Positions 1 to 64,000 of a stretch of DNA of 64,000 nucleotides are shown piece by piece. How positions within the stretch are numbered: position 1 is the stretch's first letter; every line of letters begins with the position of its first letter. Origin of the DNA: an uncultured Chloroflexia bacterium. Its GTDB lineage: Bacteria; Chloroflexota; Anaerolineae; JAAYZQ01. Both the position numbers and the translations under genes were made by a program. The notes beneath the pieces are model-generated. The model made no database searches. It saw only the letters and a list, made by a program, of their open reading frames with translations, and was not told the origin of the DNA. The stretch is from contig CAVOXA010000014.1 in the NCBI GenBank assembly GCA_963700285.1, forward strand, positions 896,001 to 960,000, written 5' to 3'.

Positions 1-726
1 CAAGGCTTAGCGACGCCGGGCACAGAGATGAACACATTGGAGATGCCCTTCGGTCGCATCGGTCTGCTCATCGGCCGGGATGCCCTCTATCCCGAATTGG
101 CCCGAGTACTGGTGCTACAGGGCGCAGACGCTCTCGTTGGCATCGCAGCCAGTCCAGGCGCAGCGCAAGCCAGTGTATTCCGATCAGCGATGGCCCTACG
201 TACCGAAGAGAACCAGGTATTCGCAATGGCCAGTTTCCTCTTGGGGCCAAACTATGCAGGGCAGGAGAACCGGGAAGACTATCTGGGACAATCGGCCCTC
301 CTGGCGCCGATTTCGTTGAGCGCCAAGGGCGACGGTGTCCTGGTCCAAGCCGGCACCAACCGCACTGAAAGCCTGATCGCTTCCGAGCTGGATGGTCAGG
401 CCTTGAACAACCTCCGGGAAACCAGCCGCTTCCGTCCGCGAAACCAAATGAACTTGGGCAGCCATGGGATGGATCTGGCCAATTTCTATCAAGAAGGGCT
501 GACCATCGAGCAGATTGTTGCCCAGACCGTCGCTGCATCAGAGCTCCCCGAGCCAGAGTTACCAGTCGAACCACTTCCAGACCTGGATGTCGATGATACG
601 GAAGATCTGGCTGAGCCCATTCTACAGCCTGAGGAATTGGAGGCAGAAATGGATCTAGCCTCAGTCCCAGAAGCACTGTCACTGACAGGCTTCCAGGACA
701 ATGAGGAAGAGACTCTGGCTGAATAA
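1..726 (+). CDS. Carbon-nitrogen hydrolase (nitrilase) family protein, 5' end outside window; acidic Pro/Glu-rich tail
   Basis: Frame is open from base 1. GRIGLLIGRDALYPELARVLVLQGAD and RTEENQVF match the nitrilase G-x-x-I-C-x-D-x-x-F-P-E..R / RA-x-EN pattern, but the Cys position is Gly. Confidence 0.75.
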   Translation, partial: QGLATPGTEMNTLEMPFGRIGLLIGRDALYPELARVLVLQGADALVGIAASPGAAQASVFRSAMALRTEENQVFAMASFLLGPNYAGQENREDYLGQSALLAPISLSAKGDGVLVQAGTNRTESLIASELDGQALNNLRETSRFRPRNQMNLGSHGMDLANFYQEGLTIEQIVAQTVAASELPEPELPVEPLPDLDVDDTEDLAEPILQPEELEAEMDLASVPEALSLTGFQDNEEETLAE

Positions 727-734
727 TACACTCT

Positions 735-1862
735 ATGGCTGATCCCGAAATCACGCCGTGCCAGGATCCTAGCCTGGCCCTTGATATACTGGTCGAGGCA
801 TCCCGCGCCCACCTGCGCGACTGGCCCAGCCGCTATCCAGAGCATCGGCCAATGGGCTACCTTTGCAGTTACGTGCCCGAAGAGATCATCCACGCCGGGG
901 GCTTTGCACCAGTGCGCGTTCGGGGAACTACCAGACCGCTGCGCCAGGTGGAGGCCCACCTCCAGTCTTTCACCTGCGCCCTCTGCCGCAGTAGTCTCGA
1001 CCAGGCGCTTGACGGCGAGCTAGAGTTCTTGGCAGGAGTGGTCTTTGCCCATTCCTGCGATGCCATGCAAGCCTTGGCCGACCTATGGCAGATGAACACG
1101 CCCCAGAAATATTATGTAGATATAGTCATGCAACCGACCAACATGGGCAATGCTTCTGCTCGCTCGTACCTCATCGCCGAGCTGTACCAATTCCGCGAGC
1201 GGCTGGCCGCTTTTGTTGGGCATGCAATCACAAACGACGATCTGCGGGCCAGCATCGCCCTTTATAACGAGACACGACGCCTGGTACAAGCACTGTTGCC
1301 GCTACGCGATCGCACGAGTTCGCCGCACTTTTTCGCCGTCCTGGATGCGGGCCAATCCATGCCGCGCGAGAGATTCAACCCCTTGCTGGCAGAGTTGCTG
1401 GAAACACTGGAGAGCGTTCCACCAGACTCAGAGAGGCCACAGATCTTTCTCACGGGGGCCGTGCTCGATGAGCCACGCCTTCTGGACCTCGTCCAGGATT
1501 TGGGAGGCCGGGTAGCGGGAGATGATCTGTGCAGTGGTTCACGCCACTTCCACGACCGGGTGGGCGATGGCGATCCAATCTTGGCCATGGCCGAGTACTA
1601 TCTCCTCAGACCTCCCTGTCCCACCAAGTTTCACCCCCTCTACGACCCAGGCCGCAGACTCTTGGATCAGGTCCGGCTCGTGCACGCCCAGGGGGTGGTG
1701 TTCGTCCTGGAGAAATTCTGCGAGCCCCACGCCTTTGACTACGCCCTGACTATTCCAGCGCTCGACAAAGCAGGGATACCCCACCTCCTACTGGAGATGG
1801 AGCAGACGCCAAGTCTGGAAGCCCTCCGAACCCGTCTCCAGGCATTCTTTGAGATTTTGTAG
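735..1862 (+). CDS. 2-hydroxyacyl-CoA dehydratase / benzoyl-CoA reductase subunit family (HgdB/FldC-like)
   Basis: GYLCSYVPEEIIHAGG, CALCRS, HSCDAM, DDLCSGSR, KFCEPH and C-terminal TRLQAFFE. Confidence 0.85.
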   Translation: MADPEITPCQDPSLALDILVEASRAHLRDWPSRYPEHRPMGYLCSYVPEEIIHAGGFAPVRVRGTTRPLRQVEAHLQSFTCALCRSSLDQALDGELEFLAGVVFAHSCDAMQALADLWQMNTPQKYYVDIVMQPTNMGNASARSYLIAELYQFRERLAAFVGHAITNDDLRASIALYNETRRLVQALLPLRDRTSSPHFFAVLDAGQSMPRERFNPLLAELLETLESVPPDSERPQIFLTGAVLDEPRLLDLVQDLGGRVAGDDLCSGSRHFHDRVGDGDPILAMAEYYLLRPPCPTKFHPLYDPGRRLLDQVRLVHAQGVVFVLEKFCEPHAFDYALTIPALDKAGIPHLLLEMEQTPSLEALRTRLQAFFEIL

Positions 1863-1928
1863 CCGGGAGGCAGCAACCCTGGCTCGCGGCTGGCGTATAG
1901 CCAAGGAGCCCATTTCTGCATTGCAGAT

Positions 1929-1957
1929 TTGGGTCAACGTACTGTCTGTGCTATACT
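1929..1957 (+). promoter_or_regulatory. Extended -10 promoter, probably giving a leaderless mRNA
   Basis: TTGGGT-17-TATACT with TG extension (1949-1957). ATG at 1965 is 7 nt downstream and there is no SD. Confidence 0.5.
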
Positions 1958-1964
1958 GACGCCT

Positions 1965-3944
1965 ATGACGAACATACCTTTGGAACAACCATACAAACCT
2001 GAGTTTGTTGAAGCCCAGCTCAAGGAATCCGGAAGCTGGCGCGCTGTGAGGCGTGTGCTTGAGATCCTCAGTGTGCTGCTCACGAGCTTCTTGTGGCGCG
2101 CGATCGACCGCTGGTCCTGGACCTACCGCCAGGGCGAGACGATCGAGGACCGCCAGCGGCGCCGTGCCGAATGGTTACTCGGCCGCATTATTTGGCTGGG
2201 GCCAACCTTTGTCAAGGTGGGACAAACCCTCAGTACACGACCCGATCTGCTGCCCCTATCCTATATCCAGGTGCTGAGCAAACTTCAGGACCAGATTCCA
2301 TCCTTTCCGAACGAGATCGCCTTTGCCTGCATCGAAGAAGAGCTAGGCTGGAAGCCGTGGACTCTGTATGACCAAATGGACCTGGAACCCTTTGCTGCCG
2401 CCAGCCTGGGCCAGGTATACTATGCCGTCACCCACGCAGGCGAGGAAGTGGCTGTGAAGGTCCAACGCCCCGACCTGTTACAGGTCATCAGCCTGGATCT
2501 AGCCCTGATACGTCGTCTGGCTACCATCGTTGAACGTTATCCAAAGCTGAGTCGGGGCCAGCCCTGGGTCAGCATCGTGGACGAGTTCGGGAGCAAGCTC
2601 TTTGAGGAACTGGACTATGTCCATGAAGCGCATCTCACAGAGCGGTTCAAGATCAACGTGGAACAAGTGCCCGGAGTCTATGCCCCCAGCGTCTACTGGG
2701 ATCTCACCAGCCGGCGGGTACTTACCACTGAGCTGATCCGTGGGATCAAGATCACCGAGAAAGAGAAACTTGAAGCGGCAGAAGTTGACATTCCTTTTCT
2801 GCTTAGCCAAGGTGTGCGGGCGAATCTAAAGCAGCTCTTCGAACACGGCCTCTTCCATGCAGATCCACACCCAGGCAACCTTCTGGTCCGTCCCGAAGAT
2901 GGCACCCTCGTGTTTATCGACTTTGGGATGATGGGCATCATTCAACCCGAGCAAAAGCTGCGCATCCTCGAAATCTTTATCGATGTCGTCAATCAGCGCC
3001 CAGAAAACCTGAAGGATAATCTGATTGCCCTCGGCTGCCTGAGACCCGACGCTCGCTGGGACGAGTTGGTACCCATCGCCAATGATCTTTTCAGAGCCCT
3101 GTTTGGCTCGGCGGATCGCCAGCATACCTTCCAGGATGTCACCAACAGTTTTGCTCCCTTGGTATACGAGTACGAGTTCCGCATCCCGGTAGACTTTGCC
3201 TATATTGTGCGGGCCATCATGACCCTCGAGGGCATCAGTCTACAACTGGCGCCCGACTTTGACATCTTTGCTGTGTCCGCACCCTATGCAGCCCGGATGA
3301 TGTTGACCTTTCCCGATCCCAGCCTGCGCAAGCGCCTGCTGGACGAACTGCTGACCGAGGATGGGACAGTAGACTGGAAACGGCTTGACGATCTGGCGGC
3401 ACTGGCAGCACACGACACCAGCTTTCGCCTTGAGACCGAGGGATTGGTCGAACCGGCGCTGGACATGATACTGTCGCCCGAGGGTGCAGGACTGCGAAAA
3501 GCGCTCATCGCCGATCTAATACACGCCCCAGAAAAGTCGTCTGACAGGATCGAAGGCCTGGCGCCATTGCTGACGACAGACCCCTCCTTCTCCGGTCGCG
3601 ATATCATGGACCGGATGGTGTCCTTTCTCCTGTCACCAGAGGGCGAGGAGACGCGCATGCAACTGGCTGCTGGACTGCGGGCCAACGGCAACGGAGGATT
3701 TGATCTTGTGCGCATCATGGAGCTGGTCGGAATGGCTGGACGGCTGCACCCAGAATTCAATGCCAGGACGCTGGCCCGTTCGCTGGGCGGTTACCTCTTT
3801 TCTGAGAAAGGGAAACCAGCCCGCAACCAACTGGTGGAGGCCGGCGCAATAAAGCTGCTGGACGGCATCGCCGGGCAGCTGAACCGGCTAGCGCGGCCAG
3901 CAGCCACCTCCCCTCGCAAAGTCGTACTCACAAAGAACGAATAG
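1965..3944 (+). CDS. ABC1/AarF/UbiB family atypical kinase
   Basis: LGPTFVKVGQTLSTRPDL, AAASLGQVY, VAVKVQRP, FHADPHPGN, DFGMMG. Confidence 0.9.
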   Translation: MTNIPLEQPYKPEFVEAQLKESGSWRAVRRVLEILSVLLTSFLWRAIDRWSWTYRQGETIEDRQRRRAEWLLGRIIWLGPTFVKVGQTLSTRPDLLPLSYIQVLSKLQDQIPSFPNEIAFACIEEELGWKPWTLYDQMDLEPFAAASLGQVYYAVTHAGEEVAVKVQRPDLLQVISLDLALIRRLATIVERYPKLSRGQPWVSIVDEFGSKLFEELDYVHEAHLTERFKINVEQVPGVYAPSVYWDLTSRRVLTTELIRGIKITEKEKLEAAEVDIPFLLSQGVRANLKQLFEHGLFHADPHPGNLLVRPEDGTLVFIDFGMMGIIQPEQKLRILEIFIDVVNQRPENLKDNLIALGCLRPDARWDELVPIANDLFRALFGSADRQHTFQDVTNSFAPLVYEYEFRIPVDFAYIVRAIMTLEGISLQLAPDFDIFAVSAPYAARMMLTFPDPSLRKRLLDELLTEDGTVDWKRLDDLAALAAHDTSFRLETEGLVEPALDMILSPEGAGLRKALIADLIHAPEKSSDRIEGLAPLLTTDPSFSGRDIMDRMVSFLLSPEGEETRMQLAAGLRANGNGGFDLVRIMELVGMAGRLHPEFNARTLARSLGGYLFSEKGKPARNQLVEAGAIKLLDGIAGQLNRLARPAATSPRKVVLTKNE

Positions 3945-3969
3945 CCGGCTCGCCAGACATCCCTGTGGG

Positions 3970-4278
3970 GGTGCGACACTGGCGTTTGCCTATCCCCAGT
4001 TCAAGGCCGGCGAGTTCGGCGGCGAGTTTTCGATGGGGAACGTGGACGACTATAAAGTTGGGGCCCGTGTTCTCAATCACAGGGGCAAGTTCTTCCTGTT
4101 ACGCACCGCAGATGGATTCAAGGCCCTGTATCAAGTCTGTACCCATCTGGGCTGCCTGGACCGCGAAATGGATGGCGGTTATGCTTACCCCTGTCACGGT
4201 TCCTTCTTCTCCCCTGACGGGAGACCATCACCGGTGGCCGGCCCGCCACCGCTGCGCCTGCCTGGGGCGCCCTGTTGA
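3970..4278 (+). pseudogene. Decayed Rieske [2Fe-2S] protein (cytochrome bc type) remnant
   Basis: CTHLGC is intact but box II reads YPCHGS instead of CPCHGS. The upstream in-frame GATLAFAYPQFKAGEFGG has no start codon or Tat leader. Confidence 0.6.
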
Positions 4279-4444
4279 GTACGCAGGAGATAGAGGACGC
4301 CATCGCGTTCCCAAGATCAAGACAGTAGTCACTCGGTATCCGAGCTGAGTCAACGAAGGCTTCAGCCGCGGGAAATCCCCAATGCTGCAGCCTTCTGTGT
4401 TGGACGGAGGAGAGCGGAAGTGCTGTGGGTTGAAAGGACAGTGT

Positions 4445-5906
4445 GTGAGAATTCTACTTGCTAGCCCAGAGTCGCACGTGTGGAACTCACGGGCTCACAT
4501 TCACATGGGGTTGGGCTACCTGGCCGGTTCGCTGCTAGAAGCCGGCTTCACCAACCTGACCCTCCACGACGACGCCGTCGAAACAGAGAACATTGCCGAG
4601 GCGCTGCAGCGCGCCACCGCGGAGGGCGAGCCCTATGACATCGTGGGCATTTCCAGCCCCACCCCCCTCATCAACGAGGCTTGGGATGCGGCCCGCCAGG
4701 CCAAGGAGGCGGGGGCCATCACCGTTCTCGGCGGACCCCACCTGACCCTCATGCCAGATGAATCAGCCCACAGGCCAGAGGTGGACCTGGTGGTCCGCGG
4801 CGAGGCAGAAGACACGCTCGTCGAGATCGTGAAACAGTTGGCGAACTGCAATCTGCAACTCACCGCCTGCAACCTGCGATCGATACTCGGGTTAACCTGG
4901 CGAAACGGGGATGGTCAGATAGTCCACAACCCGGCAAGGCCGCTGCGCGATGACCTGGACAATATCCCCTTTCCCGCTCACCAAATGTACAAAATGGAGC
5001 GCTATACCAACCTGCAGCCCCTGACAGATGGACTGGATCCCAACGCCCGGGCCTATACCATCGTCACCAGCCGCGGGTGCCCGTTCACCTGTACGTTCTG
5101 CTCCAAGCCGATCACGGGCGACACCTGGCGACCCCGCTCGGTGGAGAATGTGGTGGCCGAGTGGCGCTGGTTGGTGCAGGATCTGGGGGCCACCGAGATC
5201 GGCATTACCGACGATATCTGGAACCGGGATCTCGATCGGGCCAAGAACCTGTGCCGGGCGCTGATCCGCGAAGGGTTGAATACCACACCCTGGGTCACCG
5301 TCCACGGCATGAAAGTCAACTATGCGGATCCTGAGCTTTTCGAGCTGATGAAGGCCGCCGGCGCAAAGCGGGTGGGCTTTGGCGTAGAGAGCGGCGACGA
5401 GTATATCCTCTCCCGTGTCGTGCGCAAGGGGCAAACCCTGGCACAGACCCGCAATGCCTTCAAGTGGGCCAAAGCTGCCGGACTGCAGACCATGGGCTTC
5501 TTTGTCTTTGGCATGCCAGAAGAGACCGAAGAGACCATGGAAAAGACGACCAAATTGGCACTGGAACTGAGATCCAGACCTGGCCAATTTCATGATCGCC
5601 GCCCCTTATCCAGGCACGCAGCTCTACGATCTGCTGGAAAAGGAGGGCAACATCTTTAGCCATGACTGGACGGACTATGCCATCCACACCGACCAGGCCA
5701 AGTTCGAGATCGGTGACCTGAAGGCAGATCTTGTGGAGCGCAAGTGGCGCGAGGCCTACCGCCGCTTCTACTGGCGGCCAAAGCGGTTGATCAGGCGGTT
5801 GGCGATGCCCGACACCTGGCGGCATCTGCCCGCCCGCCTGCGAGATGCCCACCGTTTCTTTGTTGGCGGCAAGGGTACAAAGGGTGCCTCCAAGACGGCA
5901 GCTTGA
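4445..5906 (+). CDS. B12-binding domain radical SAM protein, frameshifted at ~5570
   Basis: [30 protein letters not shown]. Removing the extra A at 5570 restores [22 protein letters not shown] start follows GAAAGGA. Confidence 0.85.
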
Positions 5907-6001
5907 ATGCAAGCTGCGTCCGAGCCTGCAACCGGGCCCCACTCTCACCACAGGCAAGGTGAGAAGAAGGATCAAAGAGGCATGTGCAAGGAGGATCAAC
6001 G

Positions 6002-6253
6002 ATGAAGCGGGACAGTGTGATCCGCGCCAGCGAGATCGGCCAATACCGCTACTGCGCCCGGGCCTGGTGGTTGGGTCAGGTGATGGGCTACCAGTCCACG
6101 AATGTGGAGGCGATGCGCCGGGGCGAAGACCAGCACCGCGCTCACGGGCGCGGCGTGGTACGATACCACAGGTTGCGCTGGCTGGCCTTGGCTCTGCTCG
6201 GGTTGGCTGGAGCGGCCTTGGTGGCATGGTTGCTCCTGAGCTTGGGGCCATAA
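6002..6253 (+). CDS. Small membrane-anchored protein equal to the N-terminal part of a Cas4-like nuclease
   Basis: SD AAGGAGG. ASEIGQYRYCARAWWL carries the first Fe-S Cys motif of Cas4, then RRGEDQH, then a C-terminal hydrophobic helix. Confidence 0.75.
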   Translation: MKRDSVIRASEIGQYRYCARAWWLGQVMGYQSTNVEAMRRGEDQHRAHGRGVVRYHRLRWLALALLGLAGAALVAWLLLSLGP

Positions 6254-6254
6254 G

Positions 6255-6779
6255 ATGGCCATCTGGTTCCTCCTGGCTGCCTTGGTCACGGGTGGGCTGG
6301 GCATCTGGCTGCTACTGCGTGCAAGGTTCGCCCGCCAGGAGACCGGCCTGCCTTTGGGTCGTGTGGCCTACGTAGACACCGGTGCCTGGAACCGCTGTGA
6401 GCGGCCCCTATTCTCCGATCAGTACCGCTTGACCGGCCGGCCGGACTATCTGGTACAAGGTTCGAAAGGCATGATCCCGGTGGAGGTAAAATCCAGTGCC
6501 GCCCCCGGAAGACCGTATGCGGCGCATGTGCTACAGCTGGCGGCTTACTGCCTGCTGGTTGAGGAGCAGGAAGGTCAGGCGCCCCCATACGGTATCATCA
6601 AGTACCGCGATCGCACTTTCGAAGTTGAGTTCAGCCCTGGCCTCCGCACCGAACTGCTGGACACCCTCGACGCCATGCGCTGGGATTTGGGCGCCCGAGA
6701 GGTCGACCGGGATCACAGAGAGGCTGGACGCTGCCAGGCCTGCGGCTACCGTGAACGCTGCGATCAGCGACTGGCCTAA
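6255..6779 (+). CDS. cas4: Cas4-like PD-(D/E)XK nuclease (solo, no CRISPR locus) with N-terminal transmembrane helix
   Basis: GRPDYL, PVEVKS, QLAAY and C-terminal CQACGYRERC. The N-terminus is hydrophobic (MAIWFLLAALVTGGLGIWLLL). Confidence 0.85.
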   Translation: MAIWFLLAALVTGGLGIWLLLRARFARQETGLPLGRVAYVDTGAWNRCERPLFSDQYRLTGRPDYLVQGSKGMIPVEVKSSAAPGRPYAAHVLQLAAYCLLVEEQEGQAPPYGIIKYRDRTFEVEFSPGLRTELLDTLDAMRWDLGAREVDRDHREAGRCQACGYRERCDQRLA

Positions 6780-6969
6780 GGCTCCCATTGGCTGTTGCAG
6801 CACCCCATGCTTGGCCCAGAGTGGACCGAGCTCACCTGCAGTGGCCTCCAATCACCTTGTAGACGCTGCCGGGTTCGAGGTCATCAGGCATCCTGAACTT
6901 GAAGACTGGTACAATCCAGCTTCAGGCTGGTGAGCTGTCCCCCATCCTTTCTGGGCACTCGATCAGGAA

Positions 6970-6998
6970 TTGACGCAGCGTGAGAAGTGTGCTAAGAT
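6970..6998 (+). promoter_or_regulatory. Sigma70-type promoter for rluB-cmk
   Basis: TTGACG-17-TAAGAT with TG extension. Confidence 0.65.
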
Positions 6999-7011
6999 CG
7001 ACTCAGCCCCG

Positions 7012-7068
7012 GCCATCGCGGGGTAGCATTAGTCTCAAAGAACGCGGCTGTCCGCCATCGTGGGGTAG
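7012..7068 (+). repeat. 15-nt direct repeat in the rluB 5' leader
   Basis: GCCATCGCGGGGTAG (7012-7026) and GCCATCGTGGGGTAG (7054-7068), 42-nt period. Confidence 0.7.
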
Positions 7069-7105
7069 AACCCTGCAGTCTCGCCCCGAGGAGAAAAGCA
7101 ACAGC

Positions 7106-7885
7106 GTGTCAGAAGAATCCAAAGAACGGCTGCAAAAAGTCCTGGCCCATGCTGGGATTGCTTCACGTCGCGAAGCCGAGGGTCTGATCCAGCAGGGCCG
7201 GGTAACCGTCAACGGCCAGACCGTGACCCAGATGGGCACAAAAGTGGACCCAGGTCGCGACGAGATCTGGGTTGATGGCCAACGTATCCAAGTCGCGTCC
7301 CAAATGATATACGTCATGCTTAGCAAACCGTCGGGCACCCTATCGGTCATGGAAGATGATCGAGGCCGCCCCGCACTTGGAGACCTGATACAGGTACCCA
7401 CGCGGATGTACCCCGTGGGACGTCTGGATATTGACAGTGAAGGACTTGTCCTGCTGACCAATGATGGCGAGCTGGCCAATCTGCTCACCCATCCTCGGTA
7501 CCAACATGAGAGAGAATACCGTGTGCTGGTCAATGGACGTCCATCGAAGAAGACGCTCGGCGCCTGGCAGCGGGGCGTCATGCTCGATGGAAAACTCACG
7601 GCGCCAGCCAGGGTGGATGCCATCCGCCAGGAGAAAGACTCGACGTGGCTCAGGATCGTGATGCGCGAGGGACGCAAACGCCAGATCCGGAGCGTGGCGT
7701 CACTGCTCGGCCACCCGGTGCGACAACTGAAACGAGTGCGGATGGGACCGCTGTACCTAGGCCAATTGGAAGTCGGGCAGTGGCGCTATCTAACAAGCAA
7801 GGAGATTAGCGACTTGGAGGCGCTCAAGCGGCTACCCACCAAAGGCAAAACTCGAAAGCCACGAGGTCACGGCCACACCCGTTGA
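7106..7885 (+). CDS. rluB: rRNA pseudouridine synthase, RsuA/RluB family
   Basis: S4 domain ERLQKVLAHAGIASRR, catalytic YPVGRLD, EGRKRQIR. It lies directly upstream of cmk. GTG start follows GAGGAG. Confidence 0.9.
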   Translation: MSEESKERLQKVLAHAGIASRREAEGLIQQGRVTVNGQTVTQMGTKVDPGRDEIWVDGQRIQVASQMIYVMLSKPSGTLSVMEDDRGRPALGDLIQVPTRMYPVGRLDIDSEGLVLLTNDGELANLLTHPRYQHEREYRVLVNGRPSKKTLGAWQRGVMLDGKLTAPARVDAIRQEKDSTWLRIVMREGRKRQIRSVASLLGHPVRQLKRVRMGPLYLGQLEVGQWRYLTSKEISDLEALKRLPTKGKTRKPRGHGHTR

Positions 7886-7936
7886 AGGCGCTCTGCCGAC
7901 GCCGCAGCAGCGCCAAGCGCAGCAAGGAGCCAGACA

Positions 7937-8629
7937 GTGACGCAACCTTTGACCATCGCCATCGATGGGCCAGCAGCATCCGGCAAGAGTACGATCGGCA
8001 GGCTGCTGGCCGATCACCTGAATTTCGTTTACTTTGATACAGGGGCGATGTATCGCGCCGTGACAAATGCCGCTTTGGACCGGGGGGTGCCCATTGAAGA
8101 TGAGGCCGGCGTCACGGCACTGGCGGAGAAATTGGCCATCGATATCCTGCTGCCGACTGTGGATGATGGCCGCCAGTACACCGTGCTGGCCGACGGCGAC
8201 GACGTGACGTGGGCGATCCGGCGGCCGGATGTGGACCGTGGAGTATCGCCGGTGTCGGCCTACGCTGGCGTCCGAGCGGCACTGACTGCCCAGCAGCGCC
8301 GTATCGGCCAAAGGGGCCGGATTGTGATGGTTGGCCGCGATATCGGCACAGTCGTGTTACCGGATGCCGATCTCAAGATCTATCTGGACGCCACGGTGCA
8401 GGAGCGTGCCTGGCGCCGCTATCAAGAAGAGGTGTCGAGAAAAGAACCAGTCGACTATGATGCCGTCTTGGCCTCAATGCGGCGGAGGGACAAGATCGAC
8501 AGCAGACGTATTCTTGCGCCGCTGCAAATCGCTGACGATGCTGTCGTCTTGGACACCACAGGCAAGGACGTACACCAAGTCTTGGAAAAAGTCTTGAGTC
8601 TGGTTGAGGGCTGGAACAGAGGCCAGTGA
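7937..8629 (+). CDS. cmk: Cytidylate kinase
   Basis: IAIDGPAASGKST, DTGAMYRA, GRDIGTVV, RRDKIDS. Confidence 0.97.
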   Translation: MTQPLTIAIDGPAASGKSTIGRLLADHLNFVYFDTGAMYRAVTNAALDRGVPIEDEAGVTALAEKLAIDILLPTVDDGRQYTVLADGDDVTWAIRRPDVDRGVSPVSAYAGVRAALTAQQRRIGQRGRIVMVGRDIGTVVLPDADLKIYLDATVQERAWRRYQEEVSRKEPVDYDAVLASMRRRDKIDSRRILAPLQIADDAVVLDTTGKDVHQVLEKVLSLVEGWNRGQ

Positions 8630-8650
8630 CCAGGTAGCATAGCAACCCTG

Positions 8651-8682
8651 CGCCTGGGACCTTACATTACCCAGGCGTTTTT
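8651..8682 (+). terminator. Intrinsic terminator-like hairpin after cmk
   Basis: CGCCTGGG-N11-CCCAGGCG followed by TTTTT. Confidence 0.55.
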
Positions 8683-8698
8683 GGCAGGGAGAGGTCAG

Positions 8699-10051
8699 GT
8701 GGTCAAAGTACCAGGAGGCGTCATTTCCTGTGTGGAGCCAGGCAGCCTTGGCGAAGCGGCGGAGCTTCGACCAGGCGATCGCCTGGTGTCCATCAACGAT
8801 CACCTGCTACGCGACATCATCGACGTACAGTTCTATGGCGCAGAGGAATGGCTGAGGCTGCTCTTTGAGCGGGACGGACATCAAACGGTGGTCGAAATAC
8901 AACGGGACTATGACGATGCGCTGGGCCTCTCCTTTGAGAATCCAACCTTTGACGTGGACATACGGCGTTGCGCCAACAACTGCGACTTTTGTTTCGTCAA
9001 GCAGAATGCCAGGGGCATGCGTCGCTCGCTATATGTCAAGGACGACGATTATCGCTATTCCTTCCTGTTTGGCAATTTCGTGACGCTAAGCAACCTTGGG
9101 GAGGAGGATTGGCAGCGGCTGGATGAGCAGCGGATCAGCCCCCTGTATGTGTCGGTCCACGCCAGTGACCTCGCTCTCCGAAGGCGGTTCCTAGGCCGCA
9201 AATCCGCACCTGACGTGCTGACGCAATTGCGGCGCCTGGCTGACCTGGGCATCGAGGCCCACACCCAGGTTGTACTGGTCCCTGGACTAAACGATGGGGA
9301 CCACCTGGCTGAGACGATCGCCGACCTGTCCAGCCTCTATCAGGAGCCCGTCACCTCGGTAGTCGTCGTACCCATCGGCTTGACCAAGTATCACCGGGGG
9401 CAGTGCAGTACCTATACGACGGATCAGTCAAGGGCGGTACTGGACCAAGTGGAGGTCTGGCAAGCACAGAGCCGGGCGGAACGAGGGATCACTTTTGTCC
9501 ATGCGTCGGACGAGTGGTACTTGGTGGCTGGCCGAGAGGTACCTCCCGCAGACACGTATGACGGCTTCCCACAGGTAGAAAACGGCGTCGGCATGGTAAG
9601 ACAATTGCTTGATGAGGCGGTAGCTTTTCAAGCGTCCTCCAGCTCTGCCTTACGCCTCAAATCGGCAACGCTTGTCTGCGGGACACTCATCGCGCCGGTG
9701 TGGGCCCAGTTGGTGAAAGAACTAAACGCCGTGGCCGGCGCGCATTTGCAGTTGGTTCCGGTGACCAACCAGTTCTTTGGTCCGGTGACCACTGTGTCCG
9801 GCCTGCTGACGGGCAAAGATGTGGTCACAGCGTTGAGGGATCGGCCTCTAGGCGAGGTCATCCTACTGCCCCGTGCGATGTTCACGGGGCACTATGGCGC
9901 CGGGGCTGCTCCCCCGGATACGACACTGGATGACATGCACATCAGCGACATCGGCCAGCAGATCAGCTTGGTGGAGCCCGCCGCGCAGGTGAGAATGGCA
10001 GGGACACTTACGGAGGTCCTCTCAGCCCTCAGTCACCACGCCGGCTACTAG
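8699..10051 (+). CDS. DUF512 family Fe-S oxidoreductase (PDZ-like + radical SAM-like)
   Basis: CANNCDFCFVKQ, LYVKDDDYRYSFLFGNF, YDGFPQVENGVG, VSGLLTGKD. Confidence 0.9.
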   Translation: MVKVPGGVISCVEPGSLGEAAELRPGDRLVSINDHLLRDIIDVQFYGAEEWLRLLFERDGHQTVVEIQRDYDDALGLSFENPTFDVDIRRCANNCDFCFVKQNARGMRRSLYVKDDDYRYSFLFGNFVTLSNLGEEDWQRLDEQRISPLYVSVHASDLALRRRFLGRKSAPDVLTQLRRLADLGIEAHTQVVLVPGLNDGDHLAETIADLSSLYQEPVTSVVVVPIGLTKYHRGQCSTYTTDQSRAVLDQVEVWQAQSRAERGITFVHASDEWYLVAGREVPPADTYDGFPQVENGVGMVRQLLDEAVAFQASSSSALRLKSATLVCGTLIAPVWAQLVKELNAVAGAHLQLVPVTNQFFGPVTTVSGLLTGKDVVTALRDRPLGEVILLPRAMFTGHYGAGAAPPDTTLDDMHISDIGQQISLVEPAAQVRMAGTLTEVLSALSHHAGY

Positions 10052-10101
10052 TCTTTGGCTGGGCACCGCCACGGCCTGCACTGGGCAAAGCTAGAACCGA
10101 C

Positions 10102-10139
10102 AAAGGCTCGTGCTCTCTCCTATGAGAACACGAGCCTTT
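10102..10139. terminator. Bidirectional terminator hairpin between convergent genes
   Basis: AAAGGCTCGTG...CACGAGCCTTT, an 11-bp stem plus an inner TCTC/GAGA pair. Confidence 0.7.
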
Positions 10140-10177
10140 CAACCTTTGCGAACAGTCGCCTCTGGAGGCGAGAGGCC

Positions 10178-11173
10178 CTACCCGACCGTAACGATGGGCA
10201 AATCGCGCATTGTAACCAGGCCAGGCGCCGACTCTATCACCCGGCGGACCGCGTTCACGGCAATGGCCACGGTGGCAATATCGCCATTGGTACCCTTGAG
10301 CTTGACCTCGAGATCCGGAACTCCCGTGAGCTGGATCGTATCCCCATCCTCCCCAGCATCCAGCGCAGCGATGAAGGTGAGGGTCATGAACACGCCATCC
10401 TGAGTGTACCCACGGGCCACCTGTTTGAGTCCCCTCACCTGTCCGGGCTGCACCTCAAAAAAGCCTGTCTTGACCAACCGATCGGCCACCACAGGCTCTA
10501 CGTCCGATTCGTAGCGCACCAGTGTCTTGCCAAGTGTGTCAAAGACCATGTCGACAGACTCAGGCAACCCAACGTGGCCCATGCGGCCTGCTGCCATCCT
10601 GGCATTGAAATCATCCACCGTCAGCCCAGAGCCGATCTTGGCCTGAAAGGGCCCGCGCCGGGTTGACGCATTGATGACTCGCATCACCTCGACACTGTCC
10701 ACACGCTGGCAAATAGCCGTCAGGGACAGAGGCAACGCATCCATGATGAAACCAGGGTTGACACCGGTACCCAACACCGTCTTGCCAACACGTCTGGCCA
10801 CAGCATCTACCTCGGCAGCCTCTTCCGGATGGGCAAGCCAAGGAAAGGAAAGCTCCTCAGCGGTCGAGACGACGTCCAGTCCTGCCTCCAATATCTCGAC
10901 GACTTGGGCCTTGAAAAGGTCAAAATAGGAACTAGTCGTATGAAGCACGACATCCGCTTCTGTGCCGGCCATAGCCTGCGCCAGATTCGCTGACACGGGA
11001 AAGCCCAGGGGCGCCTCCAGGCCAACGACCTCACCTACATCGCGGCCTATCTTGGCCGGGTCGATGTCTACTCCCGCAACCAGCTCCAGACCCTCTCGTT
11101 CCACCACGTGACGCGCCACGGCGCCCCCTATGGGTCCAAGCCCATACTGTATCACTCTCACGACGTCTGACAT
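10178..11173 (-). CDS. NAD(P)-dependent amine dehydrogenase / 2,4-diaminopentanoate dehydrogenase (Ord)-like, DapB-type Rossmann fold
   Basis: QYGLGPIG, VVSTAEELSFP, GTGVNPGF, GHVGLPES, GDIAT. Confidence 0.8.
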   Translation of the reverse strand: MSDVVRVIQYGLGPIGGAVARHVVEREGLELVAGVDIDPAKIGRDVGEVVGLEAPLGFPVSANLAQAMAGTEADVVLHTTSSYFDLFKAQVVEILEAGLDVVSTAEELSFPWLAHPEEAAEVDAVARRVGKTVLGTGVNPGFIMDALPLSLTAICQRVDSVEVMRVINASTRRGPFQAKIGSGLTVDDFNARMAAGRMGHVGLPESVDMVFDTLGKTLVRYESDVEPVVADRLVKTGFFEVQPGQVRGLKQVARGYTQDGVFMTLTFIAALDAGEDGDTIQLTGVPDLEVKLKGTNGDIATVAIAVNAVRRVIESAPGLVTMRDLPIVTVG

Positions 11174-11217
11174 CTTTCCTCCAAAATGTAATTAGGTTTC
11201 TGACAACAACAAAGAGG

Positions 11218-12618
11218 CTATAGGTATGGCTTTATCCGGCGCGCCGCCCGGCGACAAGCATCAGCAATTAGGTCAATGTCCGATTCAGTATGGGCAGTCG
11301 ACACGCTGCCGTGACCGCGCAACACGAACACGTCATTCAAGAGCAAAGCCAGATCCAGGACTTCATGGCCTAAGGCAATATCACATACAGACGGATCAAA
11401 CCAATCGGCTGGCCCGTTAAGCTGGGCATCTTCCTCAAAGGGAAAATGGAGGTAAAACATCGAGCTACCGGGCAGCACGGCGCTCCCGTTGCCCATGCAG
11501 CGGGCATAGATCCCCTCCTCAACAAATGCATTTTCCAAGGTATCACGAAGCTTTTCGCCCAACACCGCCAGCCGGGAATAGACCTCTTGTTCGTGAGCAA
11601 CCAGGTAGCTCAAGCATACCCTGGCAGCCAGCAGCGAAGCCGGATGGGCAGAGTAGGTGCCGCCAGAGAATTTGACCCTTCTACCGCCTTCGCGTCCCGC
11701 CAGCCCCATGACATCGGCCCTGCCCGTGACGGCAGATACGGGCATGCCGCCGCCGATAATCTTGCCAAAGGTGGACAGGTCGGGCTGGATGCCATACATT
11801 CCTCCCATGCTGCCCGCACGAAAGCGAAACCCAGAGATCACTTCATCAAGGATCAGCATCACGCCATATTGTTCGGTCAGTTCTCGGGCAATCTGCAGAT
11901 ATTCGGGCGTGGCCGATACAAAACCACCGATGCCGAGGAAGGGCTCGACAATAAAGCACGCCAGCCCATCGCCATACTCCCGAAAGTGAGCGCGCAACAT
12001 CTCGGGATCATTAAAGCTGGTCACAACAACCTTGTCGGTTACTGCAACGGGCACACCGTCGGATTCCACCTTTTTGAATCCACTGGCATTCTCCGCCGAG
12101 AAGCCGATGCCCTTGAGCGCCCAAGGCTGTGCGCCATGCCAGCCGCCGCCCACCTTCATCACCATCGTGCGCCCGGTGAAAGCACGGGACAGCATGATGG
12201 CATACATGGTGGCCAGAGCGCCACTGGTAGTAAAGCGTACCCGCTGCGCGCCGGTCTGCTGGCAGAGAATCTCGGCAACCTCTATTTGTAGGCGATCGGT
12301 GAAACCGGTCTGCAAGCCCAAGCCGCCCTCAAGCGCACGGGCCACTGCCGAGGTGACCACCTTGGGGTTGTGTCCTAGAATATTGGCAAAGTGCCCCTGC
12401 CACAGATCGAGGATGTGGTGCCCGTCCTCATCCGTGACCCAGGCTCCTTGTGCAGCAGCAATGCGAGGAGGGAAAGGCCACATGAGCCGCAGCGCATGGC
12501 TCCCACCATCGACCTGATAGCGTTCAGCTTTTTCGTTCAGTGCTCTGGATTCTGGCGAGTACCGCTTGTAGGCCTCTTCAAGCTCAGCCAGCAGGGGGGT
12601 ATAGTCCCTTGTCTTCAT
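11218..12618 (-). CDS. Class III PLP aminotransferase (GSA aminomutase-like)
   Basis: ILGHN, RVRFTTSG, LILDEVISGFR, PDLSTFGKIIGGGMP, GGTYS. Confidence 0.85.
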   Translation of the reverse strand: MKTRDYTPLLAELEEAYKRYSPESRALNEKAERYQVDGGSHALRLMWPFPPRIAAAQGAWVTDEDGHHILDLWQGHFANILGHNPKVVTSAVARALEGGLGLQTGFTDRLQIEVAEILCQQTGAQRVRFTTSGALATMYAIMLSRAFTGRTMVMKVGGGWHGAQPWALKGIGFSAENASGFKKVESDGVPVAVTDKVVVTSFNDPEMLRAHFREYGDGLACFIVEPFLGIGGFVSATPEYLQIARELTEQYGVMLILDEVISGFRFRAGSMGGMYGIQPDLSTFGKIIGGGMPVSAVTGRADVMGLAGREGGRRVKFSGGTYSAHPASLLAARVCLSYLVAHEQEVYSRLAVLGEKLRDTLENAFVEEGIYARCMGNGSAVLPGSSMFYLHFPFEEDAQLNGPADWFDPSVCDIALGHEVLDLALLLNDVFVLRGHGSVSTAHTESDIDLIADACRRAARRIKPYL

Positions 12619-12801
12619 GATCTCCTCCCTATGCAACTCTGCACACAGTGCCGATTGTAGCCCATTTCTCAGAATTGTGCAACAGCGCGGTGTTCCTGGG
12701 CTAGTCTGACACCGCCCCGGTCATATTTCGCCCAAGCGCCATCGAACTGCAGGTACCTCTCCACCGATCGACAAGGGTGCTAGGCTGTCATTCCACGCTG
12801 G

Positions 12802-14385
12802 TTATCGTCCCAGCACTCTGCCTGCCCGTGCCCGGGTGTGGACGCCGTCACGGAGCACCAATTCACCATTGACAATGACGTGCCCTATGCCTACAGGGTA
12901 CTGATGAGGTGCCTCGTAGGTCGCCTGGTCGGCCACGGTATCTGGATCCAGAATCACCAGATCGGCCTTGTAGCCTTTCTTCACCAGGCCACGATCCGGC
13001 CACCTGAGCTTCTGCGCCGGGAAGCCGCTCATCTTCCAGATGGCTTCTTCCAACGAAATCACGCCCTGCTCGCGGACGTAATGACCCAGCACGCGGGGGT
13101 AGGTACCGTAGCTACGCGGATGGGGCTTGCCTTTGGATAGAGGCCCCTCGGTAGCATGGCCAGAGGCGTCAGTGCCGATCATCATGGCCGGATGGCGCAG
13201 TTCTGCCTTGCGGTCATCCTCGGACATCATAAAGAGGATCATGCTGACGTCCAATTCCGTCTCCAGCAGCGCATCGTAGACCCAGTCGAGGGGTGATTTG
13301 CCAGCTTCTGCGGCCAGATCGGAGACGTATCGACCTTCGTATTCCCGCACCTTCGGGGAGGAGCTGATGAACACCTTGTCCCCCTCGGCAATGCGAAAGA
13401 AGCCCGTGGACCGCATATCATCCGACATCTTTTGGCGCGCTTCTGGCTCGGCCAAGCGCTTCAAGACGACCTCCTTGCCCCCTGCCTGCGCCCACTCTGG
13501 AAGTGCAGCCATCAGGCCGGTGGCGCCAGCCAGATAGGGATACATGTCGGCGGTGACGTCTAGGCCCTCAGCCTGCGCTTGATCAATCATCTCCAGGCCT
13601 TGAGCCGACTTTTCCCAATTTTCGCGTCTAGCGGCCTTGTAGTGGCTGATCTGCACCGAGGCGCCCGTCTCCCGGCCAACGCGGATGGCCTCGGCGATGG
13701 ATTCCAGCAGCATATCGCCTTCGTCCCTGAGGTGGCTAAAGTAGAAACCGTCTCTCTCACCGGCCGGCCGGGTGACGGCAACCACTTCTTCCGTAGAGGC
13801 ATACGATCCCGGCGGGTAGACGAGGCCGGTGCTGACGCCGATAGCGCCCTCATCCATCGCCCTGGCGACCTCGGCCTGCATTCGTACGATCTCCTCCTCA
13901 TTCGCCGGGTCAGCACTGAATGCTACCACCGCCGATCGCACCATCCCTTGCCCGACTAACGGCACCACGTTGACCGAGGTGCCAATCCGTCTCAAGTAGT
14001 CCAGGTAGCTGCCAAAGGTAGACCACTCGTCCCACGGCAAGGGCATGTCCTCACTCTCCATCATGGCCAGCACCTGCTCGCGGGTCTCGGCCAGCAGCGG
14101 GGCTGGCGAAGCCCCGCACTGCCCGACGACGACGGTGGTAATGCCCTGATGCACCAGACTATCCGCCGTCGGACCAATGGGCAGGGTAAAGTCAGCGTGC
14201 GAGTGCATGTCCACGAACCCTGGGGTTACCGCGCACCCAGAAGCGTCAATCACTTCCCCGGCCTCTGCGCCCTCCAGGTGGCCGATCTCAACGATACGAT
14301 CGCGCTCTATGGCTACGTCCGCCGGGTACCGAGGCGCACCAGAACCATCCGCAACCAGGCCATTCTTAATCAGAATATCAAGCAT
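12802..14385 (-). CDS. N-acyl-D-amino-acid deacylase (D-aminoacylase)
   Basis: PGFVDMHSHAD, GQCG, SHLRDEG, HPRSYGTYPRVL. Confidence 0.92.
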   Translation of the reverse strand: MLDILIKNGLVADGSGAPRYPADVAIERDRIVEIGHLEGAEAGEVIDASGCAVTPGFVDMHSHADFTLPIGPTADSLVHQGITTVVVGQCGASPAPLLAETREQVLAMMESEDMPLPWDEWSTFGSYLDYLRRIGTSVNVVPLVGQGMVRSAVVAFSADPANEEEIVRMQAEVARAMDEGAIGVSTGLVYPPGSYASTEEVVAVTRPAGERDGFYFSHLRDEGDMLLESIAEAIRVGRETGASVQISHYKAARRENWEKSAQGLEMIDQAQAEGLDVTADMYPYLAGATGLMAALPEWAQAGGKEVVLKRLAEPEARQKMSDDMRSTGFFRIAEGDKVFISSSPKVREYEGRYVSDLAAEAGKSPLDWVYDALLETELDVSMILFMMSEDDRKAELRHPAMMIGTDASGHATEGPLSKGKPHPRSYGTYPRVLGHYVREQGVISLEEAIWKMSGFPAQKLRWPDRGLVKKGYKADLVILDPDTVADQATYEAPHQYPVGIGHVIVNGELVLRDGVHTRARAGRVLGR

Positions 14386-14448
14386 TTTCTCCTCCTTGAG
14401 TCTTCGTTGCAGTCACCAGGTTGTCTCGCCCTTCTATACTGTTCGAAA

Positions 14449-15336
14449 TCAATCCATTTGGCGTGGATCGAGCGCATCACGCAGCCCGTCCCCGAACAGG
14501 TTGAAGGCCAACACAGTGAGGAAAATCATGATTCCGGGGAAAATTGAGATGTGAGGGTACAGCGTGATGTAGGCCCGACCATCAGCCAGGGTGCCACCCC
14601 AGGACGGGTTCGGGGGCTGGATGCCCAAGCCAAGGAACGAGAGCGCGGACTCGAGGATGATGATCGAGCCGATACCCAACGTGGCCAGCACGATGACCGG
14701 CGCCAGCACATTGGGTAGCAAGTGGCGCAGAATGATGCGCGAGTCCTTCACGCCCAACGCCCGGGCTGCCACGATGAATTCCTTCTCCTTCAGGCTCAGG
14801 ACGTCGGCACGAACCACCCGGGCATAGGTGGCCCAGGTAGTGACGCCAATGACGATCAGGGTGGTGGTCAAGCTGGGGCCCAGGACCGCAGCCAGCATGA
14901 TGAGCAGCGCAATGAGGGGGAAAGCCATCAGCGTGTCTGTCAGGCGCATCAGGGACGAGTCAACCCGGCCGCCGAAATAGCCAGCCGTGACACCGACAGC
15001 CACACCGATAACAATGGCCACAGCGCTGGCCACTAGACCGACCGTCAACGCCACCCGCGAGCCATAGATGACGCGGCTCAGTAGATCACGCCCTACGTGG
15101 TCCCAGCCCATCGGGTGCTCCCGGGATGGCGCGACACCGCGCATGCCTGAAACGATCTCGAGCGGGTCGTAGGGTGAGAGGTAGTCGGCGAAAACCGCCA
15201 TCAAGATCACGAGGATAATGAAGGCCAAGCCGACCAGGGCTGCTCGGTTGGCTCGGAAACGACGCCATGACTGCCGGACCTCCGACCTATGAACGTATCC
15301 ACCATCCAGCTCCGCCACTTGCCGATCATCTGCCAT
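14449..15336 (-). CDS. Peptide/nickel ABC transporter permease (DppC-like)
   Basis: GRDLLSRVIYG, EAA-like EFIVAARALG, C-terminal GDGLRDALDP. Confidence 0.93.
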   Translation of the reverse strand: MADDRQVAELDGGYVHRSEVRQSWRRFRANRAALVGLAFIILVILMAVFADYLSPYDPLEIVSGMRGVAPSREHPMGWDHVGRDLLSRVIYGSRVALTVGLVASAVAIVIGVAVGVTAGYFGGRVDSSLMRLTDTLMAFPLIALLIMLAAVLGPSLTTTLIVIGVTTWATYARVVRADVLSLKEKEFIVAARALGVKDSRIILRHLLPNVLAPVIVLATLGIGSIIILESALSFLGLGIQPPNPSWGGTLADGRAYITLYPHISIFPGIMIFLTVLAFNLFGDGLRDALDPRQMD

Positions 15337-15362
15337 GTGTTCTACCCTTGTCCAGTCTCAGG

Positions 15363-16295
15363 CTATTCAATGCGTATGCGCGGGTCGACGAAGGCATAGA
15401 CCAGGTCGGTCAGCAGATTCACCACGACGACAATCACAGCCAGCAGAAAGACGATGGACTGCACGACCTGGTAATCGAGGCGGAACACCGAGTCGGTGAA
15501 TAACCGGCCTATCCCCGGGATGGCAAACACCGTCTCAACGACAATGGTGCCGCTGAGGATAAAGGCGACCTGAAGCCCGATAACAGTCACCACCGGCAGC
15601 AGCGCGTTGCGCACCGCGTGCTGCACAATGACGGCATTCTCGGCCAGGCCCTTGGCCCGAGCCGTACGCACGTAATCCTCCTGCAACACCTCGATGGTGC
15701 CACTGCGCATCACGCGCGTGAGCGTGGCCGTCTGGGCGGTGACCAGCACGATGACCGGTAGGATATAGCCCTTGGCAGACCGGAGGCCAAACGGGGGCAC
15801 CAGGCCCAGCATGAGGGAGAAGACGACGATCAACATCAAGCTGATCCAGAAATTCGGCAGGGCCACGCCTATGGTGGATCCGACGGTGGCCGAATAGTCA
15901 AAGAGCGAGTTGCGTTTCACTCCGGCCACAATCCCGGCCGGGATGGCGATCGCTAGCGAAACCGCTAGCGCTATGAGGTTCAACTTGAGCGTCACCGGTA
16001 TGGCTTCGAAGATCATATCTCGCACCGGAACGCCAGTTCGAATCAGCGAATCGCCAAAATCCCCCCGAAACATGTTGAACAGCCACACTAGGTACTGCTC
16101 GTGATAGGGTTTGTCGAGACCCCATTTGTGCCGGATGGCCTCCATCTGATCCTGGCTGATGCGGACGGCTCCCTCTCCCAGCAGGAGATAGACCGGGTCG
16201 CCAGGCAGCAGGCGCATGATCGCAAAAGTCGCCAGGCTGATCAAAAAGATGACGACCAGCCCTTGAAGCAAACGGACGGTCAGGTATCGGCTCAT
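15363..16295 (-). CDS. Peptide/nickel ABC transporter permease (DppB-like)
   Basis: LPGDP, DYVRTARAKGL, VETVFAIPGIG, DPRIR. Confidence 0.93.
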   Translation of the reverse strand: MSRYLTVRLLQGLVVIFLISLATFAIMRLLPGDPVYLLLGEGAVRISQDQMEAIRHKWGLDKPYHEQYLVWLFNMFRGDFGDSLIRTGVPVRDMIFEAIPVTLKLNLIALAVSLAIAIPAGIVAGVKRNSLFDYSATVGSTIGVALPNFWISLMLIVVFSLMLGLVPPFGLRSAKGYILPVIVLVTAQTATLTRVMRSGTIEVLQEDYVRTARAKGLAENAVIVQHAVRNALLPVVTVIGLQVAFILSGTIVVETVFAIPGIGRLFTDSVFRLDYQVVQSIVFLLAVIVVVVNLLTDLVYAFVDPRIRIE

Positions 16296-16333
16296 ATAGC
16301 CACCACTCCCTACTCCAGTACACGCCCCAAGTT

Positions 16334-16363
16334 TAGGGGCGACCAGCAACTGGTCGCCCCTAC
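16334..16363. repeat. GTAG-type REP-like palindrome downstream of the SBP gene
   Basis: TAGGGGCGACCAG-CAA-CTGGTCGCCCCTA(C), a perfect 13-bp stem. It reads GTAGGGGCGACC on the minus strand. Confidence 0.7.
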
Positions 16364-16503
16364 CAGCACTCTGTCAGACTGACTGCGATGTGTATGCTCC
16401 AGGATCGCTGGGATACCGATGGACTGTATTCACCGAGGATCACGCCTTCTCAGTGATTTCAGCACGTTCGGGGCCCCTGCGATCCCGGAGTTGTCTGCCC
16501 GGA

Positions 16504-18198
16504 CTACTCCTCAAGGGACCACTGCCATGCCGTGGCAAAGACCTCAGTTCCAAAGAGCGCGTTCTCTGGCACACCCTTGACCTTGGCGCTGAACATATTG
16601 TACCAGTCGTCGATCTGCAGGTACAGCACCGGGACATCTTCCACAAAGATCTCCTGGATCTCGTCGTAGATGGGCTTGCGCTGCTCCGGATCGGCGATCT
16701 GGACCCCCTGCTCGATCAGCTCATCCATCCTTGGGTTGCTGTAGCAGGTAAAGTTGTTGCCGCCGTCGCTGTGGAGCGTCGCGAAAGGATCTGGATCGAT
16801 GTCACCATAGGTCCAGTTAAAGAGAGAGGCATCCATCGTGCATTCGCGCATCCCCTCCAGGATGGAGGCGACAGGCGCTTCCTCGATCTCCACTTCGACA
16901 CCCACCTTGGCCAGGTATTGCTGCGCGACCTCGGCTATCGGTCGGCGGGCCTGGTCGCCGGTGATCACAGTGATGGTGAAGGACAGCCTGACCCCATCCT
17001 TCTCGCGGATGCCGTCGCCATCCTCGTCCACCCACCCAGCCTCGTCCAGAAGGGCGTTGGCCGCATCCGGGTCGTAGGGGTACTGCTTGAGGTTCTCGTT
17101 GTAGTAGAAGTCGAACTTGGGGGACAGGTTCGAGTGGGCGACCTTGGCCGCGCCGCTCCAGATGTCATCGATGATCTGCTGGCGGTCGAGGGCCATCAAC
17201 ATGGCCTGGCGCACCTCTTTCTCTGCAAGCTGTGGCAGGCTGGTGTTGAGCGGGAAGTGCTTGATCGACCCACCGGGTGTCACAACGGCATTATAGGCGG
17301 GATCCTGGGCCAGGCGCAGGTTGTCCTCCGTCAGCAGTGGCCAGACGGCCACATGCGCGTCGCCCGTTTCGAGGGCAATGGTGCGCACCGATGGCTCGGG
17401 CACAATGTCCTCGCGGAGTTCGTCGAGAATGGGTCGGCCGCGGAAGTGATCGTCGAAAGCCTCCAGCAACGTGAACTCGGCCGGCCGCCACTCCTTGAGC
17501 TTGAAGGGACCCGTACCGATGGGGGCCGTCTTGTAGGTGTCCTCACCCACCTCCTGGTGGTACGCGGACTGAACAATGCGGGTCGTGGCCCCGTTCACCA
17601 AAAAGGCCGCATTCACCTCGTCCATATTGACGACCACCGTATAGTCGTCCGGCGTGTCAATGCTCCCGACGCCCAGAAAATTGCCGATGATCGAGGACGC
17701 GTTCTCGGGGTCACGGTAAAAGTCGTACGTGTACTTGACGTCTTTGGCCGTGAATTCGGTGCCGTCGTGGAACTTGACCCCCTCACGCAACTTGAAGGTA
17801 TAGGTCAGGCCATCGTCCGAGAGCTCGTACGATTCGGCCAGAACCGGCTGGAGCTCTCCCCACGGGTCCAGCTCCAGCAACGCATTGTGGATGTTGATGA
17901 TCATCACATAGTGCACGTCCGGCCCGGCGTCGTCAGGGCTCAGACCAGCAACTTCCTGATGGCCCATGAGGACGACCGTGCCGCCCTGGCCAGGTTCCTC
18001 GGCCTTGGGTGCTTCGGTCGGCTCAGGGGCTGGCGCTTCGGTCGGCTCGGGAGCGGCAGCCTCTTTCGTCGGCTCAGCAGCCGCCGGTGCAGCCGTGGCC
18101 TCGGCGGGCGCTGGGGTTGCCTGGGGTGCGCAGGCCCCCAGCACAAGGATGGCTATGATCAGCATGGAAAGAACGATTGACCCTCTTCTGTGACTCAT
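16504..18198 (-). CDS. Peptide ABC transporter substrate-binding lipoprotein (family 5)
   Basis: Lipobox LGAC, Ala/Pro/Glu/Thr linker, LAESYE..YTFKLREGVKFHDG, PIGTGPFK. Confidence 0.93.
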   Translation of the reverse strand: MSHRRGSIVLSMLIIAILVLGACAPQATPAPAEATAAPAAAEPTKEAAAPEPTEAPAPEPTEAPKAEEPGQGGTVVLMGHQEVAGLSPDDAGPDVHYVMIINIHNALLELDPWGELQPVLAESYELSDDGLTYTFKLREGVKFHDGTEFTAKDVKYTYDFYRDPENASSIIGNFLGVGSIDTPDDYTVVVNMDEVNAAFLVNGATTRIVQSAYHQEVGEDTYKTAPIGTGPFKLKEWRPAEFTLLEAFDDHFRGRPILDELREDIVPEPSVRTIALETGDAHVAVWPLLTEDNLRLAQDPAYNAVVTPGGSIKHFPLNTSLPQLAEKEVRQAMLMALDRQQIIDDIWSGAAKVAHSNLSPKFDFYYNENLKQYPYDPDAANALLDEAGWVDEDGDGIREKDGVRLSFTITVITGDQARRPIAEVAQQYLAKVGVEVEIEEAPVASILEGMRECTMDASLFNWTYGDIDPDPFATLHSDGGNNFTCYSNPRMDELIEQGVQIADPEQRKPIYDEIQEIFVEDVPVLYLQIDDWYNMFSAKVKGVPENALFGTEVFATAWQWSLEE

Positions 18199-18726
18199 TT
18201 CTTCCTCCTTTTCCTTTCTCTCTGGAAGGGGGCAGCACAACGAACCTGTTGGGCGCTGCATGGCCTCATGACATGGACTAGGAATCCTTCGATAGGCACC
18301 TCCTCATGAAAAGGTAGTTGGCTGGCGCAGACACAGTGTGGGAGAGCCATGGCCTGAACCAGACCTTGGTGCTGTGCGCCCGTACCCGGCCAACGAGGGC
18401 ATTTGGCAACTGGACATTACTCATGAGGGTCTGATCATCCACCACGATAGGGCTCGTCCTTTGCCATCCGCACTTTGATAGGACAAAGGAACCTCGATAA
18501 TCGCGTACAGTTGCAGGAACCCAAGGTGCATCCCGAAATCAGGTCTTGGCTCGGCTGGCTTAAAGGCGAAGGTCAATCATTGTTGCTGGATGCCCAGCTT
18601 TGATCTAGCTGACGGAGGTCATTGGTGAACGTGTGTAGCGCGACGATACGGAACGACGGCACGCGGCCCTTGGCTAGGCGCTGCCCCAATGCTTTCTGCT
18701 GCAACCAAGTTCGTACCAGTGGAGAG

Positions 18727-18755
18727 AGTATAGCATACACGCTGGAGAATGTCAA
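18727..18755 (-). promoter_or_regulatory. Consensus sigma70 promoter for the SBP operon
   Basis: TTGACA-17-TATACT with TG extension on the minus strand. Confidence 0.75.
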
Positions 18756-18933
18756 CTCTGTGATTTGAAGGCTGATCTTCCCTGATGACAGGGAAGTCTT
18801 TGAAGAGCGCCTTGGGGCTTTGATCGCACTGTTTGGGTGAAGGATCTTCAGACACTCGGATGGCATTGTAGATGTTGCGCAGCCTATGGAAAAGGCAGCG
18901 TGAGTGCTGTGGGTCAAACTCAGATTCCAACCT

Positions 18934-18963
18934 TTGACGAGTCTGTGGTGCCTGTAGTATAAT
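18934..18963 (+). promoter_or_regulatory. Sigma70 promoter for murF-alr
   Basis: TTGACG-18-TATAAT, about 40 nt before the start. Confidence 0.65.
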
Positions 18964-19003
18964 CACACCTACGGCAATAGTTCAAACAGAGCAAGGAGCG
19001 CCT

Positions 19004-21610
19004 TTGATCTACTTGGCCGATCTCTTGGCATCTACGGGCGGGTCCGTTCATGGCCATGTCTTCTCTAACCAATTCAGCGATTTTTGCTATGATACCCGCC
19101 TGCTGAATCCAGGCGAACTCTTTCTGGCTGTAGTCACCGACAAGGGCGATGGTCACGACTATATCCCGGAAGCGGCGCGTCTGGGGGCAAAGGGCGTACT
19201 CTGCGAACGGCCCTACGATCTGGAATCGTACGGCTGCACGTGCGTGTTGGTCGACAATACCAGCACGGCGTTACTCGATTGGGCACGTTATATTCTGCGC
19301 AAACTAGGTCCCCGTGTCGTAGGCATCACCGGCTCCACAGGAAAGACAACAACAAAGGAACTGATGGCAGCGGTTTTGTCGCAACGCTATGAGACCTTTC
19401 GAAATTATGGAAACTACAACAACCACCACGGGCTGCCCATCGCCCTGGGAAGGCTGAATCAGGAACACAAAGTCGCTGTGCTGGAGATGGCCTGCGATGG
19501 CGTGGACCAAATTCGCGAGCTGGCGGCCTTGGCTCGCCCGACCATCGGGGTGGTTACTTCTGTGAACGAGACACACCTGGCCTACCTGGGCTCCCTGAAG
19601 GCAATTGCGCTCGAAAAGGGTAGGCTCGTGGAAGCCCTGCCGCCCCAGAAGCAGGGTGGGACGGCAGTCCTCAACTATGACGATCCGCGAGTACGGGCCA
19701 TGGGCTCACGTACACAAGCTCAGGTTGTGACCTATGGACTGGACCCCAGTGCAGATCTGGTTGCCGGAGGCATAGAAGCTGGACCTCAAGGCCTGTCGTT
19801 CACCGTTTTTGTCAGGGATTTCTTTCCCACCCCAGGGTTGCGCAGCCGGCGGAAGCTCAGGGTCAAGCTGCCGCTGCTAGGCTCGCACAATGTCTACGCT
19901 GCTCTGGCAGCCATCGCGGTAGGCTTGATCCTTGATGTCCCGCTAGAGGAGGCGTTGGAAGCAATGGTCAGCCTGCATTCGCTGCCGGGGCGCATCAACC
20001 CCCTGGCCGGCGCCAGCGGAACGCTGATCCTGGACGACACTTTTAGTGCCAGTCCTGCCTCGACCCTAGCCGCACTGGATACCTTGCATCTTTTTGACAG
20101 AGGTCGCCGCTTCGCCATCCTGGGTGATCTGCTTGAGCTGGGAGGTTACAGCGCTCAAGCCTACCGCAGCATAGGCCAGCGCGTCGCCGAGGTGTCCAGT
20201 TTTCTCGTGGCCCAAGGCGACAGCGCCGCCCACATTGCCGAGGCGGCCCAGGCATCCGGTCTACCGGCAGACCGGACACTGGTCACCTACACGGCACAGG
20301 ACACCATCCGGGGAGTAGCCAGCCGGCTTTGCCCGGGCGACACGGTTCTGGTCAAGGGCGCGGTGGAAGCGCGAATGGAACAGGTAGTCGCCGGCCTCCT
20401 GGCCGATCCTTCCGAGGCATCCCGCGTATTGGTCCGCCAGACAGCCGGTTGGCAGAAAGTCCGTTTGCTCCAACCCGGCCGGCCTACCTGGCTGGAGGTC
20501 GATTTGGAAGCCATTGCCCACAACGTCCGGCGTGTAGCCGATATGACCGGACCAGACGTGGCGATCCTGGCCATCCTCAAGGCCGATGGCTATGGCCACG
20601 GCATGCTGCGCGTTGCACGCACGGCCCTGAACAACGGCGCGTACTACCTGGGCGTGGCCAGCATCAATGAAGGCGTCTTGCTTCGCCAGAAGGGCATCAC
20701 AGCGCCGATCTTGGTTCTGGGTTTTACGCCAGCCTGGCAAGCCCGGGACCTGGTACTCAATGGCCTGACCGCCACCGTCTTTGATCTGGACGTGGCCAAA
20801 GCCCTAAGCCGCGCTGCCCACGAGCTGAACGGCCAGGTACGGGTCCACGTCAAAGTGGATACCGGAATGGGCCGGCTGGGGTTGCTGCCTGACCAGGTTC
20901 TGTCCTTGGCCCAGGAACTGCTAGCGCTCCCTCACCTGCTGGTTGAGGGGATTTTCACCCATTTTTCCGTAGCCGACAGTGACCACGACTATACACGCTG
21001 GCAACTTCAGCGATTCCGACAGGTCGTGGAGGCGCTTGTGGAGCAGGGTATCGAGATCCCCTTGGTCCACGCCGCCAACTCGGCGGCCATCCTTTCCCTA
21101 CCAGAGAGCCACTGTCGGAATTGGTTCCCAGGCAGGGGATTCGGCGGCATGGTCCGGCTGGGCATCGCCATGTACGGATTGCATCCCTCGGAACAGGTAC
21201 CCTGCCCCCCCGATTTCCGACCAGCCCTGGCTTTCAAGACGCAGGTGGCGCAGGTCAAGACGCTTCCGCCGGGAAGCTTTGTCAGCTATGGTAATACCTA
21301 CCAAACCGAGGGCAAGCAGCGCATCGCCGTCATTCCCGTGGGCTATGCCGACGGCTTTCGCCGGACGCCGCGCCACTGGGGGAAAGTACTGGTCGGAGGG
21401 CAGCAGGCGACCATCGTGGGCCGGGTGTGTATGGATCAAACCATGATCGACGTGACCGATATTCCCGGCGTGCGCCAAGGCGACGAGGTGGTCCTCATTG
21501 GGGAGCAGGGATCGGAGCGAATCACGGCCGAGCAGGTTGCCCAACGATTGGGTACCATCAACTATGAGGTGGTCAGTGAAATCCTGGCCCGGGTACCTCG
21601 CGTGGTATAG
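19004..21610 (+). CDS. alr: Bifunctional MurF-like ligase / alanine racemase fusion
   Basis: MurF part has ITGSTGKTTTKE, GNYNN and LVKG. Alr part has AILKADGYGHG, KVDTGMGRLG, SYG, GYADG, GRVCMDQ and GTINYE. Confidence 0.93.
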   Translation: MIYLADLLASTGGSVHGHVFSNQFSDFCYDTRLLNPGELFLAVVTDKGDGHDYIPEAARLGAKGVLCERPYDLESYGCTCVLVDNTSTALLDWARYILRKLGPRVVGITGSTGKTTTKELMAAVLSQRYETFRNYGNYNNHHGLPIALGRLNQEHKVAVLEMACDGVDQIRELAALARPTIGVVTSVNETHLAYLGSLKAIALEKGRLVEALPPQKQGGTAVLNYDDPRVRAMGSRTQAQVVTYGLDPSADLVAGGIEAGPQGLSFTVFVRDFFPTPGLRSRRKLRVKLPLLGSHNVYAALAAIAVGLILDVPLEEALEAMVSLHSLPGRINPLAGASGTLILDDTFSASPASTLAALDTLHLFDRGRRFAILGDLLELGGYSAQAYRSIGQRVAEVSSFLVAQGDSAAHIAEAAQASGLPADRTLVTYTAQDTIRGVASRLCPGDTVLVKGAVEARMEQVVAGLLADPSEASRVLVRQTAGWQKVRLLQPGRPTWLEVDLEAIAHNVRRVADMTGPDVAILAILKADGYGHGMLRVARTALNNGAYYLGVASINEGVLLRQKGITAPILVLGFTPAWQARDLVLNGLTATVFDLDVAKALSRAAHELNGQVRVHVKVDTGMGRLGLLPDQVLSLAQELLALPHLLVEGIFTHFSVADSDHDYTRWQLQRFRQVVEALVEQGIEIPLVHAANSAAILSLPESHCRNWFPGRGFGGMVRLGIAMYGLHPSEQVPCPPDFRPALAFKTQVAQVKTLPPGSFVSYGNTYQTEGKQRIAVIPVGYADGFRRTPRHWGKVLVGGQQATIVGRVCMDQTMIDVTDIPGVRQGDEVVLIGEQGSERITAEQVAQRLGTINYEVVSEILARVPRVV

Positions 21611-21662
21611 CCCTGGCCAACAGGCGCCTATCACTTCCCAGAGATAGAATCCGCGCCCTGGC

Positions 21663-22574
21663 TCATACCTCGTCCGGCGGAAACAGATCGCACATCGTTC
21701 CCAGCGTCGCCCCAACCGCTTGCAAGTCTACACCTTCGCACAGTGAGAGTACAGAATCGAGGATAAGCCTCAAGTTCACCGTAGCAAAGTGCACAGGGTC
21801 CAGGTAATCCTGGTCGTTGTGCGTATCCAGGACCAGGGTACCATATTTCGCAGCGTCTGCACGCGTTCGCTCCACCACGTGCTCCACGACTTCCCGGTGA
21901 TTGTACGGCGCCGGGACGTAGGGCCATTCAAAGCCCTGTTCTCCGGCAGCACCGGTCTGCACCGGCCTTTGATAGTCGACCGATACCGGCACCTCAATGA
22001 AGCTGCTCGTGCCCGCAAGCTGCCGAAAATCAAGATTGGCTCGGTGTGGATAGGGCTCGGCCCCCGCCCACACGCTGCAGTGCTCTGGCAGAACCCGGCC
22101 GGGATTGGACAGGCTGCCGCCCCTAAAACCCAGATCCCGTAGAACACGGAAAGTATTGTCGTTGCCAGAAAAATAGCCCGCTCTGAAATAGAGCGGCCTC
22201 TGGCCGAGGGCACGCTCCCAAACCTCCACAGCAGAGGACAGCATCTCTCGTTGCTCCTGGTCCGAATAGGCACCCAGGTCTTCCAAGTAGCCTCTGCCGA
22301 CAAACTTGTAAGGATGCAGATGCAGGCCCAGGCAGTGTCCCCTCCCCTGCAGATCCAGCAGTAGATCGCGATTTCCTACCGCAACCTCGGGATGGGCGAG
22401 CAGGGTCAAAGGTAGCCCATAGGCCTCCGCGATGGCCGCGTAGCCCTGGATCGCTCGCTCGCTCTCCTCATAGTCCTGGGGGCCACTTGCCGACATCCTG
22501 GTGCCGTGGGGCGTTACCTCGTGCTTGGCAGTTTCGCAGTCCATGGTCAGCAGCACATATAGATTGGTGGTCAT
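21663..22574 (-). CDS. Polysaccharide deacetylase (NodB/CE4-like) family protein
   Basis: LTMDCE, GLHLHP, FRAGYFS. Confidence 0.7.
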   Translation of the reverse strand: MTTNLYVLLTMDCETAKHEVTPHGTRMSASGPQDYEESERAIQGYAAIAEAYGLPLTLLAHPEVAVGNRDLLLDLQGRGHCLGLHLHPYKFVGRGYLEDLGAYSDQEQREMLSSAVEVWERALGQRPLYFRAGYFSGNDNTFRVLRDLGFRGGSLSNPGRVLPEHCSVWAGAEPYPHRANLDFRQLAGTSSFIEVPVSVDYQRPVQTGAAGEQGFEWPYVPAPYNHREVVEHVVERTRADAAKYGTLVLDTHNDQDYLDPVHFATVNLRLILDSVLSLCEGVDLQAVGATLGTMCDLFPPDEV

Positions 22575-22602
22575 CGTCTGCCCGCGCCCCTCTTCCCACG
22601 TC

Positions 22603-23897
22603 CTAATCCTGCTCGCGCCGGAGAACTGGCACAGTCTCACCGCCATGGGTCAGGACAACGATGCCTGCCTCCGCCCCCTGTCGCTCCAGCGCTCTCTGCA
22701 GTGCCTCCTCAAGGCTGCCGGCGCGGTCAAAGCCCAACACGCCTACCTCGTGCTCCGAGAGTCCATCGGATACCACGGTCACCCAGGCCAGTTCGTTACA
22801 ACAGGCCGCGATATTGCTGACCGTCAGGGCCGCATAGTCCTGGATCCCCAGCCGGCGCGTTTCATGCCACAGGCGACGCGAGGGGATGCCGGCCAGTGCT
22901 TCCAGGGTAGCTACGTGCTCTTGCTGGCCCGACAGTCCCTCCGGACATGGCGTAAGCAGAATGATATCGCCGCCCCGCTTGACGATCTTTTCCGCCGAGT
23001 AGAGGGCCTTGTTCGCCTGCCAGAAATCGATATCGGCCGGGTAGGAGCTCACCAGCACAATGTCGGCAAGACTGGGGACAGGGACCTCCCAAATAGGGCG
23101 AGCCAGTTCCACACCACGCCGGTGCGCCGCCCGGCTTTCACCAGCTACCACGTGGGCCACAGCAGCGTGCCGGTCCAGGACACAATTCACCACCCCCGTC
23201 AGATTGGTCTGCTTTGCTACCGCCTCCAGCTCAGCCCGCACGGGGTTCTCCAATATCCCCATATTCGAGGTGGGTGAGCGCGCCGCCAACAGATGGGTAA
23301 AGTAGGTTGTCTCTTTCCCGCAAATGCCGGGCTGGACGATCTTGCCCCCCCCGGACCACCCGGCCAGATTGTGAGGTACGATGTTGCCGATACCCACGCA
23401 CATATCCGCCTGTTGGATCAGCCGGTTCACTTTGATCGGTGTCCCGTTGGGGGTGACACCCAGGTCAACCAGGGCGCTTGGATCATCCCAATGGTGATTG
23501 AGGATCGGGTAGGCAGCGGCAATCTCGTGGCCGACCCGGGTATTGATCTCTTCCCGGGTCATCTTGCGGTGAGTTCCCAGGGCGATCAAGATGGTCACCT
23601 CGATCCCTCTTTGTTCAACCTCCAGTTCCTCCAACAGCACAGGCAGGATCTCGTCGACGGGGGTTGGTCTGGTGATGTCGTCAATCAAAAGAAGGATGCG
23701 CCCTACCCCTTTGAGCAGCGCGGAGAACGGGGGGCATTGATCGGAGCCCTCAGCGCCTCACGCACCTGGGTGGCCACATCAGCCGCCTGAGGCACTTCCT
23801 TGGGATTTGCCACTCCGAGCAGATTGTCGCTGGGCACCCCAATTTCGACAGAGCCTCTGCCGTAGGGCAGAGGGACCTTTGTGATTTGTTCAGACAG
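22603..23897 (-). CDS. LarA-family nickel-pincer racemase/epimerase, frameshifted in the G6 run at 23729-23734; apparent CTG start
   Basis: LPYG N-terminus, DDITRPTP, ALGTHRKMT, PHNLAGWSGGGK, YPADIDFWQANK. One added C restores INAPPFSALLKG. Confidence 0.85.
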
Positions 23898-23899
23898 TT

Positions 23900-24628
23900 T
23901 CAGTTCTCCTTTTCCAGTTGCGGCTGAACTTCGCCCCGTACCTGAGCGAGATGGCAGAGCATTGTTTCTCTAGCCTGTTCAGCGTGATCGGGGCCAGCCT
24001 TGACGTGCTCAAGCAACTGCCAGTGGTAGGTCTGTCCTCTCTTCATGGCCCCGGGCGTCCGCTGCGCCAAGCCCATGACATCCTGTAGCAGATCAATGAT
24101 CGGGTGGATCAGGATCACCAACAGTTCGTTTCCCGTGGCTTCGGCCAGGGCCGAATGGAAAGCCAAGTCAGCCGGTATATACTCGGTAGGATCGTCCAGG
24201 GCCAGGTCCATTCTGTGCAGCGCACCTTCAATCTCTCTGATATTCTCAGGTGAGGCATTGCGCGCTGCGATGGCAGCAATGTCGGGCTCCAATGCCTCCC
24301 GGACCTGCAGGAGATCGCGGATGGCCCAATCGCTGCGCTCGGCCGACAGTTGGAGGGGGATTCTCAGAGCGTCCTTTCCCGGATCGGCTACGAACGTACC
24401 CACACCATGCCTGACCTCAACGACGCCCCAGGCGTCCAGGAGTTTGATGGCTTCACGTGCAGCGGTCCGGCTGACCTTTAGGTAGCCAGTGAGTTCATCC
24501 ATAGGCGGCAGGCGGTCACCCGCCTCCAGTTGGCGGTGCGCAATGAGATCTCTGATCTGATCAGCCACTTGCTCAGACAGAGTCCCCTTGCCTGCTCCCA
24601 CTGGCTGGTATAGGGTCGACTTGTCCAT
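23900..24628 (-). CDS. GntR/FadR family transcriptional regulator
   Basis: HTH GDRLPP..VSRTAAREAI..GVGTFV and FCD domain ADLAFHSALAEATGN. Confidence 0.93.
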   Translation of the reverse strand: MDKSTLYQPVGAGKGTLSEQVADQIRDLIAHRQLEAGDRLPPMDELTGYLKVSRTAAREAIKLLDAWGVVEVRHGVGTFVADPGKDALRIPLQLSAERSDWAIRDLLQVREALEPDIAAIAARNASPENIREIEGALHRMDLALDDPTEYIPADLAFHSALAEATGNELLVILIHPIIDLLQDVMGLAQRTPGAMKRGQTYHWQLLEHVKAGPDHAEQARETMLCHLAQVRGEVQPQLEKEN

Positions 24629-24690
24629 AGATGGTCTCCTAAATCCTATCCATTTCTTTCTATTGCAGACCCAACGAGCGATCAGGATAC

Positions 24691-24719
24691 TTGACAGGGG
24701 ATGAGACTTGTGATAGAAT
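24691..24719 (+). promoter_or_regulatory. Sigma70 promoter for the catabolic operon
   Basis: TTGACA-17-TAGAAT with TG extension. Confidence 0.75.
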
Positions 24720-24746
24720 AGATATGACCTCATACCTCATACGTCT
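24720..24746. promoter_or_regulatory. Candidate FadR-type operator
   Basis: Near-palindrome AGATATGA-cc-TCATACCT overlaps tandem ACCTCAT x2, lying between two facing promoters. Confidence 0.55.
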
Positions 24747-24749
24747 ACA

Positions 24750-24778
24750 AGTATAGCAGGGACTGCTAGATTTGTCAA
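24750..24778 (-). promoter_or_regulatory. Sigma70 promoter for the fadR-larA-deacetylase operon
   Basis: TTGACA-17-TATACT with TG extension on the minus strand. Confidence 0.75.
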
Positions 24779-25050
24779 GTAGATTGAGCATAGTCTTGGA
24801 GCGAGGGGACAGGATGTCTCGAGGTTATTGGTAAGCGCGCTGGACGTCGACGGCCATCATTGGGCTCATCTACAGTGAGCCTTTGTGGCCCGAGCGACTG
24901 CAGCGCGTTTGTTGTTTTTCGGAAGGGAGGTGGTTGAGCAGCCAGAACGGGCACATGGTGGGCAGGGCTCCAAGTCCTGCTGGCGGGTTGCTGGACCCGC
25001 GGTCACTGGTTTACCGGTCGAGCCATCAGTCTTATAGAAGGGAGAAGAAA

Positions 25051-26763
25051 ATGTCCGCAAGCAAGAAATCGATAGGCGTCGTACTGCTCATCATGGTCGC
25101 GTTGTTGCTAGCCTCTTGTGGCGCCACGCCCGAGCCTCAGATCGTTGAGGTCGAAAAGGTCGTCACCCAAGTCGTGGAGGTGGAAAAAGAAGTCGTCGTC
25201 ACCGAGATCGTCGAGGTCGAAGGCAAAGAAACCGTCGTCGAGGTCACCAAAGTAGTCAAAGAAGAAGTCGAAGTGGTCGTCACGGCCACGCCGGAACCCA
25301 CCATGGAGGCACCCACAGGCCCCGTGGCGGGTGGGTCGCTCCGTTTCGGCATGACTTCGGACTTTGACCACTTTAACCCCGGCTACCTGGGCTATGAGGA
25401 ATTCCCGGTACGCGCCCAGATTTTTGACTCGCTCATCCGCTACGACCACGACGTGCAGCCCCACCCCCGGCTGGCCGAGACCTGGGAGATGAGCGACGAC
25501 GGGCTGACCTTGACCATCAAGCTGCGTGAAGGGGTCAAGTTCCACAATGGCCGGGAGATGGTAGCCGACGACATCATCCAGAACCTGGCCTTTGCCCAGG
25601 ACGAGGAGACCTGCTACCATATGTGCCAGGGGACAGCCAAGATCGAATCGGCAGAGGCCGTGGACGACTATACCGTCGTGTTCCACTACAGCGAGTTCGA
25701 CGCCGGCTGGCAAGATTTCCTGGAGGACTGGTACATCATCGCCCCCGAAGCCTTTGGCACCCTGGACAACAACCCCATCGGCACCGGGCCATTCAAGTTC
25801 AAAGAGTACATCCCAGACGACCATACCATTTTTGTCAAGAACGAGGACTACTGGGGCTCGGAAGGCCCCTACGTCGACGAGATCTATATTCGCTCCTTCG
25901 GCACCGACGAAGAGGCTTTGGTCGCGGCCCTCGAATCGGGGGAGATAGACCTGACGCACCAAACGCCGACCAAAGACGTGGGGCGGCTGCAGCGAGACGG
26001 GTTCGTGATCTATGACGGGCAGCCAGGCGCCTTTGTCGACGTCATCTATGCCAGCTCCCTGGGCATACCGGAGACCAAGATCAGGCAAGCGATCATGCAC
26101 GCCATAGACTGGCAGGCGCTGTCGGACGGGGTCTACTATGGCACGGGAGAGCTGGGAGCCAGGATGAGCTATCCACCGACATCCTGGGTCTTTGACGAGG
26201 AGCTTGAAAAGCTCTACCCCTACGATCCAGAAAAGGCCAAGGCCCTGCTGGCTGAGGCTGGCTACGACACCATCGACATCGAGTACAACGCGGTGAGCTT
26301 GGACTATATCCAGGGTGGGCTCATCATGCGCGACAGCATGGCCGAGGCGGGCATCAACCTGGAGGTCGTACCCCTGGAGCGCACGCAGTGGCTGGACAAG
26401 TACTATGGCGGCAACTATGGCGTTGCCATGAGCTACATCGCCAACAGCAACAAGGACCCATCACGCCTGTTCATGAACAGCCAGTACCGCTGTGAAAATA
26501 CCACTTCCAAGAGCGATGAGTGGCCGGTCCATCCAGAAACGGGCGAATCCTATTGTGCCTTAATGGCTGAGGCTTCGTCCATCCCCGATCAGGAAAAGCG
26601 CACAGAACTCTACCGCAAGATCCAGGAGATCATGGCCGAGGAGGCTTGGGCCATCGGCTACCGGATGCGGCCGGCGAACTTTGCGGCAAGTCCCGCCGTG
26701 CAGGGCTTTGACTGGCGCATCGACAACGGCATCCTGCTGGAGAACGTGTGGCTGATGCCGTAG
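25051..26763 (+). CDS. Peptide ABC transporter substrate-binding lipoprotein (family 5)
   Basis: Lipobox LASC, V/E/K-rich linker, LAETWE..KLREGVKFHNG, PIGTGPFK. Confidence 0.93.
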   Translation: MSASKKSIGVVLLIMVALLLASCGATPEPQIVEVEKVVTQVVEVEKEVVVTEIVEVEGKETVVEVTKVVKEEVEVVVTATPEPTMEAPTGPVAGGSLRFGMTSDFDHFNPGYLGYEEFPVRAQIFDSLIRYDHDVQPHPRLAETWEMSDDGLTLTIKLREGVKFHNGREMVADDIIQNLAFAQDEETCYHMCQGTAKIESAEAVDDYTVVFHYSEFDAGWQDFLEDWYIIAPEAFGTLDNNPIGTGPFKFKEYIPDDHTIFVKNEDYWGSEGPYVDEIYIRSFGTDEEALVAALESGEIDLTHQTPTKDVGRLQRDGFVIYDGQPGAFVDVIYASSLGIPETKIRQAIMHAIDWQALSDGVYYGTGELGARMSYPPTSWVFDEELEKLYPYDPEKAKALLAEAGYDTIDIEYNAVSLDYIQGGLIMRDSMAEAGINLEVVPLERTQWLDKYYGGNYGVAMSYIANSNKDPSRLFMNSQYRCENTTSKSDEWPVHPETGESYCALMAEASSIPDQEKRTELYRKIQEIMAEEAWAIGYRMRPANFAASPAVQGFDWRIDNGILLENVWLMP

Positions 26764-26798
26764 CGGTCGGCTGACCTTGCTTTAGAGCTTCATATCGT

Positions 26799-26836
26799 GG
26801 GGGGAACCTGCCTCTGCCCAGAGCCAGGTTCCCCCC
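26799..26836 (+). other. Strong intergenic stem-loop after the SBP gene
   Basis: GGGGGGAACCTG / CAGGTTCCCCCC, a 12-bp stem with no U tract. Confidence 0.7.
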
Positions 26837-26869
26837 TTACCGGACCATCGGTTTCCCTGGGAGGCGTCT

Positions 26870-27814
26870 ATGGGACGTTATGTAACACGCAGACTCTTGC
26901 AGACCATTCCGGTTCTGATTGCGGCTTCTGTTCTCGTCTTTCTCTTGATCCATTTCCTGCCCGGCGATCCAGCTCTGGCCCTCCTGGGCGACAATGCCAC
27001 CCAGGAGATGATCGATGCCATGCGCGGGAAGCTGGGCTTGAACGAGCCGCTCTACGTGCAGTATGGCCTCTGGGTTGGGCGCTTGGTTCAGGGAGATCTT
27101 GGCGTCTCGCTCCGCGGCGGGCAGCAGGTGTCTGACCTCATCGGCATGAAGGTGGTGGCGACGGCCCAGTTGGTGATCGCCGCTTTCCTACTATCGGTCT
27201 TGATCTCTTTCCCCCTGGGCATCTGGGCCGCCCTCAAACCCCATTCCTGGCCCGACCGCTTCATCATGGCTTTCAGCAGCCTTGGTGTGGCCCTGCCGAG
27301 CTATTTTCTGGGGATCGTCCTGGTCCTCATCTTTTCCCTGCGCCTGGGCTGGCTGCCTTCGTCCGGATATGTCAGACCCAGCGAGGATCTAGCGGGCTTT
27401 CTCCGCTTCCTCATCTTGCCAGCGGTTACGCTGGCGGCGGGCCTGGCGGCCGTCCAGATGCGCTTTGTCCGGTCGGCCCTCTTGGAAGTCTTGACCGAGG
27501 ACTATGTCCGCACGGCCCGGGCCAAGGGGTTGAGGGAAAGCGGCGTTGTCTGGGGACATGCGCTCAAGAACGCCTTTATCTCGGTGGTGACGATCCTGGG
27601 GTTGCAGTTCGGCGCCATGCTGACCGGCTCGGTCCTGGTGGAAACCCTCTTTGGCTGGCCGGGCATGGGCCGGCTCCTGATCACCGCCATCACCCAGCGG
27701 GACTATGCCATGGTGCAAGCGACCATGCTCTTCTTGCTGATCATCTTTACCCTGGCCAACCTGGCTGTCGACGTGAGCTATGGCTGGCTGGATCCGCGGG
27801 TGAGCCGGTCATGA
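26870..27814 (+). CDS. Peptide ABC permease (DppB-like)
   Basis: LPGDPA, DYVRTARAKGL, VETLFGWPGMG. Confidence 0.93.
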   Translation: MGRYVTRRLLQTIPVLIAASVLVFLLIHFLPGDPALALLGDNATQEMIDAMRGKLGLNEPLYVQYGLWVGRLVQGDLGVSLRGGQQVSDLIGMKVVATAQLVIAAFLLSVLISFPLGIWAALKPHSWPDRFIMAFSSLGVALPSYFLGIVLVLIFSLRLGWLPSSGYVRPSEDLAGFLRFLILPAVTLAAGLAAVQMRFVRSALLEVLTEDYVRTARAKGLRESGVVWGHALKNAFISVVTILGLQFGAMLTGSVLVETLFGWPGMGRLLITAITQRDYAMVQATMLFLLIIFTLANLAVDVSYGWLDPRVSRS

Positions 27815-28794
27815 GCCCTGCTGACAGAGGCAATCATCAAACTATAGAGGAGGCAGCCTCAGTGACAACGGTTGTCAGGGCGGCGCCAGCGACGGAGCGC
27901 AAGGTCTACGGGGGGGAGATCGACGAATCCTGGCGACAGAAGCCTGCCTGGCGGGAGAGCACCTTCGGCCGCGTGGTCGTAGAGATCCAGCATGACAAGG
28001 CTGCCCTCATCGGGCTGGCCTGGATCATCGTCCTGATCCTCCTGGCGATCCTGGGGCCGGTATTGCCGCTGAAAGATTGGGAGGAGGTCGATATCAGCGC
28101 CGCCTTCGAACCGCCTTCCCTGGAATATTTCTTTGGGACCGATAATTTGGGCCGGGACCAGTTTTCACGAGTCATCCTTGCGGCGCGGGTGTCGGTGCTG
28201 GGCAGCATAGCAGCTGTCGCTGTGGGCACCATCATTGGCGTCTCGTGGGGCCTGGCGGCGGGGTTCTTTGGGGGTACGGCCGGCTCGATCATGATGCGCA
28301 TCGTCGATTTTTTGCTGTCGATCCCGACCATCCTCATGGCGCTCCTGATCCTGGCCCTGTTGGGGCCGGGGGCCATCAACGCCATCATCGCCATCGCCGT
28401 GACCCGCATCCCCACCATGGCCCGCCTGGCCCGTTCCAGCGCGCTGGTCGAGCAGGGCAAGGACTATGTGATGGCCAGCCGATCCATCGGCGCGCGAAAC
28501 CGCCACATGTTGTTCAAAGTCATTGGTCCCAACACCCTGCCCCCAGTTTTTGTCCAGTTCACACTGTCCCTGGCTTTCGCCATCCTGCTCGAGAGCGGCC
28601 TGAGCTTCCTGGGTCTGGGCACCCGCCCGCCCACCCCGGCCTGGGGTTCGATGCTGGCCACGGGCCGGCGCTACCTCCAGGACGCGCCGTGGATGGCCAT
28701 CTTCCCCGGCCTGGCCATCACAACCTACGTCCTGGCCGTGGGCTATCTGTCCGATGGTCTCCGGGCAGCGATCGGAGCCAAGAGCCTTCGCTAG
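27811..28794 (+). CDS. Peptide ABC permease (DppC-like)
   Basis: GTDNLGRDQFSR, ESGLSFLGLG. ATGA overlap with the upstream gene. Confidence 0.93.
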   Translation: MSPADRGNHQTIEEAASVTTVVRAAPATERKVYGGEIDESWRQKPAWRESTFGRVVVEIQHDKAALIGLAWIIVLILLAILGPVLPLKDWEEVDISAAFEPPSLEYFFGTDNLGRDQFSRVILAARVSVLGSIAAVAVGTIIGVSWGLAAGFFGGTAGSIMMRIVDFLLSIPTILMALLILALLGPGAINAIIAIAVTRIPTMARLARSSALVEQGKDYVMASRSIGARNRHMLFKVIGPNTLPPVFVQFTLSLAFAILLESGLSFLGLGTRPPTPAWGSMLATGRRYLQDAPWMAIFPGLAITTYVLAVGYLSDGLRAAIGAKSLR

Positions 28795-28879
28795 CTCGCC
28801 AGTGTCTGAACATCAAGGCCGGATTGGGCATTGGGCTGGCACCTTCTGCTGAGATTTCTTGATCCAGAAAGGGATACCC

Positions 28880-30511
28880 ATGAGCAGGACAGTTCTGAGG
28901 AACGGACGCATCGTGGATGGGACAGGGAACCCCTGGGTATGGGGAGACCTGGCCATGGAAGGCCAGCGGATCACCGGAATCGGCGCCGTGGAGTTGGTCG
29001 ATGGTGACGTGGAAGTGGACCTCCAAGGCCACATTGTCTGCCCGGGCTTCATTGACATCCACACCCACTCGGACAGTACCTTCCTATTCGACAAATATGC
29101 CTACAGCAAGGTCTGCCAGGGGGTAACGACCGAGGTTGTAGGTAACTGCGGGCTGTCCTGCGCCCCCCTCTCAGGGAGTGGCGGAGAGATATACCTGCAG
29201 GTGAACAGCCAGATCTTTGGCCAGGACCTCAGCGCGGACTGGGAGTCCATGGACGAGTATCTGTGCCTGTTGGAGCAGAATGGGCTGCCTCTCAACGTCG
29301 CAGCCATGGCTGGCCACAGCACTGTTCGAGCCTGCGTCATGGGCTACGCCACCAGGCCGCCGACCCAGGACGAGCAGAATGAGATGGGCAGGGTTCTCAG
29401 GGAATCGCTGGAGGCGGGTGCGTTTGGCATGACGCTGGGCTATAAACCAGGCGATCAAGCCGATGAAGATGAACTCGCGCATCTTGGCCGCATCGTGGCA
29501 GAGTACGGCGGTTTTGTGTCCGACCACTCTGCCCAGCTTTCGCTGAAATCGGGGCATCCTGCAGGTGAGGACAGCTACCTGGCCATGACCAGCATCATCC
29601 GCAAGCTCCTCAGGGTGGGAGCACAGGCTCAGGTCCCAGTGCACATTGCCCACGTCAAAGCGATTGGACCTGCGGCCTGGGGTAGGGCGAACTGGATCAC
29701 CGATCTCATAGACCGGGCGCGAGATCAGGGGATCGACGCGACCTGTGATCTTTACGGCTACACCGCCGGCGGCGGTGGATTGGTCGGGCTGTTTGCACCA
29801 CAATCCCTATTGGAGGCGGCAGATTCCCAGAACCTACCCGCCTCCATCCGGGCAGCCGTGGCCGACCCGGGCAAGATGCAGGCTGCCCTGCGAGCGATTG
29901 GACAGTCGTTCCGCGGACTGGGCGGAGCAGACAAGGTCCGGATTGTGTCCTTTCCGCCGGATCCAGGCGTGGAGGGCAAAACGTTCCAGGATATCGCGGA
30001 GGCAATGGGCAAGGCCCCGGCAGTAGTCGCCCTCGAGTACCTCCAGCAGGGTGATGCCCGGCTGAGATGCGAGGTAATGCTCGAGAAAGACGTGATTCAC
30101 CTGATGCAACATCGGACAGCCATGATCTGCTCCGATGCGACATCCATGTCCCTCGAGGGTGGCCGAGTGAAGGAGATGGTGCATCCCCGGACCTTTGGCG
30201 CTTTTCCCCGCATCCTGCGGCGCTATGTCACCGAGTTTGGGACGCTCAGCCTGCCGGAGGCCATACGCAAGATGACGGCGGCGCCGGCGCAGCGCCTGGG
30301 ACTCAGGGACAGGGGCCGGCTGACTGAAGGGGCCTACGCTGATGTTGTAGTCTTTGATCCAAAACAGATCGCTGATCTGGCCACCTATTCGGACCCATAC
30401 CGCCTGCCAAGAGGCATCCGGTACGTATACGTCAATGGTACACTGGCTGTCAGCGAGGGAGAATTCCAGAGAACGCTGACGGGGCAGGTTTTGAGAAAAA
30501 AGGGGAGTTGA
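28880..30511 (+). CDS. N-acyl-D-amino-acid deacylase (D-aminoacylase)
   Basis: PGFIDIHTHSD, GNCG, HPRTFGAFPRIL. Confidence 0.9.
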   Translation: MSRTVLRNGRIVDGTGNPWVWGDLAMEGQRITGIGAVELVDGDVEVDLQGHIVCPGFIDIHTHSDSTFLFDKYAYSKVCQGVTTEVVGNCGLSCAPLSGSGGEIYLQVNSQIFGQDLSADWESMDEYLCLLEQNGLPLNVAAMAGHSTVRACVMGYATRPPTQDEQNEMGRVLRESLEAGAFGMTLGYKPGDQADEDELAHLGRIVAEYGGFVSDHSAQLSLKSGHPAGEDSYLAMTSIIRKLLRVGAQAQVPVHIAHVKAIGPAAWGRANWITDLIDRARDQGIDATCDLYGYTAGGGGLVGLFAPQSLLEAADSQNLPASIRAAVADPGKMQAALRAIGQSFRGLGGADKVRIVSFPPDPGVEGKTFQDIAEAMGKAPAVVALEYLQQGDARLRCEVMLEKDVIHLMQHRTAMICSDATSMSLEGGRVKEMVHPRTFGAFPRILRRYVTEFGTLSLPEAIRKMTAAPAQRLGLRDRGRLTEGAYADVVVFDPKQIADLATYSDPYRLPRGIRYVYVNGTLAVSEGEFQRTLTGQVLRKKGS

Positions 30512-30513
30512 CC

Positions 30514-31993
30514 ATGAGAATCGCCATCGCAGAGATATCACAGGAAACGGATACCTTTAGCCCAGTCCTGACCGGGCTGCAAGACTTTGAACAAAACGGC
30601 TTGCTGTACGGCGACGAGATCCTGGAAAAGATGCAGGGCGTGGGAAAGGTCGGCGGCTTTCTATCCATCGCCGCGCAACGAGACAACATAGAACTACTGC
30701 CCATCATCCGGGCACAGGCCATGGCCGGCGGCAGGATTACCGAGGAGACCTTCGAGTACCTGAAGGGCAAACTGCTGGCAGGACTCAGAGAGGTTCTGCC
30801 GGTGGACGGGGTGTACCTCTCACTCCATGGCGCCGCATCCACCCAAGAGACCGACGACATGGAGGGTCAAATACTCTCTGAAGTCCGGCAACTGGTTGGC
30901 AACGCTGTGCCCATCGTGGCGCCCCTGGATCACCACGCCAGCATCACCAGCCTGATCATGGATTCCGCCGATGTGGTGATAGGCTTCCAGACCCAGCCGC
31001 ACGATCCCTTTGAGACCGGCGAACGAGCAACCAGGCTCCTGTTCGACCTGCTCGAACAGCAAAATCTCGCCCACCGGAGCCTGGTTCAGGATCCCCATGG
31101 TCACTCCCCAGGACCAGTTCCTCACCTCCGGGGGACCGATGAAGGAGTGGTTCGATCTGGCGCGCGATATGGAGCGATTGCCGGGCGTAATAACCGCCTC
31201 CAACTTCCCTATGCAGCCCTGGCTCGACGTGGAGGACGCAGGCTGGACTGCGATGGTCTACACGGACAGCGACCAACAACTCGCCAGAAAGCTGGCCGCC
31301 GAATTGGCCAACAAGGCATGGGAGCTGCGGGATCAGTTCTGGGTCTCGGAGCGCCTGTCACCGGCGGAGACCATCAGGCAGGCCGACGGCGCCGAGGAAG
31401 GGCTCATTATCCTCGCGGATACCGGTGATTCTACGTTCGGCGGGGCGCCGGGCGATAGCACCTGCCTGTTGCGGGAGATGTTAGCGCAGAGGATCACCAG
31501 CACGGCCTACGTGCCCATGGTCGACGCCGGGGCGGTGGCGGCCGCAATCCAGGCCGGAGAGGGACAGGAGGTCACACTGGACGTGGGCGGCAAGATGGAC
31601 AATCTCTTCAGCAAGCCCGTCCGGGTGACCGGCACCGTCACGCGGATCACCCAGAATCTGGTTCTTGAGCTGGGCGGAAGGGGCCCCTGCAATATGGGCC
31701 GGACAGCGCTCCTGGAAGCCGGCAGCGTCAAGATCGCACTGGTCGATGCCCGCGTCGCGGCCATCAACTTCCCGGCCATGTACACGCACCTGGGCCTGTC
31801 CATTGATGAGGCCAAGATGGTAGTGCTCAAGACAGCGAGCAACTTCCAGTACTTCGCCCCGTGGCGCAAGGGCCTTATCCGTGCTGACTCGCCTGGTATG
31901 ACCCAATCAAACCTGCACGACTTTGACTGGGTGCGTGCTCCGCGGCCACTCTATCCCTTTGATGAGCTATCGGAGTGGAAAGCCGCGCTATAG
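30514..31993 (+). CDS. M81/MlrC family metallopeptidase, frameshifted at ~31058-31064
   Basis: QETDTFSP, LSLHGA, DHHA, QPWLDV, GAPGDST. It is collinear with the intact paralog once one base is removed. Confidence 0.85.
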
Positions 31994-32034
31994 AAGCGCA
32001 TCAGGCGCTTGGACTCGTTCGAGGAGGAACGGAC

Positions 32035-33525
32035 ATGAGGATCGCGGTAGCACAGATCATCCAGGAAACCCATAGTTTTAACCCAAATCCTACGGACCTG
32101 GACCACTTTGAGCACGCTGGCGGCATCTACCACGGCTCGGATGTCCTGGAAAAGGCGGGCGATTCGGGCGAGATCGGCGGTTTTCTGGCGGCGGTAGAGC
32201 AGGAGGCAGTCGAGGTAGATGTATTCCCAATCGTGTCAGCAAATGGACATGCCTACGGCATCGTGACCGCTGAGGCAGTCCAGTTCTTTGAGGAGACATT
32301 GGTCTCGGGCCTGGCCAAGATCTTGCCGGTCGACGGCGTTTTCCTGTCCATGCACGGGGCAGCAGCGTCAGAACTGGTAGATGACGTGGAGGGCTACCTG
32401 CTGGCTGCGGTGAGGCGGGTGGTTGGAGAGGATGTGCCGGTGGTCGTACCCCTGGATCACCACGCCAACATCACCGGACAGATCGTCGACATGGCGGACG
32501 TGATTGTCGGCTATCAGGAGGAGCCCCACGATCCCTTCCCAACTGGCGAGCGAGCGGCCAGGATCCTCTTTCGCCTGATCCGCGGCGAAATCTCGCCCAC
32601 AATGTACTGGTACAAGATCCCGATGATGTCCTGGGCGGATCGGTTCATGACCGGCGAGTGGCCCATGCAAGAGTGGTTTGGCCTTGCCCGGGAGATGGAG
32701 GAGCATCCGGAAGTAATCTCTGTCTCTACCTTTCCTGTCCAACCCTGGCTCGATGTAGAGGAGGCCGGTTGGGCCGCCATCGTCTACACGGACAACAACC
32801 CAAAGCTGGCCCGGGATCTGGCGGCACAGCTCGCAGACAAGGCTTGGGAGTTGCGGGATGCCTTCTGGGAACCCCGCAGGCTGCCGCCCGAGGAGGTCAT
32901 CAAGCAAGCGATCGCGGCTGAGGCGGGCCCGATCATCATCTCTGACCCTGCCGATGCATCGGGCGCACCGGGAGACAGCAACTGCCTCTTGGCCGAGATG
33001 TTGCGCCAGGAGGTACCCTGCACCGCATTCGTACCCATCGTCGATGCCGCAGTCGTGAACCAAGCGATGAACGCCGGCGTAGGCAGCGAGATCACCGTTC
33101 AGTTGGGCGGAACACTGGATCCCGATAACCACGTCCCCGTGGAGGTCACGGCCCGCGTGGTGGCCGTGTCCGATGGGCCCAAAGTGAGGACCCACGACTA
33201 CCGTGGATACGCCAAGACACACCCAACCGCGCTCCTGCAAGTAGGCAACATCCATATCGTCGTATCCAAGGGCCTGGGCGGCATCAACCACGCCGATGTC
33301 TACCGCTATTTTGGCCTGGAACCCGCCGAGGCCAAGATGATAGTAGTCAAGATGATTGGTCATTTTGAATCATTTCGCCCAGTGATGAAGGAACTCATCT
33401 TTGCCGATTGTCCAGGGTGGTCCGGAGATCTACGGAAACAGACGTGGACGAGAATCCCTCGTCCGACCTACCCATTCGACGAGATGGCCGAATGGCAGGC
33501 GGGAGGCGAGTGCACGGCACGATGA
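32035..33525 (+). CDS. M81/MlrC family metallopeptidase
   Basis: QETHSFNP, LSMHGA, DHHAN, QPWLDV, RPTYPFD. SD GAGGAGG. Confidence 0.9.
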   Translation: MRIAVAQIIQETHSFNPNPTDLDHFEHAGGIYHGSDVLEKAGDSGEIGGFLAAVEQEAVEVDVFPIVSANGHAYGIVTAEAVQFFEETLVSGLAKILPVDGVFLSMHGAAASELVDDVEGYLLAAVRRVVGEDVPVVVPLDHHANITGQIVDMADVIVGYQEEPHDPFPTGERAARILFRLIRGEISPTMYWYKIPMMSWADRFMTGEWPMQEWFGLAREMEEHPEVISVSTFPVQPWLDVEEAGWAAIVYTDNNPKLARDLAAQLADKAWELRDAFWEPRRLPPEEVIKQAIAAEAGPIIISDPADASGAPGDSNCLLAEMLRQEVPCTAFVPIVDAAVVNQAMNAGVGSEITVQLGGTLDPDNHVPVEVTARVVAVSDGPKVRTHDYRGYAKTHPTALLQVGNIHIVVSKGLGGINHADVYRYFGLEPAEAKMIVVKMIGHFESFRPVMKELIFADCPGWSGDLRKQTWTRIPRPTYPFDEMAEWQAGGECTAR

Positions 33526-33835
33526 AAGCTGCCAGCTTTATGATGATCCAGGATCGCGCGGGCTTTGAGCTAGCCGGTGATAAGCACGATGCCCACCTGA
33601 ACACCGAGGCTGGGATCGGGGGCACCTTCAAATTGCGCAGCATGCCAGAGCGAATGGCTGCCCACGGCTCGATGCCATAACATGCGCTGATTCCTGGAGA
33701 AAGGAGGCGGTAAAGCAGATCCGAAAAGCGGATGATGAGGGGAAGGCTCTCCGGCGCAAGCTCTCATTGCAGGGTACTGCGCCTGCAATCCGGTAGGCAT
33801 GGCAACATGATAGTAAACCCAAAAGGAGGAACGAG

Positions 33836-35629
33836 ATGTCTTACGGCAAAAAGTGGATGAGTGTGTTCTCTCTGTTGATGGTCGTGGTGATGGTCCTCGC
33901 AGGCTGTGGGGCTACACCCGAACCCCAAGTTGTCAAAGAAGTGGTCACCCAGGTTGTTGTAGAGACGGTCAAGGAGACCGTCGTCGTCGAAGGCAAGTCC
34001 GAGGTCGTCGAAAAAGAAGTCACCAAGGTCGTTGAGGTGGAAAAGGTCGTTGAGAAGGTGGTCGAAGTTGTGGTCACACCCACCCCGGAACCAACCAAGG
34101 CCCCATCTACCGAGCCGGTCTATGGAGGTAAACTGACTGCGGCCCTTGGCTCGGTACCAGCCACTCTGGATACAATGTCTACCTCAAGCAGTGCAACCAG
34201 CGGCGTAACAAACATGGTCATGGAAACCCTGGTCGCCTTTGGCGAAGACTTTGATATCGTACCCATGCTGGCCGAGTCCTGGGAATTGTCTGATGAGGAC
34301 AAGACTTACACCTTCCACCTGCGCGAGGGAATCAAGTTCCACGACGGAAGCGACATGACCGCTGAGGACGTGGTCGCTTCCATCACTCGCTTCCTGGAGG
34401 TCACCGCCCGGGCATCCGTGTTTGAAGTGATGGAATCCTACGAAGCCATAGATGACTATACTGTGGTCACAAGGCTCAAGAACCCATCCGCCGGCTGGCT
34501 CGGTACTCTTGCTTCACCATCCTCGTCCCTGGTGATCCAGCCCAAGGAGGTCATCGAAGGCAAGGGAAGTGGTGAGTTGGCGGTTCCGGATGACATCGTG
34601 GGCACCGGCCCCTACCAGTTGGTAGAGTATGTACCCGATCAATATGCCGTACTGACACGCTTTGAGGACTATCAGTCGCTGCCCGGGGAGCGCGACGGCC
34701 TGGGCGGCGCCAAAATCGCCTACTTTGATGAGGTCCGCATCGAGTTCGTACCTGAAGCAGGCGCCCGCCTGGCTGGCCTCGAGGTCGGCGACTATGACTG
34801 GATATCTGGTCCTTCATCGAGTGACATTGGCGTGATCAACGCCAATCCCGACGTCGAGCTTGTCATCATCCACCCGGCAAATGGTGGCTACATCATATTC
34901 AACGCGTCGGAACAGATGCCGTTCTCCAGCGATGTCAAATTCCGCCAGGCCGTGTTGGCGGCACTGGATATGGAAGCCCTGGGCATGGCATTCACAGGTG
35001 GCCATCGTGATCTGTTTGACCTCAACTCTTCTCTTTGGCCGCCAGAGACTACTTGGTACATAGATGACGAGTTCGCCAACGAACAGTACAACCAGAAAGA
35101 CCCAGAAAAGGCCATGAAACTGCTGGAAGAGGCTGGCTACAATGGCGAGGAAATCGTCATCGCCACCTACAACGATGAAGCATGGACCAGGATGATGCTG
35201 ACGCTGGCCAGCCAACTGGGGGAGGCCGGCATAAAGACCAAAGTAGAGCTGTACGACTGGCCGGGTATCTTTGCCAAGTGGGCCGAGGAAACCGGCTGGC
35301 ACATCAGCTTCACACAGAACAACTCCTTCCAGCTCCTAGATCCAGCGGCTGCGGCCGTGATGTGGGCCTGTGGCAGCAGCCACCCGGTGAACGCCCACTA
35401 CTGCAACCCCGACATGGAAGAAGCCTTTGCGGTTCTGTCCGCCGCTACCAACCTCGAAGAGTACAAGGCCGCCCTCGAGCCCATCCAGAGGATCTTTTAC
35501 GAGGATCTGCCCAATATCAAGACAGGTGAGAATCACGTCTTGGAAGCCATCCGCAGCGAAATTGAAGGCTACAGGGGCTTTGGCCGAGGTGGCACATACA
35601 GGTTCTATGGGACTTGGCGCCAAGAATAA
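33836..35629 (+). CDS. Peptide ABC transporter substrate-binding lipoprotein (family 5)
   Basis: Lipobox LAGC, V/E/K/T-rich linker, PMLAESWE..LREGIKFHDG, VGTGPY. Confidence 0.93.
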   Translation: MSYGKKWMSVFSLLMVVVMVLAGCGATPEPQVVKEVVTQVVVETVKETVVVEGKSEVVEKEVTKVVEVEKVVEKVVEVVVTPTPEPTKAPSTEPVYGGKLTAALGSVPATLDTMSTSSSATSGVTNMVMETLVAFGEDFDIVPMLAESWELSDEDKTYTFHLREGIKFHDGSDMTAEDVVASITRFLEVTARASVFEVMESYEAIDDYTVVTRLKNPSAGWLGTLASPSSSLVIQPKEVIEGKGSGELAVPDDIVGTGPYQLVEYVPDQYAVLTRFEDYQSLPGERDGLGGAKIAYFDEVRIEFVPEAGARLAGLEVGDYDWISGPSSSDIGVINANPDVELVIIHPANGGYIIFNASEQMPFSSDVKFRQAVLAALDMEALGMAFTGGHRDLFDLNSSLWPPETTWYIDDEFANEQYNQKDPEKAMKLLEEAGYNGEEIVIATYNDEAWTRMMLTLASQLGEAGIKTKVELYDWPGIFAKWAEETGWHISFTQNNSFQLLDPAAAAVMWACGSSHPVNAHYCNPDMEEAFAVLSAATNLEEYKAALEPIQRIFYEDLPNIKTGENHVLEAIRSEIEGYRGFGRGGTYRFYGTWRQE

Positions 35630-35655
35630 TCACTAGCCTCAGCTAGGCGCCAGAA

Positions 35656-35691
35656 TCGAGTGGAGGGCAGCCCAGACTGCCCTCCACTCGA
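35656..35691 (+). other. Perfect 15-bp stem-loop after the SBP gene
   Basis: TCGAGTGGAGGGCAG-N6-CTGCCCTCCACTCGA. Confidence 0.75.
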
Positions 35692-35733
35692 CCGGCGCGA
35701 GTTGCCTGGTAGGGCGCGACTGGCGATTCAAAG

Positions 35734-36906
35734 TTGGATGTATACCAAAGTGGACTCGGGCCTTTGACCAGTTACGAGAGAATACACACCGCTCTTCGCG
35801 GAAAGACGCCTGATCGTGTACCGGTCATAGCCCCCCTCGGCCTGGCTTTTCTTAGACGGCGACTGGGGCCGGGCCCGTTGTTTGAACGTTTTGTCGAGGA
35901 TCCCCTGGCGACCCTGGTGGGAGTCCAGGAAGAGTTGGGCTTGGATCCGGTGGTCTGGAGCTATTCTGAGTTTGAAGGGGAAGTCGTGGATTGGCCAGCA
36001 AGGCTCTTTCGCTGGCCAGAGCAAGCGCTGGCAGACTGGCAGACGGATGAGAAAACAGTAGACCGTGGGCCAGGCTATCGGGATATCCTACGCACCGTCA
36101 TCACTCCCAAGGGCAGGCTAACCTCTCGCTATCGCCGGCAGATGGATGCCAAGCTGATCTTGGAGTACCCCATCAAAGAGGAAAAGGATCTGGCTCTCGT
36201 GGAGTATCGCCCGGATCCGTCGCTGATGAGTGTGGAAAGCCTTTCTCAGATGGTGAGAACCGTGGGCCGCAGGGCTTTTTTCATGCATGTGGTCAGTGGA
36301 GTTTGGAATGAGGCCTGCAATCTGAGAGGCATGCAGCAGATCTGTTACGACGTCTACGATAGACCCCAGTGGGTCAAACGCTTCTTTGACATGATCAAGC
36401 GGCGCCAGGTAAGGCAGATTCATTGTCTGCACAAAGCTGCCATCCCGTGCGTAGTTGTCGACGAAACCTATGTCGGCATGGGCATCTCTCCGGCCATGTT
36501 CAGGGAGTTTGTCCTTCCATTCGACCAGGAGCTTGTCCGCGCCGCCCAGGAAAAGGGGCTCTTGGTCATCCTTCACAACTGTGGTAAAGCCCGGAGGCTG
36601 CTGGATCTGATGGTAGAAACCGGGGCGGACGCACTGGAAACACTGGCCCCACCCGCTTCCTCGGGCGATCTGGAGCTAGCCGAAGCGAAAGGACGTGTTG
36701 GTGATCGGCTCTGCTTGTGTGGCGGCTTTGACGAGCGGGTACTGGCTGATGGTGGAGTGGAGCAAGTTCGCGCGGAGGTGAGGCGCTGTATGGAGGCCGC
36801 TGCAAAAGGTGGGGGCTTTATCTTGCGCACTGCCGGCCAGGTACTCGATGCTCCTCCTGAAAACATGGAGGCCATGATCCAGGCAGCAGCGCTTTATGGC
36901 CAATGA
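35734..36906 (+). CDS. Uroporphyrinogen decarboxylase / MtaA-CmuA superfamily protein
   Basis: TSYERI..PDRVPV, ISPAMFREFVLP, LHNCG, GGGFIL. Confidence 0.85.
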   Translation: MDVYQSGLGPLTSYERIHTALRGKTPDRVPVIAPLGLAFLRRRLGPGPLFERFVEDPLATLVGVQEELGLDPVVWSYSEFEGEVVDWPARLFRWPEQALADWQTDEKTVDRGPGYRDILRTVITPKGRLTSRYRRQMDAKLILEYPIKEEKDLALVEYRPDPSLMSVESLSQMVRTVGRRAFFMHVVSGVWNEACNLRGMQQICYDVYDRPQWVKRFFDMIKRRQVRQIHCLHKAAIPCVVVDETYVGMGISPAMFREFVLPFDQELVRAAQEKGLLVILHNCGKARRLLDLMVETGADALETLAPPASSGDLELAEAKGRVGDRLCLCGGFDERVLADGGVEQVRAEVRRCMEAAAKGGGFILRTAGQVLDAPPENMEAMIQAAALYGQ

Positions 36907-36940
36907 TTCATCCATTTCCTAAAAAGGACTTGTCACTATC

Positions 36941-37999
36941 ATGAATTCCAAACAACGGATCCTGACTGCTCTGGAAAACCAACAACCAGATCGAGTACCG
37001 ATTATGGATGTCATCGATTCCTCGATCATCCTTGCCATCGCCAATATTCTTGGCTTTGACACCGACAGGCAGGAGAATGATCCCCTGGCAACCGTGGACA
37101 GGTACTGTCTGTTTGTCAAAGAGTTGGGGTTGGACGCTACGATCAGTAGCTTCTCTACGGGCACAGAACGCATCAGTGACGACCTTGTCATAAACCGGCA
37201 TGGCATGGTCTTTCAGAAGAGCGAACATGGCGAATCGGTACTCGTGGAAGGACCCATTGGGCAGCCGTCGGATCTTCAAGGATTCGAAATGGTGGTACCC
37301 CGCCTGGATGACTTTGAAGAAGTGGCCTACACCATGGACAGGGTCGGGAACGATTGGGCCCATTTTGTCGGGCTGGGTGATCCTTTCAAGACCAGTTGGG
37401 AACTGAGGGGCGGTATGCAGCACCTCATGATGGACTATTGTCTGGACCCGGAATTGGTTCACGACCTGGCCCGAGTGGCGACGGATTTCTCTCTCGCCGT
37501 TATCGAGTTGGCGGCCCAGGTTGGGGTAGATGGCATCTTTATGGGGGGCGATCTTGCAGGCAATCAGACCACATTGATGTCTCCCAAGCACTATCAAGAG
37601 TACGTCAAGCCCTATCACAAGGAACTGGTGACCAGCGCCCATCAAAAAGGGCTCAAGTTCATCAAGCATACTGATGGCAATGTGTGGCCCATTCTGGACG
37701 ACTTTGTGGAGGTTGGTTTCGATGCTTTTCACCCCGTACAGCCCCAGTGCATGGACATTGTAGAGGTAAAGGGGCATCTCTCTGGCAAAATGTGTGTGAT
37801 CGGCAATATTGACTGTATGGATCTGCTTCCCTCTGGCACAGAAGAGCAGGTAGAAGAAGCGGTCAGGGAGACGATCGCTGGAGCAGCAGCGGGTGGGGGA
37901 TACATTCTCTGTTCATCAAACTCAATCCACCCTGGTGTGAGTCCCAGAAATTACATAGCAATGGTACGGGCAGGCCACAGGTACGGAGCGTATGAGTGA
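36941..37999 (+). CDS. Uroporphyrinogen decarboxylase / MtaA-CmuA superfamily protein
   Basis: MNSKQRI..QPDRVP, MSPKHYQEYVKP, KHTDGN, GGGYILCSSNSIH. Confidence 0.88.
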   Translation: MNSKQRILTALENQQPDRVPIMDVIDSSIILAIANILGFDTDRQENDPLATVDRYCLFVKELGLDATISSFSTGTERISDDLVINRHGMVFQKSEHGESVLVEGPIGQPSDLQGFEMVVPRLDDFEEVAYTMDRVGNDWAHFVGLGDPFKTSWELRGGMQHLMMDYCLDPELVHDLARVATDFSLAVIELAAQVGVDGIFMGGDLAGNQTTLMSPKHYQEYVKPYHKELVTSAHQKGLKFIKHTDGNVWPILDDFVEVGFDAFHPVQPQCMDIVEVKGHLSGKMCVIGNIDCMDLLPSGTEEQVEEAVRETIAGAAAGGGYILCSSNSIHPGVSPRNYIAMVRAGHRYGAYE

Positions 38000-38055
38000 C
38001 TCTCTCTATGAGGCCGCTCTGCAGTTTGGTCTTCACTGACTGAGGGGAATTTCTT

Positions 38056-39000
38056 ATGGGAAGGTATATCGCACGACGCATCTTGGCATTCATACCGATC
38101 TTTTTCGCTGTGGCCGTCCTGGCTTTTCTGATGATCGACCTGGTACCGGGAGACCCAGTTGTGCTGATGCTCGGCTTGGAGACCGACGGGGAATCCATCG
38201 CTGCAATGCGGACTGAACTAGGTTTGGACAAGCCACTGTATCACCGAATGGCCTTATGGTTTGGCAAGGCTCTAAGGGGAGATCTAGGTAGTTCGTATTT
38301 TCTTCACCAGCCCATGACTCAAGCCCTGCGTGAACGGTACCCTGTCACCCTCAGCCTTGCGATTTTTGCTGCGGTGATAGCCGTAGGAGCAGGTATACCG
38401 GCAGGGATCACGGCTGCAGTCAACCAAGGACGCCTTTCCGACTGGGTAGCGATGTTATTGGCCCTTGTGGTGCTTTCGATTCCCAGTTTCTGGCTGGCAC
38501 TCAACCTTATCCTTCTGTTTGGCGTCAAGCTGCGCTGGTTCCCTGTGGGTGGCTTTGTGCCACTCAGCGAAGATCCGGTTGAGTGGCTCAAGCACCTGTT
38601 TCTGCCCGGTGTCTCGTTGGGACTGGCCTACGCGGCGGCGATCGCACGCATCACACGTACCAGCATGCTGGAGGTCCTGCGTATGGACTATGTTCGCACT
38701 GCCCACGCCAAGGGCCTTCGCAAATGGGTGGTCATTGTGAAACATGCCTTCAAAAATGCCCTGATCCCCGTGCTCACCGTGGTTGGCCTCTCCTTCGGCG
38801 GGTTATTGGGAGGCAGTGCAGTTACCGAAACCGTCTACACACTGCCGGGTGTGGGTCGCTTGATTGTGGAAGCTGTCCAGCGCCGGGACTACCCCGTCAT
38901 TCAGGTGGGCATCCTGGCTCTGACAGCCACCTATCTGCTGATCAATCTGTTGGTGGATATTCTCTACGTATTCATCGATCCTCGCATCCGCTACGACTAG
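38056..39000 (+). CDS. Peptide ABC permease (DppB-like)
   Basis: VPGDPV, DYVRTAHAKGL, DPRIRY. Confidence 0.93.
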   Translation: MGRYIARRILAFIPIFFAVAVLAFLMIDLVPGDPVVLMLGLETDGESIAAMRTELGLDKPLYHRMALWFGKALRGDLGSSYFLHQPMTQALRERYPVTLSLAIFAAVIAVGAGIPAGITAAVNQGRLSDWVAMLLALVVLSIPSFWLALNLILLFGVKLRWFPVGGFVPLSEDPVEWLKHLFLPGVSLGLAYAAAIARITRTSMLEVLRMDYVRTAHAKGLRKWVVIVKHAFKNALIPVLTVVGLSFGGLLGGSAVTETVYTLPGVGRLIVEAVQRRDYPVIQVGILALTATYLLINLLVDILYVFIDPRIRYD

Positions 39001-39025
39001 GTGTGGAAAGGAAACTGCTTCAGCA

Positions 39026-39913
39026 ATGACAGTGACAGTGCGATCCCTTGAAACATCAGAGCAAATCCTGCCAAGACGCAGTCCAAGAGCCCAATCGTTG
39101 CGCCGCTTCTCTCGGAACGTGCCAGGTATGGTGGGACTGGTACTGGTCCTCATCATCCTTGTGCTGGCAGTGGGCGCACCCTTGTTCACCGACGCCGACC
39201 CAAAGGCCATTGACACAACAGTGATCCTGCAATCACCCAGTCTCGATCATTGGTTCGGCACTGACGACATTGGCCGAGATGTATTCAGCCGCGTATTGTA
39301 TGGCGCCCGCATATCGATACTCATTGGGCTGGCTGTGGCTGTCATTACCACCCTAACGGGGATGACCCTTGGTCTGCTGGCGGGCTTTTACCCGCGGCTG
39401 GACAACCCGATCATGCGGGCAATGGATGTATTGATGGCCTTTCCTACGATTCTGCTCGCCCTCGGCATCGTGGCGATCCTTGGCCCGCAGTTGATCAACA
39501 TCGTGATTGCCCTGGTCATTCCTTACACACCCACGACGGCTCGCCTCGTCAGAGGAGTTGTTCTCCAACTCAAGGGGTCAGAGTTCGTTGCGGCAGCAAA
39601 CGCGATAGGTGTAAAGAATCGCCAGATCATTACCCGCCATCTGGTACCGAACAGTATTTCGGTAGTCATTGTTCGCCAGACCTATGTCCTGGCCACTGCC
39701 ATCTTGGCTGAGGCCGCACTGACTTTTCTGGGCGTGGGTGTCCCCCCTGACGTGGCAACGTTAGGGGGAATCATGGCTTCTGCCCGGTCGCATATGCGGT
39801 ACGCGGCATGGTTGTCGCTGTACCCAGGTTTGGCCATCTCGGTTTTGGTGCTGGGCTTTAACCTTTTGGGTGATGGCCTGCGAGATGTACTGGATCCGCG
39901 CATGAAGATGTAG
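39026..39913 (+). CDS. Peptide ABC permease (DppC-like)
   Basis: GTDDIGRDVFSR, GDGLRDVLDP. Confidence 0.93.
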   Translation: MTVTVRSLETSEQILPRRSPRAQSLRRFSRNVPGMVGLVLVLIILVLAVGAPLFTDADPKAIDTTVILQSPSLDHWFGTDDIGRDVFSRVLYGARISILIGLAVAVITTLTGMTLGLLAGFYPRLDNPIMRAMDVLMAFPTILLALGIVAILGPQLINIVIALVIPYTPTTARLVRGVVLQLKGSEFVAAANAIGVKNRQIITRHLVPNSISVVIVRQTYVLATAILAEAALTFLGVGVPPDVATLGGIMASARSHMRYAAWLSLYPGLAISVLVLGFNLLGDGLRDVLDPRMKM

Positions 39914-39980
39914 GTGCTCCAACCCAGATAGATCTAAAGTTATGATAGAGGCAATTCTAAGCGAAATGGGAGGACATTCC

Positions 39981-41768
39981 GTGGTTGAAGCATTTGACGT
40001 TCTCATCAGGGATACTATGATAGTGGATGGAACCGGCAGCCCTGCTTTCAAGGGCAGCGTAGGAATCAGAGCAGGAAAAATCGTTGCCGTAGGCCAGATC
40101 ACCGGGGAGGCTGCTGAGGTGATAGATGGGTCAGGGCTTGTGACATGCCCAGGTTTTATCGATCCCCATTCTCACGCTGACCTGACCATTCTGTCCTATC
40201 CTCTGGCCGAGAACTTGATCATGCAGGGTATCACAACCTTTGTCGGCGGCAACTGTGGTTTCAGCTTGGCCCCGCTAAAGGACACCGCCCAATTTGAGAG
40301 GGCCATGAACACTTGGAAGCAGGACCTGGAACTGGATTGGGGGACCTTTGGCGAATGGTTGTCCAAGGTGGATGCCGTTGGTTTGTCGCCCAACTATGTG
40401 CCGCTGGTGGGTCACAATACAATCCGAGAGTGGGTAATGGGGGAGGATTTCAAGCGCGAGGCCACCCCGGACGAAGTCGAAGGGATGAAGGACCTTGTGG
40501 GCGCGGCCATGAGCAATGGTGCCTTTGGCCTGTCCGCCGGCCTGGATGCTTATTGGGCAGGTCATTTCGCCAATGTAGACCAAGAAATCGTCGAGTTGGC
40601 CAAGATCGTCCAGGCAGAAGGCGGCCTCTTTGCTCCTCATACGAGGCATCATCAGAACCAGTGGCCAGTTGACGAGCCCTCAGAATATGGCTATGGCCTT
40701 TTCCATGCGCCAACAGGCGAGATCATTGCCGGACGATACCATGGATTGTTGGAAGCTGTGGAGGTGGCGCACAAGGCCAATGGTGTCCAACTCCACATCG
40801 CCCATTTTACGCCGGTGTACATCATCCCCCAGCCACATCCAGACTATGTGGACAAAGCCATCGCCCAGGCCAGCTTGGAGGCAATCATCGACAAGGCCAG
40901 GGATGAGGGCCTGGATGTGACTTTTAATGCATTGGGCTGGTCCCAGAGCGTCGGGCAGGAAGTTCCGGTTATCAACGCTTTCTTTGCCGCGAATCTGCTC
41001 CTTCCGGACTGGTTCAGGGCTTTGAGCCGGGAGGAGTTTGTGGAGAACCTGGAGGATACGGCTTTCAGAGACCGGGTGAAAGAAATAGTTCTCTCCGGCA
41101 AGTTCAAATTCGGCATGCTCCATCCCCTGACCGATCCCTATTGGATGGACTGCTACAGGGTCTTGCAGAGCAACAACCCAGCCTTTGAAGGCAAGACAAT
41201 CGGGCAGATGGCCAGGGAGAGACGGCCTGACAGCATTATCAAAGCAGTGTACGATGAATCGTTCGAGGTCGTGTTTGACATATTGGTCCAAGATCCGACC
41301 ACAACTTGGGCGCTGATCATAGACAAGCGGGAAAGTGGCGTCCTGGCCACGTTCTTCCAGCATCCTGGCGGCTTGCCTTGTACCGATGTCACGGCCCTTC
41401 CTGCCATTCCCCCCAAGCAGGGAGCGCGCTTTGGCGGGGCAGCCCCCATCGCCTATGGCATGTTCCCTCACTATATCCGAACCATGGTGAAGGAAGAGGG
41501 CGTGCTGAGCCTGGAGGAAGCCATAAGGAAGGTGACCTCTCTACCGGCCCAGGAGATCCTGGGCTTGGAGGATAGAGGCGTCATCAAAGAAGGAGCGTGG
41601 GCTGACCTGGTGGTCATGGACATGGAGAGCATCAGAGAGGGAGATGATTTCCTGGAGCCCTACCAGCCGCCAGAGGGGATAGAGCAAGTGCTGGTGAATG
41701 GCACAATCGTCTACAAGGACATGGCTCATACAGGCCAGCGACCGGGCAAGGTGCTGCGGCGCAACTAG
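39981..41768 (+). CDS. N-acyl-D-amino-acid deacylase family amidohydrolase (divergent)
   Basis: PGFIDPHSHAD, GNCG, YGMFPHY, DRGVIKEGAWADLV. GTG start follows GGAGG. Confidence 0.88.
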   Translation: MVEAFDVLIRDTMIVDGTGSPAFKGSVGIRAGKIVAVGQITGEAAEVIDGSGLVTCPGFIDPHSHADLTILSYPLAENLIMQGITTFVGGNCGFSLAPLKDTAQFERAMNTWKQDLELDWGTFGEWLSKVDAVGLSPNYVPLVGHNTIREWVMGEDFKREATPDEVEGMKDLVGAAMSNGAFGLSAGLDAYWAGHFANVDQEIVELAKIVQAEGGLFAPHTRHHQNQWPVDEPSEYGYGLFHAPTGEIIAGRYHGLLEAVEVAHKANGVQLHIAHFTPVYIIPQPHPDYVDKAIAQASLEAIIDKARDEGLDVTFNALGWSQSVGQEVPVINAFFAANLLLPDWFRALSREEFVENLEDTAFRDRVKEIVLSGKFKFGMLHPLTDPYWMDCYRVLQSNNPAFEGKTIGQMARERRPDSIIKAVYDESFEVVFDILVQDPTTTWALIIDKRESGVLATFFQHPGGLPCTDVTALPAIPPKQGARFGGAAPIAYGMFPHYIRTMVKEEGVLSLEEAIRKVTSLPAQEILGLEDRGVIKEGAWADLVVMDMESIREGDDFLEPYQPPEGIEQVLVNGTIVYKDMAHTGQRPGKVLRRN

Positions 41769-41918
41769 GACAATGGGTAGCGGGCTCTTGCTGCGTGCTA
41801 TGGTGGCTTGGGCCTCAATCTCAAGCCGGTGGCACAAGCCGAATGGCCAGAAACCAGTACCGGCACAGATTGACCAGTTCGACAATACAATACAATCGGC
41901 AGTTGTTGGAGGAGAATC

Positions 41919-43358
41919 ATGGATGTTCCATGTGTACAAGCCTTGTCGTCGCGAATCCGCTGGGGATCTGCCCGGGCCGACATCACACCGCCCGTCGGGA
42001 TATATCATCGCCTATGGGGGGCTGCTAGCCATGACCGCGCCTCAGGGGTTCACAAACCTCTGTTAGGTGATATCGTAGCCATCGGCCCTGTGGGCGATTC
42101 TGCCCCGCGCTCGTTGCGGGCACATCTTGACCTGGTCTATCTGCCTCTGGACCAGCACAACCTCTTGAGATCAACCCTGAGCCAGGCCAGTGGTGTGTCC
42201 ATAGAACATACGACGATCTCCTATTCCCATACCCATTCCTCGGGCTGGCTCAGTCCGGACCGCTATGAGCTGCCTGGAGGAGACATGATTCCTGCCTACC
42301 TGGAAGAGATGCGGGCTCACTTGCAGCGTGCGGCCCGAGACGCTGTGACCAAAGCTCAGCAAACCAACATCACCTATGCAGTTGGTCGGTGCAATATGGC
42401 TGCCAACCGTGACTATTGGGACGTGGAGAATGGGCATCATGTATGTGGGCTAAACCCAGATGCCCCCGCGGACGATACTGTGCTCGTGGCTCGGGTGACC
42501 GATCTGTCGGGCAATCTGGTTGCAGTCGTGGTCAACTATGCCTGCCACGCTACCTCTCTGTCTTATGAAAACTCGCTGATCAGTCCAGACTATGCGGGCG
42601 CCATGAGGGAAGAGGTCACGCGCGTGACCGGAAGCCCTTGCATCTTTGCCTTGGGACCCTGTGGGGATTTGGGGCCCCGCCGTGGCTATGTGGGAGGCGT
42701 TTCCGTGGCGGATCAGAATGGTCGCTGGCTGGCCTATGCGGCGCTATCTGCCCTGGAGTCCATGGGACCGCCGGCGACTGACTATCAATATCAGGGTCCT
42801 GTCGTCTCGGGCGCAACCCTGGGCGTCTGGCGGGATTCTGGCTTTGGGGACGAACGCAAGGAACAGGTGTCCTATTTTGAAGGGGGAACCCATACTATCG
42901 AACTACCCCTCAAGCCCAGGCCAGAGCCCGATGCGCTTCGCGAAGAAATGGAGCAGTGGCTAGCTCGCCAGAGGGAAGCCAAAGAGTCTGAGGACCTGAT
43001 AGCGGCCAGGGACTTTGGCGCTCGGGCAGAACGGGCTCGACGTTGGCTCGGGCGCATGGCTGCTCTTCCAGAGGGAACGTCCTACCTCTATGGCTTTTCG
43101 GTCTACCGCCTGGGCGACGCCTTCTGGGTGACGTGTGGCGGCGAGCCCTACAGCCTGTTGCAGACCGAACTGCGCAGGCGATTTCCCGACAAGGCAATCC
43201 TGGTAAGCCCGGTATCGGGAGACCCTTCGGTGGCTTATCTTCTGCCCAGGGACCGATACGGCAAAGGGCTGTACCAAGAAGAGCCCTCCATTCTCGCACC
43301 AGGCTGCCTGGAAAAGGCAATCGACAGCATCGCTGAGCAGATCATGGCTTTGCTCTAG
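41919..43358 (+). CDS. Neutral/alkaline ceramidase-like amidase family protein
   Basis: ARADITPP, SHTHS, NYACHAT, ISPDYAG, GPCGD. Confidence 0.75.
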   Translation: MDVPCVQALSSRIRWGSARADITPPVGIYHRLWGAASHDRASGVHKPLLGDIVAIGPVGDSAPRSLRAHLDLVYLPLDQHNLLRSTLSQASGVSIEHTTISYSHTHSSGWLSPDRYELPGGDMIPAYLEEMRAHLQRAARDAVTKAQQTNITYAVGRCNMAANRDYWDVENGHHVCGLNPDAPADDTVLVARVTDLSGNLVAVVVNYACHATSLSYENSLISPDYAGAMREEVTRVTGSPCIFALGPCGDLGPRRGYVGGVSVADQNGRWLAYAALSALESMGPPATDYQYQGPVVSGATLGVWRDSGFGDERKEQVSYFEGGTHTIELPLKPRPEPDALREEMEQWLARQREAKESEDLIAARDFGARAERARRWLGRMAALPEGTSYLYGFSVYRLGDAFWVTCGGEPYSLLQTELRRRFPDKAILVSPVSGDPSVAYLLPRDRYGKGLYQEEPSILAPGCLEKAIDSIAEQIMALL

Positions 43359-43407
43359 GAATAAGATCCTATACAAGTTCACTGCAAGGAAAATGGAAGG
43401 AGAAACA

Positions 43408-44754
43408 ATGAAACCTACGGCCAGGCAGGAGCGGTTGCTCAAGCACACCTTCATCGACTTTCAGCAGACTTCGGAAGTGATCAAGTCGCCTTTGATCTTT
43501 GAACGTGCTGAGGGGCTCTACTGTTGGGATATTGAGGGCAAGCGTTATTTTGATGCGATCGGCGGCGTCTTTGTCGCTGTCCTGGGACATCGCCATCCTC
43601 GGGTCATGGAGGCAATGCGGCGCCAGATGGAACGGTTGACCTTTGCTGCCCCGCTGCACGGTATTTCGGATGTTACCCTGGAGTTTGTAGATAAACTTGG
43701 CTCGGTCACTCCTGGGAATCTAAACTACATCAAGGGCTTCTCTGGCGGCTCGGAATCCATCGAGGCGGCCCTCAAGTTCGGTCGGCAGTATTTCAGGCAA
43801 ACGGGTCACCCGAGCAAGTACAAGGTAGTCAGTGTCTATCTTGGCTACCACGGGGCGACCTTGGCGACTCTGGCGGCAGGCGCCATGCGCAAGGAGCCTT
43901 TTGAGCCCCACATGGCGGGATTCTTGAAGGTCCCTTCACCCATTCAGTACCGCGATCGATTTGCTTCCTGGGAAGAAACCAACCGCTTCTGTGCCCGCAT
44001 GTTTGAGGATGTGATTGTCAATGAAGGTCCAGAGACAATCTCTGCCATTCTACTGGAACCCATCTGCAACACAGGGGGCATCGTCACCCCAACCGAGGAG
44101 TATTTTCAGATCCTGCGCGATATCTGTGATCGCCACAACGTCCTGCTCATCTTTGACGAGGTCCTGACGGGGATTGGACGGACTGGCGATATGTTTGCGG
44201 CCCAGACCTTTGGTGTGACCCCAGACATCATCTGTTCCGGCAAGGGCCTATCCAGCGGCGGGATCCCCATCGGGGCCATGATCGTGCGTGAGGATCTGGC
44301 TGATGCCTTCTATGGCTCTGAGGAGCTTGGCATCCAGTTCTTCCACGGCCATACCTTTGCTGGCAACCCGCTCTCCTGCGCGGCTGGCATCGCGGTGATT
44401 GACGAGATAGTCGAGAAGGAACTGGACAAAAAAGCAAGGTGGTTGGGCGATCATCTGGTCAAAAGGCTGGAGGGATTGAGTCACCTTGGGGTGATCCGTG
44501 AGGTACGGGGCAAGGGCGTCCTGCGAGGGGTCGAGTTGGTGCAAGATGACACAACCATGGAGCCTTTTCCCGAGGGGCGCAAGCTGGGTGACGTACTCAA
44601 GCGAACTGCGCTCAAGAACGGCTTGATCCTGCGCATCAGCCCAGACTGGTTCGCCGTCTCTCCGCCTCTGATTGCCGAGGAATCTGACATTGACGAAATG
44701 TGCGACCTGATCGAAAAAAGCCTGCGGGAAGCCCTGGAGATACTGAATCGGTAG
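43408..44754 (+). CDS. Class III PLP aminotransferase (omega-amino acid / BioA-like)
   Basis: SGGSESIEAALK, YHGAT, IFDEVLTGIGRTG, PDIICSGKGLSSG, HGHTFAGNP. Confidence 0.92.
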   Translation: MKPTARQERLLKHTFIDFQQTSEVIKSPLIFERAEGLYCWDIEGKRYFDAIGGVFVAVLGHRHPRVMEAMRRQMERLTFAAPLHGISDVTLEFVDKLGSVTPGNLNYIKGFSGGSESIEAALKFGRQYFRQTGHPSKYKVVSVYLGYHGATLATLAAGAMRKEPFEPHMAGFLKVPSPIQYRDRFASWEETNRFCARMFEDVIVNEGPETISAILLEPICNTGGIVTPTEEYFQILRDICDRHNVLLIFDEVLTGIGRTGDMFAAQTFGVTPDIICSGKGLSSGGIPIGAMIVREDLADAFYGSEELGIQFFHGHTFAGNPLSCAAGIAVIDEIVEKELDKKARWLGDHLVKRLEGLSHLGVIREVRGKGVLRGVELVQDDTTMEPFPEGRKLGDVLKRTALKNGLILRISPDWFAVSPPLIAEESDIDEMCDLIEKSLREALEILNR

Positions 44755-44881
44755 TTGGGTGAGAGACAGGAATGAAGAACTGATGCTGACCACTGGACAG
44801 TGTAATAGGATGATCGATGCACGATGCTCAAAGACGCATCTCATCGCAGGTGCTTGTTGAGCATCTAGAGCAAAAAGGGGG

Positions 44882-46162
44882 ATGAACATGCCAGATTTTA
44901 TCAAAGCAAGGACACTGTTACAAGAGTTCAAGGGTGATACCTATGTCCATGGATTGGGGGTACTGTCCCAGGTCGGGCAGCAGGCGACTGCCCTGGGCAA
45001 GCATGCGGCACTGGTCTGCGACGTGTTCCCGGGTTCGGACAAGTGGGTGATGCGCATCGAAGAATCGCTCCAAGAGGCGGGGGTCGAGGTACCCGGCAGG
45101 GTTCCAGGGGCCAGCCCTAATGCACCGCGTGAGGATTTAAGCCGGATTAGAGCAGAACTCGAGTCGCTCAACCCCGATGTCATTGTGAGTTTTGGAGGCG
45201 GCAGCACCATCGATGCCACCAAGGCTGCCGAAGTTCTTCGTACGTTGGGCGGTGATATTGAGGACTATTTTGGGATGGGTCTGGTCTCAAAGAAGGTGAG
45301 TGACACTGGAATACGGCTGACTCCCCATGTGGCCATCCAGACCGCCGCCAGTTCCGGGGCTCATTTGACAAAGTACTCGAATATTACGGACATAGCCACC
45401 GGGCAGAAAAAGCTGATTGTGGACGAGGCTGTTGTGCCAGTGCGGCCCATGTTTGACTATGCAGTCACCATTGGAGCGCCGGCCGCCTTGACAGCCGACG
45501 GCGCCCTGGACGGAATTGCCCACTGCCTAGAAGTTCTATACGGCTCAGTGGGCCAGCCAATCTACGACAGGATGCAGGAGGTGGCTGGGGAGGGTATCCG
45601 CCTTGTGGTTGAGTATCTGCCCCAGGCATTGGAGGATCCACAGGATCCCGAGGCTCGGGAGGCATTGGGCCTGGCAACAGACCTGGGCGGCTATGCCATC
45701 ATGCTGGGCGGTACCAATGGCGCCCACCTTACCAGTTTCTCTCTGGTGGATGTCCTGAGCCATGGTCGTGCTTGCGCCATCATGAACCCCTATTATACAG
45801 TCTTTTTCGCACCAGAGATCCAGGACCCCCTCAGACTCGTGGGCAAGATCCATCGGGAGAATGGATATTCGGATGCCGACTTTGATGCTCTGGAAGGACG
45901 GGAGCTGGGCATAGCCGTCGCCAATGCCATGATCTCCTTTGAAAGACATGTGGGATTTCCAACCACTCTGAGTCAAGTACCCGGGTTCAGCGATGCCCAC
46001 ACCCAACGGGCACTGGCCGCAGCCAAGAATCCACAACTCAAGATGAAGCTGGAGAACATGCCGGTAGCGCTCACGGCAGAGATGGTTGACGAGTACATGG
46101 GACCGGTGCTGGAAGCGGCTACATCGGGTGACCTGACTGTGATCAAGAACGTACCTCGCTAA
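44882..46162 (+). CDS. Iron-containing alcohol dehydrogenase family
   Basis: GGGSTIDATK, DGIAHCLE, GAHLTS, SHGRAC. Confidence 0.88.
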   Translation: MNMPDFIKARTLLQEFKGDTYVHGLGVLSQVGQQATALGKHAALVCDVFPGSDKWVMRIEESLQEAGVEVPGRVPGASPNAPREDLSRIRAELESLNPDVIVSFGGGSTIDATKAAEVLRTLGGDIEDYFGMGLVSKKVSDTGIRLTPHVAIQTAASSGAHLTKYSNITDIATGQKKLIVDEAVVPVRPMFDYAVTIGAPAALTADGALDGIAHCLEVLYGSVGQPIYDRMQEVAGEGIRLVVEYLPQALEDPQDPEAREALGLATDLGGYAIMLGGTNGAHLTSFSLVDVLSHGRACAIMNPYYTVFFAPEIQDPLRLVGKIHRENGYSDADFDALEGRELGIAVANAMISFERHVGFPTTLSQVPGFSDAHTQRALAAAKNPQLKMKLENMPVALTAEMVDEYMGPVLEAATSGDLTVIKNVPR

Positions 46163-46320
46163 AAGGACACGAGCGAGACGTCGAGCGAACGACGGCACGG
46201 CGTGCCAAGACTCAGAAGGTGTCCTGCAGGTCCCGGCTGGCAAAAGCTGGCCCGGCTATGTAGGCGACTGCTTGATACCGTGAGAAAACAGTTACCGAAA
46301 CAGCACCATGGAGGAGTCCT

Positions 46321-47499
46321 GTGATGATCCAAAATCCTGTGGAAAAACTGAGCGAGTCCAGTTCAGACCTGGAAGTCTGGTGGGATTCTTCACCCCTGGT
46401 TTATGAACCATGGACTGAGGGCATGGGAGGGGCTGATAGGGCAGGAAACCTGTTCGACATCGAGGTTGCAAGCTCGGGAGCCACCCGGTTCCGAAGCAAC
46501 AGCTTGGTGAGGGGCGCAACGACCAACCAACCTCTAACCTGGCAGGTGATCGACAGCGAGCCCGACAAGTGGAGCGCTTGGCTGAGGGCCCAGCTGGAAG
46601 CCGAACCCGATCTGACCGCAAGGGACGCCATGTGGCGACTCTTTATCGAGGTTGCAGTCCAGGGTGCTGACAAACTGGCGCCCATCTTTCAAGCCTCAGG
46701 CCATCGCCATGGGTACATCTGCTGCCAGGTTGACCCGCGGGATATGACAAACCTGGATGCCATGCTAGAACAGGCCCGCCGCATCCATGGCGCGAGGCCG
46801 AACCTGATGGTCAAAATGCCCGGCACGAAGGAGGGCATTGAGGGTGTACGGATCCTGACTTCTGAGGGTATCCCCACCAACGTCACATTAGGTTTTACGG
46901 TTCCTCAATTGGTAGCCGTGGGACAAGCAGCCCAGGCGGGCTTGGACAAAGCGGTGGAGCAAGGCACCGATCTCCGCAACTGGCGCTCCTGTGCCGTTAT
47001 GATGCTGGGTCGGTACGAGGGCGCAGCTCCCATGCAAGCTCAGGCCGAGGAACGCGGCATCAAGTTGAGCGAGTCCGATTTGCGCTGGGCTGGAATCTCC
47101 ATCTTTCGCAAAGCTCATCGCATCTTTCGGGAACGGAGATATCCCAGCAAATTGATGGCTGCTTCGATGAGACTGGGGCCAGTGGTAGACGGCGTGACCC
47201 GGGTATGGCACCTGGAGAAACTGGCGGGTGCGAATGCCGTACTGACGGTGTTTCCCAATGTATTTGAAGCTTTTCTCGCTGCCTACGGCGATTTGCCGTT
47301 GGAGCCTCAGATCGAGGAACCCATTCCCGATCAAGTCTTGGAGCGGTTGTCACAGATTCCTTACTTTGCAGAAGCATACGACGAGCATGGGATCGCCCCA
47401 GAAGACTGGGCGAGCCATCCCGCTCTCCAGGTCACGGCCGCCAGTTTTTCTGAAGCCATGGAAGAGATCGAGATGTTCGCGGCCAGATCTATCGAATAG
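46321..47499 (+). CDS. Transaldolase-family protein (atypical)
   Basis: WWDS, GATTNQP, Schiff-base Lys in MVKMPGT, TNVTLGFTV, KLMAASMR. Confidence 0.85.
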   Translation: MMIQNPVEKLSESSSDLEVWWDSSPLVYEPWTEGMGGADRAGNLFDIEVASSGATRFRSNSLVRGATTNQPLTWQVIDSEPDKWSAWLRAQLEAEPDLTARDAMWRLFIEVAVQGADKLAPIFQASGHRHGYICCQVDPRDMTNLDAMLEQARRIHGARPNLMVKMPGTKEGIEGVRILTSEGIPTNVTLGFTVPQLVAVGQAAQAGLDKAVEQGTDLRNWRSCAVMMLGRYEGAAPMQAQAEERGIKLSESDLRWAGISIFRKAHRIFRERRYPSKLMAASMRLGPVVDGVTRVWHLEKLAGANAVLTVFPNVFEAFLAAYGDLPLEPQIEEPIPDQVLERLSQIPYFAEAYDEHGIAPEDWASHPALQVTAASFSEAMEEIEMFAARSIE

Positions 47500-47507
47500 G
47501 AGACAAC

Positions 47508-48842
47508 ATGGACAGCAATCAGCAACTCTGGAGCAGGGCGTCGCAAGTTCTTCCAGGCGGTGTCTGCTCATCGGCACGCATAAACAACGGGCTCGGCCAT
47601 CCATTCTACATATCGCGGGCCAAAGGCAGCAAGGTCTACGACCTGGAAGGCAGAGAATATATCGACCTGTGCCTCTCTTTTGGGGCTTCCCTGCTGGGGC
47701 ATGCCCATCCACAGGTCGTTGAGGGCATCGCGCAGGCCGTAGAGATGGGCATCATGTGTGCCTACGAAAACGAATGGCAAACACGGCTCGCCGAGAAAAT
47801 CGCTGCGACGGTCCCCTGCATCGACATGCTTCGCTTTTCGATCAGCGGCACCGAGACGACGGGCTATGCCGTCAAGCTTGCCCGCGAATACACCGGGCGC
47901 AAGTACGTCGTCAAGTTCGAAGGCCACTTTCACGGTTTCAACGACTACCTGGCCTACAACTACTGGCCGCCACGGGGAGACACCTGGCCCAAGATCACAC
48001 CTGCGGTACAGGGGATGCCTGACTACCTGCAGGATGGCGTGATTGTCCTGCCCTACAACGACTTTGAACGCATCGAGGAAACGATGAGCCAGCGCGGCCA
48101 CGAGATTGCCGCCGTCATGCTGGAGCCGGTCAACTATAACAGCGGCACCATCCTGCCACAACCAGGCTACCTCGAACTCCTCCGGCGGCTGACCGCTGAA
48201 CAAGGCTCGCTCCTGATCTTTGACGAGATCCTCTCCGGATATCGCACGGGACCTGGCTGTATCCAGGGGACCTACGGCGTCACCCCGGACCTATGCACGC
48301 TGGGCAAGGCCATTGCAGGGGGAATACCGCTGAGTGTCTTTGGCGGCAAGCGGGAGTTCATGGAGCATATCTCGCCCCTGGGCAAGGCACAGCACAGTGG
48401 CACCTTCAATGGAGGCATGGTGGCCGTCATGGCCGCCAACGCGTTCTATGACCTGATCCTGGAAGAAGGCTTCTATGATGGCTTGTTGGAGCGCTGCGAC
48501 CGGTTTTACGCGGGCATCAACGAGATCATGGTCCGCCTTGGCTTTGTAGGGCGGGTGCAGGGCAAGGGAGCACGCTTTTCGTTCTTGTTCGGACCGGTCG
48601 CAGAGAAACCAGATATCCGAAACTATCAAGACCTTATCGACAATGAATGGGGGCTGTTGAATCGCTTCTATACTGCCTGCCTCAATCACGGCGTCTATGT
48701 CCACACCATGCTCCATCATGGCCTGTCATCGGCTCACACGGATGCGGACATCGATCGCGCGCTGGAGGGCATCGAGGCCGCCCTGCGCGAAGTGATGGCC
48801 GGCGGTTCAGCGCCAGACACATCGGCCGCGGCTCCCTTCTAG
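47508..48842 (+). CDS. Class III aminotransferase (GSA aminomutase-like)
   Basis: LPGGVCS, SGTE, KFEGHFHG, IFDEILSGYR, PDLCTLGKAIAGG, SGTFNG. Confidence 0.9.
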   Translation: MDSNQQLWSRASQVLPGGVCSSARINNGLGHPFYISRAKGSKVYDLEGREYIDLCLSFGASLLGHAHPQVVEGIAQAVEMGIMCAYENEWQTRLAEKIAATVPCIDMLRFSISGTETTGYAVKLAREYTGRKYVVKFEGHFHGFNDYLAYNYWPPRGDTWPKITPAVQGMPDYLQDGVIVLPYNDFERIEETMSQRGHEIAAVMLEPVNYNSGTILPQPGYLELLRRLTAEQGSLLIFDEILSGYRTGPGCIQGTYGVTPDLCTLGKAIAGGIPLSVFGGKREFMEHISPLGKAQHSGTFNGGMVAVMAANAFYDLILEEGFYDGLLERCDRFYAGINEIMVRLGFVGRVQGKGARFSFLFGPVAEKPDIRNYQDLIDNEWGLLNRFYTACLNHGVYVHTMLHHGLSSAHTDADIDRALEGIEAALREVMAGGSAPDTSAAAPF

Positions 48843-48859
48843 ACTTGGAGGTTCGCCCC

Positions 48860-50239
48860 TTGAATGATCTTCTGATCGCAGGCGGGACCGTCGTGGACCC
48901 GGCCAACGGCTTGCACGGCCGTGCGGACGTGGCCATCAAGAACGGCAAGGTTGTGGCCGTTGCTGAGGAACTCGGCCGGGGCCAAGCATACCAGGTAGTA
49001 AGTGCCGAAGGCAGATGGGTGCTGCCAGGTCTGGTCGACAGCCACGTTCACGTGTCCTCAAAGCCGGAAGGCTACCGCATGATGGCCAGGGCGGGGGTGA
49101 CCTGTGCCCTGGACACGGCCGGCCAACCGGAAGAGATGATCAAGGGGCTGGAAAGAGCCGGCTCTGGCTTGACAGTGGGCTTTCTCTATCCACTGATTCC
49201 GGGTGAGACCATTTCGGATCGGCAACCCAGCCAAAGGGAAATCGCCCGCGTCCTGGATCGCGCTCTTGATCAGGGCGCTCTGGGGGTGAAGATCCTGGGA
49301 GGACACTATCCACTCTCCCCGGAGGCTACGGCCCGGATCATCGAGGAAGCGCACGCGATAGGCTGTTGGTGCGCCGTCCACGCGGGCACCTCGGCAACCG
49401 GCAGCAATATCGAGGGGCTTGAGGAGCTAGTCGACCTCTCAGGGAGCCTGCCGGTCCACATCGCTCACGTGAATTCTTACTGCCGCGGCCAAATAACGGG
49501 CGACCCATTGCTGGAGGCGGGCCGGGCCTTGAAGGCTCTTGCGCGGGCGCCAGCAGCCCGGTGTGAGTCATACCTGTCCCCATGGAATGGGACGAGCGCC
49601 CGGGTAGATCATGGCATACCCAAGAGCCGGGTGACACAGACCTGTCTCTTGAGTGGGGGATACGCCGCGACGGCGGCAGGCATGGAGGAGGCCATCGCGG
49701 CAGGATGGGCGCGCATCCACGGTGTACGCGACAGTGAGATTGAGCTGCTGCCTCCAGTTCAGGGACTAAAGACCTATCTCGCGCACGACTCCCAGGTATA
49801 TGTCAGCTTTCCCGTGAACTCTCCGGGCGTTGCCGTTGCCCTGGCAGTCGCCAGGGCCAACGGCTCCTTCGCAGTGGATGCGCTGAGTACCGACGGAGGC
49901 GGTATCCCACGCAACACCACGCTGGTACAAGGGCTGGCCTTGGTCAGCTTTGGCGCCATGACGATGGAAGACTTGATCACCAAGGCCTGCCTGAATCCGG
50001 CGCGGATGCTGGGACTGAGCAGAAAGGGCCACTTGGGTCCTGGGGCCGATGCAGATCTGATTGTGGTGGACCCGGTCACGGGCCAGGTCGCCTGGAGTAG
50101 TGTAGAAGGACAGGTCATCGTTCAAGAGGCCAAGGTAGTTGGGCAAGGTGGTTGTCTGCTGACCACGGAGGGCGGGCAGGCTGCTCTGAGAGAGCAAGGA
50201 ACCCCGGCCAGGGTAGTGACCCCCGAATGGCTGGTTTGA
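48860..50239 (+). CDS. Amidohydrolase family protein (dihydroorotase-like)
   Basis: PGLVDSHVH, KILGGHYP, STDGG, NPARMLGL..KGHLGPGADAD. TTG start follows GGAGG. Confidence 0.85.
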   Translation: MNDLLIAGGTVVDPANGLHGRADVAIKNGKVVAVAEELGRGQAYQVVSAEGRWVLPGLVDSHVHVSSKPEGYRMMARAGVTCALDTAGQPEEMIKGLERAGSGLTVGFLYPLIPGETISDRQPSQREIARVLDRALDQGALGVKILGGHYPLSPEATARIIEEAHAIGCWCAVHAGTSATGSNIEGLEELVDLSGSLPVHIAHVNSYCRGQITGDPLLEAGRALKALARAPAARCESYLSPWNGTSARVDHGIPKSRVTQTCLLSGGYAATAAGMEEAIAAGWARIHGVRDSEIELLPPVQGLKTYLAHDSQVYVSFPVNSPGVAVALAVARANGSFAVDALSTDGGGIPRNTTLVQGLALVSFGAMTMEDLITKACLNPARMLGLSRKGHLGPGADADLIVVDPVTGQVAWSSVEGQVIVQEAKVVGQGGCLLTTEGGQAALREQGTPARVVTPEWLV

Positions 50240-50279
50240 GCCGGCGATGGACATCCGCAGGGCAGATTGGAGACAAACC

Positions 50280-51467
50280 ATGGCAGGACTGAATCCGATT
50301 AAGAAACTGATCGATACGAACCCGAACCTGGAGGTTTGGTGGGACTCGTCGCCGCTTATCTTTGAGGAGTGGGCTGCAGGTTTGGATCCGGCCTTTCAGG
50401 AGATCCAGTTGTTCGATGTGGCAGCCACGAGTACAGCTTCTGTCGTGTTCGAGAACAGCAGCCTGCTGCGTGGTTCCACCACCAATCAGCCCCTGACCTG
50501 GCAAGTCATCCAAGAGAACCCTGGTTTCTGGGGCGATTGGCTGGAGGCACAGCTAGCAGAAGCCCCAAATCTGTCCGCCAAAGAAGCGATGTGGCGCTTG
50601 TTCATCGGGGTAGCAGCCAGAGGCGCCGCTCTGTTGGCACCCATCTTTGAGGGATCCGGGTATCACCAAGGCCAGATCTGCTGCCAAGTGGATCCGCGCG
50701 ATATGACGGATCTGGACGCGATGCTGGTCCAGGCCCGGCACATCCACGCCGCGCGACCGAATATCATGGTCAAGATGCCCGGCACCCAGGAGGGCATCGA
50801 AGGAGTCCGCATCCTGACCGCAGAGGGTATACCGACCAACGTCACGCTGGGCTTTACGGTCCCGCAGCTCGTTGCCGTGGGCGAGGCAGCACAGGCTGGC
50901 CTCGCTCTGGCCAGAGAACGTGGTACGGATCTCCGCTACTGGCGGTCCTGCGCTGTGATGATGCTGGGCCGGTACGAGGGAGCGCCGCCGATGCAGATCC
51001 AGGCGGAAGAGCGGGGCATCGATCTTACAGAGGCCGAACTGCGCTGGGCAGGGATCGCCATATTCCGCAAAGCCCACCGCATTTTCAAGGAGCGGAGCTA
51101 TCCCAGCAAGTTGATGGCGGCCTCGATGCGATTAGGTCCCACTGTGGGTGGTATAACCCGCGTCTGGCACCTCGAAAAGCTGGCCGGTGCCGACGCCGTG
51201 TTGACAGTATTCCCCAATGTCTTTGAAGCTTTTATCTCCGCCTACGGCGATCTGCCCCTTGAGCCACAGATCGATGAACCGATTCCCGAAGAGGTTCTGG
51301 AGCGACTTTTGCGCATCCCCTATTTTGCGGAAGCCTATGATGAGAATGGTATCGCCCCAGAGGATTTTGTCCACCATCCCGCTCTGGATATCACAGCCGC
51401 TGCCTTTTCTGAGGCGATGGCAGAAATTGAGGCATTTGCCACAGAAAGGGTACGGATCTCCGGCTGA
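50280..51467 (+). CDS. Transaldolase-family protein (atypical), paralog of 46321-47499
   Basis: Same motifs as the first copy, with long stretches of near-identical sequence. Confidence 0.85.
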   Translation: MAGLNPIKKLIDTNPNLEVWWDSSPLIFEEWAAGLDPAFQEIQLFDVAATSTASVVFENSSLLRGSTTNQPLTWQVIQENPGFWGDWLEAQLAEAPNLSAKEAMWRLFIGVAARGAALLAPIFEGSGYHQGQICCQVDPRDMTDLDAMLVQARHIHAARPNIMVKMPGTQEGIEGVRILTAEGIPTNVTLGFTVPQLVAVGEAAQAGLALARERGTDLRYWRSCAVMMLGRYEGAPPMQIQAEERGIDLTEAELRWAGIAIFRKAHRIFKERSYPSKLMAASMRLGPTVGGITRVWHLEKLAGADAVLTVFPNVFEAFISAYGDLPLEPQIDEPIPEEVLERLLRIPYFAEAYDENGIAPEDFVHHPALDITAAAFSEAMAEIEAFATERVRISG

Positions 51468-51487
51468 TTGCGCCCTGCTGCCCACAG

Positions 51488-52144
51488 CTACCTGTGCGGC
51501 CAAGTCCTCAACCAACGTACCCCATAGGGCCGCAGGCTCAGCGTCAGATTCTCTTCGCCCATTGAGAATGCCTCATCCGTGAACAGACAGTGCCAGACCC
51601 CAGCGGGTATTCCGAGTCCGCCCGGACTCAGAGTCACAGTCTGATCCTGGTCAGACACGTTGTGCAGGCACAGAGCCAGATCGTCTCCACCGGGAGAGGT
51701 ACGAAGCAAGGCAAAGATCCCTCTGCTCAGAAAGAGTACCCGCTGGTTGCCATGAGGGTGGAAGGCTGAACTAGAAGCTCGTGCCTCCAGCAACCGCCGG
51801 TAGGCGGCGAATACCTGGTACCTGAGCGAGGCGGGATCGGCCAGCTCTTGCTCCAGATCCGCCCGCCAGAACTTCTGGCGGTTGATCGTCCGGTTATGTC
51901 CAGTCTCGGCCACCCCCTCGTGTCAACTGCGGGACCCCAAGAGACTGTGAACATAGATGCCGGGCACACCCGCCAGAGCGAGCATCATGGCCTGGCTGGC
52001 CAGAAAACGGGCCACTTGCAGGAGCTGTGGCTCCTCAGTCGCGGGATTGGAAATGGCATCAAAGTAGGAGATGTTCAGCTCGTACACACTGCGGCTGCCG
52101 TCGGCGTTGGTCTTGTACCCTACCCTTCCGCTGGGTGAGGTCAC
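51488..52144 (-). pseudogene. 3' fragment of a GH13 sucrose/glucosylglycerate phosphorylase
   Basis: YELNISYFDA, RFLASQA..GVPGIYVHSLLGS, NRTINRQK, AFHP. There is an in-frame TGA at 51923-51925 and the N-terminal part is missing. Confidence 0.8.
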
Positions 52145-52372
52145 AGGCCCAGTTCAGATGCAAGGTCTTTGAGTGTTACAGACGCCACTGGCTGCCAGCC
52201 TCCCGAGCTCCCAGTCACTCAAAACGTTTTGGATACCTGCTCCCATTTTGAAAAATGTGCAGTCTCACCCATGGCGTCTCTGCGAAACTCGCGCTTGCTG
52301 TCACGGGCCAGATGCTTTACAATCCGAGTGGCTGGAACAAGGCCCAACCGCAGAAGGAGCCAAGACGAGATC

Positions 52373-53176
52373 ATGAGTTCTGAGACATCGGTCGCCCTTG
52401 CAGCAACTGCGCACCAACCCGATGAGCGACTGGCCGGCATGGTCGCTTGCCATCTACCAGCGCTGGTAGGCTGCTACACCTCTGTAACGGCATTCTGTTC
52501 GCAAGAGACTCACCCAAGCATCCTGGATCTACTGCGGCTGCACGGCGTCATCGTACACATCGACTCCGAAGTGTCAGCCGGAATCCAGCGCATCGGCGAC
52601 GTGCGACGCCACACCATTCGCGCGGGTCTGGAGGCCGGTACGTCGCACCTGCAGATGTGTGACTTTGACCGCGCCATCCACTGGGTCGCCCGCTACCCAC
52701 AGGAACTAGAGGCCGTGATTGATGACATCCCCAACTACGATCTGCTGGTCCTGGGACGCACCGACCGGGCCTGGGCCACCCACCCGCCCTACCAGGCGGA
52801 GACAGAACCACTCTTCAACCGGGTTTTCGACCTGGTGACCGGGCTGGCATGGGACGTAGGTGCCGGCTCACGGGGGCTCTCGCGCCGCGCTGCGGAGCTG
52901 CTGCTGCAAGTGTCTGAGGAACGAACGGTGGGCGTGGACGCAGAGTGGCCGCTACTCATTCTTGAGCAGGATGGTTATGTCGTGGGACACCGGCTCTGCG
53001 AGGGGTTGGAGTTCGAGACGGCCGACCGTTTTGGGCCGGAAATCGAAGCGGCAGGCAGCTATCAAGCCTGGGAGGCAAAGGTGAACGCAGATCCTAAGCA
53101 GTGGGTCTTTCGCCTCCAGGTGGCATTGATGATCGCCCAGGCAGCTGTTCGCCACGGTGAACGAGATGACCGATAG
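52373..53176 (+). CDS. Hypothetical protein, possibly GT-A glycosyltransferase-like
   Basis: SD AAGGAG and upstream TTGCTG-17-TACAAT. Motifs DFDRAIHW, LGRT..THP, GSRGLS, GLEFETAD. Confidence 0.7.
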   Translation: MSSETSVALAATAHQPDERLAGMVACHLPALVGCYTSVTAFCSQETHPSILDLLRLHGVIVHIDSEVSAGIQRIGDVRRHTIRAGLEAGTSHLQMCDFDRAIHWVARYPQELEAVIDDIPNYDLLVLGRTDRAWATHPPYQAETEPLFNRVFDLVTGLAWDVGAGSRGLSRRAAELLLQVSEERTVGVDAEWPLLILEQDGYVVGHRLCEGLEFETADRFGPEIEAAGSYQAWEAKVNADPKQWVFRLQVALMIAQAAVRHGERDDR

Positions 53177-53199
53177 GGGGCCGAGGCGAAAGGACGATT

Positions 53200-53478
53200 C
53201 GCTTCGCGAGAGCAGCATCCCGCTGGCGACCACACATGTTTAATGCCTACGGGCTGGACGTCCCGGCGAACAAGTGGCTGGGCAACGTCCCCACCTTTGA
53301 CACCCTGGCTGAGGCCTGCGCCGTTGGCGTCCAGGCTGAGATTGACAACGCGGCCCTCTACGACCAATTGTTCAACAGGGTGGAGGAGGACAACCCCGAC
53401 ATCATCCAGGTCTTTACTGCCCTGCAACGAGCATCGCTGAACCAGCACCTACCCGCCTTTGAGCGCTGTGCGCCCTAG
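53200..53478 (+). pseudogene. C-terminal remnant of a ferritin-like DUF2202 protein
   Basis: LAEACAVGVQAEIDNAALYD..DIIQVFTALQRAS..HLPAF. The N-terminal helices are absent or scrambled and there is no SD. Confidence 0.6.
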
Positions 53479-53500
53479 GGCAGAAATAACTGGCCGATCA

Positions 53501-53529
53501 AGCCTCCGGTTTCAACGGAACCGGGGGCT
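53501..53529 (+). terminator. Terminator-like hairpin
   Basis: AGCCTCCGGTTTC-AAC-GGAACCGGGGGCT (with G:U pairs), followed by AT-rich sequence. Confidence 0.55.
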
Positions 53530-53609
53530 ATTCATATCTCTACCTGGCGATCATGGCTGCTCGCTCGCGAAAGCCTGGTCTAGCAGAACCGCCGCCCTTC
53601 GTAGCCAGC

Positions 53610-53654
53610 TTGACAATTGTCTCGCTCTGTTATATATTTAGTTCATCTAACTAA
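53610..53654 (+). promoter_or_regulatory. Promoter plus MarR-type palindromic operator
   Basis: TTGACA-17-TATATT. TTAGTT-N5-AACTAA at 53638-53654 overlaps the -10 and start region. Confidence 0.7.
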
Positions 53655-53674
53655 TTGATCTGGAGGGACAAAAT

Positions 53675-54100
53675 GTGATGGCGGTTGAAGATCGACTCCT
53701 GGGCCTATTTGAGCGGGTCCGAAAGCTGGCGCTCGACCAAAACCCACTGCAAGAAAGCGGGGTGACGATGCCGCAATTGGCCCTGCTCGACTGGATCGCT
53801 ACTTCGCCAGGCCGTGGGGTCCAGGAAATCGCGACTGGGTTGGGTCTGACGGCTCCTACCGTCAGCGTAGGGGTGCGCCGGCTAGAGGAAGCAGGCATGG
53901 TGGAGCGCCAACCAGACCCCCAGGATGGGCGCGCCATCCGGCTGTATTTGACGGCTCAGGGCCAGACCCTACAGGAGAAGGCACTCGCATTCCGCCGGGA
54001 AAAGATGCGATGCGTGCTTGCGGGATTGACCACCGAGGAGGCAGCAACGTTACTGGCCCTACTAGAACAGGCCATCAGATCTGCCGAGAAAGCTTGGTAG
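53675..54100 (+). CDS. MarR family transcriptional regulator
   Basis: TMPQLALL, APTVSVGVRRLEEAGMVER..DGRAIRLYLT. Confidence 0.92.
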   Translation: MMAVEDRLLGLFERVRKLALDQNPLQESGVTMPQLALLDWIATSPGRGVQEIATGLGLTAPTVSVGVRRLEEAGMVERQPDPQDGRAIRLYLTAQGQTLQEKALAFRREKMRCVLAGLTTEEAATLLALLEQAIRSAEKAW

Positions 54101-54149
54101 CGCAGGATGGCATCTTGCGTCACTATATTAGTCAGGAGAGAAAATCAAC

Positions 54150-54641
54150 ATGCCACAACAAATCGTATTCGCCATCGTAACATTCCTGCACGATCTATTC
54201 ACCGCTGTCTGGATCGGTGGCCTGATCACCCTGGGGATCACGGTCCTGCCGTCGGCCAAAAAGGTGTTGGGGATGGGACCTCAGACCAAAAAACTCATGG
54301 ATGCCATCCAGAAGCGGCTGAGTGTGCTGGTCTATGTGAGTATCGTTGGGCTGATACTGACCGGCCTGCTCCTATCCAACCGCTCGCCAGACTTCCAGGG
54401 GCTGTTCAGTTTCGGCAACACCTACTCGATGGTGTTGAGCCTCAAACACATCCTGGTACTGGTGATGGTCGCCGTGGCGTTGATCCGCAGCCTGGTGCTC
54501 GGCCGCCGGAGCGGACCCCCAAGCCCGGCCCAAGAAAAGCTCAAGGTCGGGCTGCTGTTCCTCAACATCGCTCTGGGGATTGGGGTGCTGTTGCTCAGCG
54601 GCTTTGCCGTGGCCTTCGCAGCGGGCCCACCGCCTATGTAA
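54150..54641 (+). CDS. 4-TM membrane protein, CopD-like
   Basis: FLHDLFTAVWIGG, ILTGL, LSLKHIL and four hydrophobic segments. SD AGGAG. Confidence 0.75.
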   Translation: MPQQIVFAIVTFLHDLFTAVWIGGLITLGITVLPSAKKVLGMGPQTKKLMDAIQKRLSVLVYVSIVGLILTGLLLSNRSPDFQGLFSFGNTYSMVLSLKHILVLVMVAVALIRSLVLGRRSGPPSPAQEKLKVGLLFLNIALGIGVLLLSGFAVAFAAGPPPM

Positions 54642-54700
54642 CTGCCAACGTGGTGGACACGGTGGGTCCAGCACCCACCAGTCCTGCCCAGGGAGGAGCC

Positions 54701-55471
54701 ATGACCGGTAGCAGATTGCTGACTGTCACTGCTCACCCCGACGACGAGTCATTCCGCTGTGGTGGCACGTTGGCCTTGCTGGCCCGGCGCGGTATTCGCG
54801 TGCAGCTACTCACGGCTACACGGGGTGAAGCCGGCTCTCGCGGCGATCCACCCTTGTGCCGCGCCCACGAACTGGCCGCCATGCGCGAACGCGAGTTGCG
54901 CAACGCTTGTACCGCCTTGGGCATCGAGCCTCCACGCTTTCTGGAATACCTCGACGGCACGCTGGCCGATGTGGACGAAGAAGAGGCCACCGCTCAGTTG
55001 ACGGCGATCATCCAGGAAGTACAGCCCCAGGTGCTCCTCACCTGGCCGCCTGACGGTCTGTCGGGGCATCCCGACCACGTGGCCGTGAGCCGCTGGACAT
55101 CTCTGGCCTTTGAGCGGACAGCCGCCTTGGGGCCGGACGCCCCGGTGGCTCTCTACCACTTGGCTGTGCCGCGCTGGGTGGCCAAAGCCCTGGGACTGTC
55201 CCACCTGCATGACGTGCCCGATGAGCAGGTTACCCTGACCGTGGACGTGACTCCGGTCTGGGAACAGAAACTGGCGGCTATGGGCTGCCACCGCACCCAG
55301 ATGGGTGGATCGCCTATCCTGAGCGAACCAGAAGAGAAGCGACGGCTGTTCCTGGGGACAGAGCACTTTCGACTGGCAATGATCCGGTCGGACCCTTCGG
55401 CGGGCTCAGGGTGGGCTCTGCCAATTGGCCCGGAAGGCAGCTTTCTTGAGGGACTGGGGGAGAACAACTGA
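54701..55471 (+). CDS. PIG-L/LmbE family deacetylase (MshB/Mca/BshB-like)
   Basis: AHPDDES..GG, ATRGEAG, RERELR, GHPDH, HRTQ. SD GGAGGAG. Confidence 0.9.
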   Translation: MTGSRLLTVTAHPDDESFRCGGTLALLARRGIRVQLLTATRGEAGSRGDPPLCRAHELAAMRERELRNACTALGIEPPRFLEYLDGTLADVDEEEATAQLTAIIQEVQPQVLLTWPPDGLSGHPDHVAVSRWTSLAFERTAALGPDAPVALYHLAVPRWVAKALGLSHLHDVPDEQVTLTVDVTPVWEQKLAAMGCHRTQMGGSPILSEPEEKRRLFLGTEHFRLAMIRSDPSAGSGWALPIGPEGSFLEGLGENN

Positions 55472-56491
55472 TGAAAGATGCTATCAAAGTGAGTAGTCTG
55501 ACCAAGTACTACGGTCGTCCGGAAGCAGGCGTACTGGCCGTAGACCACATCAACTTTCAGGTGCAAGAGGGCGAGGTCTTTGGTTTCCTGGGACCCAACG
55601 GGGCGGGCAAGACGACCACCCAGCGGATGCTGACCACCCTGCTGGAACCGACCGAAGGTTGCATCACCATCCACGGCCACGACCTGGCCCACGACGCCTA
55701 CCCGGTCAAGCGGCAGATGGGTCTGGTGCCGGAGGAATCGAACGTCTACACCGAACTGACCGCATGGGACAACTTGATGTTCACTGCTAAACTCTACCGT
55801 GTGGGTCGCGCCGAGCGGGCTGCGCGGGCACGGGAGTTGCTGGAGGTCTTTGGCCTGTGGGAGAAGCGGGACGTGAAAGCGGAGAACTTTTCCAAAGGGA
55901 TGCGGCGACGGCTGAGCATCGCCATGGCCATCATCCACAAGCCGGCGCTCCTCTTCTTGGACGAGCCGACGCCGGGGCTGGACGCCCAGAGCGCCCGTGC
56001 CATCCGCGATCTGATCCGCCGCTTGAACAGCCGAGGGGACGACGATCTTTCTGACCACGCACCAGATCGAGGAGGCCAACCAGCTCTGCGACCGGGTGGC
56101 CATCATCGACCACGGCCAGATCGCGGCCATTGACACCCCAGAACAGCTGAAACAGGCATTCCGGCGGGTACAGTCGGTGGAGGTGGCATTGGAGCCCAAA
56201 GGGCAGACGCATGGTCAGGCGCTGGGCACCTTGCCGGGGGTGACCACGTCGGTCAAGATGGGAGATAAATGGCGGCTGTACACCAAAGACCCGTCGGTGC
56301 TCCTACCACAGGTGATGGACTATGCCAACTCCCGTAAATTGCGGGTCGTCAGTCTAAATACTCTCGGCCCCAGCCTGGAGGACGTTTTCCTCGAGATCAC
56401 CGGGCAACAGGTGGGCACGGTGCGTCACGAGGCGCAAGAGGGTAGGCCTCGGCGGCGGGGAATGAAGAGTGGAATGGGCGGTGGACAATGA
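55471..56491 (+). CDS. ABC-2 exporter ATP-binding protein, frameshifted at ~56029
   Basis: Walker A GPNGAGKTT, FSKGM, LFLDEPT. Removing one A restores LNAEGTTIFLTTH..CDRVAII. Ends with PSLEDVFL. Confidence 0.9.
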
Positions 56492-57252
56492 AAGACAGAT
56501 GGCTGCAACGACTGCGTGACGAGGTAACACAGGCTTGGACCGTGACGGCCAAGGACATGAAGGTCTACTACCTCAAGCCAGGGATGATCATGTTCGGCTT
56601 TCTGATGCCGTTCTTCATGTTCTTTTCCTTCTCAGTAAGGCGGGAGATGGCGGTCGACCAAGGTGTCGCCCGACTGCTGGCTCTGACGGTCTTTTTCACC
56701 GCTGCTGCTGCCGGACCGTTCATCATCCCACTGGAGCGGCGCCTGGGAACCTATGACCGACTGCTGGCCGCGCCAATGTCGCTGCTGACCCTGCTGCTGG
56801 GCAAGACGGCGGTGGGAGCGTTATTTGCCATCGGCACGTCGGCCTTTGCCCTGATCGTCGGCGTGGTGGCCTTTGGGGCGAATGTCGCTCAGCCCTGGCT
56901 GCTGGCGGTCGCTGTACTCCTGGCGGCATTCTCTTTCTCGGCCCTAGGGGTGATCTTTGGCTCCATCCCCACCCGCAACCCAGGTTCCGTGCAGATGCCT
57001 AGCACGCTGCTACGCTGGGGGTTGCTGTTCATCAGCGGTGTTTTCATTGGATTGAACGAAATGGCCCCAGCGGCGCGGGCAGTGGCCTATCTCTCGCCCC
57101 TGACCTACGCCCAGGACCTGATGAACCACGCTGTGCTCGGAGCTGGCCTGCTCAACCCCTGGCTGGACATGGCCGTGCTGCTACTGAGCGGCGTTCTGTT
57201 CCTGCTGCCGTCCCTGTTGATGCACCGCCGTAGCCGGCGGTTTGGCTACTGA
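56488..57252 (+). CDS. ABC-2 type exporter permease
   Basis: ERRLGTYDRLLAAP, LLLGK, ISGVF, SPLTY and six TM segments. Confidence 0.9.
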   Translation: MKDRWLQRLRDEVTQAWTVTAKDMKVYYLKPGMIMFGFLMPFFMFFSFSVRREMAVDQGVARLLALTVFFTAAAAGPFIIPLERRLGTYDRLLAAPMSLLTLLLGKTAVGALFAIGTSAFALIVGVVAFGANVAQPWLLAVAVLLAAFSFSALGVIFGSIPTRNPGSVQMPSTLLRWGLLFISGVFIGLNEMAPAARAVAYLSPLTYAQDLMNHAVLGAGLLNPWLDMAVLLLSGVLFLLPSLLMHRRSRRFGY

Positions 57253-57291
57253 AAGGGACGCGGGTCCAAGTGCTAGCCACAGGACACCGCG

Positions 57292-58470
57292 CTACAGCAT
57301 GGACAACGCGACCCTCATCCGTTCCAGGGCTTCATACAGCGTGGACCTGGTACAGCCAAAGTTCAGCCGTACAAAGCCCTCTCCTCCGCGGCCGAAGGAG
57401 GCTCCTTCATTGAGTGCAACCCCTGCTTGCTCCAGAAAGAACTGATGGGGAGAGCCATCGATCCCAGCCTCGCGGCAGTCGAGCCAGCCCAGGTACGTCC
57501 CTTCTGGTCGCCACATGGTAACGCCGGGCAACTGGGAATTCACATACTCGGACAAATAGTCCGCGTTGGCCTCCAGGTAGCGCAAAACCGCATCCAGCCA
57601 TGGCTGGCCATCCCGGTAGGCGGCAAGCGCGGCCACAGCACTGAGGATGCCGGGTCTTCCTACAAGGCCAGCACCGGCAGCCTGATACTTTTCACGAAGC
57701 TCTGGATTCTGGATGATGGCCACTGAAAAGTGAAGGCCCGCGATATTGTAGGTTTTACTGGGGGCTATCAGCGTGATGGTCCGGTCAGCAATCTCGGGAT
57801 CGAGGGAAGCGATGGGCAGGTGTGGATGTCCTGGGAAGACCAGGTCACAGTGGATCTCGTCGGAGCAGATAACGACATCACGGCGGAGACAGATCTCGGC
57901 CATCTGCTCCAACTCGTAGCGCCGGAACACGCGGCCCACCGGATTGTGGGGGCTGCATAGAAGAAAGATACGAGTCTTGTCGGTGATGGCGGCCTCAAAG
58001 GCATCATAGTCGATTTCGTAGGAACCGTCCGGCAGCCGCGTCAGTTCCATCTCATCCAGCGTACATCCGACGTTGCCCGGGGTATAGAGCATGGGGAAAT
58101 AGACTGGTGTCTGTACCAAAACACCGTCACCTGGGGAGGTCACAGCGTGAGCGGCCTGGTTAAAGCCGGTGACAACTCCCGGCACAAACACCAAAGCCTC
58201 CGGCGCCACCTCCCAGCCATACAGGCGTTGGAGGCGATCCACAATCACCGGGCGGAGTTCTGAAGGCTCTCTGCCATACCCGAATATGCCATGGTCCACC
58301 CGATCGCGGAGGGCACGGATGACCGGTTCAGGCGAAGTGAAGTCCATATCCGCCACCCACATGGGCAGCACATCTTTGTCATACAGCCGCCACTTGACGC
58401 TATCGGAAGACCGCCTGTCAATGAGGCGACCAAACTCCAGTTCCAGGTCGTGATCCGTGTGATGGGTCAT
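57292..58470 (-). CDS. MalY/PatB family PLP-dependent C-S lyase / aminotransferase
   Basis: SVKW, LPMWVADMDF, LCSPHNPVGRV, SDEIH, APSKTYN, GTYLGWLD, FVRLNFG. Confidence 0.93.
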   Translation of the reverse strand: MTHHTDHDLELEFGRLIDRRSSDSVKWRLYDKDVLPMWVADMDFTSPEPVIRALRDRVDHGIFGYGREPSELRPVIVDRLQRLYGWEVAPEALVFVPGVVTGFNQAAHAVTSPGDGVLVQTPVYFPMLYTPGNVGCTLDEMELTRLPDGSYEIDYDAFEAAITDKTRIFLLCSPHNPVGRVFRRYELEQMAEICLRRDVVICSDEIHCDLVFPGHPHLPIASLDPEIADRTITLIAPSKTYNIAGLHFSVAIIQNPELREKYQAAGAGLVGRPGILSAVAALAAYRDGQPWLDAVLRYLEANADYLSEYVNSQLPGVTMWRPEGTYLGWLDCREAGIDGSPHQFFLEQAGVALNEGASFGRGGEGFVRLNFGCTRSTLYEALERMRVALSML

Positions 58471-58919
58471 CGTTGACGCATTCTCCCCTTTCTTATCTCA
58501 ATCCCTTGGGCTTCGCCGTAGCTACAGCCAGGGCCATGCGAACACAACCTCGGTCGCTCCGGAGGCCCGGTCAGACAAGGTCGATCCTGCCGGAAGTGTA
58601 GCATAAAGCTCGCTTTTCTGGAAATCACCTGGTTGTGCTTGATCAAGACACATCAACGCCATAGAATAGCGCTAAAGCGCACATTGAATGAAGCCGCTCC
58701 CGCAACGCGAACAAGCTGCGAAGGTTCATTGGGGAGGAAAATGGCCTGGGCGCTGCCTTGGCGCAATAGGGTGGCAAATGACCCAGCACAGGGGGGCAGG
58801 CGAGCTAGCCTGTTTCGTCTCGCGAGGCATCTGCCCCCAGAAGCAACCGAGCCCGCCAGAGACATGCTCCAGTGGACTCGCGCGTCCCGGGCCCAGGATG
58901 CAGATTCTGCAGGAGAATC

Positions 58920-59402
58920 CTACTCACTCTCAGCTTGGCTGGCGATCGAGTCGCCCCACAACTGGCAAGCAGTTTCCAGCCCCGACTCGGCGATCTTTTT
59001 GGCTGCTATCGTGGCGACCACGATGGCAATCGCAGGGAGTGCAGCCACTTGGGCAACCAACGTCGGCGCCAGGGCAGCCGCCAGCATCTTGACCCCATCC
59101 TGAAGGGCAGTCATAAGTTCGTCGTGCTGCTCATTGCCCTTGTTACACAGCACGTCGTACAACTTGGGTTCCAGCTTGTCCCACCACTCCTGGCCATAGG
59201 CAACCATCTTGGCCGTCCACTCGGGTCCAGCCTCGGTGTCAGCGGCGAAAGCCACCTCCGGCGGATCCCACATCTGGAGTTCGTCTTGGGCGGATCCCTC
59301 GTCTTCGGCCTGGACACGGGCGGCGAGGGTCAGCATCAAGCCAGCCATGTCGTCCTCCCACAGAGCATCTACGGCTTCAACACGGGGCTCTCTGTCTTCC
59401 AT
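58920..59402 (-). CDS. Possible separately translated 160-aa protein with C-terminal hydrophobic helices (in frame with the CHAT ORF)
   Basis: Internal AAGGAGAGG SD is followed by a TGATG stop/start overlap at 59400-59404. Confidence 0.5.
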   Translation of the reverse strand: MEDREPRVEAVDALWEDDMAGLMLTLAARVQAEDEGSAQDELQMWDPPEVAFAADTEAGPEWTAKMVAYGQEWWDKLEPKLYDVLCNKGNEQHDELMTALQDGVKMLAAALAPTLVAQVAALPAIAIVVATIAAKKIAESGLETACQLWGDSIASQAESE

Positions 59403-62126
59403 CAGTCCTCTCCTTTCGGCACCCTGCAGGGGGCCATCTGCAGGGAGCACCTGCCCATCCAGTCTCAAATTAGCATCCGAATAAAGGGTATAGGCCAGGG
59501 CCAGCGGATTGCCTTCCTCGAGATAGCGGCGGCGAAGGGTCAGCAGAATCGCACCGGCGCTCTCACCCTGGAAAAAGAGTGTCAAGAATGCACGGGAAAA
59601 ATCGTCGGCAAAGAGGGTGTTCATCGAACACTCGGTACCGATGACCGCCCTGGCGCCTCGTTGGAGGAAGAACGGCACAAAACCATCCGACAACGAGGGC
59701 AGTACCTGGGCCGATTCGCACATGTTCAAAAATACGAGTGGATGCTGCGAGAACTCGGACGGCACGGTCTCCTTGAGCATCGTCAGGGGAATCTTGCCCC
59801 GCGTCAGGCGCAGCCAAGAGTCACTGACGTCAAACAGGTCATCCAGATGCTCGCGGACCGATTGCGGACGGTCCTTGAGGGAGGTGGCTGCCTGTTGGGC
59901 AAACTGGCTGACCAGATCCGTGTCAAGTTGGATGTCGGTCGCAATCCGCTCCGTGTAGCCATGACAGAAGAAATAGTAGATATCCTGGTCTGCACCAGCC
60001 AGCTTCCGCCCCATCTTGCGGCGGTCTGTTACAATCTCAGGCAGTAGCCGATGGCCTGACCGGGAGTCCAAAGCGGCAAAGAAAGCTTTCTGCTCTGCCG
60101 CGCCCACCAGGCGCTCGTACATGCCCACACTTATGCGCAATGCATCATCAGTGGGCATCTCCGTCTGGGCCTGGCGATAGGTATCCAACATCTTGCCGGT
60201 AAGAATGACAATCTCATAACGCCAACCCCAGAACCTTTCCACGTCCACCGGCTCATCATCGTCCCACGGTTGCGCGGCATAGACCAGGCTCCAGGGAAAA
60301 CAAAAGTCTCCGGCCAGATCCACAACCTGGATGGTGGAGCCATCCGGCAAGATCTCCTCCATCCAGTTCCCCAGGGCCTGCGCGGAGGCGCTGGCAAAGA
60401 GCTTGAGATACAACTGGCGGCCAACTTGAGCCAAGGCGCGTGTGGCCATTCGATAGGTTCGAGCGTCCCGTTCCTGCAAAAGATCAAAGGCCTGCACTAC
60501 GTTGTACAATTGGCGCCGGGCCTTGGTGATCAGGTGTGTCAGGTCGTCGCGCGTCATGTGCACGTGGCAGAAAAGTTCTACGACCCCTGCGACCTGCTCA
60601 CTACCAGCGGTTGCGCCCTTGTCCCCGGGGTCAGGATCCACCAGAAAAGTGAAGCGGTAGCGGTCGGCGCCATCGCGCGTGATGGTCAGGCTCAACTCGC
60701 GCGGTGGAAGCTTGGCCATGTCCGGAAAGTTGGCAGTTCGGGCATGGATCAACTGGGCACTTTGGGGCTGCGCACTATGCGCTATCTCACCGGCAGCTAC
60801 CACCTCGGCGCGTACGCTAAAGGTCTGTACCATACAAGTCTGGTAGAACAGGCAGACCTCCAGTGTGGCCAGGTCTGCCCCCCGGGTACGGGCCAGTGGC
60901 ACGGTCTGAAAGCGCACCAGGCCAGAATCACCCTTCTTGGGCAGCCGGAGCGACTGAGTTGGCTCGAGGATGTCAAAATCCTGTGAGTTGAGGCTGACGT
61001 ACAGCAGGGCATCTTCCGCCTGGGGTTCGACAATGGCCTGGGCGCCGGCAGGGGCACGATCCCAGTCAACGATGGAATCTCGGAGCAAGCGCCCAACATT
61101 CAGCGCCAGATGATAGGCCCGGCCCACCACCAGTGGCTGCCTGCTGGGAACCACTCGGCGATCCGCATCTTCGAACCAGAGATTGACAAACCTAGGCTCC
61201 GGTTCAGGCTCGAGGAGGGCCCTTGGCAGAGAGTACACGCTGTCTAACACACTGTTGGGAATCGTATCCAGGTCAAAGCCCCCGCCCTTCGCAGTACCAT
61301 AGGGAAAAGCATCCCGCAGGCCCCCGGGATACAAACTGGCCGGGCTGCCATCCCGAACCAGTACCAAGGCCTTGGAGCGTGAGAGGCTCTTGGCCTGCGT
61401 GCCACTCAGATCTTCCAGATCACGGACCTGACACGGTTCTGAGAATGCAGCCTCAAACTGTTGGAGAGGCAGTTCCCAGACTTTGGCCGGATCGAGCGTC
61501 GTTCTCGCGCTCAGTTCTGCAATCGCGCGATTCAACGCAGCTTTGGTTGACAGCTTGAACCCTCCGCCAGCCAACTGCAGGAGCACGTATACCAGGGGCG
61601 ATTCGCGGTACGGCCTGAGATCCTTGGCCACGCGGGCCAGGGGAGCTTTCTCTGGAAACCAGACAAAGGGCTCGCCAGTCCCCTCCGGTACACTTTGGTC
61701 AAAAAGATCAAAGCTCAGTCCCTGGCTGCTCTTGTAGCTTTCGATCTCTCCAATTGGGCGGACAAGGCCTACACGCTTGCCTTTGCTGGTGACAATGATA
61801 GGCATGCGGCGACGAGAAGCCAGCGCTTCGGCTTCGCGGTACTCTGGTGGCTGATCGCTTATCTCCCAGGGTCTGGGACACAGGTCTTCAGCCAAAGATC
61901 CAATGGGTAACAGGAGGATGCGCCGCCCCAGCTTCTTGGCAAGCTCTTTGAGCTGCGGCACGGTGGTGGGCACGGCACGCCCATCTGGCAGAAGAATGAC
62001 CATAGCCATCAGATGCTGTGCCGGCCCTCCGGCTGCCAGCAGCCGGTCCCGAACTTGGGCCACGGAGTCGGTGCCCTGAAGCGTCAGGACATCACCGGCT
62101 TGAAACTGATCCCACGGGATAAACAT
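58920..62126 (-). CDS. CHAT-domain (caspase-like) protease with two CBS-like N-terminal repeats, a beta-rich middle domain and a hydrophobic C-terminal module
   Basis: FPWSLVY, FWGWRY, catalytic YFFCHG and VFLNMCES, GARAVIGTE, NPLALAY. SD GGAGG before the ATG. Confidence 0.85.
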   Translation of the reverse strand: MFIPWDQFQAGDVLTLQGTDSVAQVRDRLLAAGGPAQHLMAMVILLPDGRAVPTTVPQLKELAKKLGRRILLLPIGSLAEDLCPRPWEISDQPPEYREAEALASRRRMPIIVTSKGKRVGLVRPIGEIESYKSSQGLSFDLFDQSVPEGTGEPFVWFPEKAPLARVAKDLRPYRESPLVYVLLQLAGGGFKLSTKAALNRAIAELSARTTLDPAKVWELPLQQFEAAFSEPCQVRDLEDLSGTQAKSLSRSKALVLVRDGSPASLYPGGLRDAFPYGTAKGGGFDLDTIPNSVLDSVYSLPRALLEPEPEPRFVNLWFEDADRRVVPSRQPLVVGRAYHLALNVGRLLRDSIVDWDRAPAGAQAIVEPQAEDALLYVSLNSQDFDILEPTQSLRLPKKGDSGLVRFQTVPLARTRGADLATLEVCLFYQTCMVQTFSVRAEVVAAGEIAHSAQPQSAQLIHARTANFPDMAKLPPRELSLTITRDGADRYRFTFLVDPDPGDKGATAGSEQVAGVVELFCHVHMTRDDLTHLITKARRQLYNVVQAFDLLQERDARTYRMATRALAQVGRQLYLKLFASASAQALGNWMEEILPDGSTIQVVDLAGDFCFPWSLVYAAQPWDDDEPVDVERFWGWRYEIVILTGKMLDTYRQAQTEMPTDDALRISVGMYERLVGAAEQKAFFAALDSRSGHRLLPEIVTDRRKMGRKLAGADQDIYYFFCHGYTERIATDIQLDTDLVSQFAQQAATSLKDRPQSVREHLDDLFDVSDSWLRLTRGKIPLTMLKETVPSEFSQHPLVFLNMCESAQVLPSLSDGFVPFFLQRGARAVIGTECSMNTLFADDFSRAFLTLFFQGESAGAILLTLRRRYLEEGNPLALAYTLYSDANLRLDGQVLPADGPLQGAERRGLMEDREPRVEAVDALWEDDMAGLMLTLAARVQAEDEGSAQDELQMWDPPEVAFAADTEAGPEWTAKMVAYGQEWWDKLEPKLYDVLCNKGNEQHDELMTALQDGVKMLAAALAPTLVAQVAALPAIAIVVATIAAKKIAESGLETACQLWGDSIASQAESE

Positions 62127-62164
62127 GGCGCCTCCCCCCTGGTACGCTAAAAATAGGCATCTAT

Positions 62165-62228
62165 ATTATACCACACTTATTCAAGCCAGTCCAACCGGGT
62201 TGATCTATCTTCCCGACTGTGGTAAACT
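62165..62228. promoter_or_regulatory. Back-to-back divergent promoters
   Basis: Minus strand has TG-G-TATAAT (62165-62173). Plus strand has TTGATC-17-TAAACT (62200-62228). Confidence 0.55.
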
Positions 62229-62261
62229 GGCGCCTGCCAGATTTAGGCAGGGAGCCGAAGT

Positions 62262-63041
62262 ATGGACGATTTTGATCTCTATGCCCGTTTTTACGACCTG
62301 GACTATGCCGGCTTTGACGATGACCTGCAGTTGGTCCAGCAGTCTGCGATACGTTGTGGATCTCCCATCCTGGAATTGGGCTGTGGCACAGGCCGATTGC
62401 TCCTGCCTCTGGCTGCTGGCGGCTATGAGGTGACCGGTGTGGACATATCGGGGGCAATGTTAAAGATCGCCCGTCAGAAGGCCGCAGTGCAGGGGCTGAG
62501 CAGCCGCGTCACGCTCATTAAACAGGATATGCGCGAGCTAGACCTGGGATGCCGCTACAATCTAGCTTATGCGGTCATCAATTCTTTCATGCACATGATG
62601 ACCACCGACGACCAGTTAGCCGCCCTGAACAGCATCCACAAGCACCTAAACAGTGATGGGATCCTTCTCCTCGATCTGTTCAACCCTCATCCAGACCGAC
62701 TGCTGGACTCCCGTGGCCAGGTGGTGTTGGACAAGGCCATGACCGATCCAGATACCGGCCAGGCCTTGATGAAATTCCGAACCCAGACAGTGGATCTCGC
62801 TGAACAGACTGTGCACACGATCCTGTTCCTCGACGAGACCAACAGCAAGGGCCACCTACAGCGCACAGTCTTTGCCTTTTCCCTGCGCTACATCTTTCGC
62901 AGCGAGCTGGAGCTGCTCCTGGATCGGGCTGGCTTCCAACTCGAAGCGGTCTATGGTTCGTACGACTTGGACGAGTTTACTGACGAGAGCGACAAGATGA
63001 TCGCCGTCGCGCGACGGCTAGAAAAGAGATCGCCTGCCTAA
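62262..63041 (+). CDS. Class I SAM-dependent methyltransferase
   Basis: YARFYD, ILELGCGTGRL, GVDISGAML, QDMR, NSFMH. Confidence 0.92.
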   Translation: MDDFDLYARFYDLDYAGFDDDLQLVQQSAIRCGSPILELGCGTGRLLLPLAAGGYEVTGVDISGAMLKIARQKAAVQGLSSRVTLIKQDMRELDLGCRYNLAYAVINSFMHMMTTDDQLAALNSIHKHLNSDGILLLDLFNPHPDRLLDSRGQVVLDKAMTDPDTGQALMKFRTQTVDLAEQTVHTILFLDETNSKGHLQRTVFAFSLRYIFRSELELLLDRAGFQLEAVYGSYDLDEFTDESDKMIAVARRLEKRSPA

Positions 63042-64000
63042 TGCCCCCGAATACCAATCGTACTCAACCAAGCCGGCGCGCCTTCCTTCGCCTGGCTGGT
63101 CTCAGCACAATCATCGCTGCTTGTGGGTCACCTCAGGCCAGCCTGCGCCTGCCTCAGCCAACCGCGTTGACCATGCCGGCCCCGACCAGCAGCCCTACGT
63201 CCTTTCCAACGTCCACAGCCACTCCTGCGCCGACTGCCACGCCAACCGCAACAGTCACTCCCACAGCCACTCCTACCTCCACGCCTCCGCCGACGGCAAC
63301 TGCAACGCCCACGTCCACGTCGACGCCTACGGCAACAGCCACCCGTGGGCCGTTGCGGGTCATCTCTCTCATTCATGGTCCGGCCCGTTCCCTCGTCGTT
63401 GACCACATCCTCCAACAGTTCGGAGTTGAAGCCACGACTGTACGCGTGGATCTGGAAGAAGTAGTACCTGACCTGCGAGACTATGACGCCGTGATCTTTG
63501 CCGGCGGTGAATACCGTCCCGAGGAATTTGAGGAACCCATTTTCCAGGCCGAACGCGAACGGATCTTGGAGGCGCTCGATGCCGGCGTGCCGATCCTGGG
63601 CATCTGCCTGGGGCACCAGCTTCTCGCCTACTGGCTCGGTGGTGAGGTACGGCGTGGGCGCTGGGAGTTCGGCTGGCTGCCCATCGCCGTTAGCGAGACA
63701 GGCCAGTCCGATCCACTGCTGGCTGGTCTGGGCGAGACCTTTTACGCTTTTCTGTGGCATGGCGATCAAGTGACGCGCCTGCCTGAGGGGGCCGAACTGC
63801 TGGCCTCAACAGAGACATGCCCGGTGCAGGCCTACCGTCTGCGCGACTATCCCGTGTGGGGCGTGCAGTTCAATCCCCAGTACGACCCCGAGATCGCTGA
63901 GGAGGTCATCCGTGGTTCCGCCTGGCTGCCAAGTCAAGGCTATGATCTTGACGCAATGTCCGCTATTGGCTACCGCGAGTACGAAAACGTGGCCGAGCAG
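63041..64000 (+). CDS. Tat-lipoprotein with Thr/Pro linker and type 1 glutamine amidotransferase-like domain, 3' end outside window (absent from the ORF track)
   Basis: TAATG overlap with the upstream gene. My translation gives SRRAFL..IAACG, a T/P tract, PILGICLGHQLL, WHGDQV and WGVQFNPQ. Confidence 0.85.
   Translation, partial: MPPNTNRTQPSRRAFLRLAGLSTIIAACGSPQASLRLPQPTALTMPAPTSSPTSFPTSTATPAPTATPTATVTPTATPTSTPPPTATATPTSTSTPTATATRGPLRVISLIHGPARSLVVDHILQQFGVEATTVRVDLEEVVPDLRDYDAVIFAGGEYRPEEFEEPIFQAERERILEALDAGVPILGICLGHQLLAYWLGGEVRRGRWEFGWLPIAVSETGQSDPLLAGLGETFYAFLWHGDQVTRLPEGAELLASTETCPVQAYRLRDYPVWGVQFNPQYDPEIAEEVIRGSAWLPSQGYDLDAMSAIGYREYENVAEQ

Follow-up and report, generated by a model that had tools for sequence, protein, structure and literature searches.

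The closest known relatives of the gene pair analyzed here are the Cas4 proteins of CRISPR adaptation (TIGR00372, PF01930; structures 8D3L/8D3Q, 4IC1 of SSO0001, 4R5Q, and 7MI4). Cas4 is one soluble polypeptide, in which the catalytic metal has a His ligand, His62 in the case of SSO0001 (PMC13621843). Genes of the family also occur outside CRISPR-cas loci and mobile elements, as solo-Cas4. A monophyletic solo-Cas4 has been described in many Chloroflexi, and also in Thermoanaerobacterales (Hudaiberdiev et al. 2017, PMC5704561), and the supplement of that study gives one solo-Cas4 each for species of Anaerolinea, Caldilinea, Chloroflexus, Roseiflexus, and Herpetosiphon. Its main text contains neither "split" nor "N-terminal," and its sole "membrane" stands in the legend of an unrelated figure. 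The solo-Cas4 of Methanosarcina mazei, also encoded outside CRISPR loci, has four cysteines and a [4Fe-4S] cluster and is a metal-dependent DNase, the Cys mutants of which lose the cluster and keep the activity (PMC12501428). It is one oligomeric protein, and the abstract of that work speaks of neither an anchor nor a split.

The pair lies in a stretch of 64,000 nucleotides (the window) of a Chloroflexota genome, in which both genes are present in one copy; its closest relatives carry the labels Anaerolineae, Chloroflexia, or Chloroflexota. It consists of two adjacent open reading frames (ORFs) on the forward strand, gene 1 at 6002–6253 (83 aa) and gene 2 at 6255–6779 (174 aa), with coordinates and motifs that agree with a preliminary description of the locus as a membrane-anchored Cas4-like nuclease split over two genes. 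A Shine-Dalgarno-like AGGAGG, which may serve as ribosome-binding site, is found 7 bases 5′ of the start of gene 1 (5989–5994). Gene 1 encodes the N-terminal part of a Cas4-type protein, that is, the first strand, Cys18 (6053–6055), and a helix with G41-x3-H45 (His45 at 6134–6136), and then a predicted membrane helix (aa 61–79, 6182–6238) with its N-terminus inside. At the junction (6251–6257), the stop codon of gene 1 (6251–6253) is separated by a single base from the ATG of gene 2. The latter starts with a predicted membrane helix (aa 3–21, 6261–6317) that would leave the C-terminal domain inside, and continues with a RecB-like/Cas4 catalytic core carrying P63-D64, E77-V-K79 (ExK), and Q94-x3-Y98 (6441–6548). 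Near its end is C160-x2-C163-x5-C169 (6732–6761), the predicted other three ligands of an Fe-S cluster of which Cys18 is the predicted first. Scans for a promoter and a terminator at the locus gave only chance-level results, and there is no RNA support from the single RNA run listed, which contains 0.06 of the words. The flanking genes in the window code for a B12 radical SAM protein, a pseudouridine synthase, and a cytidylate kinase. Further upstream, at 4033–4278, a stand-alone ORF of 81 aa has a weak match to Rieske [2Fe-2S] proteins (E 0.0013, below the cut-off).

The TIGR00372 (cas4) profile is divided between the two proteins, positions 2–47 matching gene 1 (E 0.0012, 18.8 bits) and positions 58–178 matching gene 2 (63.6 bits, slightly below the cut-off of 65). 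Gene 2 also matches PF01930 (Cas_Cas4) with 36.6 bits, above the cut-off of 22.7. Among solved structures, the profile of gene 2 finds only 8D3L chain I, at residues 101–200 (E 4e-5), and that of gene 1 aligns weakly with residues 4–48 of the same chain (E 0.16; second of six matches at E ≤ 10). In this alignment, Cys18 falls in the N-terminal Cys region and His45 on the His of 8D3L, so that His45 is likely the metal-binding His of Cas4 and would correspond to His62 of SSO0001. The RecB-like set of H, PD, ExK, and QxxxY is complete only across both chains, and the set of four cysteines (one N-terminal, three C-terminal) is complete but divided between them. All the motifs listed in the preliminary description, among them G-x-x-x-H in gene 1 and PD..EVK, QxxxY, and CxxCxxxxxC in gene 2, were found as it gave them. 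Motif order and fold are common to the pair and to CRISPR Cas4. Unlike CRISPR Cas4, the pair is made of two genes, each with a hydrophobic helix, has two predicted membrane helices after the His helix, and occurs in a genome with no match to cas1.

The claim that no CRISPR locus accompanies the pair was borne out, as there is no Cas1 match in the genome (89% complete), no CRISPR-like array in the window (by a search for 21-mer repeats), and no cas1 among the 22 recurrent neighbor clusters scanned in related loci. The pair would work like Cas4, but it is not the Cas4 of CRISPR adaptation. Located neither in a CRISPR-cas locus nor in a mobile element, it has the genomic context that defines solo-Cas4, and gene 2 is probably the catalogued Chloroflexi solo-Cas4 of PMC5704561.

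Two adjacent genes might also be a single gene that an assembly error has broken, or one whose halves the cell joins again through frameshifting or read-through. The preliminary description had considered an inserted A near 6250, the removal of which would fuse the genes as ...GPKMAIW.... Four public runs were compared over 5400–7000, X3 and X4 having no coverage of the junction. In the other two, assembled contigs rather than raw reads (X1 record 1 and X2 record 10, from two samples of one study and about 97% alike) run across it, and neither shows an indel near 6250. Contigs of these two runs do differ by one missing base at 5569, 680 bases upstream in the neighboring gene, and hence this comparison can reveal one-base errors. 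That the assembly has a probable one-base error so close by, and that natural fusions of the two halves exist (see following), speaks for a broken gene. Against it are the two indel-free contigs and the variety of arrangements among relatives, in which all three frame offsets are found and extra genes are inserted between the halves. In one genome (G017) a distance of 9.6 kb on a single contig separates the two halves, and in others they lie on different contigs. Moreover, the best 150 of the 1,218 gene 1 profile matches are all 73–133 aa long. An assembly error at the junction was therefore rejected, given the indel-free contigs and the separate or unlinked halves of relatives, and so were programmed frameshifting and read-through, because the frame offset differs among relatives and the two genes need not be linked. 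A broken or re-joined gene is extremely improbable here, and for the family this reading is refuted.

Frameshifts, some of them probable assembly errors, are found elsewhere in these data. The B12-binding radical SAM gene (4382–5906) is spread over two frames, probably by an assembly error, since the X1 and X2 contigs lack the base at 5569. In the same genome, recN (C1:879525–881281) appears as two overlapping match pieces, probably from another assembly frameshift, and in a 76%-complete genome gene 2 is in frameshifted pieces, through either error or decay (L211, G020:C43).

The two genes closely co-occur. Of the 150 related loci compared (140 of them unique), 135 encode the halves as separate ORFs, adjacent in 119 and further off in 16, and a single locus (L057) has both within one ORF. 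In the remaining 14, gene 1 is absent nearby (13 have none, and one has a spurious match on the opposite strand). Gene 1 was found elsewhere in 9 of the 10 genomes searched behind these 14 loci (two loci belong to one genome, and three with 20–888 upstream bases were left out), and in the only miss (G042) gene 2 is near a contig end. Within the class, gene 2 is present in 37 of 41 genomes, and five members lacking gene 2 also lack gene 1. A sample of 301 genomes of the phylum, the kin in which are not independent, includes 60 with a close match to gene 2 (E ≤ 2.5e-36), and 59 of these also contain gene 1. The gene 1 profile gathers 1,218 clusters at E ≤ 0.001, and a C-terminal hydrophobic helix is present in 146 of the best 150. 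A search for fused forms close to the protein of the window yielded, from the gene 1 profile, one "longer" match (162 aa, on a contig of 593 bases), which was rejected because its tail is unrelated; this search was weak, its scores covering the top 7,994 candidates.

Both genes are under purifying selection. In seven genome pairs dN is well below dS and alike for both genes (one dS is saturated); for example, against a genome of the same genus, dN and dS are 0.028 and 0.367 for gene 1 and 0.037 and 0.362 for gene 2. In gene 1, C18, W22, G41, and H45 are each present in 112/112 homologs. In the close group of gene 2, the catalytic residues D64, E77, K79, Q94, and Y98 are each present in 120/120 proteins, and C160, C163, and C169 in 119/120.

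The hydrophobic helices are conserved too. By the best 19-residue Kyte-Doolittle window, those of the pair reach 2.50 (gene 1) and 2.24 (gene 2), and values of at least 1.6 are found at the C-terminus of gene 1 in 111/112 homologs and at the N-terminus of gene 2 in 140/140 unique loci. Hence the two-gene, two-helix layout, for which the preliminary description had proposed a search of homologs, is a conserved trait. The Lys/Arg-rich side of a membrane helix is generally the cytoplasmic one (the positive-inside rule). Lys and Arg are richer before the helix than after it in 101 of 112 gene 1 homologs, and richer after it than before in all 96 gene 2 homologs with a nearby Met; both soluble parts would therefore be cytoplasmic. 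This orientation, proposed from the sequence of one pair, is supported by the charge bias and by the natural hairpin fusions, the helices being judged from hydropathy, charge bias, and structure models. The ordinary Cas4-like matches of the same phylum (n = 15, weaker matches) are single chains with hydropathy of at most 1.31, in which the His helix passes directly into the segment that opens the core of gene 2. Because ordinary Cas4 is continuous at this point, the two helices are an insertion after the His helix. Anchors directly after that helix would bring the active site near the membrane.

A structure prediction of the two proteins together, suggested in the preliminary description, returned a complex. 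The score was 0.81, against 0.00 for the best of three controls, on a scale where 116 of 157 solved pairs reach the mark, as do 2 of 215 mismatched ones, and where halves of split genes pass easily through likeness to solved Cas4 structures. At least 90% of the contacts agree between runs, and the pLDDT of the partner is 76. Predicted contacts join helix 55–76 of gene 1 with helix 5–23 of gene 2, and strand 7–9 of gene 1 with 58–61 of gene 2, and the interface sets the C18 region against residues 159–160 and 163–169, in a model without cluster. Residues 35–54 of gene 1, including H45, are outside the confident contacts. According to this model, the first strand of gene 1 is predicted to complete the sheet of gene 2, the helices to pack against each other, and C18 to join the three cysteines of gene 2. 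The idea that the cluster is shared between the chains thus gains from four cysteines conserved across the pair and from the place of C18 in the predicted interface. Sharing of the cluster as the sole gate of activity is weakened by the Cys mutants of M. mazei, which stay active. Gene 2 alone is likely crippled in another way, because the likely counterpart of the metal ligand His62 sits in gene 1, and the strand and His that gene 1 contributes probably account for the need to pair as much as the cluster does.

A search with the 339-aa chain of L057 (P0124), which contains both halves, gave 194 matches. The 120 matches listed are mostly from Ktedonobacteria by name; in 16 of them one chain contains both hydrophobic helices, with a short loop between, and some of these chains are encoded on contigs of 5.9 and 8.9 Mb. 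Such chains support the hairpin topology. Ktedonobacteria-type forms (P0124–P0148; L053, L057–L059, L062, L067, L068, and L208) have a longer gene 1 part and repeated fusions. A model of P0124 from a 15-row alignment (pLDDT 73, the other four models having 54–55, and a single-sequence fold being unusable at 47) contains long helices at 116–145 and 153–195. Its fold matches best SSO0001 and type I-C Cas4, and then ACE1 and Dna2. The tree of 84 core domains, a quick tree of 130 columns, places all 71 anchored forms on one side and 13 of the 15 ordinary Cas4-like proteins of the phylum on the other, with an SH-aLRT of 91 that is below the tool's mark of 95. Nine fusions are scattered among the split forms (seven changes, at least two of them forced), which suggests repeated re-joining.

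The same matches show losses of a catalytic residue. Among those listed, the catalytic Asp is missing in 13 of the 16 fused forms and in 26 of the 104 gene-2-sized Ktedonobacteria-type proteins, while the C-terminal Cys triad is kept in all 120, including the 39 without Asp. Cutting is thus probably dispensable in some lineages, and these Asp-less forms are probable membrane-bound pseudo-nucleases. In a sporadic clade of Chloroflexota (L060, L063–L066, and L069), a Cys replaces the Pro before the catalytic Asp. Its genes lie among transposases, AbiEii, Schlafen, and helicase genes, and one genome (G108) has two copies.

Further nucleases can be compared with the pair. The next-ranked fold matches of P0124 are other nucleases of the Fe-S or RecB-like kinds, namely ACE1 (9IAB, 9IAC), Dna2 (5EAN), Exo5 (7LW7), MGME1, and AdnA. 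Unlike the pair, all these are single-chain nuclease domains, and they are not known to have membrane helices inside the domain. Single-helix membrane anchors occur in the nucleases RmuC, NucA/EndA, and RNase Y, each of one chain and with no shared Fe-S site; NucA/EndA faces outward and has a different fold, and RNase Y cuts RNA.

Copies of the pair are also found on plasmids. Gene 2 matches 8 of 72,556 plasmid records. Of the four plasmids examined, three have both genes intact, each gene with its helix (Singulisphaera pSINAC03, Paludisphaera PALBO2, and B. subtilis CP120602.1). In the fourth, Planctomyces pPL62-2, gene 2 is broken behind an IS, and the annotated ORFs that were tested include no gene 1. 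In two further plasmids of B. subtilis, gene 2 is present with 96–99% identity. On CP120602.1, where P5635_00215 and P5635_00210 make up the pair, a DinG-like helicase is encoded two genes upstream of the pair, and DinG-like helicases are found near some other mobile copies. This plasmid (65 kb, PLSDB type non-mobilizable) also has TcpD/TcpE conjugation genes and a Flp/Tad pilus cluster, and DinG-like helicase, pair, and hfq form one run of genes. When metagenomes were scanned with the two planctomycete proteins, 29 loci emerged. Gene 1 is adjacent in 15 of them; the remaining 14 are short or partial, and in several of these no gene 1 turned up despite upstream DNA. The 10 longest of these loci make 8 distinct neighborhoods, of which 58 of 80 ORFs were scanned. 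Five of the eight contain restriction-modification, CBASS-like, AbiE, PIN, or DUF488 genes, a count that refers to a distant clade and has no background control; the other three contain a transposase, pilin-like genes, and housekeeping genes, respectively. No viral copies were found in IMG/VR contigs (two alignments) or in 50,697 phage records. In PADLOC 2.0 the pair matches no gene set of a described anti-phage system, the only matches being those to Cas4, a Cas1 fusion, and the DruK nuclease domain.

In summary, the architecture is supported at the level of sequence by two conserved genes that are separate, by their match to the two halves of Cas4, by motifs that are complete across the pair, by strict co-occurrence, and by natural hairpin fusions. 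We read the pair as a putative obligate two-chain, membrane-tethered, and cytoplasm-facing Fe-S DNase, and regard the architecture itself as highly probable. Such an enzyme would be expected to carry a [4Fe-4S] cluster, to act as a metal-dependent DNase, and to be active only once its chains have paired. Gene 1 would supply a strand, one Cys, and the His, and gene 2 the rest; the helices of both proteins would meet in the membrane, forming the Fe-S site and the active site, and the assembled nuclease would trim or destroy DNA entering at the inner face of the membrane. That the two halves form an Fe-S enzyme of the Cas4 type that likely trims or degrades DNA, most likely incoming DNA, on the cytoplasmic side of the membrane is the reading we moderately favor. 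Its least certain part is the substrate. Membrane location and mobile copies make DNA arriving at the membrane the likeliest one, and its origin in phage injection, conjugation, or uptake is a tentative proposal, possible but short of probable. A point against a role in defense is that in the lineage of the window the pair is single-copy and lies amid housekeeping genes, unlike typical defense systems; defense islands are the setting of its mobile relatives only. ComEC gives no co-occurrence signal; it is present in 270 of 301 genomes and therefore does not track the pair.

The same facts suit a membrane-bound, two-part housekeeping enzyme that acts on the cell's own DNA, in repair, on recombination intermediates, or on DNA at division sites, with the mobile copies as later recruits. 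The pair is single-copy and near-universal in several families (19/19, 17/18, and 21/21 genomes), is inherited among housekeeping genes, and is without a signal from ComEC; the published solo-cas4 genes are mostly vertical in their evolution and without signs of an arms race (PMC5704561). Among the recurrent neighbors in the 140 unique loci are ssb (30) and recN (19), along with DUF3467 (33) and NAD kinase (27). Yet neither ssb nor recN is linked to the pair in the present genome, the pair was not found in many other families of the phylum (301-genome sample), and this alternative leaves the membrane anchors unexplained. We consider it the main rival, though an unlikely one. With a gene 2 of 174 aa and no helicase among the recurrent neighbors of the core group, the pair shows neither fusion nor coupling to a UvrD-like helicase of the AddB/RecB/AdnAB type. 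Other neighbors are of narrower distribution. A YkuD L,D-transpeptidase gene directly precedes gene 2 in 10 loci (e.g., L117:5146–5922), between the halves where both are visible, and in seven loci (L033, L039, L040, L044, and L046–L048) the pair follows a gene for an M50 (RseP-like) protease, with two small conserved ORFs lacking Pfam matches downstream.

The most frequent neighbor raises the possibility that the pair acts on RNA, or with a translin/TRAX-like RNase, as a membrane module of nucleic-acid turnover in the manner of RNase Y. A homolog of translin/Trax (NCBIfam "haloacid dehalogenase superfamily," PRK14562; E 2e-23 with A. fulgidus Trax, AfTrax) is encoded upstream of the pair in 77 of the 140 unique loci, for example at L023:584–1222, and mostly as the next gene. 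This gene is not linked to the pair in the present genome (C15:11236–11871), nor in those loci of the Ktedonobacteria type or on plasmids that were examined, and it is present in 167 of 301 genomes of the phylum, many without the pair. Hence the translin-like protein, which had been a candidate for an obligate partner, is not supported in that role. Since the nearest solved relatives by fold are DNases, an RNA substrate seems very improbable. Scarcely less improbable is a membrane-bound scaffold for DNA binding or Fe-S sensing, with catalysis secondary; the Ktedonobacteria-type proteins that lack the Asp and keep the Cys triad would fit such a role, but in the group of the window the catalytic residues are invariant (120/120).

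A Cas4 that is split or anchored in the membrane was not found described within the full texts searched, which were judged mostly from listings and include few subscription journals. Passages of PMC13621843, PMC12669027, PMC4158269, and PMC6563490 do not mention one, nor do those of PMC3424549, the domain-architecture supplements of which were outside the search. The pair is thus a real and conserved variant of the Cas4 kind that apparently has not been described before. The solo-Cas4 of Chloroflexota, as annotated, is probably half an enzyme. In databases the larger half is named Cas4 and the smaller half mostly hypothetical, so that a study limited to the annotated gene would be lacking a Cys, the His, and a strand. 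An Fe-S nuclease built from two membrane proteins is an unusual design, one that points to DNA at the membrane, and the copy on a B. subtilis plasmid makes its role directly testable in a standard laboratory host. It is conceivable, though rather doubtful, that these proteins form an old and widespread family of membrane gatekeepers, in which a Cas4-type enzyme divided at a membrane hairpin chews entering DNA. If so, the nuclease would be kept off the chromosome until its helices meet in the membrane, it would be encoded by a core gene of several Chloroflexota classes that also travels on plasmids and in defense islands, and a bacterial class of solo-Cas4 would have a concrete job.

Follow-up and report, generated by a model that had tools for sequence, protein, structure and literature searches.

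We analyzed a window of 64,000 nucleotides from an uncultured Chloroflexia bacterium (contig CAVOXA010000014.1, positions 896,001 to 960,000). Its reverse strand carries a real open reading frame of 1068 amino acids (58920 to 62126), which reads, from the N- to the C-terminus, as two CBS pairs, an Ig-like domain, a CHAT protease, and a helical module (Table 1). Neither the whole protein nor its N- or C-terminal part has a match in NCBIfam, and no paralogues were found in the same genome by tblastn or profile search.

Table 1. Features of the locus, in window coordinates.
Feature	Position	Strand	Basis
Whole ORF: CBS pair, CBS pair, Ig-like, CHAT, helical module	58920..62126	-	1068 aa
Sigma-70-type promoter, extended -10 (TG-TATAAT)	62165..62193	-	Scan and -10 conservation
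Ribosome-binding site GGAGG, full-length gene	62131..62135	-	Sequence
CBS pair 1, aa 1-126	61749..62126	-	Structural alignment to 1pbj_A
Conserved F-D-L-F-D linker motif, aa 139-143	61698..61712	-	Alignment
CBS pair 2, aa 151-272	61311..61676	-	Secondary structure, shared profile, Foldseek, Pfam in homologues
Second FDL-type linker motif, F-D-L-D-T, aa 284-288	61263..61277	-	Motif scan
Ig-like beta-sandwich, aa 310-462	60741..61199	-	Model; structural alignment to 5jpm_B
CHAT pseudo-protease half, aa 475-655 (boundary approximate)	60162..60704	-	Model; two-part layout as in Csx29
CHAT active protease half, aa 656-893	59448..60161	-	Pfam, Foldseek, structural alignment
Catalytic His722 (predicted)	59961..59963	-	Alignment
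Catalytic Cys803 (predicted)	59718..59720	-	Alignment
Internal ribosome site AAGGAG, 7 nt spacer, ATG (Met909, at 59402)	59400..59415	-	Predicted free-module start
Helical module, aa 909-1068, candidate protease-activated effector	58920..59402	-	Family, linkage, model
Loop motif D-T-E-A-G, aa 963-967, candidate cleavage site (predicted)	59226..59240	-	Model, alignment
Cys994, invariant in module	59145..59147	-	Alignment
Uncharged helical hairpin, 29 residues, aa 1014-1042	59001..59087	-	Hydropathy, model, alignment
Cys1054, invariant in module	58965..58967	-	Alignment

Gene structure and genomic context

The initial annotation gave the gene its own promoter and described a stand-alone unit between unrelated genes. 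A promoter-like site is indeed present (-35 at 62193; extended -10 ending at 62165). The promoter scan by itself is at chance level (2 sites, with 1.2 expected), and the proposal is sustained by conservation: four of the six relatives examined share TGGTATAAT upstream with the window, and the -10 element is retained in the window and at loci L001, L003, L004, and L005. A terminator scan gave a result not above chance. A single RNA run yielded one 272-nt contig at depth 2, which carries no weight.

The description of the surroundings holds in part. The flanking genes are functionally unrelated to the gene, but the divergent upstream methyltransferase neighbor is common to five of nine close loci; the locus is therefore inherited, not a recent island, and is unlike a mobile defense island. 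No defense genes and no CRISPR genes occur among the neighbors scanned, all of which are housekeeping genes. In its own family, the helical module is single-copy here, is present in seven of the nine other genomes, and often lies beside the same housekeeping genes. Beyond the family it is patchy, with 11 of 301 genomes in the class and 8/301, 3/301, 1/401, and 1/301 in four phyla (each count includes the centre genome). One query each against plasmids and phages gave no module match.

The N-terminal CBS pairs

Two similar N-terminal repeats had been annotated. A single profile does detect both, with two or three copies in 41 of the 46 proteins examined, but each "repeat" is really a CBS pair, so that the protein holds four CBS motifs. 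BLASTP of repeat 1 against repeat 2 gave no match. The model of pair 1 aligns with 1pbj_A at a middling Z of 8.6 (rmsd 3.1, 109 aligned residues). Pair 2 has the same order of secondary structure as pair 1, and its Foldseek matches are the four-CBS proteins 3ddj and AMPK; for the CBS region, AMP-bound 3ddj is found at E 2.5e-5, along with AMPK chains. Pfam CBS matches occur in 7 of 39 homologues, second pairs among them, with no match for pair 1 of the window itself. Searches of PDB sequences with queries A1 and A2 returned chance-level rows only. Structural alignment of pair 1, Foldseek, and Pfam in homologues support a CBS-like fold, as the annotation had predicted. In the Atlas, the N-terminal part scores only 0.86, with a CBS cluster third, which serves as a lead only. 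Both FDL-containing linkers are present as annotated, F-D-L-F-D at residue 139 and F-D-L-D-T at residue 284, and an FDL-type motif follows the first repeat in all 40 full-length proteins examined.

The nucleotide-binding motif of CBS domains is G-h-h-T/S-x-x-D. In the aligned T/S-x-x-D motif, the Asp is replaced by Gln in pair 1 of the window and by Ala in pair 2. When the first motif of each pair is scored, T/S-x-x-D is complete in 13 of 40 first pairs and 8 of 46 later pairs (21 of 86 in total), and some homologues, such as P0007 with V-M-T-A-R-D, have the complete motif. The CBS pairs are also the least conserved part of the protein (36-37% mean identity, against 57-58% for CHAT). Their number varies from one to three among relatives, and distant relatives have HEAT repeats, an HU-like domain, or unrelated regions in their place. 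With the binding Asp absent from both window pairs and other N-termini in distant relatives, the annotated sensing of nucleotides or energy state is so far not borne out.

A two-part CHAT protease

The beta-rich domain annotated after the repeats maps to residues 310-462 in the model, where it aligns with 5jpm_B (Z 8.7, rmsd 2.6, 101 aligned) and has no Pfam family match. Residues 475-893 align with separase 5fc2_B (Z 24.2, rmsd 4.3, 317 aligned) and with Csx29 7y9x_B (Z 22.9, rmsd 4.1, 308 aligned), and Foldseek matches the CHAT region to Csx29 at E 4.2e-10. The window protein scores 15.9 bits against Pfam PF12770, for which the curated cut-off is 24; among 39 homologues, 35 reach E ≤ 0.05, the best at 2.4e-10. 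The His/Cys dyad, annotated as intact, is confirmed: His722 and Cys803 are invariant in all 39 aligned close homologues and in 23 of 23 CHAT domains, distant ones included. The models thus support a predicted protease of the separase/Csx29 type, with a pseudo-protease half and an active half. The N-termini attached to this protease vary (CBS, HEAT, HU-like, carboxypeptidase-regulatory-like, or unassigned), and the N-terminal regions of 19 distant CHAT proteins contain no consistent M-G or L-G self-cleavage motif.

The C-terminal module is a separate family

We find that the last 160 residues form a separate protein family, with 777 divergent clusters at 50% identity; the family occurs in several bacterial phyla and a methanogen. 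The annotation had described an acidic region plus hydrophobic helices at the C-terminus. The hydrophobic helices stand, since 19-residue windows with a hydropathy above 1.5 lie only inside residues 1012-1047 of the whole protein; the correction is that the C-terminal part is an independent gene family, preceded in the window by an internal ribosome site and a predicted ATG start of its own. Hairpin hydropathy exceeds 1.6 in 131 of 132 module members, none of which has an N-terminal hydrophobic run. The isolated module is modeled as all-helical with a pLDDT of 90.5.

Pfam and NCBIfam contain no significant family match for the module; NCBIfam searches with 23 members gave three single weak matches only, which were disregarded. 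The Pfam EACC1 model has no match from the module, 12 stand-alone copies having been checked. Fold searches in the PDB reached a best E of 0.56 and, in a comparison with 48,161 chains, a best Z of 4.4 (none at Z ≥ 5), and viral models gave a best E of 0.69, nulls that neither exclude a known family nor prove a new fold. Known pore-forming folds (gasdermin, Bcl-2, and colicin-type) are likewise unmatched at Z ≥ 5, with a confident module model, and no gasdermin is among the structural matches listed. The module's 30 listed matches in the Atlas are unnamed clusters, with scores up to 0.96. In the literature outside most subscription journals, we found no description of the module and nothing on a CBS domain plus caspase as an antiphage sensor.

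The module is tightly linked to proteases

Gene neighborhoods support a tight linkage between module and proteases. The annotation had named repeats without a CBS fold and module homologues away from proteases as outcomes that would count against it, and neither was observed. Of 28 loci reached through the protease, 24 carry the module either as a fusion or as the next gene downstream; the 12 junctions measured have gaps of -4 to 29 nt. Searching with the module gave 11 new loci, 10 of which have a CHAT or C14 gene nearby, inside a fetched stretch that never exceeded 13 kb. The chance level, estimated for four of the cyanobacterial genomes, is about 6-8%; several of the cyanobacterial loci are near-copies of one another. 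In 5 of these 10 protease loci the protease is on an nSTAND1 protein, with WD40 repeats within the fetched stretch in 4. Protease and module similarities are correlated across 12 pairs (rho 0.81, 0/5000 permutations), a correlation that does not separate co-evolution from shared descent. The module is unlinked to a protease at G215 and has no detected protease beside it at L044 and L078. Elsewhere, one to three copies are fused to lysozyme-like, amidase, or GDSL enzymes.

The module family repeatedly matches PDC-M35B of PADLOC (a model of 148-166 positions), with a best E of 5.7e-11. The match covers mainly the C-terminal half; it is weak for the window module (E 2.9e-4) and is made by 10 of 10 stand-alone copies. 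By sequence comparison, PDC-M35B is a remote homologue of the module rather than a member of its family. At the two loci examined, the M35B-like gene follows the gene for a trypsin-like protease by 5 nt. Module partners thus comprise three protease types, CHAT, C14, and trypsin-like, the last via this remote homologue.

Of the 39 aligned homologues, 23 have module and protease fused, at identities as low as about 41%, and linker lengths vary widely. At least seven changes between fused and split forms are placed on a quick tree, five of them forced by well-supported branches. In the window, L001, and L009, the internal start lies at the same distance from the first motif of the module as the starts of stand-alone copies; it is lost in four of the seven fused loci examined.

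Proposed mechanism

The module is likely a cut-to-activate, membrane-damaging effector, because it is usually encoded right beside proteases. Four other small protease partners have been shown to be latent toxins. From sequence, models, and analogy, we put the probability at roughly one half that the locus is a protease-plus-partner cassette whose helical partner is the likely substrate and would be membrane-active once cut. The N-terminal region would keep the protease off until a signal arrives, the CBS pairs being the probable input, with no requirement for adenine-nucleotide binding. The activated protease would then cut the module in the loop near A966-G967 and remove an acidic piece of two helices from the module's N-terminus (58 residues, of which 17 are acidic and 3 basic). 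The freed hairpin might insert into the membrane and cause cell arrest or death. The internal start may also supply free substrate, as in two-gene relatives.

The candidate loop reads M-G in 11 of 14 module copies tied to the CHAT subfamily of the window protein, whose own loop reads A-G; in the 10 cyanobacterial copies next to other proteases, the first of these two positions is R or K. Csx29 cuts after Met, according to the available text of its description (10.1101/2022.08.17.504292), and cleavage at R-G motifs has been reported for a caspase-like protease. Conservation of the loop is moderate (M in 41% and G in 66% of 164 rows), and the isolated model places these residues at a helix start, so the Gly may be structural. 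Somewhat short of an even chance is a fuller version: that the modules are a widespread, undescribed family of all-helical death effectors that disrupt membranes once cleaved, and that combine a new fold with a two-cysteine switch. Their loop motif would be adapted to CHAT, caspase, or trypsin-like proteases (the last via PDC-M35B), and in this Chloroflexota family the module would be fused to a CBS-gated separase-like protease, with an internal start that still yields additional free substrate.

The module might instead regulate or adapt the protease, as a securin-like inhibitor, an anchor in the membrane, or a docking domain that brings enzymes together in one complex, and not be a toxin. 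This is unlikely, although fusions of module copies to peptidoglycan hydrolases and a GDSL enzyme, the repeated fusion and splitting, and the missing match to a pore-forming fold would all suit it, as would the first proposal for EACC1, a membrane sensor. EACC1 later proved to be a cleaved pore-former, and since the module pairs with three protease types, a substrate fits better than a fold-specific inhibitor. Still less likely, in our estimate, is that the module is cut but that the cassette, in this lineage of filamentous Chloroflexota, works as a switch in stress or development without killing the cell, and not as a death or antiphage system. Its wide presence in the family, the common methyltransferase neighbor, the conserved promoter, and the absence of defense genes among scanned neighbors agree with such a switch; its patchiness in the class and in four phyla, the cyanobacterial copies with STAND-WD40 caspase genes, and a remote homologue that is a PADLOC defense candidate argue against it.

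Two further alternatives concern the input and the fusion. That energy state gates the protease through binding of AMP, ATP, or a cyclic nucleotide to the four CBS motifs is doubtful, if a possibility to be taken seriously: the supported CBS fold, the AMP-bound 3ddj and AMPK matches, and the complete motifs of some homologues are set against the substituted Asp residues, the scarcity of complete motifs, and the low conservation and variable number of the pairs. This reading concerns the input only and is compatible with a cleaved membrane effector. It is improbable that an incidental stop-codon loss accounts for the fusion, with two proteins made in practice and the fused form lacking a function of its own. 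The spacing of the internal start and the differing linkers would be expected from such a loss, but the fusion is kept across more than half of the aligned homologues and the internal start is gone from several fused loci.

Activation of effectors by proteases is a central principle of bacterial immunity, and ten families of such effectors were counted in a 2025 survey. By the profile and fold tests run, on sequence and models, the module is none of these ten. For many orphan CHAT and caspase-STAND-WD40 genes it is a possible substrate, and it suggests a testable mechanism for the candidate system PDC-M35. The one-gene form in the window is a convenient test construct, because sensor, protease, and putative substrate share one chain. 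If the proposal is true, an all-helical membrane effector released by cleavage would add another bacterial counterpart to the executors of cell death in eukaryotes.

Comparison with known systems

PDC-M35A is a trypsin-like serine protease, whereas the partner in the window is a CHAT protease, and the PDC-M35A matches listed for the same genome are weak and lie elsewhere in it. The two M35B-like proteins examined lack the Cys pair of the module. The available main text on the PADLOC candidate systems (Payne et al., 10.1101/2024.01.29.577857) does not name M35, and no paper on PDC-M35 or experimental test of it was found in the literature outside most subscription journals.

The protease shares with separase and with Csx29 of the Csx29-Csx30 pair (Craspase) a two-part CHAT fold and a His/Cys dyad, the layout being described for Csx29 in the available text of Kato et al. 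(10.1101/2022.08.17.504292). Unlike Csx29, the window protein has no TPR domain in Pfam, and the module differs from Csx30 in size and fold. With no TPR and only housekeeping genes among the scanned neighbors, a type III-E Craspase was rejected.

The EACC1-caspase modules, as far as the available texts describe them (Kaur et al. 2020, PMC7159879; Evans et al. 2025, PMC12642450), likewise encode a small non-enzymatic partner with a hydrophobic segment beside a caspase-fold protease, combine a constant protease with widely varying attached domains, and are predicted to lose an N-terminal inhibitory piece. In contrast, EACC1 lies upstream of its protease, whereas the module is downstream or fused; EACC1 has one membrane helix in an alpha/beta frame, with rings modeled via beta-strands, whereas the module consists of helices only, including a hairpin, and has an invariant pair of Cys. 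Here, moreover, the protease is of the two-part separase type and lies C-terminal to the variable region.

In bacterial gasdermin systems, a caspase-like protease releases membrane damage, and the module would share this logic. Gasdermins are beta-pore proteins, whereas the module is all-helical. By analogy, it is likely that the module represents an undescribed effector family, one that would work like EACC1 or gasdermin and belongs to neither.

A helical partner family linked to proteases

The C-terminal part of the 1068–amino acid (aa) protein, a helical module spanning aa 909-1068, constitutes an independent protein family. Its first residue, Met909, has AAGGAG 7 nt upstream, and stand-alone proteins of ~160 aa begin equally far ahead of the first conserved motif. 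In a search of 1.84 billion representatives, the module profile recovered 777 clusters at E ≤ 0.001, of which 483 pass E ≤ 1e-10; among the 150 listed, a length of ~155 aa predominates. Two cysteines are invariant across 132 aligned members, none of which has an N-terminal hydrophobic run; the module has a hairpin, and a strongly hydrophobic 19-residue window is found in 131 of the 132 (median uncharged run, 29 residues). Modeled in isolation, it is all-helical (pLDDT 90.5). Structural alignment of this model with 48,161 chains gave none as high as Z 5, Foldseek returned no match, and Pfam and NCBIfam scans no credible one.

The initial annotation had joined this module to a protease, and the neighborhoods of module homologs bear out that association in both directions. 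Protease motifs retrieved 28 loci: 6 carry the module as a fusion, and 18 carry it immediately downstream of the protease, one of these as a frameshifted copy. The other four are L006, whose genome encodes the module at a different site; L008, where the contig ends; L019; and L028 (a weak match). By record, the 28 include Acidobacteriota, Gemmatimonadota, a cyanobacterium, an actinobacterium, an alphaproteobacterium, and Methanoculleus. Conversely, searching two phyla with the module profile added 11 new loci with strong matches; a weak match (E 6.6e-4) was left out. A CHAT or C14 gene lies within the fetched stretch at 10 of these, its protease fused to an nSTAND1 NTPase in five, with WD40 repeats in view in four; the stretch fetched for L078 shows only WD40 and NB-ARC neighbors. 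In four genomes of these loci, the combined density of CHAT and C14 genes is one per 160-220 kb, so that a 13-kb stretch would hold one by chance 6-8% of the time; we give no P value because several loci are near-copies. Two more distant strong matches came from a survey of the class: the module copy at L045 faces a CHAT-like gene, and no protease was found among the neighbors scanned at L044.

Features of the window and of related loci (L, loci of relatives)
Sequence	Position (strand)	Feature
Window	58920-62126 (-)	Gene under study
Window	58481-58915	Single-copy gap to downstream aminotransferase gene; 75% identity over 429 nt to same-genus relative (flanking proteins, 90-95%)
Window	55471-56491 (+)	Apparently split ABC-transporter ATPase: overlapping ORFs of 220 and 131 aa, a probable frameshift
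Window	52169-53176 (+)	335-aa ORF without Pfam match
Window	61698-61712; 61263-61277	F-D-L-F-D type motifs after CBS pairs
L015; L024; L027	7242-9854; 6585-10055; 3649-5242	Protease gene in pieces (either assembly error or decay)
L012	3277-5791 (+); 12266-15841 (-)	Ubiquitin-type cluster (prokaryotic; Multi_ubiq, E2, JAB-ThiF, DUF6527) and TPR-CHAT gene flanking HEAT-CHAT and module pair
L010	2-5398 (+)	Pair neighbor with Tc-toxin-type domains
L016	7175-10762 (-)	Pair neighbor, TIR-WD40-Roc gene
L021	2789-3367 (-)	Pair neighbor, Pvc16-type gene
L080; L081	920-2154 (-); 604-1853 (+)	PDC-M35 loci; small helical protein starts 5 nt after protease
L071; L074	4453-6337 (+); 2136-3047 (-)	Lysozyme and VanY peptidoglycan-binding genes adjoining cyanobacterial module copies

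Protease and input region

The open reading frame is as originally called, its GC content is that of its surroundings, and its own genome holds one copy. A protein-collection search gave 46 relatives at E ≤ 0.001, one at 99% identity; the closest loci are Chloroflexota or Anaerolineae by record. The proposed catalytic pair is present as His722 (59961-59963) and Cys803 (59718-59720), invariant among the 39 of 47 sequences taken into the alignment. The AlphaFold2 model of the full protein (mean pLDDT 79.2, pTM 0.52) can be trusted for single domains and not for the packing between them. Structural alignment pairs aa 475-893 with both separase (Z 24.2, rmsd 4.3, 317 aligned) and Csx29 (Z 22.9, rmsd 4.1, 308 aligned); for aa 309-445 the matches are Ig-like sandwiches (Z 8.7, rmsd 2.6, 101 aligned).

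The two N-terminal repeats, annotated as CBS-like, do have that fold, but each is a CBS pair, because aa 1-126 align with a CBS-pair protein (Z 8.6, rmsd 3.1, 109 aligned) and Foldseek matches include four-CBS proteins (3ddj at E 2.5e-5, plus AMPK chains). Of 46 proteins scanned with a repeat profile, 36 have two copies and 5 have three; the L009 protein has one. Pfam CBS models match 7 of 39 homologs and not the window protein itself.

The CBS nucleotide-binding motif is T/S-x-x-D. Neither pair of the window protein has its Asp; the full motif is found in 13 of 40 first pairs and 8 of 46 later ones. The pairs are also the least conserved part (mean identity 36-37%, versus 57-58% for the protease). 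Among 17 protease ORFs scanned, distant relatives with the same Ig-CHAT core carry HEAT repeats (four proteins), a carboxypeptidase-regulatory-like domain (two), an HU-like domain (one), or unassigned N-termini. As judged from sequence, the N-terminal region is a swappable input, and the adenine-nucleotide or energy sensing first suggested for it is possible but unsupported.

The F-D-L-F-D type motifs are more conserved than the CBS pairs themselves, and a similar D-D-L-F-D-V stretch occurs in the helical insert that separates the catalytic His from the Cys; such motifs could serve in docking or autoinhibition. After the last CBS pair, many homologs have V-x-R-G/S/A/E (columns about 490-505 of A1, the alignment of protease homologs), a possible Arg-specific protease site; the window protein has K-G-G slightly later.

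Candidate cleavage site and proposed mechanism

Before the long third helix, the module family has a variable loop that ends in M (41%), L, or A, followed by G (66%). It is M-G in 11 of 14 copies tied to the CHAT subfamily of the window protein and E-A-G in the window module. Kato et al. (10.1101/2022.08.17.504292) place Csx29 cleavage after Met427. The 10 cyanobacterial copies from the reverse search have R or K at the loop position; a caspase-like protease has been reported to cleave R-G motifs. This loop is a candidate cleavage site on suggestive evidence only, since the M-G and R/K groups are also two clades and since the full-length model has a low-confidence loop at 961-965 where the isolated model starts a helix.

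We assign a probability of about one-half to the reading that the gene is a protease-substrate cassette with a membrane-acting product. The protease fold and its dyad, the independence of the partner family, its protease linkage, and the hairpin are established here; the steps that follow are predicted. The N-terminal region would gate the protease, which would cleave the module loop and free the module of its acidic N-terminal piece; the remainder might then insert into the membrane, causing arrest or death.

The chief alternatives are that the module is an adaptor or inhibitor and that the cassette is a nonlethal regulator. The former is favored by module fusions to enzymes: related proteins P0074, P0160, P0175, P0075, P0180, P0198, and P0212 have one to three copies C-terminal to lysozyme-like, amidase, or GDSL enzymes. 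The cell-wall genes at L071 and L074 echo these fusions. In the loops and linkers of the fused proteins, E-F-G, L-E-S, or L-E-A is frequent and might be cut by a Glu-specific protease.

The regulatory alternative draws on inheritance within the family. The locus is inherited and not a mobile island. Within the family, 7 of 9 other genomes have the module, and the class count is 11 of 301 (own genome and one weak match included); the gene has housekeeping neighbors, and single queries of plasmids and of phages gave no match. A divergent methyltransferase neighbor is common to five of nine close loci, and an extended -10 element is kept in four of six relatives. On a quick tree built from 39 Ig-CHAT regions, the distribution of fused and unfused states requires seven or more changes, which the tree cannot assign to gain or loss. 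Three of seven fused loci retain the internal start, and 13 of 33 fused proteins, related sequences included, have Met in that zone (18% expected).

Relation to known systems

The module matches PDC-M35B, from a PADLOC candidate defense system, weakly but repeatedly. In PDC-M35, a trypsin-like protease (PDC-M35A) is followed by a small helical protein; two such proteins, among ~12 ORFs, match the module profile (E 6.5e-5 and 9e-4) and lack its cysteines. Given this remote relation, PDC-M35 is probably a protease-effector pair. With its trypsin-like protease counted, the wider superfamily pairs with three protease types. Payne et al. (10.1101/2024.01.29.577857) introduced the PDC set. The literature searched describes neither this module nor any CBS-gated CHAT protease. 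EACC1 and EACC2, described by Kaur et al. 2020 (PMC7159879) and 2021, differ from the window cassette in gene order and structure. The cassette is outside every named family tested, yet it would work like a protease-effector module.
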